Source: Gemmatimonadaceae bacterium (GTDB lineage: Bacteria > Gemmatimonadota > Gemmatimonadetes > Gemmatimonadales > Gemmatimonadaceae). From it: a stretch of DNA of 64,000 bases. The DNA is taken from contig JBJMOW010000005.1 of assembly GCA_045803545.1 (NCBI GenBank), positions 960,001-1,024,000 of the forward strand, in the 5' to 3' direction. The position numbers were made by a program, and so were the translations under genes. Shown here piece by piece: positions 1-64,000 of the stretch (position 1 is the first letter of the stretch; the number at the start of each line of letters is the position of its first letter). The notes below the pieces were generated by a model. It made no database searches. It had not been told where the DNA came from and worked only from the letters and a program-made list of their open reading frames with translations.

Positions 1-229
1 GAAAGGAGTCACTCCGGGTCAGATCGCTCTCGCCTGGCTGCTCAACAAAGGCGACGACATCGTGCCGATCCCTGGCACCAAGCGTCGCAAGTATCTCGAG
101 GAGAACGTCGCCGCCGCCGACGTATCGCTAACGAAGCAGGAGGTAGCTGCGCTCGACTCAGCGCTGGCGCCCGAGAAAGTCTCTGGCGCGCGCTACGCAC
201 CAGCGCAGCAGTCGACGATCGACCGCTAA
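1..229 (+). CDS. aldo/keto reductase, C-terminal part (gene begins before window)
   Basis: Frame 2 reads KGVTPGQIALAWLLNKGDDIVPIPGTKRRKYLEENVAA...IDR*, with the AKR NADPH-binding motif IPGT...LEEN. Confidence 0.9.
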   Translation, partial: KGVTPGQIALAWLLNKGDDIVPIPGTKRRKYLEENVAAADVSLTKQEVAALDSALAPEKVSGARYAPAQQSTIDR

Positions 230-231
230 CT

Positions 232-1146
232 CTACTTCGCCCAGATACTGTTCGGCAGAGGTGTTGCCTGGCTGTCGCCCTCGGCGAGAGGGGTGAGCCC
301 GAAGTTGTCTTCGATCGTTCGCAGAAGGCTATAGTGAGTCAGCTGCGCCCCATAACGACCGGGTTTGACGACGTCTCCGAAGAGCATCGCGAGCACACCA
401 TTGGTCCGTGCCTCTCTTCCACCGCCTTCATCCCACACGATCACCAACAGCGTGCGGTCCTTCGCTGCTGCGCTGCTGTTGAAGTCATGGACGAAGCGCT
501 GCAACCACGCCGAGGCGGTCGCAAGAGGCGTATCGTGTCCGTCGTTGAAGAGGTTGGGGCTGTAGAACGAATAGTTTGGCAGCCGGTGCAAGCGCGCATC
601 CGTCAGGAACTGATCTGCGTTTACAACGCGCGCGCAACGCCGAGCGTTCGTCTGTACCGACGCGAAGTTGAGTAGTGGAACGTGTCGTTTGGTGTAGACC
701 GCCGTTGGCTTCGCACCTGGGGTAAGTCGACGAGCCCCAGCCTCTCCGCGCAGAAAGCAGGCGCCAGGAAAATCCTCAGCGTAGGACTTCCACGTCAGCC
801 CTTTCTCCTCGAGCCGGTCGACAATGCTCTTCGCCTTGAGCGGCGTGTCAACGTGATCGCGTGTTAGACCGAAAGTGGTGCCCGCGACCAATGCGAGGTA
901 GTTCGGCAGCGACGGATGCGCCAGCGCATGGTAATTGGACAGCCAGGCGGATTCCCTGGAAAGGGAGGCGATGCCGGGGTCGGCAAGCGCCTGACTCGTC
1001 CCCTCATTCTCCATCACCACTACCACGACGTGATCGAAGTGCTTCCCGCGCCCCGAAACGCGCGCTCCCTGGACAGTCAGCGGTGCGAATGCCAGCGATG
1101 CGCAGAACGGCGCAACGACGCCGCGTGGGATCAAATATTCTCTCAA
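232..1146 (-). CDS. phosphoesterase family protein (acid phosphatase/phospholipase C-like), probably secreted
   Basis: Motifs HVVVVVMENE, HPSLPNYL, DGHD and THYSLLRTIED; N-terminal signal-like segment. Confidence 0.85.
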   Translation of the reverse strand: MREYLIPRGVVAPFCASLAFAPLTVQGARVSGRGKHFDHVVVVVMENEGTSQALADPGIASLSRESAWLSNYHALAHPSLPNYLALVAGTTFGLTRDHVDTPLKAKSIVDRLEEKGLTWKSYAEDFPGACFLRGEAGARRLTPGAKPTAVYTKRHVPLLNFASVQTNARRCARVVNADQFLTDARLHRLPNYSFYSPNLFNDGHDTPLATASAWLQRFVHDFNSSAAAKDRTLLVIVWDEGGGREARTNGVLAMLFGDVVKPGRYGAQLTHYSLLRTIEDNFGLTPLAEGDSQATPLPNSIWAK

Positions 1147-1197
1147 GGGTACCCCTCTTTCGGTAGAAGCGCACGAAGGGTACGAATCGTGACACGA

Positions 1198-1956
1198 TTA
1201 TCCGCGCAGCAGCCTCTGCAGTCCGGCGCGATACCCGTGCGTCGAGATCACCCGCCGGCCGCCACGCAGCGTCACCGCCCACTCACCGTGGGACCACGGC
1301 TCCAGATGGATGATGTGGTCGACATTGATGATCGACGAGCGGCTGATGCGAATGAACTTTGCGGGATCGAGCTTCTCTGCCAGCGAATGCATCGCGTGGC
1401 GAATCTTGTGTGATTCGGCGCCGGCGTGCAGTCGCACGAACTTGCCGTGCGCCTCGAACCAGGAGACGTCGTCCACCTTCTGCAGCACCACCCGATCCTT
1501 GTTCTTAATCGGCAGATATCTGACGTAGTCGTCCTTCTGCTTGCGCATCTCCTGCAGCATGCGCGTCACTGCGGTCGGCTCGGCGCCGGCAGCGCTCTGT
1601 GTGCGAGCAAAGACCCGGTCGATCGCGCGGTGTACGCGTTCGTCATCGAGTGGCTTCAGCACGTAGTCGACGGCATTGACGTCGAACGCATCCGTCGCGA
1701 ATTGCTCGTGGGCGGTGAGAAAGACGACCGCCGGCGCATCGTCACCGAGCTCGTCGAGAATCGCAAAGCCATCTCGACCCGGCATCTGAACGTCGAGGAG
1801 CAGGAGATCCGGCTTGTCGCGCCGGATCGCCACCAGTGCCTGGCGCGCGTCGCCGTAGCTGCCGATCACTTCGACGTCAGGCCTGCCGGAAAGAATTTCT
1901 CCGATCAGCTCCCGCGCAGCTGGCTCGTCGTCGACGATGACACTACGCAATTTCAC
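1198..1956 (-). CDS. LytTR-family response regulator
   Basis: REC domain (VDDE, LLDVQMP, KP) plus C-terminal LytTR domain (FIRISRSSIIN). Confidence 0.93.
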   Translation of the reverse strand: MKLRSVIVDDEPAARELIGEILSGRPDVEVIGSYGDARQALVAIRRDKPDLLLLDVQMPGRDGFAILDELGDDAPAVVFLTAHEQFATDAFDVNAVDYVLKPLDDERVHRAIDRVFARTQSAAGAEPTAVTRMLQEMRKQKDDYVRYLPIKNKDRVVLQKVDDVSWFEAHGKFVRLHAGAESHKIRHAMHSLAEKLDPAKFIRISRSSIINVDHIIHLEPWSHGEWAVTLRGGRRVISTHGYRAGLQRLLRG

Positions 1957-3097
1957 GTTCGCGCGGATCCTCGACTGGCTGCGGCGCGAGCCGAGCGGGA
2001 ATGCGCATGGTCACGGTGAAACCCTGAATTGCTGTAGCGTCGACAGTCATCTGCTGATCGATTCCATACAATCTTTCCAGTCGCTCGCGGGTGTTTCCCA
2101 ACCCAACGTTTTCGACGAGCTTCCGGTTTCGCAGTCCCGCTCCGTTGTCGACGACCTTGAGCTCGAGCGAGCCGGCATCGACGCTGGCATCGATGCAGAT
2201 GACGAGCTCGTTGTCGCCATCGTGCATGCCGTGATGGATGGAGTTCTCGACTATCGGCTGCAGCAGCATCCGCGGCACGAGGATTCGCAGCGCCGCCGGC
2301 TGGATTCTTTTTTCCACGACCAGTCGCGACCCAAAGCGCGCGGTCTGGATGTCGATATAGACGTCGAGGAACTCGAGCTCACTGCCGAGCGCGACTTCAT
2401 GGGTGGCGGTATCGCGCAGCGTCTCGCGCAGGAGATCACTGAGCCGCGCCAGTGTCCTTCGCGCCAGCGGCACGTCGCGACTCATCAAGCTCGAGACAGT
2501 GTTCAACGTATTGAACAGAAAATGCGGCTGGAGCTGAAGTCGCAGGGAATCGAGCTGCGATTTCGCAAGCAGCGTCTGCAGCTCGCGCGTGTGCAGCTCT
2601 GTCGCGTTGAGCTCTCGGCGGTAGCGGAAGCTGTGGTAGAGGACGACTGCCGCGAAGTAGACGAAGAGGAAGAAGACGAAGTAGATACGCCAGACGATCC
2701 ACGTTTGCGCGAGCAGTGAGGTATCGAGATCCAGGCGGGCGTACTTGAGCGCCGCATCGGTGGACGCGATGCCGCTGCCGATCACGAGCGGCGAGATCAC
2801 CACTCGGCGCGTCAGCTCGATGATCATGAACTGGAGGAACAGGACAGCGCTCGCCAGCGCAAGGTGCGCCAGAAAATTCCGCAACGCTCTCGGCCCAAAG
2901 AGCGGGAAACGGCGCGCCAGCCAGAACACAATCGGACTGACGGCGAGGATGCTGAGCCACACCGGAAGCTCGAACAGATAGAGCTCCGTGACTGGCACAT
3001 CCTTGATGTGCAGCGCCAGCTGAATCGTCTGCGCGGCGGTGTAAAGAATTGCCGCGACGATAGCCAGGGCCCAGGCGCGTCGTCGTGAAATCATCAT
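1943..3097 (-). CDS. LytS/YehU-type membrane sensor histidine kinase
   Basis: Several TM helices, QLQPHFLFNTLN H-box, QPIVENSIHHG, DNGAG, GLGN; overlaps the LytTR gene. Confidence 0.92.
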   Translation of the reverse strand: MMISRRRAWALAIVAAILYTAAQTIQLALHIKDVPVTELYLFELPVWLSILAVSPIVFWLARRFPLFGPRALRNFLAHLALASAVLFLQFMIIELTRRVVISPLVIGSGIASTDAALKYARLDLDTSLLAQTWIVWRIYFVFFLFVYFAAVVLYHSFRYRRELNATELHTRELQTLLAKSQLDSLRLQLQPHFLFNTLNTVSSLMSRDVPLARRTLARLSDLLRETLRDTATHEVALGSELEFLDVYIDIQTARFGSRLVVEKRIQPAALRILVPRMLLQPIVENSIHHGMHDGDNELVICIDASVDAGSLELKVVDNGAGLRNRKLVENVGLGNTRERLERLYGIDQQMTVDATAIQGFTVTMRIPARLAPQPVEDPREREIA

Positions 3098-3246
3098 TGT
3101 ATCAGACAACGTAAGGGCCTCAACGGTTTGGCGCTTTGCGCACTTTCGCACTGATTTTGAGACCGCGCGCAGTCGATGACGAAGCGCGAAATAACCACGT
3201 CATGGAACGTGGCATTCGTGCCGCGGTGGGCTCTTTCGTTCCAGAA

Positions 3247-3447
3247 GGATGGCTGCTGCTGCGTCATTCCCCTTTCTTTGTGGGCACGCGGTCTCTGATC
3301 GCTGTGCAGGCCGACTCGCAGCGGCCTGACAGCCCCACAGCGATCAGAGCTGCACCTCAAAAGAAAAAAGCGCTACTGGGTGTGCTTAGAAGGACGGGTG
3401 GGCCACCAGTAGCCGTCCCCGTACCCGCAAGGGTGCGGGGTTTTTTT
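3247..3447 (+). ncRNA. candidate structured small RNA (long rod-like hairpin plus terminator)
   Basis: Nested helices 3247-3258/3407-3418, 3281-3289/3380-3388, 3293-3306/3336-3349 and 3307-3313/3322-3328. G-U pairs work only on the + strand. Confidence 0.5.
3417..3447 (+). terminator. intrinsic terminator
   Basis: CCCCGTACCC-GCAA-GGGTGCGGGG followed by T7. Confidence 0.85.
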
Positions 3448-3476
3448 GTGCCTCAAGTGCACTCGATGCGAGAGAC

Positions 3477-3764
3477 TCAGCTAACCCAGCCGCGAACCTC
3501 CAGCATCACGCACTCCGAGGTTCGCGCGCTCGCATCGCCCACGCCGTGCTTCCGCTTCCAGCGCGCGATCACCGAGTCGATTGCCGCGGTGAGAGATCTC
3601 GCGCGCGCTAGGTGCCGGTAGCCGGCGGTCTTCCCAGGCGGCGGCCGTTTCTCACGCCATGCGAGCGATGCGCCGTTGTCGTACCACGTCACACATAGCT
3701 CATTCTCCTCGAGAAAGCGCCACCGTTCAGCATCGCTTGGCATCTTGAGGAAATTATCTACCAT
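3477..3764 (-). CDS. hypothetical small protein
   Basis: 95-aa ORF filling the gap between the terminator and the ACT-domain gene. Confidence 0.5.
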   Translation of the reverse strand: MVDNFLKMPSDAERWRFLEENELCVTWYDNGASLAWREKRPPPGKTAGYRHLARARSLTAAIDSVIARWKRKHGVGDASARTSECVMLEVRGWVS

Positions 3765-3801
3765 TCAAAGCGGTAAGCAACTTCATCTGCGCGAGGCGCG
3801 A

Positions 3802-4185
3802 ATGAGTGAACAAGCCTTCTCCGTAGTGACCGGAACATGGGCTGTGGTCCGACTTCCATCGGCAGCGCGAATTCCGGCGTGGGCCGCGGACGCGAGGGAG
3901 TTCAGCTCCGTGACACGGACAATGGACGAGCTGTCGATCGTCGTCGAGGAGTCTATCATCCCTCCGGATCAGCCGCGTGAGGGCAACTGGTCTCTGCTCA
4001 AGCTGCGCGGCCCGATTGCTTTCGATCAGGTTGGAGTTCTGGCGTCGGTCGCTGCTCCGTTGGCGTCACAAGACATCAGTATCTTCGCAATCAGCACCTT
4101 TGAGACGGATTACCTGCTCGTCAAATCATTGGACGTCGATCGAGCTCGCGATTGCCTCGAGGCGGCTGGTCACACGTTGATTTAG
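3802..4185 (+). CDS. ACT-domain protein (ACT_7/CASTOR-like)
   Basis: SVTRTMDELSIV and GVLASVAAPLA..ISIFAISTFETDYLLV motifs; ATG 3802 follows GAGG. Confidence 0.88.
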   Translation: MSEQAFSVVTGTWAVVRLPSAARIPAWAADAREFSSVTRTMDELSIVVEESIIPPDQPREGNWSLLKLRGPIAFDQVGVLASVAAPLASQDISIFAISTFETDYLLVKSLDVDRARDCLEAAGHTLI

Positions 4186-4206
4186 TGAAGCGAACCACTC
4201 CGTGCT

Positions 4207-5157
4207 TCAGGCGATTTGCTGCGCCTGTACGATCGCCGGGCCGCCCGCCAAATGCTTGCGCAATAAATCCACGAGATCGAACTGAAATCCCGGCGTCGGA
4301 TCGTCTGAGCGCACCGCGACAAACCATTTTCTGCTGAAGCCCGCTTCAGTCAACTTCACCGTCGTTACAAGTCCCGACCGCAGCGCGGGCCCGAGCGCCC
4401 ATCGTGACAGAACACTGACCCCAAGCCCAGCGCCAACCAGCTGCAGAATCGCTTCGGTGAGCTGGATCCGCGTGATCCGCTCCGGAACGATGCCCGCCGG
4501 ATCGAGTACCTGACGAGTCACCGTGGTGGTGCCGTCGGTAGTCGAATACATGATCAGGTGCTCTGTCGCGAAATCTTCTGCGGATACGAACAGCTTTTTC
4601 GACCAGCGATGGTTGGGCGCAACGACCACCACCAACTCGTCGTCAAAAAGCTGTTCGTAACGCAGCCGGCGATCCGCAGAAAGATTGTGGACGATCGCAA
4701 CATCCAGCGTGCCCTCACGCAACGCCGCCAGTGGCGACGTGGTGTGCTCGGGCGCGATGTGCAGGTCGACGCATGGCCATCTCTCACGAAAAACTCGCAA
4801 CACCGCCGGCAGCCAATGGAACGCGGTGTAACATTCGGTGGCCAAACGGATCGTGCCGCGCGCCTGTGCAAAGTTTCCGTTTATCGCCTGCAGCTCGAAC
4901 CCATGCACCTGCGCCAGTACATCACGCGCGACGTGCGCGAGCTGCTCGCCCGCCGGGGTTGGCACCATTCGTCGCGCCGTGCGCACGAATAACGGCGTCT
5001 TCAATACTGACTCGAGCTCGCGCAGCTGATGGCTGAGCGCTGGTTGCGTGAGTTGCAGTGACACCGCCGCCGAGGTCAGGCTGCCCTGTGACGAGATCGC
5101 CGACATCAGGCGGAGATGTCTCATTTCGATTGCCGGATTGATCGCACGCTGACTCAT
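4207..5157 (-). CDS. LysR-family transcriptional regulator (MetR-like)
   Basis: HTH GSLTSAA..L.LTQPALSHQLRELE; EC...FHWLP; divergent from the decarboxylase. Confidence 0.92.
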   Translation of the reverse strand: MSQRAINPAIEMRHLRLMSAISSQGSLTSAAVSLQLTQPALSHQLRELESVLKTPLFVRTARRMVPTPAGEQLAHVARDVLAQVHGFELQAINGNFAQARGTIRLATECYTAFHWLPAVLRVFRERWPCVDLHIAPEHTTSPLAALREGTLDVAIVHNLSADRRLRYEQLFDDELVVVVAPNHRWSKKLFVSAEDFATEHLIMYSTTDGTTTVTRQVLDPAGIVPERITRIQLTEAILQLVGAGLGVSVLSRWALGPALRSGLVTTVKLTEAGFSRKWFVAVRSDDPTPGFQFDLVDLLRKHLAGGPAIVQAQQIA

Positions 5158-5255
5158 TAGCTTCTCGTGTCTTATTGTAAGAGCGCCCTCTCAGCGCTCA
5201 CCGACTAAGCTCTGTTGCCTTGCCATAAACAATACGCATGTGAGAACGCCGCGCC

Positions 5256-6698
5256 ATGACCACACCGAATACCCCAACCGATGACCCGTCCCTTCTATTT
5301 ACGGATCACATTGCCGGAAAGCCGATGAAGACAGCTTCACACTTCGACCCGACGTGGTCCGTGCTGGACGACGTCGCCGAGCGCGCTAAGCGGTATCTCA
5401 AGGGTGTGAACGAGCGGCGCGTCGCACCGACGCGCGACGCCGTGGCAGGTCTCGCCGCGCTCGACGTTCCGCTCCAGGATCGGCCGATTCCACCGGAGAA
5501 GGTTGTCGAAGAGCTCGATCGCATCGCCGAGCCGGCGACGCTCACGATCTCAGGCCCAAGATTCTTTGGCTTCGTAAACGGCGGCTCGCTGCCCGCAACG
5601 GTCGCCGTCAATTGGCTGTCGACAGCGTGGGATCAACACGGAACCTTCGCCGCCACATCCCCCGCCAGCACTGCCGTCGAACAAATCGCAATGCGCTGGA
5701 TCATCGACCTGCTCGGCCTGCCCGCGGAGTCCGTCGGCGCGTTCGTCACCGGCACCACTGTCGCGCATATCACCACACTCGCCGCCGCGCGCGATTGGCT
5801 GCTGGCACAGTCCGGCTGGAACATCGACCAGCAGGGATTGTTCGGTGCGCCCGAGATCGATGTCATCGCCGGTGACGAAGGTCACACTACCCTGTTCAAA
5901 GCACTCGGCGTCGTCGGACTCGGCCGCGCGCGCGGAATCACGGTGCCCGTCGATGCACAGGGACGGATGCGTGCCGATGCGTTTCCCGCGATCAACAGAC
6001 CCAGCATCGTGTGTCTACAGGCGGGTAACGTCAACACCGGTTCGTTCGATCCGTTCAACGAAATCATCGATCGCGTGCACGCCGCAGCGCATCCGACATG
6101 GGTGCACGTCGACGGCGCATTCGGCATCTGGGCTCGTGTCGCACCACAGCGCGCGCATCTCACGGCCGGCGTCGAGCGCGCCGACTCGTGGGCGACCGAC
6201 GGCCACAAGTGGCTAAACGTGCCGTACGACTGCGGCATGGCGATCGTCCGCAACGGCGACGCGTTGCGCAAGACGATGTCGTTCAAGGCGGATTACCTGC
6301 CGGAGGAGGCCGCGAACCCGTCCGATTACACGCCCGAAGGCTCACGCCGCGCGCGCGGAATGGATGCGTGGGCCGCGCTGCGCACGCTCGGCCGTTCCGG
6401 ACTAGCAGATCTCGTCGAGCGAAACTGCCGCCTCGCCAGGAGATTTGCCGATGCGTTCGTCGCTGCGGGTTATCCCGTTCTCAACGACGTCGTGTTGAAC
6501 CAGGTGCTGGTTTCGTTTGGTGAGCCGGAGCACACCCGCAGAGTGATCGCCGCGATTCAGGAGGACGGCACCTGCTGGTGCGGGCCGACTGTCTGGCATG
6601 GTCAAACGGCAATGCGCGTCAGCGTGATCTCGTGGATGACGACGGAGGAAGACGTCGATCGTTCGCTCGAAACAATTCTTCGGTTGGCGCGTTCATAG
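5256..6698 (+). CDS. PLP-dependent (group II) amino acid decarboxylase
   Basis: HVDGAFG and DSWATDGHKWLNVPYDCG (PLP lysine); start may be ATG 5325. Confidence 0.92.
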   Translation: MTTPNTPTDDPSLLFTDHIAGKPMKTASHFDPTWSVLDDVAERAKRYLKGVNERRVAPTRDAVAGLAALDVPLQDRPIPPEKVVEELDRIAEPATLTISGPRFFGFVNGGSLPATVAVNWLSTAWDQHGTFAATSPASTAVEQIAMRWIIDLLGLPAESVGAFVTGTTVAHITTLAAARDWLLAQSGWNIDQQGLFGAPEIDVIAGDEGHTTLFKALGVVGLGRARGITVPVDAQGRMRADAFPAINRPSIVCLQAGNVNTGSFDPFNEIIDRVHAAAHPTWVHVDGAFGIWARVAPQRAHLTAGVERADSWATDGHKWLNVPYDCGMAIVRNGDALRKTMSFKADYLPEEAANPSDYTPEGSRRARGMDAWAALRTLGRSGLADLVERNCRLARRFADAFVAAGYPVLNDVVLNQVLVSFGEPEHTRRVIAAIQEDGTCWCGPTVWHGQTAMRVSVISWMTTEEDVDRSLETILRLARS

Positions 6699-6724
6699 CC
6701 GACGCCCGGCGAACAGCCGGTCGG

Positions 6725-8605
6725 CTATCGATTCAGGCTCTGAAGGACCAGGTCGAGATCGAACGGCTTGGCGATGAACGGCCTGCCCGTGCCCGTCAGG
6801 AACTGAAACAAATCCTCGCTCACGATGTCGCCGGTCAGAAACACTACGCGCTCGGCGAGGTCGGGCCGCTTGCTCTGCCACTGACGGAAGACCGTCTGGC
6901 CCGAGATATCGGGCATCCGAATGTCGAGGAAAATGGTGTCGAACATCCCGTGGCTTGCAGCTTCCAGCGCCTTGCTGCCGCTATCGACCGACACAACGGT
7001 GTGGCCTGCCTTCTCCAGGAACCGCGAAAGCGCCAGCCGGATAGCGCCTTCGTCGTCAGCAACCAGTATTTGAAGATTTTTCGCCACTGCTACCTGCGAC
7101 TCACTCATCGCCGACGCACCAGCCGGAGCCGACGCTACCAGTGGTAGATCGACGCAAAATCTCGCCCCCCCACCACCTACGTTCTCGGCCCAGATCCGTC
7201 CGCCGTGTTCACTGATGATTCCCAGCGATATCGACAAGCCGAGGCCGGTGCCGTGGCCGACTGATTTCGTGGTATAGAATGGATTGAAAATTCTCTCGAG
7301 ACTGTCGGCAGGAATTCCGGGACCAGTGTCCTCGATTTCGATGTGAACCGTCTCCACATCCCTGCGCGTGCGTATAGTCAATCGATGGTGCGCGCGCTCC
7401 ATGCCCGCCATCGCCTGCTCGGCGTTGGTGACGAGATTCAGAATCACCTGCTGCAGCTGATAAGCATCCATCATCGTGCTCGGCGGCGGATCGGCATATA
7501 ACCGGTCGATCTGGATGCCGTGCACGTTGAGATCGTAGCCACGCAGCTCTAGGGTGTTCTCGATGACCTGGTTGATGTCGGCGTACGTCTTTTCCGCTTT
7601 GTGCTGGCGCGCGAATGTCAGCAGGTTGTGCACGATGCGCGCGGCACGACGCGCCTCGCCGGCAATGGTCTCCGTGGCGTGACGATCATCGTTGTTGAGA
7701 TTTCCATCCGAAAGCATCAGCTGCGCAAACGCGGTGATACTGGCCAGCGGGTTGTTCAATTCGTGCGCAACACCGCTCACCAATTGTCCGATCGCGCCCA
7801 TCTTTTCCGATTGCACCAGCTGCTGCTGCAGCTGCTTTTCTTCCGTAGCATCGCGAATCAGGCATAGCACTTCGCGACTGCGCTGGGGGCACGAATAGGT
7901 GATGGTGATGTGACGGCGCTCGCCATCCTTGCGCACGACGACAGACTCGAATTGGCCTGGCTGTCCCGACAGCGCCTTCCTGAATTCCAGTACCGCGCGC
8001 GGTAGCTCGCTGATCGGAAGCAGCGGTCCGAAAAACCGGCCGATCAATTCATCACGCATGTACCCGGAGATCTGCTCGCCGGCGTCATTGACGCTGGTGA
8101 ATCGGCCGAGCGAGTCGAAAGTCATGATCGCGTCGCTGGCGTCCTCGAACAGGTGGCGATACCGCGCTTCGGAGCGTGCAACTTCCAGGTGCGCGCGTCG
8201 CATGTCGCTGACATCGCGCAGCGTGAGAATCGTCCCGATCGGCCCCGTGGCCCCGTTCAGCGGCGCCGCGCCGATACTCACCGTGCAATCACGGCCGGCG
8301 ACCTGGGCGTCGTAGCACTGGGTGAGTCCATCGCGCGCCGCGCTTTGACCGAATACCACTGCTTCGCTGCTGTCGCGCGCAAAAAGACTGATCAGTTTTT
8401 CGCCAGCCAGCGCGGCGCGGTCTCGTCCGAAAATGTCCGCGGCGGCGGGGTTGGCGTAGGTAATTCGATCGTCGGTGTCAGTCGTGAGAACACCGTCGCT
8501 CAGAAAATCGAGGAGATTTGCATCCCCGTCTGAGAGAATCGGTGGCGGTGTGTCTCCATTTTGACCCGATCCGCCAAGCTTGAGAAGCCGGAGCATCGAG
8601 CTCAC
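6725..8605 (-). CDS. cytoplasmic hybrid sensor kinase (PAS-PAS-HisKA-HATPase-REC)
   Basis: Two PAS domains, GVAHELNNPL, FNPFYTTK..G.GTGLGL and a C-terminal receiver; no TM segment. Confidence 0.93.
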   Translation of the reverse strand: MSSMLRLLKLGGSGQNGDTPPPILSDGDANLLDFLSDGVLTTDTDDRITYANPAAADIFGRDRAALAGEKLISLFARDSSEAVVFGQSAARDGLTQCYDAQVAGRDCTVSIGAAPLNGATGPIGTILTLRDVSDMRRAHLEVARSEARYRHLFEDASDAIMTFDSLGRFTSVNDAGEQISGYMRDELIGRFFGPLLPISELPRAVLEFRKALSGQPGQFESVVVRKDGERRHITITYSCPQRSREVLCLIRDATEEKQLQQQLVQSEKMGAIGQLVSGVAHELNNPLASITAFAQLMLSDGNLNNDDRHATETIAGEARRAARIVHNLLTFARQHKAEKTYADINQVIENTLELRGYDLNVHGIQIDRLYADPPPSTMMDAYQLQQVILNLVTNAEQAMAGMERAHHRLTIRTRRDVETVHIEIEDTGPGIPADSLERIFNPFYTTKSVGHGTGLGLSISLGIISEHGGRIWAENVGGGGARFCVDLPLVASAPAGASAMSESQVAVAKNLQILVADDEGAIRLALSRFLEKAGHTVVSVDSGSKALEAASHGMFDTIFLDIRMPDISGQTVFRQWQSKRPDLAERVVFLTGDIVSEDLFQFLTGTGRPFIAKPFDLDLVLQSLNR

Positions 8606-8624
8606 GCGAGTGCGCGCAGGCGGT

Positions 8625-9545
8625 TCACCGCGTGCCCGTGCGGAGCGCGCGTGAGGTCAGATAATGGTCGATCGGAAACCGCTCGCTCTCGACGATCTGA
8701 CACATCATCGCGGCCGCGAACAGTCTGAGCGCATCCTCGGCGCGTGCGACGACGGCGTCCTTCAATGAGTTCGCGGTCTCGCTGCGATTGAGCGCGAGCC
8801 GCGACATGTCGAGATGCTTTTCCTCGTCGGTGCGGACCGAGCTTCCCTGATGCTGCGCGTGCTCCATCCACCAGGCGAGCGTCGCCGGACCGCCATCGAG
8901 CTCGGGGTTGCCCTGCACGCCTGGCAGAACGGTGGTCGACACGACGGAGTAAATCGTCATCTCGACCGAGCTCTGACACGCGAAATGCTCCCAATAGTCG
9001 ATGTTCTCGTACGTCGCCGTCATGAAGAAATGGTGATAGAGCGCGACCACGGGCTCGGGGAACGGCGGGTCAGGGAACGCCCCGGGCGAATAGTTGTCCG
9101 GATCCTTGGTCAGCGCCGCGAGCACCTCACGGGTCATTCGCTCGAGCTCCACCGCAGTGAATCGACCGAGGTAATCGGTGAGATCCCAGTACAGCGCCTG
9201 ATGATCGACGCCAAAGACGTCGAGCTTGGTCCGCCACATCTGATTGTGCGTCTGCTCTTCTTCCAGCTGCTGTGCGAGGTTCTTGATGAAGCTGCTGTGC
9301 AACACGTGGTCGACTTTGGCGATGCTGCGAATCAGCGCGCGATTGAAGCCGATGACGCACGGGTAGAGGCTGGCGATGAATGCGGTATAGCGCCGGCGAT
9401 CGAGCTTCCGCGAGCGAAGCAAACTCGCGAAGTCGCTTTCATTCATCAGGGCCGAATAACGGCGTGCGACTTCGACCACGAGATCGCCGACTCGCTGGCG
9501 ATTGTCGTGCGGAGTGCGGAGGTGCAATTGGCGAACGCTTGCCAT
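8625..9545 (-). CDS. heme-oxygenase-like (PqqC/TenA/CADD superfamily) putative diiron oxidase
   Basis: All-helical protein with ordered candidate ligands EEEQTH ... SVEM ... WMEH ... DEEKH. Confidence 0.6.
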   Translation of the reverse strand: MASVRQLHLRTPHDNRQRVGDLVVEVARRYSALMNESDFASLLRSRKLDRRRYTAFIASLYPCVIGFNRALIRSIAKVDHVLHSSFIKNLAQQLEEEQTHNQMWRTKLDVFGVDHQALYWDLTDYLGRFTAVELERMTREVLAALTKDPDNYSPGAFPDPPFPEPVVALYHHFFMTATYENIDYWEHFACQSSVEMTIYSVVSTTVLPGVQGNPELDGGPATLAWWMEHAQHQGSSVRTDEEKHLDMSRLALNRSETANSLKDAVVARAEDALRLFAAAMMCQIVESERFPIDHYLTSRALRTGTR

Positions 9546-9621
9546 GGATAAAGCGACGAGGGTAAAAGCTCAGCAATAACGGCTGGTATCATTTGACTGA
9601 CTTGGACTTACCCAGTAACAC

Positions 9622-10857
9622 ATGAGCTTTTTACCTCGCCCGAATAAGGACCGAATCCGGCCCGTAAGTCCATTGGTCACACGTAGGAGACGAGATCGTC
9701 CTATGGATGAGCTACGCGTTTCCTACGCTTCCACAACGAGCGCCATCCGTAGTATGTCTGTCCCCTTACGAACTCCCGCCGGAAACCCGGTCTACCGGTC
9801 GACACCGAATGTCTCGCTCGTCCGGAACAACAACTGGGGCGAGGCGCGCATTCTGATCATCGACGACCACCAGGCCAACGTCGACGTGCTCAAGCGCATT
9901 CTCCGCACTGCCGGCTTCGTGTGCGTCAACAGCACCACCGATCCCGCCGTCGGCGTCACTCTGGTGAACACCTGGGCGCCCGATCTGGTGTTGCTGGATC
10001 TGCACATGCCGAAGCTCGATGGCTTTACGGTGCTCGACTCGATTCGCCCGCACCTTGGCACCGGCTATCTACCGGTGGTGATGCTGACAGCGGATTCGAA
10101 CACGGAGACCAAGCGGCGCGCTCTGGCCAGCGGCGTCAAGGATTTCCTCCTCAAGCCGTTCGATGCCACCGAAGTCGTGCTGCGCATTGAAAACCTGCTG
10201 GAGACGCGCTCTCTCTACAGCACCATTCGCCACCAGAACGCGCAGCTGGAGCAGAACGTCGCCGAGCGTACGCGACAGCTCGAACAGGCGCAGCTCGAGA
10301 TTTTACAGAGACTCGCAGCGGCGGCGGAATTCCGCGACGACGAGACGGGCGAGCACACCCAGAGAGTTGGAGATCTCGCCGCTCGGCTGGCGATGCGGAT
10401 GCGATTGTCCGTCGATCGCGTGGATCTTATTCGTCGCGCAGCGCCGCTTCACGATGTCGGCAAGATTGGCATTCCCGACGCGATTTTGCGCAAGGCAGGC
10501 CGCCTCACCCGCGAGGAACGTAGCATCATGCAGACGCACGTCACGATTGGAGCGTCGATGCTTTCCGGCGGTAGCTCGGCGCTGGTGCGAACCGCGGAGC
10601 TAATCGCACGCAGCCATCATGAACGCTGGGATGGCGGCGGCTATCCGGAGTCAATCCGCGGAGAGCACATCCCGCTCGAGTCCAGACTCGTGGCAGTCGC
10701 CGACTATTTCGATGCGCTGACCCACAACCGCCCGTATCGCGGTGCGTGGTCAATCGATAAAGCGGTCAGGAAGATCATCGGCGAGCGTGGACGGCACTTC
10801 GATCCGCAGGTGGTGGACGCATTGCTCAAGGATTCCGTAGCGCTGGAATCGCGATAA
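9622..10857 (+). CDS. REC + HD-GYP c-di-GMP phosphodiesterase (RpfG-like); true start probably further downstream
   Basis: Receiver domain, LHDVGKIG, HHERWDGGGYP, RPYR. Confidence 0.92.
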   Translation: MSFLPRPNKDRIRPVSPLVTRRRRDRPMDELRVSYASTTSAIRSMSVPLRTPAGNPVYRSTPNVSLVRNNNWGEARILIIDDHQANVDVLKRILRTAGFVCVNSTTDPAVGVTLVNTWAPDLVLLDLHMPKLDGFTVLDSIRPHLGTGYLPVVMLTADSNTETKRRALASGVKDFLLKPFDATEVVLRIENLLETRSLYSTIRHQNAQLEQNVAERTRQLEQAQLEILQRLAAAAEFRDDETGEHTQRVGDLAARLAMRMRLSVDRVDLIRRAAPLHDVGKIGIPDAILRKAGRLTREERSIMQTHVTIGASMLSGGSSALVRTAELIARSHHERWDGGGYPESIRGEHIPLESRLVAVADYFDALTHNRPYRGAWSIDKAVRKIIGERGRHFDPQVVDALLKDSVALESR

Positions 10858-10874
10858 GCGCGATCCTCCCGCGT

Positions 10875-11612
10875 TCACAATCGCCGCTCGGCGTATGGCT
10901 GTGGATGGGCAGGTTTCGGCGCCGGATACATCAGACCGATAACCCGCTCCACGTGAATGAGAGTGGAATTGAAGAATCGGAGGCTCAGGCCGCTGGTGTC
11001 GCCCAGCGCCAGAGGTAACTCAGTGCCGCCAAGTACGACGCCCTCGATTCCCTCCCGCCGTGCCATCTGGGTGACGATCTCGAGAATCCGGACGCGAGCT
11101 GCGGCAGGAAATCGTCCGTAGATGAAATTCGACTGATATTCCTTGTCGATGAATGACCGCTCCACGGGCCCGGGCACGGCGACGCTGAGACCTTTCCTGG
11201 CAAAGACTTCGGAGTAGAACGTTCCTTCCATCACGAAGCGCGAGCCGATAAGCCCAACACGGCGCATTCCCGCCGCCAGGACGTAGTCACGAGTCGCTTC
11301 GACGATACTGACAAGTGGGATTCGCGCGCGCGGCTGCAAGCGATCGTAGACGATGTGGCTCGTGTTCGACGTTATGATGGCGATCTCCGCGCCGGCACGG
11401 GCGAGGCGGTCGATCTCGTGTGCGAGAAAATCAGTCAGCGCGTCGAGATTGTTCGCTGCGACGAGCGCCAGCATCGCTGCCAGACCGATGCTATTGATGA
11501 CAATGTGGGGAAACGATTCTTCGTGTCTCGCGCGATACTTCTCGATGAGCAGTTTGTAGTATTCGATTGTTGAAGGCGGTGCGATTCCGCCGATCAGGCC
11601 GATGATTGGCAT
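10875..11612 (-). CDS. aspartate/glutamate racemase family protein
   Basis: IGLIGG..ST..YY, SNTSH and LGGTELP motifs; catalytic cysteines absent. Confidence 0.85.
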   Translation of the reverse strand: MPIIGLIGGIAPPSTIEYYKLLIEKYRARHEESFPHIVINSIGLAAMLALVAANNLDALTDFLAHEIDRLARAGAEIAIITSNTSHIVYDRLQPRARIPLVSIVEATRDYVLAAGMRRVGLIGSRFVMEGTFYSEVFARKGLSVAVPGPVERSFIDKEYQSNFIYGRFPAAARVRILEIVTQMARREGIEGVVLGGTELPLALGDTSGLSLRFFNSTLIHVERVIGLMYPAPKPAHPQPYAERRL

Positions 11613-11785
11613 CAACGTCTCGCGTCTGAGAGTTCCTGGTGATGACAGCGTGGTAAGCACCTGTAACTCACCGATTTGCTGGACTCTTTGCCATGCAAGA
11701 GTGCTCATGCCGGACATGAGCGGATTTGTTGGGTGTAAGATCAGCGTGTTGACAAATCAGAAAAGCAACGTACTGATGAGTTGAG

Positions 11786-12385
11786 ATGCAGTGGCCCCCG
11801 CGCGGTTCGATGATCGGCACTCCGTCAAAGCGTATCGGTTTTTTTATCGTGACGCTGGCGACGGTCGCATGTGGTTCTGCGAGCGGACCACGCGCGTGCG
11901 GGGACGAGTATCGAATTGTCGCGGATTCGGGTGAAGTTGCACTTGCCGATGGACTTTCCTTCGTCGACGTCAGCGCAATGCTACGGGAGTCACGCAAGCC
12001 GGGCCGACCGGAAACGCAGATCGCACAGGTCGGGTTGGAGGTGTACGCTCATCTTTTGTCTGACCGGAGCCTGCCTTCTGATTTTCTGCATGGCCATGTA
12101 ACGACTATCGACGTGCGCGACGCGGGAACGCCGTCACGACTCATAAAATCATACGTGGTGCCAAACCCGCCGCCCTTTCTCGCGGAGTTCTCCCAATATG
12201 GGATGGCTTACGACTGGTCGATAACCGTTGATGAGGCTCGTGCGCTGTTCGTCGCGGACCAGTTTGTCATCGAAGTGCATACCGACCTGCCGAGCCAGCC
12301 GTTGGTCCGCATCGTTCTGAAGGGCGCGAACGCCAGTGACCCTCTCAAGTGGTCTCGCACGATCATCTCTGGAGGTGACTGCTGA
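11786..12385 (+). CDS. hypothetical lipoprotein (weak CHRD-like C-terminus)
   Basis: Lipobox-like LATVAC; FVIEVHT segment. Confidence 0.55.
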   Translation: MQWPPRGSMIGTPSKRIGFFIVTLATVACGSASGPRACGDEYRIVADSGEVALADGLSFVDVSAMLRESRKPGRPETQIAQVGLEVYAHLLSDRSLPSDFLHGHVTTIDVRDAGTPSRLIKSYVVPNPPPFLAEFSQYGMAYDWSITVDEARALFVADQFVIEVHTDLPSQPLVRIVLKGANASDPLKWSRTIISGGDC

Positions 12386-12558
12386 TCACTCGAGGGCGCG
12401 CGGGGTTGCAAGCGGGTCTGGCTTATTATGATCTGGTCATTCTGATTATTTCTGATCTAAGCATCCTACGCAGCGAGAGCGGCCGCGCAGTCGCGCCGAA
12501 AATCAATCAGCCCGCTAGTTAGTCAGGGTCAAAACGCCGCTCAAGGAGTTTCTCATTG

Positions 12559-12831
12559 ATGCCGAACAGAACCTATATGGTGGTTGAACATTTCAAGGAT
12601 GCGCCGGCGATCTATCGCCGTTTTCGGGAACGCGGGCGTATGGCCCCGGAGGGCTTGGTATATGTATCGAGCTGGATCGATGAAAAGCTCGAACTATGCT
12701 TTCAGCTGATGGAATCTCCGGACCGTCGTCTGCTCGATGAATGGATGGCCAACTGGCGCGATCTCACTGACTTCGATGTGTATCCGGTCATAAGCTCCAA
12801 GGAGGCGGCCGAAAGGGTCGATACTCGGTAA
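12559..12831 (+). CDS. DUF3303-like small protein
   Basis: YMVVEHFK..IYRRF..GR..PEGL.YVSSW..CFQLME; AAGGAG upstream. Confidence 0.8.
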   Translation: MPNRTYMVVEHFKDAPAIYRRFRERGRMAPEGLVYVSSWIDEKLELCFQLMESPDRRLLDEWMANWRDLTDFDVYPVISSKEAAERVDTR

Positions 12832-12996
12832 CGGGTTAGCGCCGAGGCTTGTCATTGCGCGCGGCTGCGTCTCAGAGTACAGCCCAACTCTGAAGAGCCG
12901 AGCGCGCCGCCCACTATGCCGCCGATAACGGCCGCTTGGAGCGTTAGCGAGACAACATCGTGGCCTGCAATTCGCGACTCGAATGTTAGGAGCACA

Positions 12997-13716
12997 ATGA
13001 TGACTCACTCACCAATCTGGTCGGCGCCGGCGATCGCTGCGCTGATTTTGCTCACGATAGTCAGCTGCAAGAAAGACAGCGATCCGTCCTCCAGCAACCA
13101 GTTCACGTCACTGCTGTTCGACGCGAGTTCACCCGCTGCGCGCGAGGCGTTGGCGACTCCAGTCAATTTCCGTCTCACCGAGTCTAACTACGCACAATGG
13201 GAGCAGGCGCAGCGTTTTCTCGAGGTCGTTCCCCGCTCCGCTCTTGCGAGCGCATCGGGCGCAAACGGCAACGCCATCGATCGCGCGGTCGAGACGTTGG
13301 AGGCGAGCCCACGCGCGCGAACCGCGATCGAGCGGACAGGATTGACCGTGCGAGACTTCGTTCTGGAGACCATCGCATTGGCCCAGGCCGCGGAAGCCCA
13401 ATCGGGTAAATCTCCCAATGGCGTCACTGTCCCGCCCGAGAACGTTCAATTCGTCCAGCGATACCAGTCGCGCATCCTTCAGCCTCGCACTGTAGCACGA
13501 GCGCTGAGAGCTCCAGTGGACAACTATGGCGAAGCTGATACGGTGAGCATTGGCGTGCAGTCGACTACTAACGATCAGGGAGCAAACACTACACCGCAGG
13601 ACTCGGCGGCCGTCAGCAAGCGTGGTCGCGGGAATGATTCGATCGGGCTCGAGGGGCAAGCCCCCGAACCACCAAAGCACCCGTCTGACACCGTTCGCGA
13701 CACGATCCCGCGATAA
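12997..13716 (+). CDS. hypothetical lipoprotein
   Basis: AGGAG before ATG 12997; lipobox IVSC followed by KKD. Confidence 0.65.
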   Translation: MMTHSPIWSAPAIAALILLTIVSCKKDSDPSSSNQFTSLLFDASSPAAREALATPVNFRLTESNYAQWEQAQRFLEVVPRSALASASGANGNAIDRAVETLEASPRARTAIERTGLTVRDFVLETIALAQAAEAQSGKSPNGVTVPPENVQFVQRYQSRILQPRTVARALRAPVDNYGEADTVSIGVQSTTNDQGANTTPQDSAAVSKRGRGNDSIGLEGQAPEPPKHPSDTVRDTIPR

Positions 13717-13806
13717 CAGCCATTGCGGGAACCGCTGGCGGTGATCCCACCGGGAAGCGGAATCCGCATCTGCGCGAAGCCGGGCCGAAGTCCGCCACAG
13801 CGCCGA

Positions 13807-14664
13807 TCAAAAACCAAGTTCTCTGAGCGCGAGATCCGGTGGCATGTCGTCGCCCGTCGCCGAGGCCTTCACAAGACCCAGCGCCTTCATGACCCGCACC
13901 GTCATGAACCCGAAATCAAATTCGGACGGATGGTGGCTCGTTCGCAGAAGGTGCGGATAGTGGTGATGGTTGTTCTGAAGGCAGGCGCTGAAGGTCGCCA
14001 TCACCGGCAGCCAGTCGCCGATATTCATTGCATTGTCCTCAGCGTCATTGTAGCGACGAGTGCCGAAGCGCCGATCGTGCGTCCAATAATTCTGGATCAG
14101 ATTCACCCACAGCGCGAAAATGCGGAGGCCACCCCAGAGCACGAGGGCGTATTTCCAGTCGCGGAACACCAGCCAGATGACGCCTAAGCTGACGAATTGC
14201 GAGAACGCGGCATAGACCGGGTTTGCAACCATGCGAAACGGCGCCGACTTGAGAATATCGTCCTCAGCGTAGTCGTGCTCGCAGGGATACGGAAAGAGAC
14301 AGAGGTACATCGTTCTCCAGAAACCGTCGCCGTGCAGCTTGTTCGGGTCGCCATCATGATCGGCGAATTTGTGGTGATGGCGATGACGATTCACCCAGGT
14401 GACTGGATTCACGTAGATGCCGAAGGTGTTGCTGACGACCGTCACCGTCTTGATGAACCACGGCTTGTACTCGAGGGCCCCGTGGGTGATTCCCATATGG
14501 ATGATGTCGGACAGGTAGACGCCGCTCAAAAACCAGATTGCCGTGAAGTACAGCAGCCCCAGGGTCATGCCGAGCCAGGGGCCGAGGGCCGCCGGCGCGA
14601 AGTAGAACGCAGCCCCTGCTTCCAGAAGGATGATCGTGTAGCCGATCAGATTGTGGGTTTTCAT
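13807..14664 (-). CDS. membrane fatty acid (delta-9-like) desaturase
   Basis: His boxes HMGITH, HRHHH and QNNHHH. Confidence 0.88.
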   Translation of the reverse strand: MKTHNLIGYTIILLEAGAAFYFAPAALGPWLGMTLGLLYFTAIWFLSGVYLSDIIHMGITHGALEYKPWFIKTVTVVSNTFGIYVNPVTWVNRHRHHHKFADHDGDPNKLHGDGFWRTMYLCLFPYPCEHDYAEDDILKSAPFRMVANPVYAAFSQFVSLGVIWLVFRDWKYALVLWGGLRIFALWVNLIQNYWTHDRRFGTRRYNDAEDNAMNIGDWLPVMATFSACLQNNHHHYPHLLRTSHHPSEFDFGFMTVRVMKALGLVKASATGDDMPPDLALRELGF

Positions 14665-15797
14665 GATGGTCGTGCCGCCCGCTTGAACGGTGCGAAGAGC
14701 TGGGCGAAAAAGCCGGCAGGGAGGGTGTCGTCAATCAGCCCATAGCGCTCCGGCCAGGCCGTCTTCGGAAGATAGTGGGTGCCGAACAGGCGATCGAGGA
14801 AGGGCAAATGGATCGCGAAGTTGACGTCCACCGCATTCTTGTCCGCGGCGTGATGCCAGTGGTGATAGCGCACCGTGACGAAGTATCGCTCCAGCCAGTG
14901 CGCATCCGGGCGGAAATCAGTGTGGCAGAAAGTGGCGTGGAAGGAGACGAACACGAGGTAGCCTGCCAGCACGCTCTGCGGAAAGCCCACCATCATCATT
15001 GGAATCATGATGAGACCGCGGGTGATGACGATGTCGAAGAAGTGGGAACGCGAGCCGGCGATCCAGTCGAGGGTCTTGATCGAATGATGGATAGAATGGA
15101 AGCGCCAGAGGAATGGGACCGTGTGGAACATCCGGTGTACGCAATACTGCGCAAGATCCGCGACGAAGATCGCCGCGACGAGCTGCACCAGGTACGGCCA
15201 GCGTTGGACAAAATGCTGGAGTGGCGGAATGGCCAGCCACTTGGTAAGCAAAAGGGCGGGCAGCACCATCAGGAAGGTGAGCAACTGCGCGGGCAGATGG
15301 GTGGCGACGAAATAAAATGCGTCGGTGGTCCACTCCGGCCTGAAGGTCTTCTGCCTGGGATGCAGTGGCCAGAACCGCTCCACCGGGACGAAGACGAGGG
15401 TCATCACGAGCAGGTCCAGCAGGAACCAGTCGAAGCCGATGCCGTAGTGTGACCCCACCTCGTTTGGCAGCGACGTGCTTCCGCCACCGAGCAGCGCCGC
15501 CGTTACGGCGAGGAGTCCGCCGGTCAGCGCGAGAACCTTACGCTGCCGCAGGACCGCCGACATCGCGGACAGCACAAAAGCCGCTGCGATGGTCCCTTGG
15601 ATGAGCAAGCGGATTATCACCAGCGGGTAGTGCGCTCGGGCGTCGGGCAGTGTCAGCAGGGCGGGAAAATGAAGGCACAGCGCGCCTCCCAGGCCGAGCA
15701 GGCCGAAAAAAACGCCGAGGACGCCGCTGACCCAGCCGCTTCCGATTTGGGTGGGCTCCGAATCACCGAATACCTTATTGAAGAACGCGTCGGACAT
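14661..15797 (-). CDS. sterol desaturase / fatty acid hydroxylase family protein
   Basis: HRMFH, HSIHH and HHWHH boxes; ATGA overlap with the desaturase. Confidence 0.9.
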   Translation of the reverse strand: MSDAFFNKVFGDSEPTQIGSGWVSGVLGVFFGLLGLGGALCLHFPALLTLPDARAHYPLVIIRLLIQGTIAAAFVLSAMSAVLRQRKVLALTGGLLAVTAALLGGGSTSLPNEVGSHYGIGFDWFLLDLLVMTLVFVPVERFWPLHPRQKTFRPEWTTDAFYFVATHLPAQLLTFLMVLPALLLTKWLAIPPLQHFVQRWPYLVQLVAAIFVADLAQYCVHRMFHTVPFLWRFHSIHHSIKTLDWIAGSRSHFFDIVITRGLIMIPMMMVGFPQSVLAGYLVFVSFHATFCHTDFRPDAHWLERYFVTVRYHHWHHAADKNAVDVNFAIHLPFLDRLFGTHYLPKTAWPERYGLIDDTLPAGFFAQLFAPFKRAARPS

Positions 15798-15873
15798 GGC
15801 TGGTCGCCTATTCGATTGTGGTGTTGGTCGCCGGGTTATTTCGACGTCGATCGATTGTCACCCGGCCGTCATT

Positions 15874-16330
15874 TTGATAAACGCACGCCGGCGGATTTTG
15901 CAACTTCATTTGGATCTTCGCGTTGTTGAATTACCTCTATGCCGACGTGATTGCCTTATGGGCGCTGCTCGGCGCGCCAGCGGCGGACACTCCGCACCTC
16001 GGCCAGGCGGCACTCGCGGGTTCGGCGATACTGATGGAAATCCCGATCGCTATGATTCTCTTCTCGCGACTGCTTCCACTCCGAGTGAACCGGTTGGCGA
16101 ATATCATCACCGGAGTCCTCGTGACCGTCGTCAACGGTTCCCTCACCTTCATCCCACCGCTGATTGGGCTCGGCAGCCCACCCGCTCTGCCCGAGTATTT
16201 GTTCTTCGCAACGGTCGAAAGCATCTGCACCGTTGCCATCGTTTGGCAAGCGTGGAAGTGGCCTGAGGCTCGCGCGGCAGCGAGCTCCGCGCTCACCGGC
16301 CACCGACCGGTCGCCGGAATTACCGCTTGA
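15874..16330 (+). pseudogene. DUF6326-like membrane protein, apparently 5'-frameshifted
   Basis: WIFALLNYLYADV...ILMEIPIAM...NRLANII. An in-frame TAA lies just upstream of the conserved start region, and the RRRIL lead-in is in another frame. Confidence 0.5.
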
Positions 16331-16626
16331 TCCCGAAAATCACTAATTACAGAGGGGCGCCTTCCACACTGCGCGGGAACGAGTGATCGACGCGAAGTAA
16401 GAGGCGCATCAGGGAAGCCGCCACTCGCAATCGCTCCTCTTTTGCTCCATGGTCAATGATTGAGCGCAGCCGCCGTTCGCGAGCGTGATCGTTTCTGTTG
16501 ACTTGTACTCTCGGACACCGGGCGTTGTCGCCCTCAGCTGAACGACATCACCCGGTTTGGAGCCGGGGATGGGGAATGATTCGCTGTCAGCACTGCAATC
16601 GCAATCGGCAACGAAGGTCGAGACAA

Positions 16627-17010
16627 TCATAGGACGTACTGGGCCTCGCCGTTACCAAAGGACCAATTTTCCTTCGGAACTTCAACAAAGTTGATGAGGA
16701 CGTCTTCCTTGCGAATCTTTACTCCTTCGTGGAGATGGTCCGCTAGCGCTCTGTAGAAACGTTGCTTCAACTCCGTTGAACGGCCGCTATTCAATGTGAT
16801 CTGAAACAAGATGCAATCGTCCGACCGATGTATGCCGAGATACTCTCGATCAAATGGAAGGCTCGCCTTCGTGTGTTCCGTGATTACCTGAAATCGGTCG
16901 TGCTCCGGAACATTGAGAACATCCACCAGGGTCTGGTAAAGGATGTCGCCGACTTGAGCACGGTACTGTTCTGATTTCCCCTCGAGTAGATCGATGCGGA
17001 CTAAAGGCAC
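16627..17010 (-). CDS. tautomerase family protein (4-OT/MSAD-like)
   Basis: N-terminal catalytic Pro (PLVRIDL), DRFQVI, NWSFGNG; GAGGAG RBS. Confidence 0.9.
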   Translation of the reverse strand: MPLVRIDLLEGKSEQYRAQVGDILYQTLVDVLNVPEHDRFQVITEHTKASLPFDREYLGIHRSDDCILFQITLNSGRSTELKQRFYRALADHLHEGVKIRKEDVLINFVEVPKENWSFGNGEAQYVL

Positions 17011-17100
17011 TTCTCCTCCTCAAACGATGGAGCGGATTATGGGACGCTATTGCCTGGAGCCCAGGCGGTATCGAGATGGGCCTGCATGAAGACACTAGGG

Positions 17101-18009
17101 TTAAGACACAAGCGCGGATTGCGGCACCTCGATTTCGCCGCTCGCGATCCGGGCCGCTGCGCCACCAACGCTGAGAGACGTCACGCCGCCGTCGATCTTA
17201 CGCGCCTCTGTTTCGATTTCGCTTCGGCGGCCCATCAAGACGCCTTGCTGGATCGAAAGGCGATAGCCACTCCCGCCAAAATCGGGCTTCGATGCCATTG
17301 CCCCGACGAGGGCGGCACAAGCAGCGCCTGTCGCGGAATCTTCTTCGATGCCGAGCGCGGGTGCCCACATGCGAGCATAGAGCTTCCCGCCATCCCGTAG
17401 ATTTCCGGCAAAGAAGAAGAGGTGGGGAGACCACGCGCACGAGAGCGTTGCCGCCCAGGCAGCCCGATTGATCGTCGCCCGATCGACGATCTCGTTCGAG
17501 CTCAGTTGCGCAAAACAGAACGGAACACCGGCGCCCGCGAAAAATACCTGGCTCACCTCGGCGGGCTCGATCGAAAGGACGGCGGCGAGATCAGTGAGAG
17601 AAGGTGCGCCGGTCGGTGCCTCGATCTTCCCCGATAACCTCAACGTGCCGTGGAAGCCCTCGTTTCGCTGGGCGACATCGACTGTCACGAGCCCGGCATT
17701 CTCCTCAAGAATGAGCCGGATCGGATCCGGAAACCGCACGCGCTCGTTCATCACGAGCGCACAGGCTGTACCAACTGAAGGATGCCCCGCGAAGTCAAGC
17801 TCCGTTCGAGGTGTGAAGATGCGCACCCGACACGTGTTCGCAGGATCTTTCCTCGGCAGCACAAAGGTCGTTTCCGCGAAATTGAATTCGCGAGCAATCT
17901 TCTGCATGCCCTCAGTCGAGATAAGGGCCGCGTCAGGCAGCCCCGCTAGTTGATTGCCACCGAACGGTGTCGAGCTGAAAACATCGAGGATATGAAATGT
18001 GTACTTCAT
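17101..18009 (-). CDS. PhzF-family isomerase
   Basis: DVFSSTPFGGNQLA, FAETTF, ELDFAGHP, EDSATG. Confidence 0.92.
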   Translation of the reverse strand: MKYTFHILDVFSSTPFGGNQLAGLPDAALISTEGMQKIAREFNFAETTFVLPRKDPANTCRVRIFTPRTELDFAGHPSVGTACALVMNERVRFPDPIRLILEENAGLVTVDVAQRNEGFHGTLRLSGKIEAPTGAPSLTDLAAVLSIEPAEVSQVFFAGAGVPFCFAQLSSNEIVDRATINRAAWAATLSCAWSPHLFFFAGNLRDGGKLYARMWAPALGIEEDSATGAACAALVGAMASKPDFGGSGYRLSIQQGVLMGRRSEIETEARKIDGGVTSLSVGGAAARIASGEIEVPQSALVS

Positions 18010-18031
18010 GAGCTCAATCCCGGGCGTCGCC

Positions 18032-18412
18032 TCAAGCCTTGACGACAAGGTCGATTTCAACGCACGCGCCAAGCGGTAGCTCGGCCGCCCCGATCGTGGT
18101 GCGAGCGGGAAAGGGCGGACTGAAATACCTCGCGTAGATGCCATTCATCGCGGCGAAGTCACTTATGCTCGTGAGAAAAACACGCGCCTGCGCGACATCA
18201 TCGAAACTCTTGCCGGCGGCCCTGAGAACCGCCGAGAGATTCTGGAAGACGCGCTCCGTCTCGGGCACAATGCCTCCCTCGACCACCTTGCCAGTGGCCG
18301 GGTCTTGGGCGACCTGCCCGCTGAAGAAGAGAAAACCATCGATTTTGACTGCCTGGGAAAACGGGCCGACGGGCGGCGCGAGTTCAGGCGAGGCGATAGC
18401 AGTCTTGCTCAC
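18032..18412 (-). CDS. RidA/YjgF enamine-imine deaminase
   Basis: GPFSQAV, SGQV, FAAMNGIY, PARTTI, VEIDLV. Confidence 0.92.
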   Translation of the reverse strand: MSKTAIASPELAPPVGPFSQAVKIDGFLFFSGQVAQDPATGKVVEGGIVPETERVFQNLSAVLRAAGKSFDDVAQARVFLTSISDFAAMNGIYARYFSPPFPARTTIGAAELPLGACVEIDLVVKA

Positions 18413-18417
18413 GGTTC

Positions 18418-18969
18418 TTACCAGTTGGCGATCGGCGGACGTTGGTCCTTCCACCGCTGCTGGCTTAGTGGCTCGGAAGATAGGAGGATCCATTGGTTGT
18501 CGTTCAATTTTCTCCAGGCATCCCGTGCAACCAACACTCTGTACTCCTTGCCCGTTTTGCCATCTTTGTCCTTGGTGTCGATCTCTACTTTCGCAGATAT
18601 GACTGCGGACCAGTCGTTGTCTTTGGGTTCGACCGTGAGCACGGTTTCGTCAAATCGCGTTATCCTGAGGGAAGGCACGCGATCGATAAACTCCTGCCGT
18701 GTGTATTTTCGGTCGGAAGTTTGGAAGTAGAAATCCGGAGCCAGCATCCTTTCGATCGTGTTCATGTCCAGCGTCAAACGCGCTTTGGCCCACTCCGCGT
18801 AACCGGCCTGAATCGCTGTTCGTGCTGCTGCCGGACTGACGGCAGCAGCACTTTGCGCGGCGGCTGCACCCGTCACGGTTACCGCCAACAAGGTGGGGGC
18901 CAGAATGCGCCGACCCAGATTCCGGTATGGAAAGCTGCGGCGCATTGAATCTGCCAATCTCGATTTCAT
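18418..18969 (-). CDS. secreted NTF2-like (DUF4440) protein
   Basis: Signal peptide, then MLAPDF and DAWRK...W pattern. Confidence 0.65.
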   Translation of the reverse strand: MKSRLADSMRRSFPYRNLGRRILAPTLLAVTVTGAAAAQSAAAVSPAAARTAIQAGYAEWAKARLTLDMNTIERMLAPDFYFQTSDRKYTRQEFIDRVPSLRITRFDETVLTVEPKDNDWSAVISAKVEIDTKDKDGKTGKEYRVLVARDAWRKLNDNQWILLSSEPLSQQRWKDQRPPIANW

Positions 18970-19048
18970 TCGCTTCCTCTCCTTCTGTGGATGCCCCGGG
19001 GTTCGACAAGTCGCCCGCATGTGAAGAATGGTTACGACAGGTTCGCAC

Positions 19049-19063
19049 TTGCGTCAAATGCAA
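19049..19063. promoter_or_regulatory. putative LysR recognition box (TTGC-N7-GCAA)
   Basis: TTGCGTCAAATGCAA palindrome in the divergent region upstream of the LysR gene. Confidence 0.55.
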
Positions 19064-19108
19064 TCTTTGCAACATCATATTGCTTGCTGAGCAACTGGGG
19101 ATGGTGTC

Positions 19109-20017
19109 ATGCTCGATGAGATCCGGACGTTCGTCGTCCTGGCTGAATCAGGGTCGTTACAACGGGCAGCCGAACGGCTGTTCCTGACGCCGTCGGCGGT
19201 CACGCGGCAGATTCAGCGTCTCGAGGCGTCCTTGAAGATGACTCTACTCGATCGTCGTGTGAAACCAGGACTGATTACGCGTGAGGGCCGCGCGGTGCTC
19301 GATCGCGGGCGGCATATGCTGCGCATCATGGACGATCTCAAGGCGAGCGGGTCGGAAGACGCCGAGCCGAGCGGGGGCTTTCGCGTCGGACTGTCGCATG
19401 CGCTTGCGCAACCGAGCCTCGTCGCGTCGATCCAGCGGTTGACGAGTCGCTTCCCCCGGCTTAGCCCAGTGCTGAGCACTGAGCTCCGCCAGAAGCTCAT
19501 AGAGCAGGTGCGGAGCGGCGAACTCGATGTGGCACTGGCACTCCTCGCGACTGACGACGCAGTGCCCGCCGATGTGGCCAGCAGCGTGTTGGCTACAGAA
19601 CGTCTGGTATTGGTCAGAGCGAGGGGACCGCAACCCCGCGCGCGGCGTAACAGCAAATCGAAAGATCGCGATCTCGACGCGCGCTGGGTCCTCAACCCGC
19701 CCGGGTGCTTTATTCGTCGGTCAGTCGAGACGAAGTTGCGCGAGCTCGGCTCTCCCTTCGAGGTCGCCTCCGAGATCAACAATATCGACATGCAATTGTC
19801 TCTCGTAGCGAGCGGGATGGGCCTCGGCCTTATTCCGGCGAGATTTCTCGCCTCGCATCCGAAGCGTCGGCGGGTGGAGCGAATCACCCGGTCCGGCATC
19901 AGCATTGAGGCTTCGATTGTGTTCATGCAAGCCGGCCATTTGGGCCGGCTCGAAACCGCGGCGACATTTCTCCAGCAAGAGCTACGAGAGCATTTCGCGG
20001 AGCGCGGGGTCCGTTGA
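19109..20017 (+). CDS. LysR-family transcriptional regulator
   Basis: GSLQRAAERLFLTPSAVTRQIQRLE HTH plus substrate-binding domain. Confidence 0.92.
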   Translation: MLDEIRTFVVLAESGSLQRAAERLFLTPSAVTRQIQRLEASLKMTLLDRRVKPGLITREGRAVLDRGRHMLRIMDDLKASGSEDAEPSGGFRVGLSHALAQPSLVASIQRLTSRFPRLSPVLSTELRQKLIEQVRSGELDVALALLATDDAVPADVASSVLATERLVLVRARGPQPRARRNSKSKDRDLDARWVLNPPGCFIRRSVETKLRELGSPFEVASEINNIDMQLSLVASGMGLGLIPARFLASHPKRRRVERITRSGISIEASIVFMQAGHLGRLETAATFLQQELREHFAERGVR

Positions 20018-20103
20018 GTTGGTGCCAATGATGTATGACGATGCGCCGATGCACCGCCGCAAACTTGACCGCTATCGCGCCGGCGGCTCAAATCGCGTCC
20101 TGG

Positions 20104-20631
20104 CTAATCTCGGCTGCGGAGGATCCGGGCGACGAACTGCGCCTTGCCGGCGATGTAAGACTCTCGATCTCGAGGAAAACGAGCTGCCAAAGCGTGCTTC
20201 AGGTCCGCGTACGCTCTCGCTTCGTCGGGGTGCGCGCGCAGATGATTCCGGAACGCGAGGTAGTCGCACCACAAATCGCTGTCTCGAACAACCAGATGAA
20301 CGTGATGCTGACGCGGGACTCCGCGCCGGAAGAAGTGGCGGCCCGGAATGCCCTGCTCGCCGCGGTAGATATAGCCAGTCTCCTGCAATGCGGTGATCGC
20401 GACAGTGAAAAGGCTCGCGTCCTCGACGCCCACCACCATATCCAGAATTGGTTTGGCAGCAAGCCTTGGGACGGAGGTGCTGCCGATATGTTCGATCGTG
20501 GCAGCTACGCCGAAGTTTTTCAACACGGAGTCAATTGCCACCCGTTCCGCCTGAAACAACGCTGGCCAGGTCTGATCATACGGGACGATACGGACTTCGC
20601 CGCTTTCAAGACCCAGCGATTTATCTGTCAC
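20104..20631 (-). CDS. GrpB-family (UPF0157) nucleotidyltransferase-like protein
   Basis: IEHIGSTSVP.LAAKPILD, HHVH, FRNHLR..P; GTG start overlaps the upstream stop (GTGA). Confidence 0.9.
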   Translation of the reverse strand: MTDKSLGLESGEVRIVPYDQTWPALFQAERVAIDSVLKNFGVAATIEHIGSTSVPRLAAKPILDMVVGVEDASLFTVAITALQETGYIYRGEQGIPGRHFFRRGVPRQHHVHLVVRDSDLWCDYLAFRNHLRAHPDEARAYADLKHALAARFPRDRESYIAGKAQFVARILRSRD

Positions 20632-21992
20632 GATCTTCCAGGTCGAATGGCTGAAGTCTTCTTGCGGACTACCGCGGTCATGAACCGCCCCGTTAAAAGG
20701 TTTCTGAGGTAGTCGAATACCTCCAGACGCCGACCCCACCAAATCCGGAGCGCGCGCGGTCGAATGAACCATAGTGTGCGTAGCGTGAGGTACCCTTCGC
20801 CTCCGAGCATCGGGATAACCCAGAACCAGATCTCCCGATTTTCGTAGCCGGGGAGAACGCGCGCGCGGAATCGTGCCCCGATCGAGAGATCCGCCCAGCC
20901 CCAATCGTGATCGACTGCTTCGGCAAGTACCTCGCTTGCCAGGCGGTATTGTATCGACTCGTTCTCCAATTCCGCGGCGGGCCGGCGCTGGACTTGATCG
21001 TTCGCAACGAGATAGCCCCACGGATAATCGCTCAAAATGAAAGCAAAACGGGGCAGCTTGCGTCGAAACAACGTGGGTACGCGTTCGACAAGCTTGCGCG
21101 TGAACGAACGCATTTTGTGGTCGAGATCGTCGAGCGGCACGCCGTCTAGTGCCGTTACGTAACTCTCATCGCGTTGTGCAGCTTCGAAGCGAGCTCGGTG
21201 AGCTTCGTCGCTTGAGACTTCGCCTCGCTCAATCGAGTCGCCCGGATACAGCACCGTAAGCTTCGCCGTGCTCACCTTCACAAGCTCGTCCAGCCCCATC
21301 TTGTGCTGGTTCATGTGCGTGTTGTCGCCGTTACAGAACCGCACGAAGCTCGCGAACGGAATCATATGCCTCGGCTTCAGCGTCTGAGCGAATGAGTCGA
21401 ACCGACGCACGAGGTCCTCGCGAGTGAAGTCTGGTTGCACATTGTCGTAGCAGTACGGATACCCCTGTGCGATCGCGAACTGCGCGGCGCAATAATCGAC
21501 ACGTGGAAACCGCTTTGCCAGATCGATCAACGTCGAGCCTCGCAGCGGGGCGTCGTTGATGTTCACGAGCGTTTCGTCTCCGTGGCCGACCACCACCAAC
21601 AGGGAGTCGTCCATCCGGAATTGCTGGCTGAAAAAGCTTACTCGAGGAAACGCACGGAACTCGACGCCCGGTGTCATCTCGATCACTGCTCGAAATCCCA
21701 GCTCGCGCAGATCTCGAGCGATCGTATCGTGAAAGAACTCCGCGACGAAGACCGGGATGTCTCCGCCACGTTCTTCTCTTATCTGCTCGAGGGTGGGCCT
21801 GTGATAATGATCCGGGTGTGCGTGCGAGACAAAGATTGCGTCGAGGGAGCGAAAATCGGGTAACGCGGGCGGTGGGGGGCAAAGCTCCCACGCATTGTGA
21901 TAGATGCGTCCCGAGTACCACGGGTCGGTCAACAGCCGCATCCCGTTCGTCTCGATAAGCAGAGACGCGTGGCTAACGAGAGTGATCTTCAC
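20628..21992 (-). CDS. metallo-beta-lactamase-fold protein (UlaG/CMP-Neu5Ac hydroxylase-like)
   Basis: HASLLI, TDPW, SHAHPDH, NIND, IPFASF. Confidence 0.8.
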   Translation of the reverse strand: MKITLVSHASLLIETNGMRLLTDPWYSGRIYHNAWELCPPPPALPDFRSLDAIFVSHAHPDHYHRPTLEQIREERGGDIPVFVAEFFHDTIARDLRELGFRAVIEMTPGVEFRAFPRVSFFSQQFRMDDSLLVVVGHGDETLVNINDAPLRGSTLIDLAKRFPRVDYCAAQFAIAQGYPYCYDNVQPDFTREDLVRRFDSFAQTLKPRHMIPFASFVRFCNGDNTHMNQHKMGLDELVKVSTAKLTVLYPGDSIERGEVSSDEAHRARFEAAQRDESYVTALDGVPLDDLDHKMRSFTRKLVERVPTLFRRKLPRFAFILSDYPWGYLVANDQVQRRPAAELENESIQYRLASEVLAEAVDHDWGWADLSIGARFRARVLPGYENREIWFWVIPMLGGEGYLTLRTLWFIRPRALRIWWGRRLEVFDYLRNLLTGRFMTAVVRKKTSAIRPGRS

Positions 21993-22687
21993 CTGGCCGT
22001 CACGTTGACCGGGAACCTGGTGTCGTCGACCCCTTTGAAGAGGAGCCAGAGTGCCAGCGAGCTCTCGCCAACGAACGCCGGTAGCAGTATCACCGGAACG
22101 AGACGGCGGGCAAAAGCCGGCGCGACGATCAGCGCGAAGCTGTTAACGAGATAGCAGGTTCCCGCCGCAAACATTAACCCACCGATGATCTTCGGCAGAT
22201 ATCCCGAGCGGTAAATCAGATATCCGAGGATGAGGCACTCGAAGCCGAAGAAAATGAGCGCCGCGCCAAAGCCGTAGTCGTACTCGACCATCGCCAGGTA
22301 CGTCACCGCAGATCGCTGATCCGGGGTGAACGCGCCGAGGTAGGGCGCGTGACCCAGCGGCAGGATGACCGCCACCAGGATCAGGTCGGCGACTGCTTCT
22401 ACGGTGAGAGAAACGAGGTTGAAAAAAATCGCGATGCCGGCGAGCAGCGAATTGACGGGGCTGAGCAGCCGGTACAGAATCATCGCCAGAACTATCGAGC
22501 ACCCAAGGACGAGAAAATCCGAGGCGATACCAATTCGCCACAGACTCTCCATCGACCGCAAGTTCTCCGCGGTAAGCGCGGGATTGCCTGATACGACGAG
22601 TCGCTCGCGGATCAGCGACGCTTCGCAGACACCGAGCGCGATGATCGTTGCGTAAAGAGCACCGCCAATTCGCGACAGCCGACGCAT
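21989..22687 (-). CDS. DUF4386-like membrane protein
   Basis: TAENLR, LYRLL.PVN, IFFG, GYLIYRSGYLP, GE..LALWLL.KG. Confidence 0.85.
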   Translation of the reverse strand: MRRLSRIGGALYATIIALGVCEASLIRERLVVSGNPALTAENLRSMESLWRIGIASDFLVLGCSIVLAMILYRLLSPVNSLLAGIAIFFNLVSLTVEAVADLILVAVILPLGHAPYLGAFTPDQRSAVTYLAMVEYDYGFGAALIFFGFECLILGYLIYRSGYLPKIIGGLMFAAGTCYLVNSFALIVAPAFARRLVPVILLPAFVGESSLALWLLFKGVDDTRFPVNVTAR

Positions 22688-22761
22688 AGGTACCGTGCCT
22701 CTCCGAAAAAAGAGGATGGTAAACCGCGCGCGGGAGATGTCTTGAACGATGTTGCGCTGAC

Positions 22762-23679
22762 GTGCTCGCTCGCGCGCCGGCGTCGCGTGCAATAACGTTC
22801 AAGACAAACAAAGCGTGGCAGCGTAGAAGTTCTGCTCGCTCATATCGCCCGGAGGGCACAGTTCACACTGCTCGCGTCCGCGGAGCACCGCTTCCCGGCG
22901 TGTATACCACCTACACGCGAAGCGACTACCGCTTTGGTAAGCATTGGCATGACGTGTACGGCTTCGGATTACTCGAGGACGGCGCGCAGAGCTGGCTGAG
23001 CGGCCGAGGACAAGTGCGCGCTTACGCCGGGAGCGTGATCTCCACGAACCCGGGCGAGGTGCACGATGGCGAACCCCTCGGCGCGTCGACTCGGCAGTGG
23101 CGGATCATCTCCGTCAGCATCGATGCCATGGCAGGCTTTACCGACACTTTGCCGGGGGCGCTTTCGATTTCGCGGCCAGTCATCGAAGATCCGCTATTCG
23201 CTTCGGTGCTGAAGCGCGTCTTCGCAACGCTCGACAGGCTTTCGAATCACGGGCAGAAGGATGTAACCGGACGGCTCGCGTACGAAGAAGCGCTGATTGG
23301 CGCGTGCACGCTGCTCATGAAGCGGCATGGAACGCCGCGGCTGCAGACTCGGCCGGCCGCGGCAGCCGTCCATCGCGCACGCGAGCGGCTACTCGAGGAT
23401 CCGGCCAATCCTCCGACGCTCTCGGAGCTGGCAGCTTTGACAGGCCTCAGCAGGTATCAGCTTCTTCGGCGATTCACGAAAGTGTTCGGGTTGCCGCCGC
23501 ACGCCTGTCTCATTCAACATCGCATCGAGCAGGCGCGGACGCTCATTCGCGCCGGGCGTTCATTGGCGGCGGCCGCGACCAGTGTCGGTTTTGCAGATCA
23601 GAGCCATATGACCCGCTTCTTCACGCGACACTACGGCTACACACCGGGTGAGTGGAAGAGAGCGGTAGCGCCGCAATAG
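22762..23679 (+). CDS. AraC-family transcriptional regulator (start uncertain)
   Basis: Cupin H.HD...NPGEVHDG plus C-terminal GFADQSHMTR.F..YG.TP. Confidence 0.9.
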   Translation: MLARAPASRAITFKTNKAWQRRSSARSYRPEGTVHTARVRGAPLPGVYTTYTRSDYRFGKHWHDVYGFGLLEDGAQSWLSGRGQVRAYAGSVISTNPGEVHDGEPLGASTRQWRIISVSIDAMAGFTDTLPGALSISRPVIEDPLFASVLKRVFATLDRLSNHGQKDVTGRLAYEEALIGACTLLMKRHGTPRLQTRPAAAAVHRARERLLEDPANPPTLSELAALTGLSRYQLLRRFTKVFGLPPHACLIQHRIEQARTLIRAGRSLAAAATSVGFADQSHMTRFFTRHYGYTPGEWKRAVAPQ

Positions 23680-23719
23680 CATTCAAGATTCGCACTGGAG
23701 TTCCGCGTTACAGTCATGT

Positions 23720-24541
23720 GTGACTCACGCCGGCGTTCAATACATCCACGGTTATCACGAGCGCGAGAGCGACCGGCTGCGAGCGCAGGCATGGTCGGTC
23801 GAGGATCATCTGCATCTCGACACACGTTACGCATCCGGTTCCCTCGTACTCGAGGCAGGCTGCGGAACCGGGGCCCAGACGGTGACTCTTGCGCGCAATA
23901 ATCCGCGCACGCGAATCGTGGCGGTCGATCGCTCGCGCGTCTCGCTCGACGAGGCTCGCGCACGAGTCGAAGGTGCGAAGCTGTCGAACGTCGAGTTTCA
24001 TCAGGCCGATCTGTTCGATCTTCCATTCGCGTACCGCTCGTTCGACCATGTCTTCCTCTGCTTTGTCCTGGAGCACCTTCCGAATCCGCGCCACGCACTG
24101 GCGAGGCTGCGCAAGCTGCTGAAGTCAGGTGGCACCCTGACGACCTTCGAAGGTGATCATGGCTCGGTGTTGTTTCATCCGGAGAGTGACTCGGCAAGGC
24201 GCGCAGTGGCATGCCAGGTGGAGCTGCAACGGCGGTCCGGCGGAGACGCAAACATCGGCCGACGTCTGTATCCGCTGCTTCGCGCCGCGGGTTACATCGA
24301 CGTCAGGGTCACCCCGTGCCCTGTCTACGTCGACGGAAGTCGTCCAAAGCTGATCGACGCGTTTACGCGACAGACTTTCACGGGAATGGTCGCGGATGTT
24401 CGTGAGCGCGCGATTGCGGCTGCGATGATCGACAGCGACGACTTCGACCGCGGCGTGCGTGACCTCGATCGAGTCGCGTCCGACGGCGTGTTTTGCTACA
24501 CGTTCTTCAAGGGCAAAGCAGTCTGCCCACGCGGTAGATGA
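23720..24541 (+). CDS. class I SAM-dependent methyltransferase
   Basis: VLEAGCGTG, FDHVFLCFVLEH. Confidence 0.9.
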   Translation: MTHAGVQYIHGYHERESDRLRAQAWSVEDHLHLDTRYASGSLVLEAGCGTGAQTVTLARNNPRTRIVAVDRSRVSLDEARARVEGAKLSNVEFHQADLFDLPFAYRSFDHVFLCFVLEHLPNPRHALARLRKLLKSGGTLTTFEGDHGSVLFHPESDSARRAVACQVELQRRSGGDANIGRRLYPLLRAAGYIDVRVTPCPVYVDGSRPKLIDAFTRQTFTGMVADVRERAIAAAMIDSDDFDRGVRDLDRVASDGVFCYTFFKGKAVCPRGR

Positions 24542-24573
24542 TGTTCCGCAGGAAGATCTTCACACACCGGGAG

Positions 24574-25191
24574 TCATTCTGGCGGCGGCGTGCGGGGCGC
24601 CTCCGGATACTGCTTGAGCAAGGCCGCCAGTGGCGGGACTCCGTACACCGCTCGCTCCGCGTCGGTTGTCTTGCGATCGATCGGAGCCAGCTCCTCCTGG
24701 CCGGTCTTCTGATTGATGAAGCGGTTGGTTCCATATTTCTGGTAACCCGCCGTCATGCTGAGATAGCGATCGATGCTTTGCGCGACGAGCACCCGCGAGC
24801 GCTGATCGCCGCGCTCAAACGCTGCTTTGGCGAGAAGGTGCGCGAGGAGATAGTCGTGCGGACTCACGGCGACCAGTCTCTCGTTGCGAAAAGTCATCGG
24901 CGAGTGCTGGAGCACCAGCGCCGCGTTGAACTGATCCTCGCGCGTTTGCACGCGTGCGTTGGCGATCTCATTCAGCACCAGCTGGATGCGGTCTTCGTCG
25001 GAGCGGGCAACCGAATCGCCGGTTCGTGACGCCACATCCTCCTTCATCAGCACTTCGAGAAGTGGGTTGGCCTCTGTAACTCCGGAGTGACCGGTTGCAC
25101 AGCCCGCGTTCCACAGTGCTATAGCTGCGGTTGCGGCGATAAGGAGTATTGGTCGTCGAGTCATCGGTGTCGGCTGATTTCGAGTGGGCAT
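24574..25191 (-). CDS. hypothetical lipoprotein
   Basis: GGAGG RBS, lipobox NAGC, AALVLQH...DRYL...QKYGT pattern. Confidence 0.7.
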   Translation of the reverse strand: MPTRNQPTPMTRRPILLIAATAAIALWNAGCATGHSGVTEANPLLEVLMKEDVASRTGDSVARSDEDRIQLVLNEIANARVQTREDQFNAALVLQHSPMTFRNERLVAVSPHDYLLAHLLAKAAFERGDQRSRVLVAQSIDRYLSMTAGYQKYGTNRFINQKTGQEELAPIDRKTTDAERAVYGVPPLAALLKQYPEAPRTPPPE

Positions 25192-25328
25192 TCCCCCTCC
25201 AAACAACATCAAGGACGCATCGGTGTCTTGAACGATCTGAGCACGGCATAACTGATTCTTTAGTTTTTCTTGAAACCCGTGCTGGCCAGTCGGCGTACGG
25301 GAAACGACCACCCTATGGAGCCAGAAGG

Positions 25329-26075
25329 ATGACCGCTGTTACTTCGATAGACCAGCCGCCGGAGATGAGCGCACGAACCAAGGGAAGGTTCGCCGCGGTG
25401 GTGTATCTCCTTTACATCATCGCCGGAGTAATCGCGCAGGGTTTCATCAGCGATCGGCTGGTCGTTCTGCGCGACGCCGCGACGACCTCCGCCAACATTC
25501 TCGCCAACCAATCCACATACTCGCTTGGCCTCACCGTCTATCTGATCGAAATGGCGGGGCAGATCATCACGGCGGTGTTGTTTTATCAATTGCTGAAACC
25601 CGTGAGCCGAACCGGCGCAATGCTCGCCGCCGCGTTCGAGCTGACTGGATGCGGGATCAAAATCTTCAGCCGCCTCTTTTACTTCGTACCGTTATTGGTC
25701 CTGGGTCGCGCGGCTCCCTCGCTGAGCGCGTTCAACAAGGAGCAGCTCGACGCAATCGCTCTGCTGCTGCTCAAGATCAACGATAACGGCGCAGCAATCG
25801 CGCTCGCATTCTTTGGATTCTCCACGCTGTTGCAGGGCTGGCTGATTTACAGATCCGGGTTTCTGCCGCGCTGGCTTGGCGTCATCGGAATGATCGGCGG
25901 CCTGGGTTGGCTGACCTTCCTTTCTCCGCCGCTGGGAATGAGCGTGTTCATCTACGTGGCGGTGTACGCGTTGCTTGGAGTGCTGATAACAATCGTTTGG
26001 CTCCTGACCGTTGGTGTCGACGAGCAGCGGTGGAGACAGCGCGCCGCCCAGGAGGCGATATCGATCTGGAAATAG
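25329..26075 (+). CDS. DUF4386-like membrane protein
   Basis: TSANIL, FYQLLKPV, FFG, GWLIYRSGFLP. Confidence 0.85.
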   Translation: MTAVTSIDQPPEMSARTKGRFAAVVYLLYIIAGVIAQGFISDRLVVLRDAATTSANILANQSTYSLGLTVYLIEMAGQIITAVLFYQLLKPVSRTGAMLAAAFELTGCGIKIFSRLFYFVPLLVLGRAAPSLSAFNKEQLDAIALLLLKINDNGAAIALAFFGFSTLLQGWLIYRSGFLPRWLGVIGMIGGLGWLTFLSPPLGMSVFIYVAVYALLGVLITIVWLLTVGVDEQRWRQRAAQEAISIWK

Positions 26076-26593
26076 CTTACCTCGATCGCGATATCGAGCG
26101 ACACGCAGCCGACGTGGCTGCACTCGTCGCAGAATATGCGGAGGAGGCGATGGCACTCGAAGATTTCCTGGGTGAGGCCCACGCCTTTCGTGAGATCGAG
26201 ATGGAACGCCTGGGCGTGTTCGCGAGCTACCATCCGCCCGCCGGCCGTTTTCTCGTTGCCTATATCGACAATGTTCCTGCCGGCTGTGCAGCGGTGGTGC
26301 GGCGCGACGTCGCCATCGCGGAGCTTCGCCGGGTTTTCGTCCGGCCTCGGTATCGCGGCGGCGGATTCGGTGCCGCACTTGTCACCGGAGCCATTGGCGT
26401 TGCCCGCGACCTCGGCTATCGAACTCTTTATCTCGAGAGTCATCGGTCCATGCACGCCGCACACCGGCGATACGCCGAGGCCGGCTTCGTTCGCGTCCCG
26501 CCGCTGTCGAACTACCCCGATTACTTGCGTGCCGTCGCTGTCTGTATGGCGTTTCAGCTCGACGTTGAAACTACGGCTGGCCAAGTGACGTAA
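26066..26593 (+). CDS. GNAT-family acetyltransferase (start uncertain)
   Basis: ELRRVFVRPRYRGGGFG acetyl-CoA motif, Y..AGF. Confidence 0.85.
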   Translation: MEIAYLDRDIERHAADVAALVAEYAEEAMALEDFLGEAHAFREIEMERLGVFASYHPPAGRFLVAYIDNVPAGCAAVVRRDVAIAELRRVFVRPRYRGGGFGAALVTGAIGVARDLGYRTLYLESHRSMHAAHRRYAEAGFVRVPPLSNYPDYLRAVAVCMAFQLDVETTAGQVT

Positions 26594-26648
26594 GAGGTGA
26601 TATGCTGAAGTAGACCACCATGTCACCACCGTTGCACCGGGAGTACCC

Positions 26649-27575
26649 GTGAGCACAAAGGCTTTACTTCTTCTCGACCCGGCGACGCTGATTCCGAAGT
26701 CGTTGCTGATTTGCTGCTTGGCGATCGTTTCGGTGGTCGGCGCTCCGCCGCTCGGTGCGCAGACAGCTGCGGAAGCGTTCGGCGCGGGACGGGCAGCGGT
26801 CCTCGCCGGCGACTACGACAACGCCATTCCCCAGCTCGAGCGCGCCGTCGAACTCAATGAGTCGAATGCCGATTACCACTACTGGCTCGGCCGCGCAGTG
26901 TACGAGGCTGCTCCGCGAGCAAGCAAGCTGCGGATGCCAGGCATGGCGCGCCGCGTCAGAAACGAATGGGAACGGGCGGTGACGCTCGACGGAAATCAGG
27001 TCGATGCACGTGCCGGCCTCGCTGAGTGGTACGCGATGGCGCCGGGATTCATGGGCGGTGACAAGGCCAAAGCGAGAGAGCAGGCGTCGGAGATAGCCAA
27101 ACGAAACCCAATGCGAGGCGCGATGGCGCGCGGCGTCATCGCAAGTCACGAGGACAACTGGCCGGCGGAAGTGGAGGCCTACCAGCAGGCGATTGTCTTC
27201 GCGCCGGATACCGCAGCCGCCTACGTCGCACTCGCCGATGAGTATGCGCGCACGAATCGCATCGATAGTGCGTTCGTCACGATCGCGCGATATGCCTCGC
27301 GAAGGCCAACCGACCCGTGGCGGCTCTACTATTTCGGTCGATTCGCCGGGTCTACGGGCCAGCGACTCGAGGAAGGCGAGCAGGCGCTGCGACAGTTCCT
27401 CGGCGCGCCTCCGCCCGCTCTGACCGCTGCCGGTTTGTCACGCGCGCGCTACTGGCTGGGCAAGATCGCCGAGCGGCGCGGCAATCGGCAGCTGGCGGGC
27501 GAGCAATATCAGAGCGCGCTACAGGCAAATCCGGCCAACTATACAGCGAAACAGGCTTTGGAGGCTCTGAAATGA
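26649..27575 (+). CDS. secreted TPR-repeat protein
   Basis: Signal peptide; repeated YWLG and A..L.P TPR patterns. Confidence 0.8.
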   Translation: MSTKALLLLDPATLIPKSLLICCLAIVSVVGAPPLGAQTAAEAFGAGRAAVLAGDYDNAIPQLERAVELNESNADYHYWLGRAVYEAAPRASKLRMPGMARRVRNEWERAVTLDGNQVDARAGLAEWYAMAPGFMGGDKAKAREQASEIAKRNPMRGAMARGVIASHEDNWPAEVEAYQQAIVFAPDTAAAYVALADEYARTNRIDSAFVTIARYASRRPTDPWRLYYFGRFAGSTGQRLEEGEQALRQFLGAPPPALTAAGLSRARYWLGKIAERRGNRQLAGEQYQSALQANPANYTAKQALEALK

Positions 27576-27952
27576 ATCCCAACTGGAGCGACGACCACCC
27601 GATCTACCGCCAGCTGCGCGACCGTATAGTCGCGATGATCCTTGAGGGCGCGATCGCCGAGGGCGAAGCAATTCCCTCGGCGCGCACGGTGTCCGCGGAA
27701 TATCGCATCAATCACCTCACGGTCCTGAAGGCGTTTCAGGAGTTATCGGATGAGGGGATAGTGGAAAACCGGCGGGGTGTCGGCTTGTTCGTAAACCCGG
27801 GAGCGCGAGAGCGTCTGTTGCGCAGCGAGCGGCGCCGGTTCCTTGACGATGAATGGCCGCGCATCCGCTCCGTGATTCAGCGGTTGGGGCTGAACCCCGA
27901 AGCGCTGCTTGGATCGAAGACCGCTGCACGCGGAAAAGCGCGAGCCCGATAA
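27572..27952 (+). CDS. GntR (YtrA subfamily) regulator
   Basis: PIYRQL, PSARTV, TVLKAF.EL, RRGVG.FV; heads an ABC operon. Confidence 0.92.
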   Translation: MNPNWSDDHPIYRQLRDRIVAMILEGAIAEGEAIPSARTVSAEYRINHLTVLKAFQELSDEGIVENRRGVGLFVNPGARERLLRSERRRFLDDEWPRIRSVIQRLGLNPEALLGSKTAARGKARAR

Positions 27953-27956
27953 CTCT

Positions 27957-28817
27957 ATGACGTGCGTGATTGCTCGCGGTGTTCGCGCGAAGCGAGGTGG
28001 CCGGCCAGTGCTGAATGGGATTGACCTCGAGATAGATCAGGGGCGTGTGGTCGGCGTTATGGGTCTGAACGGCGCCGGGAAATCGACGCTGCTTCAGGCT
28101 CTCGTCGGGCTCGTTCCGGCGGACGGTGAGCTGAGTGTATTGGGTCGTAATCCGTGGCGCGAGCGTGCGGCGCTCATGCGCGAAGTGAGCTTCGTCGCCG
28201 ACGTAGCGATCATACCGCGGTGGTTACGCGTATCGAACGCGCTCGACTATTTCGACGGAGTGCATCCGACGTTCAATCGCGCAAGATCGTATGCACTCCT
28301 CGAGCGCAGCGGCATCGGCCTTCGCGATCGCGTCGGCAGTCTCTCAAAGGGTATGATCGCCCAGCTCCAGCTCGCTCTCGCCATCGGCGGCGACGCTCGC
28401 CTCTTGGTGCTTGACGAGCCAACCCTCGGCCTGGACGCGCTGTACCGCAAACGATTCTTCGACATGCTGCTCGACGGACTCGCGGAAGGAAGACAAACCG
28501 TGATCATTGCCACTCATGAAATAGACGAGATCCAGCACGTGCTCACTGATATCGTGTTCCTGGCCGGCGGTCGCGTGGTGTTCCAGTGCACTTCGGACGA
28601 CCTGGAGGAGCGCTTCGTCGAAATCCACGTCCACCCGGAGCACATCGAGATTGCACGCGCCATGGGACCGATGCACGAACGACCGACCATCGGAGGGAAC
28701 GTTCTCATGTTCGATCGGGGCCAGCGCGATCGGCTCAGTCTCCTTGGTGACTTGCGGCGGCCGAGCGTAGCTGCGCTCTTCGCGGCGCTCGTCAGCAACG
28801 GCGCGAGTGACTCATGA
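27957..28817 (+). CDS. ABC transporter ATP-binding protein
   Basis: GLNGAGKS, LSKG, LDEPT, H-loop. Confidence 0.93.
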   Translation: MTCVIARGVRAKRGGRPVLNGIDLEIDQGRVVGVMGLNGAGKSTLLQALVGLVPADGELSVLGRNPWRERAALMREVSFVADVAIIPRWLRVSNALDYFDGVHPTFNRARSYALLERSGIGLRDRVGSLSKGMIAQLQLALAIGGDARLLVLDEPTLGLDALYRKRFFDMLLDGLAEGRQTVIIATHEIDEIQHVLTDIVFLAGGRVVFQCTSDDLEERFVEIHVHPEHIEIARAMGPMHERPTIGGNVLMFDRGQRDRLSLLGDLRRPSVAALFAALVSNGASDS

Positions 28818-29635
28818 TGAATGCCATGCTCTGGTCAGTGCGGCGTGAGCTGTGGGAACATCGCTGGGCGTGGCTCGTGCCCACCGTGGTTGGCTGCGTC
28901 GCCGTCGCGATCGATACTGCCGTGACCGGTCTCAACGTTACCGGACTTGATGGCGTGACTCGCGCCGCTTCAGCGACTGTCGCCGGTCAACTCTCGACGC
29001 TGCTCGACATCACGATCCGCATCGTGCTGGTCACCGGGACGATCGTGGCGTTCGTCTACTGCGCGGAGGCGCTGAATGGAGAGCGCCGCGACCGCAGCGT
29101 CCTGTTCTGGAACTCGCTGCCCGTGAGTGACGGGATGGCCGTAGCGGCCAAGGCCTGCGTGCCTCTCTGTGTCATCCCCCTGATCATCCTGACCGTGATC
29201 CTGGTGGCACAACTCGCCACGCGTCTCGTCGTCGCCGGACATGGCGTTGTGTTGCGCACACCACTGAACACTCCAGGCAGCGCCGCGGCCGAAGTGTTCG
29301 CGGCGGCGTTATGGACTTCGCCGGTCTACGCGTGGATTCTGCTGGTCTCCGCCCGCGTGCGACGCGCGGTACTGCTCCTCGCATTTCTGCCGTTAATCCT
29401 GATCGCGATGATCGAGCGGTTGGCCTTCGGGCATGGCAGCATCACTGAGGCGTTATTCAATCGTGGCCTCGGCCGCTACTGGACCCCCGGCATGCCGCTA
29501 GCCTCGACGATGGCGAGCTGGCCGGCGCTCGATCTGCTGCGCTCTCCGGCGCTATGGACGGGAGTGGTTCTGGCTTGCCTCACACTCTTCGTCGTCGCGC
29601 ACCAGCGCCGCCGCATTTCTGCTCGAGTCTCCTAA
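28814..29635 (+). CDS. ABC-2 type permease
   Basis: RRELWEH, ERRDRS.LFW.SLPVSD; multiple TM helices. Confidence 0.85.
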   Translation: MMNAMLWSVRRELWEHRWAWLVPTVVGCVAVAIDTAVTGLNVTGLDGVTRAASATVAGQLSTLLDITIRIVLVTGTIVAFVYCAEALNGERRDRSVLFWNSLPVSDGMAVAAKACVPLCVIPLIILTVILVAQLATRLVVAGHGVVLRTPLNTPGSAAAEVFAAALWTSPVYAWILLVSARVRRAVLLLAFLPLILIAMIERLAFGHGSITEALFNRGLGRYWTPGMPLASTMASWPALDLLRSPALWTGVVLACLTLFVVAHQRRRISARVS

Positions 29636-29661
29636 AACAAGCCGTTCACCCGGAGCCGCCG

Positions 29662-30426
29662 ATGACCGCCGCCGCACACCCGTACAAACCTGGGTTCTCC
29701 GCACCGATCTCGTCCGCGCGTCCGTCGATGAAGTCTCTCGGCCGGCGCGCGGGCCTGTTGTACCTGCTGCAGTGCCTCCCCGCTCCTTTCGCGCTGCTGT
29801 TCGTGCCCGGCCGCATCTTCGTTGCCGGCGACATCGCCGCGACCGCGGAGCGAGTGCGTGAGAACGCGTTGCTGCTGCGAGCATCAATCGCCACCGAGAT
29901 CGTGATTTGTCTCATCACCATCTTCAGCGCCATCGCCATCTACCGCTTGTTGCGTGAGGTGGATCACTACCTGGCTGTGGTCACGGCGGTACTGATGTGG
30001 ATTGCAGTTCCGATCGAGCTCGCGAATCTCGTGAATAACATGGCGCCTCTAGTTCTGACGAGCGGAAGCACTTACGCATCTGCGTTCAGCACGGAGCAGG
30101 TGAATGGTCTCACCTACCTCTTCCTGCGATTGCACGCGAAGGGGCTCGACGTCGCGCAGGTGTTCTGGGGACTGTGGCTGATTCCGTGGGGCCTGGCAGC
30201 CGTCCGCTCCGGCTTCATGCCGCGCTGGATCGGTGTTGCCATCATGGTTGCGGGCGTTGGCTACATGCTCAATTCGGCGGTGTCAATCATGGTGCCGCAA
30301 CTCAGCCCGGTGTTGTCGAACTACCTGCTCGCGCTCGGCGTCGGCGAGCTCCCTAACATTGTCTGGCTGCTGGGATGGGGCGCACGGGAGCCGCACTTGT
30401 TGAGAGTTCGCTCGACGAGCCTTTGA
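29662..30426 (+). CDS. DUF4386-like membrane protein
   Basis: AGLLYL, YRLL..VD, FWGLWLIP.G..RSGFMP. Confidence 0.82.
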   Translation: MTAAAHPYKPGFSAPISSARPSMKSLGRRAGLLYLLQCLPAPFALLFVPGRIFVAGDIAATAERVRENALLLRASIATEIVICLITIFSAIAIYRLLREVDHYLAVVTAVLMWIAVPIELANLVNNMAPLVLTSGSTYASAFSTEQVNGLTYLFLRLHAKGLDVAQVFWGLWLIPWGLAAVRSGFMPRWIGVAIMVAGVGYMLNSAVSIMVPQLSPVLSNYLLALGVGELPNIVWLLGWGAREPHLLRVRSTSL

Positions 30427-30516
30427 CGGGCGCCATCATCTGTATAATGAATTCGCCGATCACTGCCCAGTCACCTGATGATAGCGCGATTCGCGCTTCG
30501 ACTGGAATCAGTTAGG

Positions 30517-30930
30517 TCACGGGGACCAACTACTGCGCAGTTTGACCATTAGTGCGCCTGCCGAATGTCCGCTACCGAGGACCAAAGTCGCTTCGCGAGG
30601 GCTCAGGAGACGAATCTCCTTAACTCTCCCGGCGGCTATGCCGCGCAGCACCTCCGACCCGCCTGCCCGGATTCCGTTGATGTACACCAGTAGTCCAGTG
30701 AAGGATGTGCCGCCAGCCGCGGCGAAGAACTGGGGGCGTAGATGCTCGACAATGTCGTACGCGGTTTCAGCGTTCGCGTACGCCGCCTCGTCTTGAGAGA
30801 TTACGCTGGGTCGCGAGCTCTGCTCAAGCGAGCCGAGGGTTCCAAATCCTCCACAGCCGCTGCCGAAAGTCAGCACGGCGATCAGCGCCAAGTGGACTGG
30901 GACGCCGAGTGTTTGCGAGATTGTATACAC
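30517..30930 (-). CDS. small lipoprotein resembling a stand-alone TonB plug-like domain
   Basis: Lipobox GSGC; AYDIVEHLRP, VYING, EIRLLS..EAT...G.GH..G. Confidence 0.6.
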   Translation of the reverse strand: MYTISQTLGVPVHLALIAVLTFGSGCGGFGTLGSLEQSSRPSVISQDEAAYANAETAYDIVEHLRPQFFAAAGGTSFTGLLVYINGIRAGGSEVLRGIAAGRVKEIRLLSPREATLVLGSGHSAGALMVKLRSSWSP

Positions 30931-31078
30931 CGTTCCTCCAGATCGGGTGTGAGCGCCGATCTAGCATTACGGAAAACTTAGTTTTTAGGTTTCAGAAGCG
31001 AATCGCTTCCCCCGCGGCCGGTAAGGGGGCGAAGGTCGAGCTCGTTCGCCATCATGAGCAGCGCAAAGCGCGACCATC

Positions 31079-32455
31079 TTATTCTACTGCCCCTTGCGAA
31101 GTCGGTATGCGCATCGCGAGCCACTCTCGCACCGTCGTGTAGTAGCTCGGCACGAATCGCTGTAGCGACGGCATCTCGGCGTTATTGCCCACCTTGGCTT
31201 CGAGCATCAAGTGATTCGCCTTGGGTAAAATGCGCAGCGTGTAATCCGTGTTGCCGGCTGTCTTGAGCGCTGAATCCCACGCAGCCGCATTCTTCGCCGC
31301 GAGAATGTTGTTGTCCAGCTCTCCGAACAGGCCGAGCATTGGCACGCGCAGCTGGTGCAAGGTTGGCGTCGGGTCATAGATGTACTGGCGGCGGATGAGA
31401 TCCCAATGCGGGTCATCGCGCTTCGCGGGGAATTGCTCGGGTGGCTGTCCGAGCCGTGCCGCGATCCTCTCGCGGGCGGCGGCGTAATCCTCCCAACCCT
31501 GCCCTGTTCGCGCGAATTGATACTGAAGCTTCATCAGGTTGGTGATGTCGTCCACCGTTTCTGGTTTCATTCCACGCGCGAGCAATTCGTTGTGCGCCTG
31601 ATCGATCGTTGTTTGCTCGGTCGGTATTGCGGCGCCGGAGATGCTGATGATGAAGGCCATGCCGGGCACGCGCACGGCGGCGATCGGCATCACCCAGCCG
31701 GCCTGACTCCAGCCGAGTAGTCCGATTCGCGCGGCATCGATGTCGGGACGCGATTTCAGGTACTCGAATGCGGCTACGACATCGCCGGCCAGATCGTTGA
31801 ACGACGCCGTGCGCCAGTTTCCAGTCGAGCCTCCGACGCCGCGCTTGTCGTAACCGAGGATCGCGAAACCGCGCCGCACCAGGAAGTGGGCGAATGGTAG
31901 CAGGTAGTCGCGATCCTCGGCGCCCGAAGCGTGCACGAGAATTATTGCGGGGTGCTTGCCGCCGGTCCTCGGGATGGTGAGGGTGCCCGCGAGCTTTACG
32001 TCACCATTGACGAAATTGAGATCTTCGCGCTTCTCGATGTCGAGGCGTTGAGCGACGCGCGCAGTGTCACCTTCGCGTCGCCAGATAAGCGCGCTGATTT
32101 TCCCGGAGGAATCGCGGTGAAACTCGATTCGAGATTGCACCGCGCTCGAATCGGCTGCGGCAGGCCCGGCAAAAAACCGATCGCGATCAGTCGGGAACAG
32201 CGTTCGAACATCTCCAGACTCATCGAACGCGACCAGCTGATTCTTTCCGGTGAGCTCCGCCCACGGCTGGAGGTACACGAAGGAATCGCTGCTCCATTGA
32301 TAGATCCCCGCGTATTCGCGGAGCGCGTTTTCGTCGAGTAATCGTCCAGCTGAGGATTGCTGCGCCGAGCAACCGACGGGACTGGCAATGATAAGGGCGG
32401 CGGATACCGCGCGAAGCGTGCTGCGCATACGACCCCGTTCAACCGAACCTGACAA
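31079..32455 (-). CDS. secreted alpha/beta hydrolase
   Basis: YDKRGVG.STG, GWSQAG nucleophile elbow, GELD, ANH. Confidence 0.88.
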   Translation of the reverse strand: MSGSVERGRMRSTLRAVSAALIIASPVGCSAQQSSAGRLLDENALREYAGIYQWSSDSFVYLQPWAELTGKNQLVAFDESGDVRTLFPTDRDRFFAGPAAADSSAVQSRIEFHRDSSGKISALIWRREGDTARVAQRLDIEKREDLNFVNGDVKLAGTLTIPRTGGKHPAIILVHASGAEDRDYLLPFAHFLVRRGFAILGYDKRGVGGSTGNWRTASFNDLAGDVVAAFEYLKSRPDIDAARIGLLGWSQAGWVMPIAAVRVPGMAFIISISGAAIPTEQTTIDQAHNELLARGMKPETVDDITNLMKLQYQFARTGQGWEDYAAARERIAARLGQPPEQFPAKRDDPHWDLIRRQYIYDPTPTLHQLRVPMLGLFGELDNNILAAKNAAAWDSALKTAGNTDYTLRILPKANHLMLEAKVGNNAEMPSLQRFVPSYYTTVREWLAMRIPTSQGAVE

Positions 32456-32517
32456 TTACGTTTTTCGGTGATATTGGGTTTCCGGCACAGCTTGAGGCAG
32501 CTTGCGGCCAGCGCGAT

Positions 32518-32808
32518 TCACGTGTCAGCCGCGTAGTAGTCGCGCACGCACCACACCACTGCGTCATCAACCAGTTTGTCGCGCTCGCGCTGGGCAACTG
32601 AAGGGGTTATCAGCGGAGTGTCGCCAAGCACGGCCCGCTTGACAGTCACGATCACCGCTTCCGGCGGAGCACCCTTTTTCTTGAGCGAGGAAACGACTTC
32701 ACGAACGAGCTCGCGAACCTCGGCAGGTTCAACAACCGGGCGTTCCACTGCGGCACGCAGCTGACTTACAGGATCGCCGGGCTCGCGGCTGCGACCGGTG
32801 TCGGACAT
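32518..32808 (-). CDS. hypothetical small helical protein
   Basis: 96-aa ORF, K..G.PPE..I...WCVRDYY; resembles 42170-42490. Confidence 0.6.
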   Translation of the reverse strand: MSDTGRSREPGDPVSQLRAAVERPVVEPAEVRELVREVVSSLKKKGAPPEAVIVTVKRAVLGDTPLITPSVAQRERDKLVDDAVVWCVRDYYAADT

Positions 32809-32910
32809 GCGCCAAAATCGAACCCTGCGCCCAGAAATCAAGGGCAATTATGAGAAAAAAAAAGCGAATGGTCCTGACTCCTCGCTGATTTCCGGCACGC
32901 AACCCGCAGC

Positions 32911-33129
32911 ATGCTTCCGTCCATGTTTGAGGGAGAAACACTGCCTGGTGACGAACCGTCGGAGGCTATCGCGCCCGAGGTCTGGGCGCGGATTGCCGCA
33001 GATATGGAGCGAATCGCCTTCGAGAACGACGAGCTTCGCGCCGAGATATTGCGGCTGCGCGAGGAGCTGAGGCGAATGCGCGGCGGCTTGGGGCGTCAGC
33101 GCCCTGCGAGGGCGAAGCGAGGCAAGTAG
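32911..33129 (+). CDS. hypothetical coiled-coil small protein
   Basis: ENDELRAEILRLREELRR heptad pattern. Confidence 0.5.
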   Translation: MLPSMFEGETLPGDEPSEAIAPEVWARIAADMERIAFENDELRAEILRLREELRRMRGGLGRQRPARAKRGK

Positions 33130-33145
33130 CGGTCGCTGAAGCGCA

Positions 33146-34534
33146 TCACCCCACCGGCGCCACCTGGTACTGCTCCAACTTTCCGTCCGGCATCTCGAAC
33201 GTCCACACCCTGATCGTGCGATTGGGGAACGTCACCCGATAATTGCGATACGTCATTCCGCCGCGCAGTGAAGTTCTCGTCTGCACGAAACCGGTTGGTG
33301 TGCCTAGTGGACCAAGACTCGACTGAAAATCCTTGAGCGCCTGATCGCTGAAGTAGAAGTTCGCGTTCGATGTGAAGAGTGAGCGATCGATCGTTCCCTT
33401 CTGCAATCCCTCGAAGATCGCTTTCGCCTGCGCCGTTCTGCTGTCGGCGAGCTTGTCTTCGGTCGCAAAGAGAATCGAAGCGATTCCGTTGGCGATGGTA
33501 CTCGCCGCCGACGACGCGTCCTGATTAGTCAGCACCACGATCGCCACCGAGTCGTCGGGAAATACCATGTTCTCGGCGACGAAGCCGGAGACTTCGCCCG
33601 AGTGCTCGAGCATGAATCGTCCGCCCTGCATGCCGACGTCGAGGCCGAGTGAGTAGCCGGTGCCAGCGCCGTTGTTGAGGACGATTTCGCGCTCGAGCTC
33701 GCGCCACGATGCGGGCGTGAGAATGTTGCAGCGTTTGATGATGCAGATGTCCCACCTGGCGAGATCGCTGGCCGTCATCGCCAGCTCGAAGGCGGCGAAT
33801 CCCCATCCAGCGCCAGCGTCGGGCGCCGGACGCAGCGGACCAAGGCCGTAGCGTAGGTAGCCGGTTGCGTCAGACGCGCGCGGATTGACGTCGAAGTCTT
33901 TCGCGGTGGTGAGACCAAGCGGGTCGAGAATGCGCGTCTTCACGAACTGCCAGATCGGAATTCCCGCCGCCTTCTCGACCGCCATTCCAGCGAGAGTGTA
34001 GTTGGTGTTGCTGTATTGCCACCGCGATCCCGGCTCGAAGTCGAGCGACTTCTTCGCCCACGCGTCCGCGATCGCTTGGGGCGTCGTCGCCTTGAGCATT
34101 CCCGGCATCACATAGTCCTGCGGCCAGAAGTCCTGATAACCCGACGTGTGAGACAGAAGCATCCGAATCGTGACGTCGTTCCCGCGAGTGAGAGCGGGGA
34201 CGTATTTCGAAATGGGGTCGTCGAGTTTGAGTTTGCCTTCTTGTTGGAGAATTAGGGCTGCGACGGCGGTAAACTGCTTACTGATCGAGCCGACTGCGTA
34301 GCGCATGCTCGCACTCGCCGACATCTGGGGCTCGAGTTTGGCGGCGCCGTACGCGTTCGCATAAGCGAGCGCGCCGTTCTTTGCTACTGCCACCGTTGCA
34401 CTGGGCATACCCGTGGACTGCAAGACTTGCCGCGCAATTGAGTCGATCGAAGTTGATAGCGTGGCGGACGACTGGCCCGCGACCAATGAAGGGAACACAA
34501 GAGTGGCACAAATAACGATGGCATTTTGTCTCAT
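33146..34534 (-). CDS. serine hydrolase, beta-lactamase class C/D-aminopeptidase family
   Basis: SISK (SxxK), LLSHTSG, YSN, HSG; signal peptide; GAGGT RBS. Confidence 0.92.
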   Translation of the reverse strand: MRQNAIVICATLVFPSLVAGQSSATLSTSIDSIARQVLQSTGMPSATVAVAKNGALAYANAYGAAKLEPQMSASASMRYAVGSISKQFTAVAALILQQEGKLKLDDPISKYVPALTRGNDVTIRMLLSHTSGYQDFWPQDYVMPGMLKATTPQAIADAWAKKSLDFEPGSRWQYSNTNYTLAGMAVEKAAGIPIWQFVKTRILDPLGLTTAKDFDVNPRASDATGYLRYGLGPLRPAPDAGAGWGFAAFELAMTASDLARWDICIIKRCNILTPASWRELEREIVLNNGAGTGYSLGLDVGMQGGRFMLEHSGEVSGFVAENMVFPDDSVAIVVLTNQDASSAASTIANGIASILFATEDKLADSRTAQAKAIFEGLQKGTIDRSLFTSNANFYFSDQALKDFQSSLGPLGTPTGFVQTRTSLRGGMTYRNYRVTFPNRTIRVWTFEMPDGKLEQYQVAPVG

Positions 34535-35016
34535 TGAATCACCTCAGTTTTTTAAAATCTTTTTTCTCACCCATTGACGAGCCCCTCGGCTAGAATTTCT
34601 CGGGGACTAGACCTTACCCCGTTCAAGAGCCTTACGGAATGGCGAATTTCATATCAGGAGAATGGGTTTCCTATCACTCGGGCGGAACGCTTGAGGCCTA
34701 CGAGTGACTTGTTGGGACAACGCGTAAATAAAACGAGGGTCGAGGGTATTACTCTCGACGAGGTCTCTTGGACCTCAGCATGAGTGCAGACAACGGACTC
34801 TTGCGGCCAAGGTGACGACTCCAATCAGCTGATGGAAATTGACCTCGGGTGGTAGAAAAACGACATTTTCCCAGGCCCCCGACGCCTCGTCTTTTTTGGG
34901 TTACCAATAGGGGCGAGCGGATCACAGACCGTGCGTTTTTTGGCGTAGCCGAAGGCTGGCCGAATTGGGCTCGCTTCGAGGGCTCAACACGGCCGCCGCT
35001 ACAAAAAGGGTTGCGC

Positions 35017-35040
35017 AAGGTTTACTTTTAAGTCAACCTT
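35017..35040. promoter_or_regulatory. putative antitoxin operator palindrome
   Basis: AAGGTTTACTT-TT-AAGTCAACCTT (10/11 matching arms), adjacent to a TTGCGC -35-like hexamer and the toxin start. Confidence 0.6.
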
Positions 35041-35438
35041 TGAAACCCATTACTGAGCTAATCCGCCAAGGGAAGGCGTGTGCGGTCTATTTCGTGGCTG
35101 ATAACGGACGGTTCCGTGCTAAGGAGTACTTCGACTCAGCCGACAAGAAAGATCGAGCCCGTCTTCACGCTCTCGTCAAGATCGTCTCTGACGCGGGCAA
35201 GCTTGCGAGCGATGGTATGGGACATTGGCTCAAAGGGAAGTTCAAGAAAGTGTACGAATTCAAGACAAAGAAGTGCCGGTGTTTCGCCTTACAGCGAGGG
35301 CCGGATTACTACCTGATGAACGCGGCCGACAAGGCCAAGCCGAAAAAACAGGAGAAGGATTACGAACGAGCTCTTGAACTACGCGAGAGACTCGTCACTC
35401 AATTCGACCAAGGCGAAAGCGATGAAAGAGGGCGGTAA
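35040..35438 (+). CDS. RelE/HigB (Gp49-like) toxin (start uncertain)
   Basis: Basic protein with KEYFDS...DRARL, LKG...VYEFK..CR.F, K.K.K pattern; first gene of the TAC operon. Confidence 0.75.
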   Translation: MKPITELIRQGKACAVYFVADNGRFRAKEYFDSADKKDRARLHALVKIVSDAGKLASDGMGHWLKGKFKKVYEFKTKKCRCFALQRGPDYYLMNAADKAKPKKQEKDYERALELRERLVTQFDQGESDERGR

Positions 35439-35877
35439 TAGAACTGGTAACTGGCTCACGGATCAGGGAGCCGACAATGCTGAAGTGCGCGCCTACGGAG
35501 AAGAACTGGCAATCGCAAGCGGCGCCGAGGCGATTGCCCGCGCAATGGAGTCTTCTGGAATTACTCGAGCAGCGCTTGCCGAGCGTCTCGGGTGCCACAA
35601 AAGCTTTGTAACCCGCGTGTTGTCCGGTCCGCAGAACATGACCTTAGCGACAATGGGCGCATTTCTTTGGGGCTGCGGTTATGAGGTCAAATCGATAGAC
35701 ACTGAGCCTTTAGGAACTCAGGAGTTCGTTGAGGAGCCGATCAAGGTAGAAGTGACCGTACAGGCAGTCGATCAGTTTGTAGCGTCATGGGAAGCCGTTC
35801 CAAGTTTCACTGAGTTCTTCGCCAACGAGGTTGTTGAGCGCGACACGGCCCCCAACAACCTCGCACTGGTTGCTTAA
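35422..35877 (+). CDS. HigA-like XRE HTH antitoxin with C-terminal extension (ChAD-like)
   Basis: ITRAALAERLG.HKSFVTRVLSG..NMTLAT; ~60-aa acidic/aromatic tail ending NNLALVA. Confidence 0.8.
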   Translation: MKEGGNRTGNWLTDQGADNAEVRAYGEELAIASGAEAIARAMESSGITRAALAERLGCHKSFVTRVLSGPQNMTLATMGAFLWGCGYEVKSIDTEPLGTQEFVEEPIKVEVTVQAVDQFVASWEAVPSFTEFFANEVVERDTAPNNLALVA

Positions 35878-36368
35878 TGGACACAAGCAAACCCGCAGGG
35901 ATTCGCTTCGACCAGATCTATCTTCACAGGGCGAACTTCATGCATCGCGAGGGCGCGCTGAACCTTCCCCACGACACGCCTCATCCTGCGAACTTTTCGA
36001 TTGGTGTTAGTCTGCAGTATTACCGAAGCACCGTGCCAGGCAGAGCAGGCGTCGGGGTGACTGTGGCCACTGATCCAACCGATCAAACGGTGCTCTACCA
36101 TTTTCAGGTAGAAATGGTGGCGCTCGCTGGGGAAATCTTGGGCGAACCCAACATGCCAATATCCGAATTCATGCGGGGTCCAGCATTGGTCGCTCTCGTC
36201 CCCTTCCTGAGGGAAGCCATTGCTAACCTGACGATGCGTGGGCGGTTCGGCCCTGTTTGGCTCCATCCAATGAACCTGCAACAAATCCTACTTGAGTCCG
36301 GCAGCAGGGTGGATCTGGAATTACGGGCGACTGAAGAAGTTTCCGATAAGGAAAAAGCAACAGCATAG
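35877..36368 (+). CDS. SecB-like chaperone
   Basis: I.FDQIYL...F N-terminus and L.PFLREAIANLT.RG.FGP..L.PMN SecB signature; TAATG overlap with the antitoxin. Confidence 0.85.
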   Translation: MDTSKPAGIRFDQIYLHRANFMHREGALNLPHDTPHPANFSIGVSLQYYRSTVPGRAGVGVTVATDPTDQTVLYHFQVEMVALAGEILGEPNMPISEFMRGPALVALVPFLREAIANLTMRGRFGPVWLHPMNLQQILLESGSRVDLELRATEEVSDKEKATA

Positions 36369-36385
36369 GATTCCACGAACGAGCG

Positions 36386-36637
36386 ATGGGCTACGGTGGC
36401 CTCGGGACTTCATCTCGAGTCCATGGACAAGGTGGACGACCATACCTGGACGCTTCTCGGAAGAAGGATGCGTCCGTTTGGAGCGCGGGGGAGCTAGTAC
36501 GGGTAGTAGTCCAGCAGACGAGACCGGATTCAACGACCGTTCGAATTATCTCAAAGAAAAGAAAGGCGACGAACGTTGCCGCACGGGGCGACTACTCTCA
36601 GGCGATCTTCAACGACATCGAGCTCAAAATGAAATAA
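36386..36637 (+). pseudogene. probable C-terminal remnant of an unknown gene
   Basis: Protein-like C-terminus (SAGELVRVVV..TTVRIISKKR..TNVAA) with no good start or RBS. Confidence 0.35.
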
Positions 36638-36771
36638 CCGCCAGTCGAGACCAAATCGTCGTAATGTGAATGACTTCTTCACAGCGACTATTGGGTCACT
36701 GGCTAGTAACCCACCGGCGGTAACTGGACGAACAAGCGCGTGCCTGTAGTCTCCGAAAAGCGAGCCGGGAA

Positions 36772-39087
36772 TCAAGCGGCTGTGCGCGGTTGGTATAGAT
36801 ACTTCTGAAAACCCGCGAACACTCTTCCTATCTCTTCGGGTTTGCCCAACTCGGCGACTGCGTCGGCGATTGAGTGGTGGTACTTGAGGTGGAGGAGTGG
36901 GGTGAGCTTGTCGCGATCGAGCTCACGGACCCCTTCGTGAATGTAATGCGAAAGGACGAAGTCTAGAAATCGTTGCTGCTTGTCGGTGAAGTGACTCCTA
37001 ATATCTACCTTCGCCCCATCTGCACGCTCCTGCCGAGTAATCGTGGGTAGGGCATACGCAACGTGTGCTAGGACGTCGAATAGGTCGCTCTTCTCGGCGT
37101 CGATCACGCGTTGCATTTCGGCCATCTGTTCGGCCCCAAACCCCTTTTCCGCAAGGCCGCTCAACAATCTCGAGCGAGTGTCGGGATTACTCCAGATACT
37201 GCGGAGTTCAGCTTCGTCCTTGAAGAATTCCGGAAGCTTCCCGAAAAGCAGTTCGATGAACTGCTGCGCAGACATTGGCGTTCCGTCGGGATGCCAGAAG
37301 GTGGTCACCATCATGTGTTGGATTGTTCTGGCTTTACCGTCTGCAAGCTTCACCTTGATTTTCTTCGGTGGTGGAGGGGGAGCAGGACCTGGCCCCTCCG
37401 GACCAGGGCCTCGCGGCGTTTTAGGTTCGACCGGTTCGGGCTCGATAGGCTCGCCATCCCACTCGGGATCGCTGAAGTGCTGGTGAGCTTTTACAAAATC
37501 GTAGATCGTAAAGTAGTACTTACCGTCGTATAGTCGCGTACCACGGCCGATAATCTGTTTGAATTCCACTATCGAATTGATTGGCCGCATCAGTACGATA
37601 TTCCGAATATTCCTCGCATCGACTCCGGTAGACAGTTTTTGCGAAGTCGTCAGAATCGTAGGAATGGTTTTCTCGTTGTCCTGGAAGTCCCGCAAGTGCT
37701 GCTCGCCAAGTGCCCCGTCGTTGGATGTGACGCGTTCGCAATAGCGAGGATCACTGCTCGCTTTCATTTGGTTGATCAGATCACGAACAGCGAGCGCGTG
37801 ATCCTGAGTAGCGCAGAAGACCAGCGTCTTCTCCTTCTGGTCTATTTGGTCCATCATGATGCGCACTCGCTCTGCTTCACGCGCCTCGATTTCGATCACT
37901 TTGTTAAAGTCGCTCTCCGTGTAGCGCTTACCAGCTTCGATCTCTCCCTCGATCAGATTGTCGTCGGGCGTATAGACGTATTCGTCGAGCGTCGTAGAGA
38001 TCTGCTTCACCTTAAACGGCGTCAGGAAGCCGTCGTTGATCCCCTCTTTTAAGGAGTAGGTGTAGACGGGCTCACCGAAGTAGGCGTAGGTGTCGATGTT
38101 TTCCTGACGCTTCGGGGTCGCCGTGAGGCCAAGCTGCACCGCGGGCGCGAAGTATTCGAGTATCCCACGCCAATTGCTCTCATCGTTGGCACCGCCGCGG
38201 TGGCACTCGTCGATGACGATGAAGTCGAAGAAATCCGGCAGATATTCCCCAAAGTATGGAGATTCCTTCCCGTCCTTCGGCGGACCGCTCATGAAAGTCT
38301 GAAAGATCGTGAAGAACAAGCTCCCGTTTTTCGGCACCTTCCCTTTCTTGCGAATGTCGGCAGGGTCGATACGTACCATCGCGTCTTCCGGAAAAGATGT
38401 AAACGCGTTGTAGGCTTGATCTGCCAGGATGTTTCGATCGGCAAGGAAGAGAATGCGAGGCCGCCGGGATGGCTCACGCGTGAGATTCCAACGACTCTGG
38501 AACAGTTTCCATGCGATCTGAAAAGCGATGAAGGTTTTACCAGTTCCTGTAGCAAGGGTCAGGAGGACGCGCTGCCGGCCGGCGGCGATTGCCTCTAGTA
38601 CTCTGTCAACGGCAATGTCCTGGAAGTACCTAGCTGCGAATGTTCCTCCTTTATCCTCGAACGGGACCGCGTCGAACCGTTCTCGCCAAGGGTTCGCTTT
38701 GGCGAATGTGAGGTTCCATAACTCGTTCGGGCTCGGATAGTTCTCAAGTTTCGCTTCCGTGCCCGTCAGCATATCTACGCCATAGATGGCTTGGCCGTTT
38801 GTCGCGTAGGCGAAACGAACGGCAAGTTTCGCCGCATAGTTTTTGGCTTGCCCCAATCCTTCGGTAAGCATCTTGTCCCAGGCCTTTGCCTCAATGACCG
38901 CAAGCTTGTGGTTGCGGTAGACGAGGATGTAATCGGCACAGAGCGACTTAGAGCGCCGTCCCGACGCCTCGATCCGACCTAGCGTGAACGCATACTCACG
39001 AACGATTCGACTGCCCTCCACCATGCCCCACCCCGCCGCTCTTAGAGCGGGATCTATGACCTCGGCTCTCGTCTCCGTTTCGTTCAT
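36772..39087 (-). CDS. hsdR: type I restriction enzyme R subunit (EcoEI-like)
   Basis: ADY..IEAK nuclease motif, ATGTGKT, IDECHR, GLTATP, QIIGRGTR. Confidence 0.95.
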   Translation of the reverse strand: MNETETRAEVIDPALRAAGWGMVEGSRIVREYAFTLGRIEASGRRSKSLCADYILVYRNHKLAVIEAKAWDKMLTEGLGQAKNYAAKLAVRFAYATNGQAIYGVDMLTGTEAKLENYPSPNELWNLTFAKANPWRERFDAVPFEDKGGTFAARYFQDIAVDRVLEAIAAGRQRVLLTLATGTGKTFIAFQIAWKLFQSRWNLTREPSRRPRILFLADRNILADQAYNAFTSFPEDAMVRIDPADIRKKGKVPKNGSLFFTIFQTFMSGPPKDGKESPYFGEYLPDFFDFIVIDECHRGGANDESNWRGILEYFAPAVQLGLTATPKRQENIDTYAYFGEPVYTYSLKEGINDGFLTPFKVKQISTTLDEYVYTPDDNLIEGEIEAGKRYTESDFNKVIEIEAREAERVRIMMDQIDQKEKTLVFCATQDHALAVRDLINQMKASSDPRYCERVTSNDGALGEQHLRDFQDNEKTIPTILTTSQKLSTGVDARNIRNIVLMRPINSIVEFKQIIGRGTRLYDGKYYFTIYDFVKAHQHFSDPEWDGEPIEPEPVEPKTPRGPGPEGPGPAPPPPPKKIKVKLADGKARTIQHMMVTTFWHPDGTPMSAQQFIELLFGKLPEFFKDEAELRSIWSNPDTRSRLLSGLAEKGFGAEQMAEMQRVIDAEKSDLFDVLAHVAYALPTITRQERADGAKVDIRSHFTDKQQRFLDFVLSHYIHEGVRELDRDKLTPLLHLKYHHSIADAVAELGKPEEIGRVFAGFQKYLYQPRTAA

Positions 39088-39169
39088 CGGTTTGACTTCT
39101 TGAGGGCGCTAAGGAGTGTTTTTAGGGGTGTCCAAAGCAGCGGCATGTGCTCGCTCAATTTGCATTTAA

Positions 39170-40330
39170 CTAGAGCTGGCCAGTGAAAGCTCGATGCAGC
39201 AAGGATTTTTTCAGCGCTCCAAGCGCAGCGAGCTTGGTTTCGTATAGCGCTTCGAGGCGGCGCGTTTTGTGGGACAGTGACTCGATGCTCTCCACGAGAG
39301 TCACTTGCGCTGCTAGAGACTCTGGAATCGGAATCGGAATGGAATTCAACGCTTTTTGGGTCAGCTTTGGCTGAGCAGCGCCTCTGATATACTGGTCAAT
39401 CTGGATGGTCTCCAGGTAAAACTCGACGAATCGCTGGGTCGCGATGTTTTCAAACTTCAGTATGTGCGCATGATTGTTTACCCAATATTTCCCGGATACT
39501 GAAAATGCGATTGGCGTAGCTCTCATCAGCAAGTTTGCACCGTCTTCAGACACTAGTAGGGCATCGCAATCGAAGATGTAGTCGGCAACGCGATCGACGA
39601 TCCCCGAGGCTCCGTAATACGGATACTTGCCCGCTTTGCGCATGTTCCTTGTGATTGGAATTCGCCTGCTGTCCAGGTTAATCGAAACCTGATTTATGGT
39701 CTTTTCGACCCAACCCTCTCCGCGTCGGCGAAACAGCGCGTGAGTGTGACTTTTCAGAATGCTACGTGCGTTTTCAAGGTTCTTTTGAGCAGTGGCCTGA
39801 GCCCCCGCGATGCTCTCGAGTGCGTCTGTCATTGTTTCGACAATTCGCGTCTGCTCTGACAGCGGAGGAACCGGTATCGGCACCTTTCCGAGCTTCTCGC
39901 GGCTTATTCGCTTACGGGTAGTGCCCGTTGCCTCGGCGTCGACTGCCTGGAGGTACTCAGGTGTTCGACAGTATAGATCAAAAAACTCTGGAAGGAGTCG
40001 ACTCCGATCAAAACGAACAATTGTGCAATCGACGGCGGTGATCATGCGCTTGCCTGTATCCGGTACGATGCAGCTTCGACCAATGGGATCGGGCAGTCGG
40101 GAGATAAGGGAGTCGCCTTCGAAGATTTCTGTGCAGCGCAACCTCTTAAATGTCGTCTCCGAGATATGCCGTGCCTTCTCTCCTCGATCCTTAAAAACTC
40201 CCTCCCCTACGTTCCCAGTTTGAACAAGTCGAATTCCCTCTGACGACTGATCCTTGCTCTCCACCCAGTCGCCATCCGTGAAGACTTCACAAAGTTTCGC
40301 GAGTTGAACGGTTGGCCACGAATCATTCAC
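39170..40330 (-). CDS. hsdS: type I R-M specificity subunit
   Basis: Two TRDs with conserved IPVPPLSEQ..IV and LKKSLLHRAFTGQL segments. Confidence 0.95.
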   Translation of the reverse strand: MNDSWPTVQLAKLCEVFTDGDWVESKDQSSEGIRLVQTGNVGEGVFKDRGEKARHISETTFKRLRCTEIFEGDSLISRLPDPIGRSCIVPDTGKRMITAVDCTIVRFDRSRLLPEFFDLYCRTPEYLQAVDAEATGTTRKRISREKLGKVPIPVPPLSEQTRIVETMTDALESIAGAQATAQKNLENARSILKSHTHALFRRRGEGWVEKTINQVSINLDSRRIPITRNMRKAGKYPYYGASGIVDRVADYIFDCDALLVSEDGANLLMRATPIAFSVSGKYWVNNHAHILKFENIATQRFVEFYLETIQIDQYIRGAAQPKLTQKALNSIPIPIPESLAAQVTLVESIESLSHKTRRLEALYETKLAALGALKKSLLHRAFTGQL

Positions 40331-41781
40331 AAGATTGCCTTGATACTCTCGAGCAACTCCGCGCCCTCAGCATCCAAAGAAGCAATCTCGTTGATGATCT
40401 CTTGCGGACTACGATGGACGGCTTCCGGCCCCCTCGTCGGATTCCTGACCGACAAGTCAAAACTTTTCGTGTGAATAGTACTGGCCTCAATTGTCCAGCT
40501 CTTTGGCGAATTGGCAAACACTCGCTGCAGTTCGACAAACTCTGCGAGGTCCTTATCATTCAGCGGATTCGTCTTGCCGAGATTACGACCCGGTTCGAGC
40601 TGGTAGAACCAAATCGTCTTCGTCGGGGCACCCTTCTCGAAGAACAGCACAACCGTCTTCACTCCCGCTCCTTGGAAAGTCCCCGCTGGGCAGTCCAACA
40701 CCGTATGCAGATTGCAGCTTTCAAGCAACAATTTGCGGAGGCTAACGGACGCGTTATCGGTATTCGATAGAAACGTGTTTTTAATTACGAGGCCTGCCCG
40801 CCCTCCCGCTCTGAGAATCTTGATAAAGTGTTGGAGAAAGAGAAATGCCGTCTCTCCAGTACGGATGGGAAAGTTTTGCTGCACCTCCTTCCGTTCCTTC
40901 CCCCCGAATGGCGGGTTAGCCATCACAACTTCGAAGCGGTCCTTCTCCTGAATGTCAGACAGATTCTCGCTAAGGGTGTTTGTGTGCACGATGTTCGGCG
41001 CCTCGATCCCGTGCAGGATCATGTTCATGATCCCGATCACGTAGGCGAGCGGCTTTTTTTCTTTCCCGTAGAATGTGCTTTCCTGGAGCGTCCTCGACTC
41101 CTTCGTAGATAGCCCAGGCTTCCCTTTTAGGTACTCGAAGGACTCGCATAGGAACCCGGCAGAGCCAACGGCTCCGTCATAGATACGCTCACCAATCTTC
41201 GGCTGCACAACCTGCACGATGGCTCGAATCAGCGGACGGGGAGTGTAATACTCTCCGCCATTGCGCCCGGCGTTGCCCATATTTCTGATTTTCGCTTCGT
41301 AGAGGTGCGACAGCTCGTGCTTCTCGGTCTGCGAGCCGAATCTCAACTCGTCGATCTGATCGATGATTTCGCGCAGATTGTAGCCGGAGGTGATCTTGTT
41401 TTTTATCTCCCCGAAGATCTCACCAATCTTGTATTCGATCGTGTTCGGGCCAGTTGCACTCTGCTTAAAGCCGTGGAGATAGGGAAAGAGTTTGCCGTTG
41501 ACAAAATCGCGGAGATCGTCGCCGGTTTGTGCTTTGTTGTGATCGATCTGGCCATCGCTGCCTTTCGGCGCCGCCCAACTTTCCCAGCGGTAATCCTTAT
41601 CAAGAATGAAAGTCTGTTTCTTTCCGTGGAGCTCGGCCTCCAACCGCTTCTCCTGCTCGAGCGCGTCAAGGTATTTCAGGAATAGCAGCCACGATGTCTG
41701 CTCGGTGTAGTCCAACTCGGTCGTGCAGCCTGCTTCTTTCCTTAGGACGTCATCGATGTTCTTGAAGGCTTGCTCGAACAC
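40327..41781 (-). CDS. hsdM: type I R-M N6-adenine methyltransferase
   Basis: GEYYTPR, DGAVGSAGFL, NPPF. Confidence 0.96.
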   Translation of the reverse strand: MFEQAFKNIDDVLRKEAGCTTELDYTEQTSWLLFLKYLDALEQEKRLEAELHGKKQTFILDKDYRWESWAAPKGSDGQIDHNKAQTGDDLRDFVNGKLFPYLHGFKQSATGPNTIEYKIGEIFGEIKNKITSGYNLREIIDQIDELRFGSQTEKHELSHLYEAKIRNMGNAGRNGGEYYTPRPLIRAIVQVVQPKIGERIYDGAVGSAGFLCESFEYLKGKPGLSTKESRTLQESTFYGKEKKPLAYVIGIMNMILHGIEAPNIVHTNTLSENLSDIQEKDRFEVVMANPPFGGKERKEVQQNFPIRTGETAFLFLQHFIKILRAGGRAGLVIKNTFLSNTDNASVSLRKLLLESCNLHTVLDCPAGTFQGAGVKTVVLFFEKGAPTKTIWFYQLEPGRNLGKTNPLNDKDLAEFVELQRVFANSPKSWTIEASTIHTKSFDLSVRNPTRGPEAVHRSPQEIINEIASLDAEGAELLESIKAIL

Positions 41782-41929
41782 TGCAGCGTTGGGATAGAGG
41801 TTAGAGAAGCGGGCGTAGAAGCCCGGCTCCGCAATGGATATTCTACCGTCCCCGACTGGTGCCCAACATCTGTTGGGCCAGGCGAGTGCTGGACCGGAAG
41901 GCTAACCCATTGGTTTATTTAGCGTTGTA

Positions 41930-41974
41930 AATCGGGACGGCGGGATTTGAACCCGCGACCCCCTGAACCCCATT
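41930..41974 (-). repeat. 45-bp direct repeat copy 1: 3' fragment of tRNA-Pro(GGG), att-like site
   Basis: Identical to 45021-45065. Minus strand reads AATGGGGTTCAGGGGGTCGCGGGTTCAAATCCCGCCGTCCCGATT (anticodon loop, T-arm, acceptor 3' strand). Confidence 0.92.
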
Positions 41975-42169
41975 GACCCCAGCACTGTAATTGTAAGTCG
42001 TTGTAATCGCGCGCTTCCCATAGGGGAATATCGACATTTGGGCCAGCAATTCCGTGACTTGCCACGTGAGAATTTCGGAAATATTCGGCTCCGAAGTATT
42101 GATATCAATTCTTTTCACACTGTGAAATACCCAAAGTCGCAACAGGAATATCAAGGCCAAGGTCATGGA

Positions 42170-42490
42170 CTAAAATTTTCGTGCTGTCCGGAGCGGATCT
42201 GCGGGAGGGCGATTGGAAACAGTCAGGCTCTCAGGCGGTGCGTCCCATGGTCGCGCGTATTCTTCGACGCAGCGCATGATTAGATCGTCGTCGAGCCGTG
42301 CAGTTTCGGGAGTGCGGCCGCCAACGTTCTCCATCAAGCTTACTAACGCATCTATGATCTCACCTTGGCCGACTCCCATGCCCTTCGCCACCAGCACGTA
42401 GTGGCGTGCAGCTTCGGTGAGCAACGGTGATGCAGGTTTGTTGCCCTGCGCTCTCTTATACTCTTCGACAAATCGGTCAGCAGCGTTCAT
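42170..42490 (-). CDS. hypothetical small helical protein
   Basis: ATGA-coupled to the upstream ORF; resembles 32518-32808. Confidence 0.6.
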   Translation of the reverse strand: MNAADRFVEEYKRAQGNKPASPLLTEAARHYVLVAKGMGVGQGEIIDALVSLMENVGGRTPETARLDDDLIMRCVEEYARPWDAPPESLTVSNRPPADPLRTARKF

Positions 42491-42723
42491 TTCTCTGCCC
42501 CGCCGTTGCCGTAGGTCCATCCTTCAAGGTCTTTCGGTATTCCAAGCGAGCCTAGATCAATTCCTGATGGAGGTGTGAATGTGTGACCACCAGCAACATC
42601 ATCGGCAGCCATGTGAGCGGAGACGTAGCTACCTAAGTCAGAGTCCTCGAAGAGCACGTGCCATCGGCCTTTTCGCTGAACTATACTGACCACGCCTTTC
42701 GCAGTCTTATAGTAGAAGTACAA
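42487..42723 (-). CDS. hypothetical small protein
   Basis: 78-aa globular-looking ORF (TTG start) coupled to the next gene. Confidence 0.6.
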   Translation of the reverse strand: MYFYYKTAKGVVSIVQRKGRWHVLFEDSDLGSYVSAHMAADDVAGGHTFTPPSGIDLGSLGIPKDLEGWTYGNGGAEK

Positions 42724-42794
42724 TGGTAGAATCCGATTCGAAGTTCGGCGCTCCTCGCTGCAAGAATCGTGGTTCGCCGTGTGCTTCGCTTCTG

Positions 42795-42992
42795 CTACTG
42801 GGACGAAGGCTTTGGCTGGATGGCGGGTTCAAAGAGGGCGTCCGCTTTTCCCCAATGGTGCTCTTGACGGCATGCCGGGCAGTTCACCGGACTCAGTTCA
42901 GCGGGCAAATTTTCGAAGATCGAGCGATCCATTGCGAAACCGGTGAAAACGAGCTTGCCGGTCGCTGGACACTTTATGAAAATTCGATTCAA
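42795..42992 (-). CDS. small zinc-ribbon-like protein
   Basis: IKCP.TGK.V.TG...CPACRQEHHW. Confidence 0.65.
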   Translation of the reverse strand: MNRIFIKCPATGKLVFTGFAMDRSIFENLPAELSPVNCPACRQEHHWGKADALFEPAIQPKPSSQ

Positions 42993-43042
42993 GTGTGTGC
43001 GCGTGAATGCGAGGCTTTTTCACCTGCAAGCGCAGTACCTCC

Positions 43043-43393
43043 TTACCATGCCGGTCCGCACTTCACAACGCGGACGGCGAGCCTGCACCACACCTGTAGG
43101 CGCTCGGCCGAACTCGCCTCCCAATCCTCGGGGACCGGGGCGAGTCGGCGCTTCTCCCCGTTCTCACTTTCGAAACAAAGCCAACCGAGCTCGTAGCCTG
43201 CCGGTACGACAAAGCTGCGTCGAAATGGGTTTAACCTGCGCCGGGTTATTCGCCGTTCGGGCCCGGTGTAAGGCGCGGCTGAGGTACCAACGGCGGCTCT
43301 GCGCTCTTTTTTGCGTCTCTCGGCAGCTGTCGGTAGGACGAGCCAAACCTCCCACCGGCGATTGTCTGAATCCCGGAAATTCCTGTAACCCAT
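43043..43393 (-). CDS. hypothetical Trp-rich small protein (paralog of 43697-43963)
   Basis: YR.F.D...W.VW...GWLCFES..EKRRLAPVP..W. Confidence 0.75.
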   Translation of the reverse strand: MGYRNFRDSDNRRWEVWLVLPTAAERRKKERRAAVGTSAAPYTGPERRITRRRLNPFRRSFVVPAGYELGWLCFESENGEKRRLAPVPEDWEASSAERLQVWCRLAVRVVKCGPAW

Positions 43394-43468
43394 TTCGGCT
43401 GGCCTCCAAGAGCGTCCCAGACAAGACTCTCTGAAGCACAGCCAGTGCCGCTTTCATGCAAACGCACG

Positions 43469-43708
43469 ATGGATAAACGAACTAAGGAACAACGTATCGC
43501 GCAGGCTCGTGCTGAGATAAAAAGGCGCATAGCGCGCGTCTGTCGAACGCTGCCCGAAGCGGAATTCGAGATTCTCTTAGATCGAATGACCGCGATTCAC
43601 TGCAAGTACGACATTTTTCCGCACATACCGGAGATCGCTCAACTGGCCGAGTTGGAGACTGCCATACAAGAGGAATTTCGAGCGTTCAAACGGCAACTAG
43701 GTTCCTGA
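43469..43708 (+). CDS. hypothetical small helical protein
   Basis: 79-aa ORF between the two paralogs. Confidence 0.5.
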   Translation: MDKRTKEQRIAQARAEIKRRIARVCRTLPEAEFEILLDRMTAIHCKYDIFPHIPEIAQLAELETAIQEEFRAFKRQLGS

Positions 43709-43963
43709 CGGAATAATTTTCCCGTTTGACGATGGTTGCGGTCGCGTTGGTGAAGCCGTTTTCAAAAGCGCGCGCAACCTTGCATCGGAAAAGCTTTCCC
43801 AGTTTTTGGGAATCGGTGCGAGACGTTTACGCTCGTTGCTCGATTCGAAAGTGAGCCAACCCTTTTCAAATCCTTTGGAGAGAATCTTTCCTACTGTGGG
43901 TAGAGTCGCCCAAACTCTCCAAAGAACTTCAGCGGAATCAAGAAATTCTCTGTAAGGCATCAC
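43697..43963 (-). CDS. hypothetical Trp-rich small protein (paralog of 43043-43393)
   Basis: YREF.D...WRVW...GWLTFES..ERKRLAPIP..W. Confidence 0.75.
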   Translation of the reverse strand: MMPYREFLDSAEVLWRVWATLPTVGKILSKGFEKGWLTFESSNERKRLAPIPKNWESFSDARLRALLKTASPTRPQPSSNGKIIPSGT

Positions 43964-44087
43964 GCGATCCTGTGGTTTCGATTATAGCGCTCAATCCGTA
44001 GATCTACAGCGTCTTCCGCTGTTCGGTCCTTAGAAACCGGATAGAAACTTGGCGGCTCGCCCGGGCCTGCCGTCCTGCACAAGTGGA

Positions 44088-44879
44088 TCAGCTACCCGTA
44101 ATAACCGTGTCGCGTTTGTACGGCGCCGTCACTCTCAGCATTCCGTCGACCTCGCACCTATCGGCGAGGGCTGTTATCGTAAGCTCGTTCCTGGCGCCTG
44201 TGCGCGGCGGATTCAATTCAGTGTCCTCTGGCGACTCCACAACCGCGTCCGGGTTTGCCAGTGCCTCGATGTATTCGCATGCGAGCCGACGGGCTTCTGT
44301 TTCTTGCGCCTTGTCACCAACCCCGAGATCGGATCGACGGCACTTGACCGAGCAACTCGTCTGCTTCCCGTTGACCTTGCGGAAAATGTGCAGAATCTCG
44401 CCACGTCGAAACTCGCCGACGCGAACGGTGAACTCGGGGTGAAGCGGGTGCTTGATCCGCTGAACGGACCAAGTCTCTTCGGTTTCGTCTTCATTTGTTC
44501 TCCTTGAGATGGTGTGATCTAGCAATGCTTCGGACGGTGGCGTTGCTTGGAACGGACTTCGTGCGCGCTGGCCTTCCCCGACCACCGGGCGGCTGTGGGG
44601 AGGGAGGTCCTGGCGGCGGATGCGCGGCGCGTTGGTGCGACCTGCGTTAGCGATCTTGCCGCGTTTGACGAGGTTGCCCAGATAATCAGCGGTGTAGCCT
44701 GAGGCGCGGGCCGCTTCTGTGAGCGAAAGAGTTTCGGCGGCGAACAACGCTTGCGCGCGTTCAAGCTCGACGGCGGCGATGTCCCAGAGTCGGGCGCAAG
44801 CAGCATCGCCGAAACTGCGAAGGGTCTCCGCTCGCTCTCTCCAAAGAGCGGGCAAGTCGCCAGGAATGATTTTGTTCAT
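44088..44879 (-). pseudogene. excisionase-like HTH gene read through into a frameshifted, truncated integrase-like N-terminus
   Basis: LSLTEAARASGYTADYLGNLVKRG HTH; internal AAGGAG+ATG at 44494 is out of frame by one base; no recombinase catalytic domain. Confidence 0.55.
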
Positions 44880-44971
44880 ACGTCGCCAGTACAGCGAACT
44901 GCTCTTAACGAATGGCGACGGCAGCCCCAAAGTATTGCTAAAATTGCGGAACCGTAGCGGGGCTGGAAAAG

Positions 44972-45006
44972 CAAAAAACCCGCACGAGCGTAACTCGTTG
45001 CGAGTT
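44972..45006 (-). terminator. intrinsic terminator downstream of the tRNA 3' fragment
   Basis: Minus strand AACTCGCAACGAGTTACGCTCGTGCGGGTTTTTT: hairpin plus T6. Confidence 0.6.
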
Positions 45007-45020
45007 GAAGCATTTATATC

Positions 45021-45074
45021 AATCGGGACGGCGGGATTTGAACCCGCGACCCCCTGAACCCCATTCAGGTGCGC
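45021..45074 (-). repeat. direct repeat copy 2: longer 3' fragment of tRNA-Pro(GGG) lacking the 5' acceptor strand and D-loop
   Basis: Minus strand GCGCACCTGAATGGGGTTCAGG...GTCCCGA gives a full anticodon arm; the upstream sequence cannot pair with the acceptor 3' strand. Confidence 0.88.
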
Positions 45075-45120
45075 GGCTCAGTCGCGGAAAATCGGAAGAA
45101 GGCCGAATGCCTAACCAACG

Positions 45121-46437
45121 TCAGGCAGAAACGGCTGCTCTCAAAACCGTGCCACGCTCAGGTGTGCGGACCTCCCAGTCACCCTCTTGGGCAAGCGTTG
45201 CAAATAGCTTTGCGAAATCAGCACTGCGAAGAAGTGCGTCACAGATGGCTGGATCGAATTGCGTGGCTCTGAAGCGAAGCAATTCTTTGCGCACAGACTG
45301 CGCATCAAGCGCGGCGCGATAGGGACGATCGGTCGTCATCGCATCAATCGTATCCGCGAACATTATGATGCGAGAGCCAAGCGGAATTGCGTCACCCTTC
45401 AGGCCATCAGGGTAACCCGTGCCGTCCCAGTTTTCGTGATGGTGACGAATGAGCGGCACGACGTCTCTCAGTTCTGTGACCTTGGATGCGAGTTCTGCGC
45501 TCTTGACTGGATGCGTACGCATAATGACTTGCTCTTCCGGCGTCAGTCGCCCTGGCTTGCTGAGGATTGGGCCGAACACTTCATGGATTTTGCCTACGTC
45601 GTGCAAGAGCGCGGCGGCAACAATCCGCTCGATTTCGCGCGTGCTCAATCCGAATGACTTCGCGATGACTCGAGCCTTGTCAGCGACACGCCGAGAGTGT
45701 CCCGACGTATACGGGTCCCTGGCCTCTATTGCGGCAACCATTAACTCGAGCAACTCTCGATTCGTTTGTTCGAGTTGGCCTGTCACCTTGTAAAGCTGGC
45801 GCAAACCGAACAAAGGAATCGCAAAGACGAATACCCCAACTGGGCCGAATTTCGAATAGGTCCAGACAATCAGGAGAATGGCGGGCAGCGAAAGAAAATC
45901 ATATGGCAGAGCACGGAACGTGTTCTCTTTCCAAATCGCCCACACGCTTCTATCACCAACGATGCCGAGAGCCCCGCTAACGCAAATGGTATTCGTCATA
46001 AAGAAGACGAGGAACAGAGCGAACAGCGAGGGAGAACTGGATTCGGCGACACTGTGGAGCGGGACGCCGCCTATTGCAAGGTAGGTTAGAATCGCGAGCG
46101 ACATCCCGAGAGTTTGCTGTGCCGCATTGAAGACCGCGCGGATCGCTTCTCGCTTGGCAATCATCTGCCCGGCGAGCGAAGCTACGGCGACGACGGCGAC
46201 TGTTAGCCAGTGTGGCGCAATTGCCGCGCTCGCAAGCACAGGAATAAAAGACACCGACCCGAGAGAGCCATGACCGGTGCGGTAGGCGAAGAGATTCGTC
46301 AAAACTCCGACGAAGCCGAACGTCAACGCTGCCTGAGCAAAGGGCAACGCGAACGAGGGATCTCTCACAAACACGGCTACGCCTCCGCCGACAGCGGCGA
46401 TGCAAACTAGGAGAACGTAGCGGGCAATTCTGCTCAT
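45121..46437 (-). CDS. multi-TM (MASE9-like) membrane sensor fused to HD-GYP phosphodiesterase
   Basis: About 7 hydrophobic helices, then RDPYTSGHS, LHDVGK, HHENWDGTGYP, RPYR. Confidence 0.9.
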   Translation of the reverse strand: MSRIARYVLLVCIAAVGGGVAVFVRDPSFALPFAQAALTFGFVGVLTNLFAYRTGHGSLGSVSFIPVLASAAIAPHWLTVAVVAVASLAGQMIAKREAIRAVFNAAQQTLGMSLAILTYLAIGGVPLHSVAESSSPSLFALFLVFFMTNTICVSGALGIVGDRSVWAIWKENTFRALPYDFLSLPAILLIVWTYSKFGPVGVFVFAIPLFGLRQLYKVTGQLEQTNRELLELMVAAIEARDPYTSGHSRRVADKARVIAKSFGLSTREIERIVAAALLHDVGKIHEVFGPILSKPGRLTPEEQVIMRTHPVKSAELASKVTELRDVVPLIRHHHENWDGTGYPDGLKGDAIPLGSRIIMFADTIDAMTTDRPYRAALDAQSVRKELLRFRATQFDPAICDALLRSADFAKLFATLAQEGDWEVRTPERGTVLRAAVSA

Positions 46438-46460
46438 AATTGGAAAACCCCCGTACTCGG

Positions 46461-46511
46461 CTACCACAGGATTGTGTCAGGGAAACACCATCTCAAAAAG
46501 GCAGCAAACAT
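46461..46511 (-). CDS. unannotated 16-aa peptide MFAAFLRWCFPDTILW
   Basis: GGGAGGTGA SD 5 nt before ATG; stop lies 23 nt upstream of the HD-GYP gene start. Confidence 0.6.
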   Translation of the reverse strand: MFAAFLRWCFPDTILW

Positions 46512-46752
46512 TCGCGTCACCTCCCAAAATTCAGTCGCATCGAGCATTCGCTACGACGCGCTACATGGTTGGCTCCGCTCTTGTAACTAAGTTTGCCCGC
46601 TCAACTCGTCTCTAAGCCGGGAACGGGGGTTTTGTATTCCTATAGAATCCGTGTTAAAGGTGAAATCGCTTACACAGACAGTTTTTTACCAGATCTGACT
46701 AGATCTGCTTTCCACTTCCACCTTCTAGCCTGCACCGACTCCTTGGAGTCGC

Positions 46753-47481
46753 TTACTCTACCTGATCGACCCAGCGATTCGTTGCCGCCAGGACTGCCAG
46801 AGCGCTCGCTGTTTCCGCGCTCCCTTTGATCTCACAATTACCTACAAGCAATTGGCTGTCTCGTCCAGCCCGAACTGTCACTCCCACAAAAACGTACTCG
46901 CGATCGAAGGCCTCCATCACCTTCACACCCTCCACCGCCAGCTGTCCTTCCCTGCCCTCCGCACTGCCAATCGCGAATACCGTCGCGCGCGCTGCTAAAT
47001 CGAGTCGACTACGGTCGCCCTCGATCCCATGGGCTTCACCTATGAACGACTCCTCACCCTTCCGCAGCGTAACTCGGCAGGAAACCCCCTTGCTGCGACT
47101 GCCCCGCACCTCGACATCCTCGAAGTACAGCCGCCTGCCGGTGTATTTTCGGACCCCCTCGGCGGGCGTAAACTGCGGCGCCACGAACTGAGTGTGCGGC
47201 GTCGGCCGAGCGGCCTGCGGTTTTGGCTTCGGCTCACTGGTGATCGCCACCGAGATCTTCCGATGATCCACCCGCATCGCCAGGTGCGCCATCAACGCGC
47301 TCTCGATGTTGCGCACCACCTGCTTCGGCGTGAGCTCCGCCGTCGTCAGCACATGAATCTGTTCGACCGCGCCACTCTCACTCTCGATGATCTTTGCCGA
47401 AACCACTCCCGGCAGCGTGAGAATGAGCTCCTCGGCACGCTTGATCGGGAGTACGCTGCCGGCGATGTTGTTCAAGTTCAA
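46753..47481 (-). CDS. conserved hypothetical protein
   Basis: LPGVVSAKI..IHVL..PKQVVRNIESAL..VDHRKISVA...LAATNR; good coding pattern. Confidence 0.8.
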   Translation of the reverse strand: MNLNNIAGSVLPIKRAEELILTLPGVVSAKIIESESGAVEQIHVLTTAELTPKQVVRNIESALMAHLAMRVDHRKISVAITSEPKPKPQAARPTPHTQFVAPQFTPAEGVRKYTGRRLYFEDVEVRGSRSKGVSCRVTLRKGEESFIGEAHGIEGDRSRLDLAARATVFAIGSAEGREGQLAVEGVKVMEAFDREYVFVGVTVRAGRDSQLLVGNCEIKGSAETASALAVLAATNRWVDQVE

Positions 47482-47550
47482 CGCTGTCGGGGATTTAGGG
47501 CGGCTGGAAACAGGTGGCCAATATCGTGGACGACTGAGTTTTAATCAAGC

Positions 47551-47608
47551 AAAAATCCGGTGATACCCGCAGCCATTTGCTCACTGCAGAGTCGACCGGA
47601 TTTTTTTT
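47551..47608. terminator. inverted repeat, possible bidirectional terminator
   Basis: AAAAATCCGGT (47551-47561) / ACCGGATTTTT (47595-47605), with a long intervening loop. Confidence 0.4.
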
Positions 47609-47699
47609 GCTATTGCCAAAACAGAAAGAAGAGAAAAGTGTCGATTTTGTATCACCGCACTGCCGATTTTCTATCAGCGCAACAGCGGCGCTCCGACGA

Positions 47700-48293
47700 T
47701 TAGTCGACCTCGTCGACCGGCTCGTTCACCATGCAACGAACAGAGTCGACTGGATAGCGCTCGATCCGAAATGTCTGCGCGTTGAATCGCCAGGCTAGCC
47801 GAGGACGCGCCGTAGTATCGGCTTCGGTCACCAGGCCGACCACTCTGGGTACAGTCAAGCCGTTTGATTCGACGCAGAATCGCGCAAGGTATTCGAGATG
47901 CTGCATCCCCTCGACCACCACGCTGTCGGCGCGCGCGCGACCAACGCCGTGATCGTCGGTCGCTCTGACAGCAGTGTCGAACCAGATCACCATCAAGCCC
48001 GACGGACGCCGAACGTGCGAGCCGACGAGGAATTCCGCCGAGACCGACTGCAGGTCTCCCGTCTCCAGGTACCAATCTCCCTCGCTCGAGTCGGGAGCCA
48101 CGATCCGAAACTCGGGAAGGGCGTTCTCCTCCAGAGCGTCGCCGTTTTGCTGCGATGCAACCGGAGGCGACGACACCGCTGCCGATGCGGTCGACGATGC
48201 CGCGGTTTGCTTTACCGGAGTCGCCGCGCGCTCGCAGCAGAGACAAGCGAGTAAGGCGACGACAGCTCCGATCCGGCTCACAGGTTGACCCAC
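47700..48293 (-). CDS. hypothetical lipoprotein
   Basis: Hydrophobic signal ending in Cys, then an S/A-rich linker; overlaps the upstream gene. Confidence 0.7.
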   Translation of the reverse strand: MGQPVSRIGAVVALLACLCCERAATPVKQTAASSTASAAVSSPPVASQQNGDALEENALPEFRIVAPDSSEGDWYLETGDLQSVSAEFLVGSHVRRPSGLMVIWFDTAVRATDDHGVGRARADSVVVEGMQHLEYLARFCVESNGLTVPRVVGLVTEADTTARPRLAWRFNAQTFRIERYPVDSVRCMVNEPVDEVD

Positions 48294-50137
48294 CGAACTA
48301 CCTGCCAGCCGCTCGCCGTTCGATTCAGAATACAGAGCAAACGCTCAGAACCACTTCGCATTACTTCGACTATCGCCTGCTTGCGCTGAGCGCTCAAGCC
48401 GATCGCGCTGAACGAGAGCGAATATTGAGCGTTCGGCCAGGCCTGCTGCATGACGTCCGCGTCGCTGAACGCGTTGCCGCGCGCGGTGGCTCGCTCGAGC
48501 GCAACGATCGCCGAATCGCCGACAACGACGACACCGGGCCGAGCCGGAAAGTCGGGGCGGAAATCACGCCGCTGCTCACGCACCGAGAGAAAGTTCTCCA
48601 TCGCCGACAGCATTACCCGCGGCTCGTAACGTATGCGACGCTGGTAATCCTGATTGCACGATGCGCGGTTGCACGCGGAGCGCGTCGCACCGTACACCAG
48701 GATCATCTTCCCCGGGTCCGGCGATCCAAGCCGATCGAGCGCAGCCGCGTAAACGGCACCTTCCTCGGCGTTCGGGTAAGCCGAGTTGCGAGCTCGCGCA
48801 GCGTCGAACTCGTTCTGCATCGGCACGTTTACCTTCGGCTGAATAATCTGCGGCTGCGATGGTGGCGTCATCGCCTGCTGCTGCGCGGCTGATGGTGTAT
48901 CGTCGCAAATGGCGCGATCTATTTGCACGTTTACCTCGACGCTTTGACCAATGGCGACGTCCGTGGCTGTCACTGCCGCCAGGGTGTCCGGGCGACTGCT
49001 CGCTTTTGGACACCGCACCATCAGGCCTGCACCGCCCACTAAGACACCGTCGAAGCGATAGTCCCCGCGGAAATCCGAGTCGACCCACCAGACGCTGTTC
49101 GGTTGGGCATCCATATGGAGCTCGATTTTCGCGCCCGACAGCGGCTTGCCATCGCGTGTGGTGATCCGACCATGGATGTCGCGCGGCAATGCTGCCTGAC
49201 GAATCGAATCGCGCCGCGCCGACTCTTTTATTTCGTTGAGCGGCGTGTGCTTTCCGACTCCGCGGTAGCGCAACGATTCATTTCCCAGATCGGTCGAGTC
49301 TCCTTCTTCCGGAACGCGCTCGATCACGTGCCACTGCCCGCGTACTTTCCACAGAACCATCGTTTCGGTGCTGTGGCAATACGTTCCGCATTGATGCAGA
49401 ACCTGCAGAATCGCTTCGTTCTTCTGCGGATTCATTCCGACGACTGAGAGCACGGCGACGCCCCATGCGTGCGGATACCTCGCCTGAAATCCGAGCCAGA
49501 ACGGCACCTCGCGCATTCCGATTCGCCTGCCTGCCGCGCTGTCGCGCGCTGCGATCTCGCGTCCATCGATCTCCATCTCACGCTGCTCCGTCTCGCCCAT
49601 CAGCGTGAGCGGAATGTGATACTTGAACTTCGGCGTGATGTGTCGACGGTTCAGCCTCGCAATGCGATAGGCGTCGACGGTCTCGAGCTTCGGCTCACTG
49701 CCCGTCCCCATTGGAAGGATCGGACACGGCATCTTTGAACACGTCCAGACCCCGGTGATCGCGAAGTCGTTGAGCACGACCTGGCCGGGAAATCCATCCT
49801 TCGAGACGTATAGCATGTCGAGCACCGCGCGATAAACGTCGGCGGTGTCACCCGTTGGATAATCGGCTTTGTTGGTGAGGAAATCGCCGGGCTTCACTCC
49901 TGGCCGCAGATGCGCCGCCGCAAACGCGTGCATCGCTTCTGGGCTCGACTCCGGAACGACGACACCCTGCGCAGGAGTCGACGACGACGCGGACACCTGC
50001 TGCGCCGCCTTCGACGTATCGAGCGTCGCAGAAGATTTCGCGCGCTCACACGCGATCGAGCCGGCAACTGCTATGATGCACGAGGCAGCGCCAATCCTGC
50101 GCGCTCTCGTCAAAAGACGGGACCAGATCATCCCCAT
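48278..50137 (-). CDS. lipoprotein with central carboxypeptidase-regulatory-like (Ig-like) domain
   Basis: SIAC lipobox; IHGRIT.RDGKPLSGAKI...SD.RGDYRF. Confidence 0.7.
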   Translation of the reverse strand: MGMIWSRLLTRARRIGAASCIIAVAGSIACERAKSSATLDTSKAAQQVSASSSTPAQGVVVPESSPEAMHAFAAAHLRPGVKPGDFLTNKADYPTGDTADVYRAVLDMLYVSKDGFPGQVVLNDFAITGVWTCSKMPCPILPMGTGSEPKLETVDAYRIARLNRRHITPKFKYHIPLTLMGETEQREMEIDGREIAARDSAAGRRIGMREVPFWLGFQARYPHAWGVAVLSVVGMNPQKNEAILQVLHQCGTYCHSTETMVLWKVRGQWHVIERVPEEGDSTDLGNESLRYRGVGKHTPLNEIKESARRDSIRQAALPRDIHGRITTRDGKPLSGAKIELHMDAQPNSVWWVDSDFRGDYRFDGVLVGGAGLMVRCPKASSRPDTLAAVTATDVAIGQSVEVNVQIDRAICDDTPSAAQQQAMTPPSQPQIIQPKVNVPMQNEFDAARARNSAYPNAEEGAVYAAALDRLGSPDPGKMILVYGATRSACNRASCNQDYQRRIRYEPRVMLSAMENFLSVREQRRDFRPDFPARPGVVVVGDSAIVALERATARGNAFSDADVMQQAWPNAQYSLSFSAIGLSAQRKQAIVEVMRSGSERLLCILNRTASGWQVVRWVNL

Positions 50138-50294
50138 AAAGACGCCCAAGCGCTGCGCCTCGCCACGTCTTTGGGCCTCGGCAGATACGCCGAGCGTTCG
50201 AGCCAATCAGGGGTTCCCCGCCATCCAATCTGAAAACGAAACGGAGAACGTTCGTGTCTCGCTTACGCGCCGGCCATTGGCCGTGAGTTAGCCG

Positions 50295-50861
50295 CTAGAA
50301 GTGAATCCCCAGACCGATCGGCATGAACACGGACCTCGATCGCTTGGAACCCTCCGGCCATGCATTCGCGCGAATGAAAGCGTGGACTCTGCTCTCGATC
50401 GTGACCGACCACTTCTCGCCGGGCAATCTCAGGCCGGCGCCAAGTGTCCATCCAGCTTTCACCCCAGCTCCCTGCATGCCGTAAGCGCCCGCACCGGCGA
50501 GAAGATACGGCGCAACTTTCTTCGACGAGATCGGCGTGAAAACCAGGTTACCGGTTAGTGCGGTAAGGTGCTGACCCCAGTCCGCAAATAACAGGTCAGC
50601 CCGCGGACGGATCATCCGCAGCGGCGATGGCATCGTAAGCGTTGTCTGCATGTAGTAGCCGAAACCGCCCGGCTCGAACTGAGGAACACCGCCGATGATA
50701 AGAGGAAGTCCGGCGTCGGACGCCCGCACGAAGCCGCTTGAAAGCCCCAGTGAGAACCCGCTGTCCCCTGCTTGCGCGCGTACGGCGTTCGGCAACACGC
50801 ACAATGCCACAACCAATGAAAAGACAAGACCCCGATTCGCGTACCCGTTTTTCGCAATCAT
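50295..50861 (-). CDS. small outer-membrane beta-barrel protein
   Basis: Signal peptide (AVRA-Q), PYLLAGAG, GAGL, C-terminal Phe. Confidence 0.75.
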   Translation of the reverse strand: MIAKNGYANRGLVFSLVVALCVLPNAVRAQAGDSGFSLGLSSGFVRASDAGLPLIIGGVPQFEPGGFGYYMQTTLTMPSPLRMIRPRADLLFADWGQHLTALTGNLVFTPISSKKVAPYLLAGAGAYGMQGAGVKAGWTLGAGLRLPGEKWSVTIESRVHAFIRANAWPEGSKRSRSVFMPIGLGIHF

Positions 50862-50968
50862 CAGTGAGAAACCCTCCATTACTGACCAGTATGTGCGTCG
50901 GGACCGACGCAATCCACGCTCATTCTCTATCAAGGATGGTCAGTTTTCTATCACGGATGGTTGCTCTA

Positions 50969-50996
50969 CCCGCCTCCCGCCTCCCGCCTCCCGCCT
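50969..50996 (+). repeat. heptamer tandem repeat (CCCGCCT)x4
   Basis: Directly visible next to the mrdA stop codon. Confidence 0.85.
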
Positions 50997-52789
50997 CACC
51001 CCTCGTCCATCGTCGCCTGAATCGGCGAGACCTTGAGGAAATGCGAAATGATCGCGGAGGCGATGCGCGCCGCCCTCCAACCGTGCAACCCGAACTCGAG
51101 CAGCACTGCCACTACGATCTTCGGATGATCGGCGGGTGCGAAGCCAACGAACCAGCCGTGATCCGGGCCGCCGGTGTTTTGCGCGCTTCCCGTTTTTCCG
51201 GCGAGCACTGCTTTTTCACCGGTTGCCATCACGCCCTGGAACTGAGATCCGGCAACAGCCGCGGTGCCGCCTTCCTGTGCCACCGCCTTCAATCCCTCCA
51301 GCAGCGTTGCCTGCAGTTGCGGTGGTAGCGAATAAATCTCTTTGCGCTGCGGCACCAGGTGAGCGATTTCAGGTCGCGCTGCTTTTCCACCAGTGGCGAG
51401 CGCGGTATAAAACTTCGCCATGTTCACGACAGTCTGTGAATTCGCGCCCTGCCCGATCGCCAGGTTCAACGTTTCAGCGTTACTCCACCCGCGCGCGCCG
51501 TACTTGTCGTTGTAGTACTGGATCGCATACGGCCAGTACGGCTGGTTCTCTTCCGGCAGATCGATTCCCGATCTGTCGCGCATGGTGAGGTTGATGCCGC
51601 CGGCGATCAGCTTGGTCAAGCCAATCTTGAGACCGAGCTGATAGAAATACACGTCACACGAATGCTTGATCGCACCGAGCAGATCCACGGATCCATGTCC
51701 GCTGTGGTCCCAGCAGCGGAAATAACGGCTGCCGTACTGATAACCGCCGGTGCACGGAACCGGCATGTGCTCGGTCGGAGTTACCAGACCATCCTCGAGT
51801 GCGATGATACTCGTGGCAAGCTTGAAGGTTGAGCCGGGCGGATATCGTCCCTGAATCGTCTTGTTGACGAGCGGACGACGCTTGTCCTCGAGCAGCGACT
51901 TGTAGTAGTCGACTGGAATGCCGCCGGTGAACTTGTTCGGATCCCAGCTCGGCGCCGAGTACAGTGCCAGCACTTCACCGGTGGTGGGATCCATGGCGAT
52001 CGCACCACCCTGCAGTGAGTCGGCAAAGATGTCGGCCATGAACTTCTGCAGATCGAGATCGATGTTGGTGTAGAGCGGTGGCGCGCCAACGGGATCGAGA
52101 TCCGGCCGCGCGCCTTCATCCCGTACCGGACGGCCGCGCGCATCGACCTCGTCGAATTTCACGCCCTCGCGTCCGTGCAGAATGTTCTCGTACTGCTTCT
52201 CGAGACCCGCCTTCCCGATCTCCTGCCCCGGCTTGTAGGTCGCGTACTTCGGATCGTTCAGCTCATTCTCGGTGATCTCACCGGTGTAGCCGACGAAGGA
52301 TGCCACCATCGGCCCATCCGGATAGTACCGCTTGGGAACGGACTGAATGATCAGCCGTGGGAAATCGAGCCGATGCTCCTCGAGAACCGAAACGATATCG
52401 ATCGAGGCATCGGGAATGATTACCGTCGGTCGAGTTGGCGCGCGACGGTATCGCCTCACCGCCAGGTTGATGTCGTTCTGGGTCAGCTGAAGCGTCGGCG
52501 CGAGCTGGGCGAGTGCGCCTCGCAAGCTATCGACGCTTGGTGCAGTGATCGACACCGAGTAAGCAGGAAGATTCTCCGCGATCACCTGGCCATGACGGTC
52601 ATAGATGATTCCCCTCGGCGCGGGCAGAGGAATTGGTCGCAGGCGATTCTCCTGCGACTGCAGGACATACTGCTTGTGCTGTAAAACCTGGGTTTTGAAA
52701 AAAGCGCCGATGAGAATGAGAAACGCGCCCATCAGCGCCCACGAGCTCATTCGGGAGCGGCGCGCAACGTCGTTCGGGTGAGAGGTCAT
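50996..52789 (-). CDS. mrdA: penicillin-binding protein 2 (class B transpeptidase)
   Basis: APRGIIYDR, GKAGLEKQYE, PGSTFK (SxxK), SCDVYFY, KTG. Confidence 0.93.
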   Translation of the reverse strand: MTSHPNDVARRSRMSSWALMGAFLILIGAFFKTQVLQHKQYVLQSQENRLRPIPLPAPRGIIYDRHGQVIAENLPAYSVSITAPSVDSLRGALAQLAPTLQLTQNDINLAVRRYRRAPTRPTVIIPDASIDIVSVLEEHRLDFPRLIIQSVPKRYYPDGPMVASFVGYTGEITENELNDPKYATYKPGQEIGKAGLEKQYENILHGREGVKFDEVDARGRPVRDEGARPDLDPVGAPPLYTNIDLDLQKFMADIFADSLQGGAIAMDPTTGEVLALYSAPSWDPNKFTGGIPVDYYKSLLEDKRRPLVNKTIQGRYPPGSTFKLATSIIALEDGLVTPTEHMPVPCTGGYQYGSRYFRCWDHSGHGSVDLLGAIKHSCDVYFYQLGLKIGLTKLIAGGINLTMRDRSGIDLPEENQPYWPYAIQYYNDKYGARGWSNAETLNLAIGQGANSQTVVNMAKFYTALATGGKAARPEIAHLVPQRKEIYSLPPQLQATLLEGLKAVAQEGGTAAVAGSQFQGVMATGEKAVLAGKTGSAQNTGGPDHGWFVGFAPADHPKIVVAVLLEFGLHGWRAARIASAIISHFLKVSPIQATMDEG

Positions 52790-52805
52790 GCTGTGATACT
52801 CTTCC

Positions 52806-53813
52806 TCATTGTCTGACGTCACGAAGAACTTCACGAACCGCGCCAATCACCGCCTCCGGCGCCTCAGCCGGAATGTCATGGCCGCTGTTGGCGACGATCA
52901 CCTGCTTTCCATGCGTCGACAGGCGCGCCAGCTTCGGCTGGATCTCGTGCATCCAGACCTGCTCATATGCGACGCCCTGCTTATCCATATCGGTCACCGG
53001 CGCCGATTGCTGCACTTTCCCTCTCGTCAGCACGATGACAGGTCGGTCGCCAAAACCCCCGGCTGACTCTGCCTCGCGATAGCTCTCGGGTCCCGACGCG
53101 TCGGCGAGACTGGCCATCGTCTTCGGTTGACTGCGCAGCGCAGCAAGGATCTGCGCGCGGGTGCGCTGCGCCGGATCGCTCGGGAGCGATCGTGATGGCG
53201 TCATCAATCGGATGACGCCGAGCAAGCGCGCGGTCTGCGCGCCAATCCAGATCGGATGCCAGAGAACCCTCGGCGCAGTGTGGCCGAGCATGAACGCCGG
53301 CGCGCGGCGCGGCTCATCCTCGTGCGCGGCGTCGACAAATACGACGCCAGCGATTTCCGTTGGGTACATCGCGTTGTAGATGCGCGCATTCAGTCCGCCG
53401 AGCGAATGGCCGACGTAAATGAAAGGCATCGGGATCCCGGCGCGATGAAGCAGCTGGTGCAAATCGGAGGACATCGCCTCGCTGGTGCGCGGGAATGGAC
53501 CGATGTCGCTCCAGCCGAATCCCGCGCGATCGAACGAGCACGCGCGAGTCTGCTTCGCGATCTCGGCCTGGACATCTGACCACTGCAAGCCAGGAAAGCC
53601 GGCGCCGGAGTCGAAGATGACAGCGGGAGCTCCTTCGCCGGAGCAATCGATGTTGAGGCTCCGACCACCGATGTCCACCGCGCGCCCAATCCTCGGCAGC
53701 CGTCGCGCGTCGTTGCGTTCACCGATCTGCCCGTAAACCGCCCCGACGATTACAGTCGCGAGCAATACGCCTGCGAAAATCCAGGCCAGCCGTTTGTGCA
53801 CGTCAGTCACCAA
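52806..53813 (-). CDS. alpha/beta hydrolase
   Basis: DRAGFGWSD, GHSLGG, SGH. Confidence 0.9.
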   Translation of the reverse strand: MVTDVHKRLAWIFAGVLLATVIVGAVYGQIGERNDARRLPRIGRAVDIGGRSLNIDCSGEGAPAVIFDSGAGFPGLQWSDVQAEIAKQTRACSFDRAGFGWSDIGPFPRTSEAMSSDLHQLLHRAGIPMPFIYVGHSLGGLNARIYNAMYPTEIAGVVFVDAAHEDEPRRAPAFMLGHTAPRVLWHPIWIGAQTARLLGVIRLMTPSRSLPSDPAQRTRAQILAALRSQPKTMASLADASGPESYREAESAGGFGDRPVIVLTRGKVQQSAPVTDMDKQGVAYEQVWMHEIQPKLARLSTHGKQVIVANSGHDIPAEAPEAVIGAVREVLRDVRQ

Positions 53814-53828
53814 TGCATCGATGATCTG

Positions 53829-54794
53829 CTACCTGCAGTCGGCGCGCGGTGTCGGCAATGAACGGCCGTCGACGAGTGAGCGCGGTGTCGATGGCGTCAC
53901 CGGTGTCGACAGGCTACGCGCCGCGCTGAGATCACGTCGCAGCTCGCCGAGTCGAAGGAAATTTCCGGCTTCGGTGGTCGACTGCAGCGAGGGGCTCGCC
54001 GCGCCGTCCCCCCAATAGTCGCTGTGATCGGCGCCGGTGATAGTGACGCCTTTGAGGGTCCTGTTCCAACCCGGCATCATCACGCTCGGACCGTAGCGGC
54101 CGAGCGCGCGCTGCGACGCCTCGCTCTTGCCGGCGAGCGATTGTCCGGGGGGAAATGCCCAGTGCAGCACCTTGTCGTCGAGCGAGTGCAGCACGCGGAC
54201 TTCTATGCCTTCCGCCCACAGCTGCATCAGCAGGTCGAAGAATTTTCCACCCGGCTCGAGCATTTCCGACGGCACTGCCGGCGCCATCAGCACCACTCGC
54301 CCAGCTTTCGGTAGTGCGCGCTTTCTGAGAAGCAGCAGCGTCTCCAGCACTACGCGCGCCCCGAGTGAGTGGGCGATGAAGTCGACCCGCTCGAGATTGG
54401 GGAGCTTCGCCAGCAATGAATCGAGATCCTTCGCAGCACTGATAGCGGTGTGCACCGCGGTCGGATAAATCAGAAAGTCGAGCTTGTCGAAGAATCCCCA
54501 CTGCGCGTCGCCCGGCCAGAAGGTGTCGCTGAACAGTGCTTCGAATGCGTCGGGATCGACCGAACCGAATAGCGCGCGCTCGCGTTTTCTGAATGCGAAG
54601 TAGGCAGTAGCAGCACCGCCGTCACTGTTATTGAAGCCGTGCACAAGTACGAGACAGCTTCTGCGAGCGAGTGCTTCCGGCAACAGGCCGTGAAAGACGG
54701 CGGGGTCGAGCAGCTTGCCGCCTTCCTTCTCGCGCCGCAGGTAAAGCTCGAGCCACGGCGAGTAGCCGCACGGACGCTTCGAATTCTTACCCAT
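53829..54794 (-). CDS. alpha/beta hydrolase (DUF900/DUF726-like esterase)
   Basis: VHGFNN, AHSLGARV, S..D.VL, HSDY. Confidence 0.82.
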   Translation of the reverse strand: MGKNSKRPCGYSPWLELYLRREKEGGKLLDPAVFHGLLPEALARRSCLVLVHGFNNSDGGAATAYFAFRKRERALFGSVDPDAFEALFSDTFWPGDAQWGFFDKLDFLIYPTAVHTAISAAKDLDSLLAKLPNLERVDFIAHSLGARVVLETLLLLRKRALPKAGRVVLMAPAVPSEMLEPGGKFFDLLMQLWAEGIEVRVLHSLDDKVLHWAFPPGQSLAGKSEASQRALGRYGPSVMMPGWNRTLKGVTITGADHSDYWGDGAASPSLQSTTEAGNFLRLGELRRDLSAARSLSTPVTPSTPRSLVDGRSLPTPRADCR

Positions 54795-55686
54795 TTCTGA
54801 CTTTCTGCAGCGCGGTGACGAGATCCTTTGCCACCGGCGCGAGAATTCCGCCGACGAGTGAGATCGGAATCATCGACATCGAGAACGAATTGGCCAGCGC
54901 GCCCCAGGTGATTTCCCCACTGCCCTCGGCGGCCCAGCGCGCGAACATCAGCGACACCAGCATCACGATGATGCCCGTGATGTTCGCCGCCAGCTGATTC
55001 CAGTTGGCCCAGCTGTCCGACGTATAGAGCTGGAATCCATCCAGCTTTCCTTTTACAGTCTGTCTGAGACGAGCGATCAGCTCGCTCTGTCGCTTGACCT
55101 CTTCCTTTTGCTGTTCTTCAGGAAGATTCGCCGCGTTGAACAGCGCCGACGGACCGTTGCGCAGCCAGCTCTCGATATCACCGCGACTTGCACCCACAGT
55201 CAGAACGCGATACAGGCTTTCGTATTGCTGCGGATTGGCGAGCACGATATCCGATACTTCCTGGATGCTGCCCATCATCCGCTCCAGCTCCAGCGCAAAG
55301 ACGGCGTGCGCCGGATTGCGATTCTGGGTGTAGCCGCCCGAGAGTCCACGGAGTTGGATCAGCTGCTGGGCAGCGACAGTGCCATCCTCAGGCGAGACGC
55401 CGGTGGTGAGCTGCAGCAATTGCGTCAGCGCATGCTCACCTCGATGCGGGTCGGAGTTCGCGGACTTCGCGTTATTCATCATCCACTCCGTCCACCGCCG
55501 CGCCTGAAACTTGGTGCGCTTATCGAGCAGCTTTTTCCACAGCTCGATGAACGCCATCGAGAACGCGCCAATGGCAATCAGCGGGGTGAGATACTTGAGC
55601 AGAAAGTCGGTGAGCTGATACACCGCCTTGCCGACATCCGTCGCGGGTGTTGCGTCCTGCACCAACAGAATGAGATACATGCGCAC
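54787..55686 (-). CDS. hypothetical membrane protein (1 N-terminal + 2 C-terminal TM)
   Basis: GAGGT RBS; hydrophobic ends around a helical cytoplasmic core. Confidence 0.75.
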   Translation of the reverse strand: MRMYLILLVQDATPATDVGKAVYQLTDFLLKYLTPLIAIGAFSMAFIELWKKLLDKRTKFQARRWTEWMMNNAKSANSDPHRGEHALTQLLQLTTGVSPEDGTVAAQQLIQLRGLSGGYTQNRNPAHAVFALELERMMGSIQEVSDIVLANPQQYESLYRVLTVGASRGDIESWLRNGPSALFNAANLPEEQQKEEVKRQSELIARLRQTVKGKLDGFQLYTSDSWANWNQLAANITGIIVMLVSLMFARWAAEGSGEITWGALANSFSMSMIPISLVGGILAPVAKDLVTALQKVRNG

Positions 55687-55719
55687 CTCTTCGTAGATTG
55701 GGTAGTCGCGTTCTCATCG

Positions 55720-56109
55720 TCACATGTCCTGATTGATGAAGTTGGCGTAAACCTCGAGGACGCGTGAGCTGTCGAGCGGAAAAGTCACGTTCCAGAGCCG
55801 GCGTCGCAGTCCAAGATTGATTCGGTGCTCGTACCAGCAGTCGAGGTAAGCATTGCCGAGAGCGAGTTTTCCATCCTTGACGATGCTGGCATGTCGCTCA
55901 GCGCACTTGAAATCGTTGCGCTGCATCGCTTCCCAGACGCCCGGCTCGGTCATGCCTACGAGGTACTTCAGAGTATCGGCGAGCTGCTTACCCGATTTGA
56001 ACCTGGCGACGTCGAGGTGGTACGGATCAGGATTCTTTTTGCACCCAACTGTAAGAACGATGCAGGCGATGAACGTGAGGAATCGGGTGGTGATGGCTGA
56101 CATTGGCAT
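55720..56109 (-). CDS. hypothetical lipoprotein
   Basis: GGAGG RBS; LTVGC lipobox. Confidence 0.7.
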   Translation of the reverse strand: MPMSAITTRFLTFIACIVLTVGCKKNPDPYHLDVARFKSGKQLADTLKYLVGMTEPGVWEAMQRNDFKCAERHASIVKDGKLALGNAYLDCWYEHRINLGLRRRLWNVTFPLDSSRVLEVYANFINQDM

Positions 56110-56166
56110 CCTCCGTTGGTAAGGAGGAAATTGCCGCTTCCAACCCGCTTTGCAAGCTGACGGCGA

Positions 56167-56865
56167 TCAGGCCGTAGACATCTGCCGTCGTCCCCAGGCG
56201 TCATTGCCTTTGACGATCAGCCACACCGCGAACGCTATTTCGGTGGGGCCACCGAGCGCGATGATGTAACGCTGCACCAGCACCGCCAGCGGCGGCCAGA
56301 GGAAGATCAGCCAGAACACCCCCGCAATCACCCACCAGACTCCCAGCCACCGCGGTACAAAAGTCGACTTGAGCATCAGATAGCCGGTAACCAGCTCGAA
56401 CAGCGCGAACAGCGGGAACGAGATGAAGAAAGCCTTCGAATACAGCGCGAGGCCGAGCATTACCGACGACTGCAGTTGCGCGGCCGTGAACGCGCTCGCG
56501 AGGTGAGCGTCGCCGAGTATGATCGGCGGGACGATGCGCAGCAGGCCGGCCACGATCTGCACGATGCAGCCGGTAAGACTGAAGAAGGCGGCGGTGAGCG
56601 CGAAGCTTCGGTTCACCGGCCTGAACAGTCCGTAAAGGCACGCAGTCAGTGCGATGTAGAGCGCGTTGGCAACGAGATCGATCGAGGCTGAAGCCTGAAA
56701 CAGCGCGGGATGCGCGAGAATGTTTTGCGCCGTCGCCACCGCAGCGCCGGTGACAACGATTCCCTTTAGCAGATACAGCGATGGAATTCCAACCACAACG
56801 TACACCAGCCACAAGATTCCAATCGCCCTCGGCGAGGGATGCATTTCGTTTGTGGACTCAGTCAT
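56167..56865 (-). CDS. DUF4386-like membrane protein
   Basis: TAQNIL, LYGLFRPVN, GYLM.KS.F.P.WLG, E....WL..KG. Confidence 0.85.
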   Translation of the reverse strand: MTESTNEMHPSPRAIGILWLVYVVVGIPSLYLLKGIVVTGAAVATAQNILAHPALFQASASIDLVANALYIALTACLYGLFRPVNRSFALTAAFFSLTGCIVQIVAGLLRIVPPIILGDAHLASAFTAAQLQSSVMLGLALYSKAFFISFPLFALFELVTGYLMLKSTFVPRWLGVWWVIAGVFWLIFLWPPLAVLVQRYIIALGGPTEIAFAVWLIVKGNDAWGRRQMSTA

Positions 56866-56881
56866 GCGGCCCGGCTCCCGA

Positions 56882-57520
56882 TTAGCGCGGCGCTGATTCC
56901 GGCGTCTGGTTTTGTGACAGGAGTTTCGTAACGAAGCGCTGGCCCTCGGAGATGCGCTCGACCTCGATTGCGATCGCTTCCATGCCCTGTTCGAGTCGCT
57001 GGAGCCGGTCGGAGTCTGGGCCGGGCAATGCAGGCGCCGATTTGCGCGACTTCCGCCAGCGGCGCCGCGCGAAGACGTAGAACGCGGACATCAAGACAAA
57101 AGTCGTCCCCATTCCGACGGCGAGCCCTTCGCCAAAATTATCGCCGTCTCCGCCGCGCGGCTGCTGCGCCTGCGAGATCAGCTCAGGAGATGCCGCCGCT
57201 ACCTCACGACCGACCGTGCCGAGGTCCGTCTCGAGCTGGAGAATGCGCGCGTCGAGCAGGTTCAGCTGCCCCTGGATTCCTGGCGCCGCCCCGTCGGGTG
57301 CGACGCGCAGCTGCTCGATGAGAGTGTTGCGTCGATCGGTGACGGAGTTGAGCTGGTCGGAGATTTCGCGACGGCGGGCGAGCAGCGCGTTCATCTCCTC
57401 GTGGCTCTTCGGGATTCGAAGAGCCTGACCCTTGCCGTCACTCGTATATACGGTAACGGTCGGAACTTTCACCTGCGGCGCGACGTCGGCGGCTGATTGA
57501 GTGCGTGTAGTTGCCTGCAT
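56882..57520 (-). CDS. coiled-coil single-TM hypothetical protein (paralog B)
   Basis: IPKSH..M.ALL, TM, RL.RLE.G.EA.AIE.ERISEGQRFVT.L. Confidence 0.85.
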   Translation of the reverse strand: MQATTRTQSAADVAPQVKVPTVTVYTSDGKGQALRIPKSHEEMNALLARRREISDQLNSVTDRRNTLIEQLRVAPDGAAPGIQGQLNLLDARILQLETDLGTVGREVAAASPELISQAQQPRGGDGDNFGEGLAVGMGTTFVLMSAFYVFARRRWRKSRKSAPALPGPDSDRLQRLEQGMEAIAIEVERISEGQRFVTKLLSQNQTPESAPR

Positions 57521-57531
57521 GAAGTTTTCGG

Positions 57532-58191
57532 CTAGCGAGGTGCGGGCTCATTGCTGCGCGACTCCGACATCAATCTCGTCACGAAGCGCTGACCCTCAGA
57601 GATGCGCTCGATCTCGATCGCCATTGCCTCGATTCCGTTCTCGAGCCTCTTGAGACGCTCGGAATCCTCAGCGGGAAGTCTGCGCGGAGACGGCACGTCG
57701 CGACGAACGAATCTCTTCCAGATCCAGCGCGCGAGCAGTAGTACCACCGCCACGCCACCGAGAGTACTGAAGACGCCGACAGCAACGCCATCCTCGAAGT
57801 TTCCCGGTTCGTCGGGCGCAGGGGTCGGTTCCGCTGCCATCGACATCAGGTCGGGCGACGCGCCGGCGACCTCCTGACCGATCACATTGAGGCTCGTTTC
57901 CAGCTGGACGATGCGATCGTTCAGGACGTTGAGCTGCGCCTGGAATCCGGGTTTGGCGGACTCGGGTGCCGCGTTCAACTGTTCGAGCAAATCGTTGCGA
58001 TGGTCGGTCGCCTGCTCCAGCTGCTCGTTCATTACTCGACGCTGGGTGAGCAGCGCCATCATGTCGTCGTGGCTCTTGGGTATCTCCAACGTCTGCGTTC
58101 GGAGTACTCCATTCCCCGCGTCAACGAAGACGTGGACGGCCGGCTTGGCTTTTGGCGCTACGTCAGCGCCTGCTTTTGCGGTTGCTTGCAT
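57532..58191 (-). CDS. coiled-coil single-TM hypothetical protein (paralog A)
   Basis: Same motifs as 56882-57520. Confidence 0.85.
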   Translation of the reverse strand: MQATAKAGADVAPKAKPAVHVFVDAGNGVLRTQTLEIPKSHDDMMALLTQRRVMNEQLEQATDHRNDLLEQLNAAPESAKPGFQAQLNVLNDRIVQLETSLNVIGQEVAGASPDLMSMAAEPTPAPDEPGNFEDGVAVGVFSTLGGVAVVLLLARWIWKRFVRRDVPSPRRLPAEDSERLKRLENGIEAMAIEIERISEGQRFVTRLMSESRSNEPAPR

Positions 58192-58286
58192 AATTGCCAT
58201 ACGGTGCGGCAGCACGTTGGGTTACAGACGTTTCGACACTGCTAATCCTTGTAAGGATCGTACTCGTTCTCCCCTGCCATTACCAC
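58109..58286. repeat. diverged direct repeat, copy A (rtcB 3' end + spacer + start of paralog A)
   Basis: Colinear similarity with 60201-60374. Confidence 0.85.
58200..58226 (-). promoter_or_regulatory. putative ECF-sigma promoter TGTAAC-N17-CGTA
   Basis: 8 nt upstream of ATG 58191 (leaderless geometry); conserved in copy B. Confidence 0.5.
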
Positions 58287-59459
58287 GATCAGCGGCCTGA
58301 GAGTGTGAAGAACGCGCACGGTTTCGCCCTGGGCAGCAAGAACTTCCGGCAGCCTGCGATATGCCTGCGGGGCTTCGTCGAGCCCGCCGCCGCGAAGAAT
58401 GATTGCTTTGGGGCCAAGCCATTGGTTGACCATCTCCCATGAGACTTTGCCGGGCGAGACGATGCGCGCCTTCGGTCCCCAGCCTTTCTTTTTGCCGCGG
58501 GCTTCGGTGCGCGACATCACTCGTCCCGCACCATGGACCGTCGACCAGAGCGCGGCCTCGGATTTCTCGGCTACATCACGTGTGCCTTCGAGGATGACTG
58601 CGTCGTCGCCCATCGATCCGCCGACGAATCCGCGCTGGCCCGGAAACGCCGGTGTGGCTCCCTTGCGCACGACGATCAGTTCTTCGCCGCCGTGCGTCTC
58701 CTTCCAGGCGAAGTTGTGATGATTGTGCACGAGGTCAAGCTCGTTGGCGCCTAATATGTCTACGACTTTCCGCGCCACCCATTCTCTGCCGGCGTAAGCG
58801 TATTTGCCGCCCAGCTCCATCAGGGACCAATACGCGTCTCCGAGCGGCGATCTGATGTCGAGCAGCGTCTCGCGCTCCGGTACGCGCGCCCCCCACTTCT
58901 CGTTCGCCGACAGCGCGAGCACGCCTGAGGCGACGGTGTGTCCGAACCCGCGCGAGCCGAAATGCACGCCGACCCAAATGCGGCCGTCTTCATCCGCGAA
59001 GATGTCGACGTAATGGTTGCCACTGCCGACAGTGCCCAGCTGATTGCGCGCTTTTTCTCTCAGCTCGCCCTGGATGTGCTGCGGCAGCGCCGTCCACGCG
59101 GCGTCCTCGAACAGTTCATCGGCGCGCGGTGCGTCGCGCGACACATTCTTGCGACCCATCCCGAATGACACGGTGCGCTGGATCTCGTCAGCGATTTGCT
59201 CCAGCTCCTCGCGGGTATAGTCGCTGATAGTGCGGTCGGTCATGATCGCCGCGTTGCCACACGCGATGTCGAATCCAACGCCGACGACGGAGACCTTGTC
59301 GCGGTACGCCGCGACGCCACCAATCGGCATCACATACCCGACGTGTCCGTCGGCCATCAGCGCCGCGCGCTCCGCGCGCGATGCTACGTCCCGAAGCTGG
59401 GTGAGAGTCTTTTCATCGTGGCTGCCGAAAACCGCGGTGTTGTCTATGACGAGCGACAT
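58242..59459 (-). CDS. rtcB: RtcB RNA 2',3'-cyclic phosphate/5'-OH ligase
   Basis: MADGH.G...PIGG, GFDIACG, GTVGSGNHY, H.GSRG, HNH, VRKGAT, HGAGR, DEAP.AY. Confidence 0.95.
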   Translation of the reverse strand: MSLVIDNTAVFGSHDEKTLTQLRDVASRAERAALMADGHVGYVMPIGGVAAYRDKVSVVGVGFDIACGNAAIMTDRTISDYTREELEQIADEIQRTVSFGMGRKNVSRDAPRADELFEDAAWTALPQHIQGELREKARNQLGTVGSGNHYVDIFADEDGRIWVGVHFGSRGFGHTVASGVLALSANEKWGARVPERETLLDIRSPLGDAYWSLMELGGKYAYAGREWVARKVVDILGANELDLVHNHHNFAWKETHGGEELIVVRKGATPAFPGQRGFVGGSMGDDAVILEGTRDVAEKSEAALWSTVHGAGRVMSRTEARGKKKGWGPKARIVSPGKVSWEMVNQWLGPKAIILRGGGLDEAPQAYRRLPEVLAAQGETVRVLHTLRPLIVVMAGENEYDPYKD

Positions 59460-59492
59460 GACGACAACTGGTGCAACTAAGCGGCCGCCACC

Positions 59493-60182
59493 TTAGAGCA
59501 GGTCGCAGTACATGAAGCGGTTGTCGCGCAACACTCTCTCACCGGCCTCGCAAGCAACAGCATTGGCGAACATGGGTCCGTTCGAGACGAAAGTGTGAAA
59601 TTCACCTCGCTCTCCACATGGATCTGCGGAGGAGGGCAGATCCGCTAGCAGCGCGGAATCGAAGGCTCGTCCAGCGAAGCTCTCATCGAGCTGAGTGGTG
59701 TCGACGCATACGAGCCGTGCATTGAATCCGCGATCGATAAACTCGCGCGCGAGATCGGCGGTATTGCGCCCCCAGATCGGAAAGACCGGGTCGAAGCCTG
59801 AACCTGAGAGCAAACCTTCGCGATACGCGCGCACGTCTTCGAGGAATAGATCCCCGAACGCAATGTGCTTGGCCTCTGGCCAGCGAGCGCGAATCTCGTC
59901 GACGGCAAGGCGAAACGCAGCCTCGTACGCATCGTTGGATGAATTCGGCTCGAGCGAAATCTCGACGAGCGGGAGTCCGATACTCTGCGCTTGCAGCTCG
60001 AGCAACGCCCGACGCACACCGTGCACGCTGATGCGATCGTACACGCGCGTCACACTCGTGAGCAGTGCCACCGGCTGGAATTCGTCGCTGCGCTGAAGCT
60101 CCGCCAGGGCAAGCGCGCTGTCCTTGCCGCCGCTCCAACTCAGGACGACTGGCTTCCCCGATGTCTCGCGAGCTACGGTCAC
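59493..60182 (-). CDS. PP-loop ATPase, diphthine-ammonia ligase-like (MJ0570 family)
   Basis: SWSGGKDS, FGDLFL, DPCGERGEFHTFV. Confidence 0.9.
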   Translation of the reverse strand: MTVARETSGKPVVLSWSGGKDSALALAELQRSDEFQPVALLTSVTRVYDRISVHGVRRALLELQAQSIGLPLVEISLEPNSSNDAYEAAFRLAVDEIRARWPEAKHIAFGDLFLEDVRAYREGLLSGSGFDPVFPIWGRNTADLAREFIDRGFNARLVCVDTTQLDESFAGRAFDSALLADLPSSADPCGERGEFHTFVSNGPMFANAVACEAGERVLRDNRFMYCDLL

Positions 60183-60280
60183 GAGAAACTAGCGAGCGCC
60201 CCATTCCCCACGTCAACGAAGACGCGGACGGGCTTTGCTGGTCGCGCTAAGTCGGCGGCCGGTTTTGGTGTTGCCTGCAT
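60179..60280 (-). pseudogene. 33-aa truncated third copy of the MQAT paralog (possible leader peptide)
   Basis: MQATPKPAADLARPAKPVRVFVDVGNGALASFS*; its TGA overlaps the GTG of the PP-loop gene. Confidence 0.65.
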
Positions 60281-60374
60281 GATTGCCACACGGGTGGGCG
60301 GCACGTTGGGTTACAGGACGTTCGACACTTCGATCCGCGTATGGATCGTACTCAGTCTCCGCCGCCATTACCAC
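60201..60374. repeat. diverged direct repeat, copy B
   Basis: Encodes VVMAAETEYDPYAD versus the RtcB tail VVMAGENEYDPYKD; TGTAAC-N17-CGTG at 60315-60289. Confidence 0.85.
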
Positions 60375-60554
60375 TTGATGACCACAGTGCAGCGAGACAA
60401 CTGCGGGGTAACGTCACGCCACCTGCCAAACGCTCAAATCGACTAATGATAGAAAAAAAGCATCTCGAGATAGAAAATGAACATTTCCGGATGGAGACAA
60501 ATGCAGAGAATTTGTTTCGTTAAATACTACTCACCGCGTGCTTAGGAGACATGG

Positions 60555-62045
60555 ATGCTGAGACCCTGTGTGCCACGCAACATCACCAGAGCACTCTTCT
60601 TGGTCCTGGCAGGGTTTTCGGTGACGGCCTGCCACGAGATCGATGCGCCTTTCTCCCGAAGCGTTCGCCCTCCTTTAACTGTTGCGAGATCAACAGGCGC
60701 GCCTGATCCAATCACCTACTTCCTAGCATCTGACCCGGGTAAGACCGTTGAACTGACATATTACCCATACGACACGTGGGTGGTGATAACGCCTGCGGGC
60801 TCATTTGGACTGAAAAGCCTTAATAGCAGCGCAATCCCATTTTTTAACGGGACAGTGTACGCGACAGGCGTCGCTGGCGGTCGCAATGGATGTGATCTCA
60901 ATGTGATTGTTAGCTACAATGGGAATAACAGTGGCTTCGGAAACTGCGGTGGACCAGAAAGACCTGACACCATTAATGCCCGATGGCATGGCTATGCTAC
61001 ACGTGGATCAATGCCACTTGATTATTTAGGTGATTGCAGCCAGACGACCGCAGTGTGCCACTGGCAGGATCCGAAAGCCACCACTTGGTTCGTGGAATCT
61101 GCCGTTCCGGTGCAACTAAACACGCCCACAGTAAACGTCCCCAAGATTACTCCCGACACCACCCAGTCCACTTGGCGAGCATCCGTAACGTTCAGCACAT
61201 CTCGGACTCCCGCCAAACTTCCTTGGAATAACGCGATCGGCATGCCGATCACCGTCACGCGGCGATTCTGGATCGGCGCAGATAGCTCTAGGAATGCAGA
61301 CTCCGTCGGTGCCTACTGTCATGCGCCGACGGCCAACTTGAATTGCACGTATCCAGTTGGTGAATCCGGGAGGATGGTAGTCAAGGCGTTTACAGGAGGA
61401 TGGGAACAAACAAGCTCGGCAACAGTTCAATGCCAAACAGGGCCTGGCGACTTTGTTTTGAACGACTCACCGGGAGACTTCGCACTCCGCGCGGCGCTTT
61501 TAGAGGCTCTGGACGCGTCACATCCTGATTTGCCAGCAGGTAGCGGGTTATCAGAGTTCAATCATCATGGTGACAAGAGCGAAAAGGGCGGCCGGATCGT
61601 CAGATACTTGGATGGCACGGGGTATCACACGATTCCCGTAGACGACCCGAACTCAACGGAGTGCGAAATGGATCCGACTGCGGGGTACACACCGCCGACG
61701 GGAACCGATTCGGCGGGAATTTATCATGCCCACGCGTACACATATCCGGACAGCGCATATGGCTGCGGCTATGATGTCGACCAAAAGATCTACCTCTCCG
61801 ACTATCCAGGCGACGGTCGTCGACCGGCGATACTTCCGAAAATGGAGGACGAAGGTGGGGGAAGCCCAGGCGACTGGGCGTTCGCGAAGTTACATACGAT
61901 TCCAGTCTACGTTATTTGGAAGGATGGAACGGTTTACAAGCTGGATCCCGGCAATACGGCCGCATTCTACCTCAACCCTTTCCACTGGCGAGCGTTCGGC
62001 CCGGGCACTCGGAAATGTGTCTGGCCACGCCTGTACAAGCCCTAG
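60555..62045 (+). CDS. secreted/lipoprotein with C-terminal JAB/DUF4329-like domain (putative toxin)
   Basis: AGGAG RBS, VTAC lipobox, EKGG.I...GIYHAH...SPGD...VYVI..DG.VY; AT-richer than flanks. Confidence 0.6.
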   Translation: MLRPCVPRNITRALFLVLAGFSVTACHEIDAPFSRSVRPPLTVARSTGAPDPITYFLASDPGKTVELTYYPYDTWVVITPAGSFGLKSLNSSAIPFFNGTVYATGVAGGRNGCDLNVIVSYNGNNSGFGNCGGPERPDTINARWHGYATRGSMPLDYLGDCSQTTAVCHWQDPKATTWFVESAVPVQLNTPTVNVPKITPDTTQSTWRASVTFSTSRTPAKLPWNNAIGMPITVTRRFWIGADSSRNADSVGAYCHAPTANLNCTYPVGESGRMVVKAFTGGWEQTSSATVQCQTGPGDFVLNDSPGDFALRAALLEALDASHPDLPAGSGLSEFNHHGDKSEKGGRIVRYLDGTGYHTIPVDDPNSTECEMDPTAGYTPPTGTDSAGIYHAHAYTYPDSAYGCGYDVDQKIYLSDYPGDGRRPAILPKMEDEGGGSPGDWAFAKLHTIPVYVIWKDGTVYKLDPGNTAAFYLNPFHWRAFGPGTRKCVWPRLYKP

Positions 62046-62051
62046 CCAACT

Positions 62052-62468
62052 ATGAAAAAAAAATTGATCCTCTTGTGTCTGCTGACAATGGCAGCACAAG
62101 CGAACGGCCAAGGTTGTATAGCCGCAAATGACACGAGCACAGAAATGGTTCGACGAATCAAGGGAATCATGTCCGGAAGCACTCAGGATGAGAAAGCTCG
62201 CGTGGCGCTAATGTTACCGCTTGTTGCCCCATCGCAAGTCTATCTCGTTACGGACTCACTCACCTGTGCGCGCGGCCTTCAGGTGTTGGATTCAGTTGTG
62301 AAAGCGACGAACCCGAGAGCACCGTCGGTTATGCCGCCACGAGATGTCTATGTGATCAAGGTCGGAAGCTATACCGCAGTTGCCGATCGACTTCCCTATA
62401 AGAGCGGCTATTTGAGCATCCAGTTTTTCGATCCAAATTGGGCCTTCCTGAGGGTTCTGCTTTTCTAG
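62052..62468 (+). CDS. small secreted protein (putative immunity partner)
   Basis: MKKKLILLCLL..AQA signal peptide; 6 nt after the upstream gene; two mature Cys. Confidence 0.6.
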   Translation: MKKKLILLCLLTMAAQANGQGCIAANDTSTEMVRRIKGIMSGSTQDEKARVALMLPLVAPSQVYLVTDSLTCARGLQVLDSVVKATNPRAPSVMPPRDVYVIKVGSYTAVADRLPYKSGYLSIQFFDPNWAFLRVLLF

Positions 62469-62490
62469 AGGCGACTGGTCGGCGTTCGCA

Positions 62491-64000
<1,510 letters not shown>

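What the first reader, a model, noticed from the sequence alone, without database searches (positions are those of the whole stretch)
35011..36368. Toxin-antitoxin-chaperone (HigB-HigA-SecB) operon beside a type I R-M system
Seen: three overlapping genes encode a RelE/HigB-like toxin, an XRE antitoxin with a long C-terminal tail, and a SecB-fold chaperone. They converge on hsdMSR inside an AT-richer island. Known: in TAC systems (Mycobacterium HigBA1-SecB-TA, E. coli HigBAC and CmdTAC) the antitoxin depends on the chaperone, and some act as phage sensors. Inference: a divergent anti-phage TAC from a poorly studied phylum, in a two-layer defence island.
Basis: partly seen in the sequence, partly recalled or inferred. 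Interest (0 to 1): 0.75.

Follow-up and report, generated by a model that had tools for sequence, protein, structure and literature searches.

The report
Chaperone-guarded toxin with copied destruction tag
Three overlapping bacterial genes encode a predicted mRNA-cutting toxin, its predicted antidote and a SecB-type chaperone, a known three-part design that likely halts the cell when a phage infects, and the antidote ends in a near copy of the host's own protein-disposal tag, which would make it quick to destroy.

Summary
Window 35040-36368 encodes a Gp49/HigB-fold toxin with the main catalytic positions kept, an XRE antitoxin with a ~60-residue tail, and a SecB-fold protein, the only SecB found in this genome. 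They converge on intact hsdMSR in a lower-GC accessory stretch. The host is most likely Gemmatimonadota, where SecB is sparse (21 of 401 genomes) and usually follows a tailed antitoxin. This is a HigBAC-type toxin-antitoxin-chaperone (TAC) operon, a known kind.

Close homologues carry the tag exactly, and one relative matches its own host's variant 9/9. Terminal LAA/VA ClpXP degrons are known in TACs; whole-tag mimicry was not found in my searches, but it is a minority (3 of 38 host-tail pairs).

Anti-phage function is inferred only (about 60%); R-M genes neighbour just 3 of 20 related loci. No chaperone-tail complex model could be run.

The parts
35020..35037 (+). Imperfect palindrome GTTTAC-N6-GTCAAC, likely the antitoxin operator overlapping the promoter -10 region
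   Evidence: TTTAC is invariant in 11 of 11 aligned upstream regions of this toxin subfamily, consensus GTTTAC-N6-GTAAAC. The window's own palindrome occurs once in the window, 0.01 expected (pattern made from this site). Binding is inferred.
35040..35438 (+). ORF1, Gp49/HigB-family (RelE fold) predicted ribosome-dependent mRNase, 132 aa
   Evidence: Profile hits S. pneumoniae HigB 6af3 at E 3e-8 and Mtb HigB1 7awk at E 0.017. Model pLDDT 96.6. VIA Z 14.4, rmsd 2.0, 109 aligned to 6af4; Z 13.4, rmsd 3.1, 114 aligned to 7awk. R80 and K98 are at least 90% conserved in 76 sequences.
35422..35877 (+). ORF2, HigA-like XRE antitoxin, 151 aa
   Evidence: Pfam HTH_31 at E 5e-6; profile hits HipB and HigA structures at E about 0.002-0.004; homologues sit between toxin and secB.
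35695..35874 (+). About 60-residue C-terminal tail (residues 92-151), candidate chaperone-addiction (ChAD) element: variable, acidic, six aromatic residues
   Evidence: Poorly conserved beyond the HTH in 20 homologues. Atlas neighbours of 97-100 aa align only to residues 6-98. A secB-less Gp49/XRE pair has a tail-less 106-aa antitoxin.
35848..35877 (+). Last nine codons, APNNLALVA*: near copy of the host tmRNA tag ANNNLALAA, predicted ClpXP degron
   Evidence: Host tag from ARAGORN. 7/9 identity, best of 20,352 ORFs, next best 5/9. Homologues P0022 and P0023 end ANNNLALAA. The host has clpX and clpP.
35877..36368 (+). ORF3, SecB-fold chaperone (HigC-like), 163 aa; only SecB-family gene found in the genome
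   Evidence: Profile hits SecB 1fx3 at E 8e-17 and Mtb Rv1957 at E 0.002. Model pLDDT 92. Foldseek top hits are all SecB or Rv1957. One match in the 93%-complete genome.
36772..41781 (-). Neighbouring type I R-M genes hsdM (41781-40327), hsdS (40330-39170), hsdR (39087-36772); context, not part of the TAC
   Evidence: Pfam and PADLOC matches, e.g. REase_I 4e-139, MTase_I 6e-159.
41930..45074 (-). Two copies of the 3' half of tRNA-Pro(GGG) (41930-41974 and 45021-45074), likely attachment-site scars; context
   Evidence: 45-nt perfect direct repeat, identical to the genome's tRNA-Pro(GGG). No whole tRNA and no PF00589 integrase in the window.

Best explanation
This is a three-gene toxin-antitoxin-chaperone operon of the HigBAC type, in which a SecB-fold protein likely shields the tail of an XRE antitoxin that ends in a near copy of the host's tmRNA tag, so that losing the chaperone, most likely to a newly made phage protein, would let ClpXP destroy the antitoxin and free a predicted ribosome-dependent mRNA-cutting toxin. 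Shown here: the three folds, gene order and overlaps, conservation of the unit, the palindrome, the tag-like end, and clpX/clpP in the host. Inferred from characterised TACs: (1) the antitoxin N-terminus neutralises the toxin, and its HTH represses the operon at 35020-35037; (2) a chaperone tetramer binds the tail's aromatic and beta-prone segments; (3) a competing client displaces the tail; (4) the LALVA end is degraded by ClpXP; (5) the toxin cleaves mRNA in the ribosomal A site and halts the infected cell.
For: Folds: SecB; closest to S. pneumoniae HigB and the Mtb TAC toxin HigB1. Read from the profile alignment, E73, K75, R80, K98 and K102 align with HigB1 E66, R68, R77, K95 and K99, named as catalytic-pocket residues in PMC9098466. 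All 8 toxin matches at E<1e-20 among 401 family genomes lie next to a secB match; about half of these toxins were in the query alignment. SecB is patchy (21 of 401 phylum genomes; 31 of 401 family genomes), unlike a housekeeping gene. 35 of 64 distinct upstream tails end in AA or VA, against 3.1% of roughly called host proteins. CmdA ends LAA and Mtb HigA1 ends VA, both ClpXP-degraded, and a terminal LVA is a known ClpX degron. The three E. coli TACs tested in these papers (HigBAC, CmdTAC, MqsRAC) defend against phage. 6 of 20 related loci have a strong PADLOC neighbour (PARIS-like, R-M, MADS-like).
Against: Nothing here tests toxicity, chaperone dependence or defence. HigB1 F93 corresponds to A96, the N73 loop is four residues shorter, and the K113/R117 register holds E116/T120 (R115 and R117 lie beside it). 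The tail is strongly acidic (12 D/E against 2 K/R), whereas E. coli SecB motifs disfavour acids. The locus is not in a recognisable prophage, and ORF3 has no match in 50,697 phage records. 14 of 20 related loci had no strong PADLOC hit among the ORFs submitted, and 4 of 20 sit beside IS1595 transposases. The Mtb TAC is described as stress-responsive rather than anti-phage. E. coli NT1F31 HigBAC needs no ClpXP, so proteolysis is not universal in TACs.
Confidence: 0.6

Rival explanations
1. It is a genuine TAC, but it senses protein-folding or export stress (misfolded clients titrate the chaperone), or simply stabilises the mobile DNA that carries it, and is not phage defence.
For: This is the model for the Mtb system, whose toxin is among the closest folds. 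Related TACs lie beside IS1595 transposases (4 of 20) or a relaxase (1 of 20). The locus has att-like scars and lower GC.
Against: All E. coli TACs tested in the papers read protect against phage. This locus and 6 of 20 relatives neighbour defence genes.
Confidence: 0.27
2. ORF1-ORF2 is an ordinary two-part HigBA pair whose acidic tail wraps the basic toxin, and ORF3 is a passenger or a general export chaperone.
For: ORF3 is the only SecB found in the genome. The tail is acidic and the toxin lysine-rich. One relative has a tailed antitoxin with no secB match (L291).
Against: About 95% of phylum genomes searched have no SecB match. ORF3 scores far below the cut-offs of housekeeping SecB models. 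This SecB clade follows tailed antitoxins of several unrelated families (XRE, MqsA-like, others). TAATG coupling joins ORF2 to ORF3.
Confidence: 0.08
3. The module is decaying: the toxin is no longer active or not expressed.
For: No Shine-Dalgarno sequence before TTG 35040 and no consensus sigma-70 promoter. Several HigB1 residues are not kept. A broken copy of the subfamily exists in G652.
Against: All three frames are intact. Homologues are 85% and 75% identical in the toxin. R80 and K98 and the palindrome are conserved.
Confidence: 0.05

Closest known systems
Mycobacterium tuberculosis TAC HigB1-HigA1-SecB(TA) (Rv1955-Rv1957)
   Same: Gene order T-A-C; Gp49-type toxin with a long C-terminal helix (VIA Z 13.4 to 7awk); XRE antitoxin with a C-terminal extension ending Val-Ala; SecB fold (Foldseek hit 5mtw).
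   Different: About 20% sequence identity. The tail is acidic and about 60 aa rather than basic-aromatic and about 45 aa. The end copies most of the host tmRNA tag, not just VA. F93 and the N73 loop are not kept. It lies in an accessory stretch beside type I R-M.
E. coli NT1F31 HigBAC (Mets et al., 10.1101/2024.02.24.581848)
   Same: HigB-type RNase, tailed HigA, HigC chaperone; aromatic residues in the tail.
   Different: That antitoxin ends Leu-Pro, is ClpXP-independent, has a 97-aa tail and lies in a lambdoid prophage. This one ends LALVA in a host with clpXP and is not in a recognisable prophage. Sequences were not compared directly.
CmdTAC / PD-T4-9 (PMC11618068)
   Same: SecB-like chaperone; antitoxin ending in an ssrA-like ClpXP degron (LAA); weak PADLOC PD-T4-9_C hit for ORF3 (E 0.03).
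   Different: Its toxin is an mRNA ADP-ribosyltransferase and its antitoxin has no XRE domain.
Streptococcus pneumoniae HigBA (PDB 6af3/6af4)
   Same: Closest solved toxin fold (Z 14.4); E66, R68, R73 and K92 positions are matched.
   Different: A two-component system as far as I recall (not checked here), without a chaperone gene or tail.

Membership tests
Toxin-antitoxin-chaperone (TAC) system | Tricistronic toxin-antitoxin-secB-like arrangement | tested here: met
   same order in homologous loci.
Toxin-antitoxin-chaperone (TAC) system | Third gene has the SecB fold and is not the housekeeping secB | tested here: met
   fold; patchy, far below equivalog cut-offs.
Toxin-antitoxin-chaperone (TAC) system | Antitoxin carries a variable C-terminal extension beyond its antitoxin domain | tested here: met
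Toxin-antitoxin-chaperone (TAC) system | Chaperone binds the extension | not tested
Toxin-antitoxin-chaperone (TAC) system | Neutralisation depends on the chaperone | not testable with these tools
   Needs a toxicity-rescue assay.
Gp49/HigB ribosome-dependent mRNase | RelE fold with long C-terminal helix | tested here: met
   46 of 76 aligned members hit PF05973 at E<=0.01.
Gp49/HigB ribosome-dependent mRNase | Catalytic residues (HigB1 E66, R68, R77, K95) | tested here: met
   E73, K75, R80, K98 by profile alignment; accessory F93 and N73 not kept.
Anti-phage TAC (HigBAC, CmdTAC, MqsRAC) | Protection against phage, triggered by a phage protein | not testable with these tools
   Only context was examined, and it is mixed.
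ClpXP-dependent TAC | Aliphatic C-terminal degron and a host ClpXP | tested here: met
   Ends LALVA; clpX and clpP present. Degradation itself is untested.
Housekeeping export SecB | Score at NCBIfam secB cut-offs and grxC-secB-gpsA context | tested here: not met
   About 20 bits against cut-offs of 103-277; neighbours are TA genes.

The most novel reading that the evidence does not exclude
Gemmatimonadota TAC antitoxins have repeatedly acquired a whole copy of their own host's tmRNA tag, often including the leading alanine that tmRNA does not encode. Because this phylum appears to lack SspB, the conserved front half of the tag points to an unidentified tag reader. It also puts the antitoxin in the same degradation queue as trans-translation products. 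The toxin's own output (cut mRNAs giving tagged proteins) would then compete for ClpXP and switch the system off, or tune its trigger to ribosome-rescue load.
Probability: 0.15. Interest if true: 0.7.

Novelty: new member of a known kind. Interest (0 to 1): 0.42.

Why it matters
It extends HigBAC-type TAC systems to a common but little-studied phylum with no housekeeping SecB detected. There the chaperone comes paired with several different toxin-antitoxin families, which offers a set of natural sensor-warhead swaps to test. If whole-tag mimicry is selected, these antitoxins are natural reporters of how Gemmatimonadota read the tmRNA tag without SspB, and they suggest a testable feedback between an mRNA-cutting toxin and ribosome rescue. 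The basic architecture and the use of a terminal ClpXP degron are already known.

Tried and rejected
A SecB tree, meant to count independent origins of tag-like tails, was not obtained because the script machine was lost. Repeated origin therefore rests only on such tails appearing on different antitoxin families.

DNA capture of the tag from the tmRNA gene was considered. In G000, G045 and G181 the tag codons match 23, 24 and 22 of 30 nt, with differences mostly at silent sites and unrelated flanks (3-9 of 21, 4-9 of 20). Recent capture is not supported there, but L125 matches 27 of 30 and old capture is not excluded.

Start at 35011 was rejected (out of frame). A prophage setting was not supported. 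Viral scans found one TAC-like contig and one solitary secB. A single-sequence PDB search for ORF1 found nothing, nor did the first metagenome scan. The pattern search for a tag directly before ATGGA found nothing at the fixed spacing used. Rfam found only tRNA-arm fragments. No RNA holder was listed. Contigs of run X1 agree with the sequence but may be the source sample. Three look-ups of earlier findings were empty.

Full report
Observation. The window holds three same-strand reading frames: ORF1 ending at 35438, ORF2 at 35422-35877 and ORF3 at 35877-36368, with 17-nt and 1-nt overlaps. In-frame choices are 34965 and 35040. Homologue P0020 begins at the residue equivalent to 35040. Eleven upstream regions of this toxin subfamily share GTTTAC-N6-GTAAAC just ahead of the start, with TTTAC invariant; here it reads GTTTAC-TTTTAA-GTCAAC at 35020-35037. 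I read this as the antitoxin's operator and take 35040 as the start (inference). No consensus sigma-70 promoter was found. hsdM, hsdS and hsdR are intact on the minus strand and end 403 nt from ORF3.

ORF3. Pfam SecB scores at its cut-off. A 78-sequence profile hits H. influenzae SecB at E 8e-17, E. coli SecB, and Mtb Rv1957 at E 0.002. The model (pLDDT 92) has SecB and Rv1957 chains as all its top Foldseek matches. It is the only SecB match in the 93%-complete genome and lies far below housekeeping secB cut-offs. SecB was found in 21 of 401 phylum genomes and 31 of 401 family genomes. The closest named relatives are mostly Gemmatimonadota, so that is the likely host phylum. One phylum match (G078, E 7e-48) looks canonical. 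In the close clade, secB generally follows a long-tailed gene, often an XRE or MqsA-like antitoxin. The gene upstream of that is often a toxin: of 52 candidate toxin ORFs from these loci (some were alternative frames of one locus), 25 hit Gp49 and 2 hit MqsR at E<=0.01. This fits passages of PMC4257090: outside alpha-, beta- and gamma-proteobacteria SecB is mostly TA-linked.

ORF1. It is a divergent Gp49/HigB. The search of representatives gave 68 hits including itself. The profile hits S. pneumoniae HigB at E 3e-8 and Mtb HigB1 at E 0.017. The model (pLDDT 96.6) aligns at Z 14.4, rmsd 2.0 over 109 residues to 6af4 and Z 13.4, rmsd 3.1 over 114 to 7awk, with other RelE members at Z 10 or less. 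Reading the profile alignment against residues named in passages of PMC9098466, E73, K75, R80, K98 and K102 match HigB1 E66, R68, R77, K95 and K99. R80 and K98 are at least 90% conserved. Against: F93 is A96, the N73 loop is shorter, and K113/R117 fall on E116/T120. Among 401 family genomes, 11 match the toxin profile at E<=1e-10. The 8 strongest all lie beside secB, though about half of them were in the query alignment. The 3 weak ones have no secB match: a classical pair with a tail-less 106-aa antitoxin, a pair with a short tail and a broken copy.

ORF2 and its end. An XRE HTH is followed by about 60 variable, acidic residues with six aromatics, the anatomy of a ChAD element as defined in passages of PMC5105189. 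The host tmRNA encodes ANNNLALAA; ORF2 ends APNNLALVA. That 7/9 match is the best among all 20,352 ORFs of at least 60 aa; the next best is 5/9. Of the four close homologues, two end exactly ANNNLALAA, one matches 7/9 and one 5/9. Of 64 distinct tails upstream of close SecB relatives, 35 end AA or VA and 7 (including this one) match some tag from the sampled genomes at 7/9 or better, 5 of them 9/9. The background is 3.1% AA/VA ends and 1 of 3503 (this gene).

Host tracking of the tag. In 38 pairs where both tail and host tag were known, 3 match their own tag at 7/9 or better: G045 9/9 (ANSELAMAA, a variant seen in 2 of 40 tags), G000 and G181. Permutation gave p 0.0009 for those three and 0.00015 for all pairs; kin are not independent, so these overstate. 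35 of 38 do not match. I left out duplicate assemblies, genomes without a tmRNA hit or a clear upstream gene, and one unpublished genome (G718). Six of 12 tag-like tails are preceded by the alanine that tmRNA carries but does not encode (my count). Codons differ at silent sites and flanks are unrelated. Both points favour selection on the peptide over recent DNA capture. The host has clpX, clpP and Clp_N-domain ATPases. SspB was not found in it, and 0 of 151 phylum genomes passed the cut-off.

What is known about the degron. Passages of PMC11618068 state that CmdA, like other TAC antitoxins, ends in LAA and is degraded by ClpP. Mets et al. (parts 1-2 of 11 and passages) and passages of PMC8165232 report the VA degron of Mtb HigA1 and a ClpXP-independent HigBAC. 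Passages of PMC10862746 show LVA ends are potent ClpX degrons and say upstream tag residues serve ClpA and SspB. A terminal degron is therefore known. Whole-tag, host-matched mimicry was not found in searches (listings only beyond the papers named), and Gemmatimonadota with SecB-like gave no paper. I did not see Supplementary Fig. 1 of PMC5105189 (TAC antitoxin alignments), the supplements of Mets et al., Texier 2021 or Sala 2013; any of them could already show such ends.

Setting. GC is 0.52-0.55 against 0.603 +/- 0.021 genome-wide. The flanking beta-lactamase-like gene is conserved in the genus, but no DNA match to the TAC was reported in 30 relatives, and hsdR/hsdM matched only one genome of another family. 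Two copies of the tRNA-Pro(GGG) 3' half lie at 41930 and 45021; the TAC is outside that pair, and the window has no tyrosine integrase match. Around 20 related loci I predicted 174 neighbour ORFs and sent 138 to Pfam and 50 to PADLOC. Six loci had a PADLOC hit below 1e-30 (PARIS-like AriAB, type III and type I R-M, a methyltransferase, mad3, HEC-04), 3 had R-M genes and 4 an IS1595 transposase. There was no control set. The R-M neighbour is thus local, and defence is plausible but not shown.

Mechanism and verdict. Most likely the chaperone holds and shields the antitoxin tail, a competing client displaces it, ClpXP removes the antitoxin through LALVA, and the toxin cuts ribosome-bound mRNA. 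All functional steps are inferred from characterised TACs. I put TAC identity near 0.9 and phage as the main trigger near 0.6. It is a new member of a known kind; the host-matched tag is the one feature worth a specialist's look. Interest 0.42.

Noticed in passing
L047, L092, L107, L135, L249:9572-9658(-), L257:3735-3820, L258:10268-10353, L264:10352-10434: In 8 of 119 distinct secB loci with at least 300 nt downstream, an atypical 83-87 nt tRNA-like gene with a long variable arm (TGG/Pro anticodon in the five folded by ARAGORN) lies 14-88 nt after secB. It is usually followed by a ~45-aa basic peptide (PGPKPETLKIEGDW motif); four such loci have an IS1595 transposase upstream of the toxin. It is absent from the window. 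It recalls irregular tRNAs beside TA systems (passages of PMC5389517). UGG reads CCA, the codon cut by Mtb HigB1.
   Followed up: partly
L293:2959-3456 (viral contig): A solitary SecB of this clade, with no toxin-antitoxin pair upstream, lies next to a phage Mu F-like head gene. It is a candidate phage-borne anti-TAC chaperone, since excess chaperone abolishes CmdTAC defence.
   Followed up: partly
L250 (G045:C2:221600-241500): The related TAC whose antitoxin ends in its host's exact tag sits about 2 kb from a fused PARIS-like AriAB gene (PADLOC E 7e-51).
   Followed up: no
window 41930-45074: A 3.1-kb segment between two tRNA-Pro 3' halves carries several small unannotated ORFs and a possible excisionase-like remnant (44088-44930), without integrase. 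Whole tRNA-Pro(GGG) genes lie elsewhere (C4:586892, C1:10950), with a third att copy at C4:598340.
   Followed up: partly
window 36386-36637: An 83-aa ORF between secB and hsdR has no Pfam match but a weak DNA match in a same-genus genome; it may be a gene remnant.
   Followed up: partly
L011, L015, L017, L019, L020, L138, L140, L204, L213: Some SecB-like genes follow 225-315 aa proteins with no obvious HTH that also end in AA-type tails; these may be undescribed TAC antitoxin classes.
   Followed up: no

Follow-up and report, generated by a model that had tools for sequence, protein, structure and literature searches.

The small gene considered here lies on the minus strand of a 64,000-nt window (the whole stretch of DNA analysed, from a Gemmatimonadaceae bacterium), between a gene for a conserved hypothetical protein and a gene for a membrane sensor, and is enclosed by a folded leader RNA. 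From upstream to downstream, the features of the locus are as follows.

46753..47481, minus strand: gene for a 242-aa conserved hypothetical protein, with an N-domain at residues ~7-82 and a C-domain at residues 116-239
46615..46633, minus strand: 5' arm of P0, a long-range helix enclosing the leader and the small ORF (two-sided changes at 11 of 12 pairs)
46571..46613, minus strand: AG-CG-(G/A)A repeats with a 5-nt period, kept in sequence across phyla, the first unit being degenerate in the window
46514..46578, minus strand: stem P1, formed between 46578-46567 and 46525-46514 and interrupted by tandem GA mismatches, with the Shine-Dalgarno (SD) sequence buried
46533..46562, minus strand: hairpin P2 within P1, containing an invariant bulged A (two-sided changes at 6 of 7 pairs)
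46517..46525, minus strand: SD sequence GGGAGGTGA of the small ORF, separated by the spacer cgcga from the ATG at 46511
46461..46511, minus strand: 16-codon ORF encoding MFAAFLRWCFPDTILW, starting with the ATG at 46511; predicted mature tail DTILW
46444..46462, minus strand: 3' arm of P0; no SD-like run other than its G-run precedes the sensor gene at this locus
45736..46437, minus strand: MASE9 membrane sensor domain and linker helix (Pfam match; model of a relative)
45121..45735, minus strand: HD-GYP phosphodiesterase domain with intact motifs (Pfam and motif check)

A purine-rich spacer with two short hairpins (46752-46640, minus strand) lies between the upstream gene and the leader, and these hairpins are kept in close relatives (L002-L004, L017 and L291) though the sequence differs. 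Further upstream are a gene for an exported protein of 642 aa that contains a CarboxypepD_reg domain (50206-48278, minus strand) and a penicillin-binding protein 2-like gene, recognised by eye (52846-50996, minus strand). Two exact 3' fragments of tRNA-Pro(GGG), 57 and 45 nt long (45076-45020 and 41974-41930, minus strand), whole copies of which occur elsewhere in the genome, look like attachment-site scars; they bound a 280-aa ORF (44930-44088) and several short ORFs, beyond which lies a set of genes that by eye resembles a type I restriction-modification system (41781-36772).

The 438-aa sensor matched the Pfam family MASE9 (PF20972) at 27.3 bits against a cut-off of 24.3, or 29 bits in a genome profile search in which it was the sole MASE9 match of the window's genome, and HD_5 at 118.5 bits. 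In the available part of the MASE9-defining study, HD-GYP domains are characterised by an HD motif, HHExh(D/N)GxGYP and an N-terminal acidic loop residue (10.1101/2021.11.05.467447). All three are found in the sensor, in which EARDPYTSGHSRRV, LHDVGK, HHENWDGTGYP and DTIDAMTTDRPYR occur at residues 238, 278, 333 and 362, in agreement with the intact HD-GYP domain of the initial annotation, and breakdown of c-di-GMP is predicted from these motifs. The membrane domain was likewise recovered, but a hydropathy scan detected six segments above 1.6 where about seven transmembrane helices had been proposed. MASE9 was defined by Galperin and Chou, who inferred intramembrane ligand binding; the available text of their paper names no ligand and describes no small gene, leader RNA or upstream partner (10.1101/2021.11.05.467447). 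The domain pair and the catalytic motifs are common to the window sensor and other MASE9-HD-GYP enzymes, such as those of the Thermotoga TM1467 type and HdgA of Streptomyces venezuelae. According to the available part of its description, HdgA is membrane-bound and poorly expressed, its study revealed no phenotype, and the authors suspect that an activating signal was missing under their test conditions (PMC6205966).

Re-reading of positions 46525-46461 (minus strand) gave the 16-codon ORF, SD and spacer as first described, and the distance from the ORF to the sensor ATG (46437) was re-measured as 23 nt. When the upstream scan of sensor homologues that had been proposed was carried out on the best 80 relatives of the sensor, nearly all titled Gemmatimonadota, an SD-led ORF of 16-35 aa was present in 76; the other four comprised three loci beginning too close to a contig end and one that is interrupted. 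Trp, which played no part in choosing these ORFs, was the last or second-last residue in 69/76, compared to 6/142 GGAGG-led short ORFs used as controls from the window's own genome. A peptide terminating in Trp is the exception rather than the rule, since Trp is second-last in 64/76 and last in just 9/76, and five of the 76 peptides from these homologous loci have no Trp among the last five residues. In 72 close pairs from 35 loci, pairs that are not independent of each other, 299 single-base codon changes were synonymous and 238 non-synonymous, and differences at codon positions 1, 2 and 3 numbered 346, 228 and 514. Judged by this coding-like evolution, the small ORF is a real, conserved gene under selection at the amino-acid level.

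The encoded peptides share a motif consisting of a hydrophobic front, a small residue and then (D/G/E)-x-x-x-W-(x), with D, G or E at position W-4 in 61 of the 69 Trp-bearing peptides. The Gemmatimonadota peptides (16 aa in the window) contain over 60% hydrophobic residues and are amphipathic, without a basic N-region; K and R make up 2.8% of their residues, unlike standard signal peptides. Cyclisation through Cys, as initially envisaged, found no backing: Cys occurs in 12/76 peptides, with no fixed position, so that ring closure is not a general rule. AgrB was not found in the locus or, by profile search, in the 93%-complete genome, although the genome-wide blank is weak because no control genome exceeded the cut-off. 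A mobile repeat was also considered and ruled out, the element being single-copy per genome; a second, divergent full cassette with a different peptide occurs in one genome that already has one (L285, G097:C8), which may provide two channels within one cell.

The C-rich arm of P0 (46633-46615) and its G-rich arm (46462-46444) enclose ~190 nt (z -3.8 versus shuffles). Across homologous loci, the shuffle control for the long-range duplex gave z < -2 in 38/67 and was too crude, and pair counting was used instead: in 61 aligned elements, 86.7% of cells pair, as compared to 42-50% with slid partners. Several P0 and P2 pairs also head an unguided mutual-information list. Covariation in these alignments establishes P0 and P2 as helices, and G-U changes point to the sense-strand RNA as the folded element. 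Stem P1 pairs GCG-GA-GCC-AA-CC with GG-GA-GGU-GA-CGC and has 91% of cells paired; being nearly invariant, it has weak covariation support. As P1 includes the SD strand, the SD of the small ORF is buried, and the length and conservation of this SD, which had been singled out for its strength, are partly due to its pairing within the stem. The most conserved letters are AG at a 5-nt period (208 observed versus 120 expected), and at least three AGCG(G/A) units precede 60/62 ORFs versus 352/7182 genome windows. Single-stranded display of the AGCG(G/A)A units was considered, and the predicted pairing of their GCG (0.6-0.8) speaks against it; the units may act as a DNA operator.

No Rfam family was found on the leader at gathering score in 31 sources (11 + 20), nor by E-value, and a resemblance to the c-di-GMP-I core noted by eye was set aside, there being no score to support it. 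Neither a sigma-70 promoter nor a terminator was found at the element. Going by its alignments, the leader is an undescribed, cross-phylum RNA element. Contigs of close kin, placed from eight RNA runs, cover the leader and the ORF, and 11 RNA runs contain 5-7% of the sequence words. In one run, most pieces lie inside 46445-46635, one of them ending at 46445 in adaptor, and other pieces cross both ends of the element, one entering the sensor gene. The ~190-nt element may be a separate, stable message; the RNA contigs are a weak hint, because they are blind to level, strand and ends and because conserved DNA draws more relatives.

The regulatory leader that had been named as the alternative to a peptide/receptor pair gains from the position of the ORF inside a conserved RNA structure. 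In its ribosome-only form, translation of the ORF would melt P0 and free the sensor start by coupling or attenuation, and the peptide would be a by-product. The strong covariation of P0, the 3' arm of which starts at the stop codon, is consistent with such an arrangement, as are the concealment of the SD of the ORF by P1 and, in Gemmatimonadota, the end of the P0 G-run mostly 10-15 nt ahead of the sensor ATG, where an SD is expected. It is nonetheless a rather improbable account of the locus, in which the Trp codon is single and not universal and P0 is followed by no U-tract consistent across homologous loci, and it leaves unexplained the amino-acid-level selection as well as the signal-like N-termini and protease-tail motif described below. 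Translational coupling may operate as a second layer in Gemmatimonadota. A trpL-type attenuator was rejected on the single Trp codon near the stop, the lack of a terminator call and the lack of a constant U-tract.

The folded RNA could instead be a riboswitch-like sensor of a ligand, possibly c-di-GMP or an amino acid, and the main device of the locus, with peptide and sensor merely regulated. The AG repeats persist across phyla, as do the invariant unpaired or mismatched letters of P1 and P2, and neither TRAP nor CsrA (PF02081 and PF02599) was detected in the genome (93% complete; controls positive), which fits a sensing RNA and led to the rejection of TRAP/CsrA control. Given the lack of an Rfam match and a peptide motif that would be left unexplained, this is very unlikely as the main function, and a riboswitch-like RNA would be compatible with a peptide ligand as an upstream layer. 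Messages of the hok/AapA type, which are closed by 5'-3' pairing, hide the SD and encode a short hydrophobic product, resemble the element in all these respects. A type I toxin-antitoxin-like unit is nevertheless scarcely probable here, since the element is single-copy per genome, is flanked by the same two genes across phyla, and encodes a peptide without a charged C-terminus and with a tail that matches protease repeats.

The gene for the 242-aa protein was present in 55/55 loci with enough upstream DNA. In its structure model (pLDDT 87), the whole C-domain has the allosteric fold of LeuA/citramalate synthase (Foldseek E 1.8e-5 to LeuA; Z 9.7, rmsd 3.1 and 110 aligned residues with 3f6g), and the N-domain is of a common alpha/beta type (CDF-CTD/BolA/ring-building, Z ~9) with conserved basic residues. 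The protein might bind the leader or an amino acid. At the sequence level, Pfam LeuA_dimer matched only 1/62 members of the family, searches of PDB and NCBIfam gave no match and those of the Atlas unnamed clusters only, and a weak search found no fused long forms among 8000 candidates. Across 121 genomes of the window's phylum, the upstream protein and MASE9 share their distribution by family, both being missing from family f10 (0/11) and from the single-contig f6 and f7 genomes; MASE9 was detected in 63/121, its weak profile missing some carriers, and the upstream protein in 95/121, a count that includes distant paralogues. Among 14 further copies of the upstream gene, the four followed by MASE9 carry 3-5 repeats and a Trp-ended ORF, and the other ten have 0-2 units. 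Stand-alone LeuA-like C-domains of ~135 aa are common in the phylum (L290, L294, L295, L296 and ~50 more matches), three copies preceding a lipoprotein-like gene that by eye resembles a lytic transglycosylase. In some Gemmatimonadales (L122, L123 and L124), the gene for the upstream protein is separated from the leader by an additional receiver-like ORF, recognised by eye.

The four-part cassette of upstream protein, leader RNA, small ORF and sensor extends beyond the Gemmatimonadota. In the Bacillota Natranaerobius and Subdoligranulum, an upstream homologue, the enclosing helix, repeats, a small ORF and MASE9-HD-GYP follow each other in the same order, and are followed by a DUF5317-type membrane gene (L130:3996-4503 and L202:4845-5408). 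DUF5317 and MASE9 match the same two control genomes (Thermus and Thermotoga), DUF5317 was not found in the window's 93%-complete genome, and the DUF5317-type protein is a candidate processing or partner protein. In a Natranaerobius plasmid record (L130:2705-3996) and in genome G038 (L289), what looks like a frameshift breaks the sensor gene, with leader and peptide intact; these splits may be assembly errors. A first metagenome scan found nothing; 80 loci were then recovered via the upstream protein, of which 63 non-redundant ones with at least 600 nt downstream were kept and 17 dropped. These loci, which have no taxonomy and a GC content of 27-69%, encode MASE9 in 55/63 cases, and a hydrophobic short ORF was present in 53 of these 55 (that of L270 looks spurious), whereas the four loci lacking both MASE9 and GYP had no such ORF and 0-1 repeats. 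One distant cassette is preceded, at a distance of 1.3 kb, by a raiA RNA (L241:970-1237; RF03072, 161 bits). Gemmatimonadota-type cassettes also occur on short contigs in records titled as other phyla (L001, L022, L024, L025, L027, L040 and L069), for which mis-binning is as likely as transfer.

The distant ORFs carry K or R within the first five residues in 53/57 cases, and in 49/57 the hydrophobic stretch ends in an AGGA/ASA/YGA-type sequence followed by a tail of 2-27 residues (for example WMKW, MFKI, TAKWH or KRVYYPNRWD...), so that most of these peptides resemble signal peptides to which a short tail is attached. Trp is among the last five residues in 28/57 and an aromatic residue among the last six in 48/57. 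In 28/53 distant loci, and likewise in Natranaerobius, the sensor gene has an SD-like run beyond the bounds of P0. This speaks against a general role of P0 in locking the sensor gene and counts against the ribosome-only reading.

A motif related to the peptide tail was found in a second setting, in 61 genomes from the phylum of G121, a record titled Acidobacteria. In this sample, 10/21 MASE9 matches had an S8 protease with a Trp-repeat tail at most 1.5 kb upstream, the outputs of the paired MASE9 proteins being HD-GYP-GAF-GGDEF, GGDEF, a kinase or none, and about half of the MASE9 matches had no evident peptide source. In five genomes chosen for containing such pairs, with 36/68 S8 matches examined, MASE9 lay within ~4 kb downstream of 16/25 Trp-tailed S8 genes versus 0/5 tail-less S8 genes checked; the remaining 9/25 Trp-tailed proteases had no MASE9 nearby. 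The consensus of the tail unit, from 276 units, is D-x-Φ-Φ-W-(G/S/T); DTILW of the window is one letter away from the units DAILW, DTLLW and DTALW, and 17/69 peptide tails differ from a protease unit by no more than one change, none being identical. The motif of the candidate ligand thus appears to track MASE9 and not the output domain. The earlier description of the module as not built on a kinase holds at the window locus and is limited to it, because MASE9 is also joined to kinases elsewhere. The five protease-pair genomes contain no upstream 242-aa-type protein, and three repeats were found in 0/20 sampled loci, so that the upstream protein and the repeats belong with the micro-gene form. 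Very short ORFs containing either a single Trp unit or three of them occur between protease and MASE9, or alone before MASE9 (L136:999-1109, L137:1241-1273, L140:1212-1268 and L143:1284-1313, oriented to the MASE9 gene; for example MHMTPIVVWG). A GNAT acetyltransferase gene directly follows several Trp-tailed S8 proteases (L145, with PF13302, L169, L173 and L181; genome G134) and once sits between the protease and a MASE9-kinase; this enzyme could modify or inactivate released Trp units.

Between the conserved flanks, the peptide and MASE9 diverge together. Mean identity in 36 loci is 54% for the upstream protein, 31% for MASE9 and 61% for HD, and between the window and L004 the corresponding values are 91%, 31% and 77%. 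With the flanks removed, tail similarity in the 36 loci follows MASE9 (partial r 0.24, permutation p 0.008; HD -0.16), a small partial correlation the significance of which is overstated by kinship and by linked recombination of adjacent DNA. As judged from these alignments, the joint divergence reproduces the specificity-group pattern of agr and comQXP, in which a variable peptide-receptor block lies between conserved flanks. Searches of the Atlas and PDB with the MASE9 sequence gave no usable match. In a model of MASE9 from a relative (L006, pLDDT 92.9), the first nine Foldseek rows were ECF S-components, with TM-scores to target of 0.45-0.66 and E-values of 0.026-0.26 that are not significant. 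The ECF S-component fold has an outward ligand pocket, and an outward pocket of this type in MASE9 is a lead offered by the model.

It is also conceivable that the peptide remains uncleaved in the membrane of its producer and acts on MASE9 as a small subunit or modulator, comparable to MgrB with PhoQ, with no diffusible signal. The hydrophobic, amphipathic Gemmatimonadota peptides without a basic N-region would suit this role, no processing enzyme is encoded in the locus, and the co-divergence of peptide and MASE9 fits equally well. On the other hand, the signal-peptide-like ends and polar tails of up to 27 aa in distant relatives, and the secreted-type proteases, in which the Trp unit recurs 3-21 times without a membrane helix for each copy, make a resident membrane subunit unlikely.

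The best explanation, with a probability of about 60%, is that the small gene encodes an exported, processed peptide ligand of MASE9 that alters c-di-GMP breakdown. Following translation, the hydrophobic front half would take the precursor into the membrane, where a general protease would cut off the short Trp-containing tail, here likely DTILW. The freed tail would bind the neighbouring enzyme at its MASE9 domain, in a pocket like that of S-components, and change c-di-GMP hydrolysis, an increase being somewhat favoured over a decrease. The enclosing RNA would meter peptide synthesis by hiding the SD of the small ORF; the most promising candidate for opening this RNA is the upstream protein with the LeuA fold. 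The peptide/receptor pair of the initial annotation is strengthened by the signal-like relatives, the Trp motif of the protease tails and the joint divergence, but the partner is MASE9 and not HD-GYP as such. With all parts taken jointly, a multi-phylum circuit can be sketched tentatively, although it is doubtful that the whole would hold: a vitamin-transporter-derived MASE9 receptor for short aromatic peptides, released from micro-genes or shed protease tails, would be wired to c-di-GMP enzymes or kinases in strain-specific pairs, and in the micro-gene form an amino-acid-sensing LeuA-type protein would bind the AGCG(G/A)A repeats of a self-closed ~190-nt mRNA and decide when the peptide is made.

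For MASE9, an orphan sensor that occurs from Thermotoga to Streptomyces, a five-residue ligand candidate is now proposed. If correct, this would link a gene-encoded peptide directly to the turnover of c-di-GMP, with neither kinase nor transcription factor in between, suggest strain-specific cell-to-cell signalling in an abundant, little-studied soil phylum, and account for the odd Trp-repeat tails of a large group of subtilases. The analysis also adds a cross-phylum RNA element not described before, along with a candidate regulator. No report of peptide-MASE9 or protease-MASE9 pairing was found in the openly readable portion of the literature.

Among known systems, AgrBDCA, ComCDE and ComQXPA resemble the cassette in having a tiny precursor with a hydrophobic leader and short tail encoded beside a membrane receptor, and in the hypervariable peptide-sensor block; a Trp near the end is found as in ComX. 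Their receptors are histidine kinases acting through response regulators, whereas the receptor here is MASE9 with c-di-GMP hydrolysis as output, and the window locus differs further in lacking AgrB, a prenyltransferase, an ABC exporter and a conserved Cys, and in having the ORF enclosed in structured RNA. The Agr-type Cys/Ser five residues from the mature end is not conserved among the 76 peptides, and within the locus no ComQ prenyltransferase was found beside the peptide gene, which is flanked by the genes for the 242-aa protein and MASE9-HD-GYP. ECF S-components (RibU, FolT, BioY and ThiT) are possible fold relatives of MASE9, heading the Foldseek comparison of its model with E-values that are not significant, and unlike them MASE9 is fused to signalling enzymes with no ECF module nearby. 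TRAP and CsrA leaders also present repeated short purine units upstream of a hidden SD, but their binding proteins were not found here, there are just 3-5 units, and between a quarter and a third of them have GAA in place of GGA. The RRNPP peptides (SHP/ComS and Phr/PapR; compare PMC10075063) are likewise derived from short hydrophobic precursors, which have an acidic residue where cleavage probably occurs and a mature tail of 5-7 residues. Their receptors are cytoplasmic TPR proteins that require re-import of the peptide, in contrast to the integral membrane sensor encoded next to the small ORF, and no TPR family was found on either neighbour of this ORF. Membership in the Agr, ComX, RRNPP, attenuator or known riboswitch families is thus contradicted by their defining features, and the cassette likely works in the manner of membrane-receptor peptide signalling.
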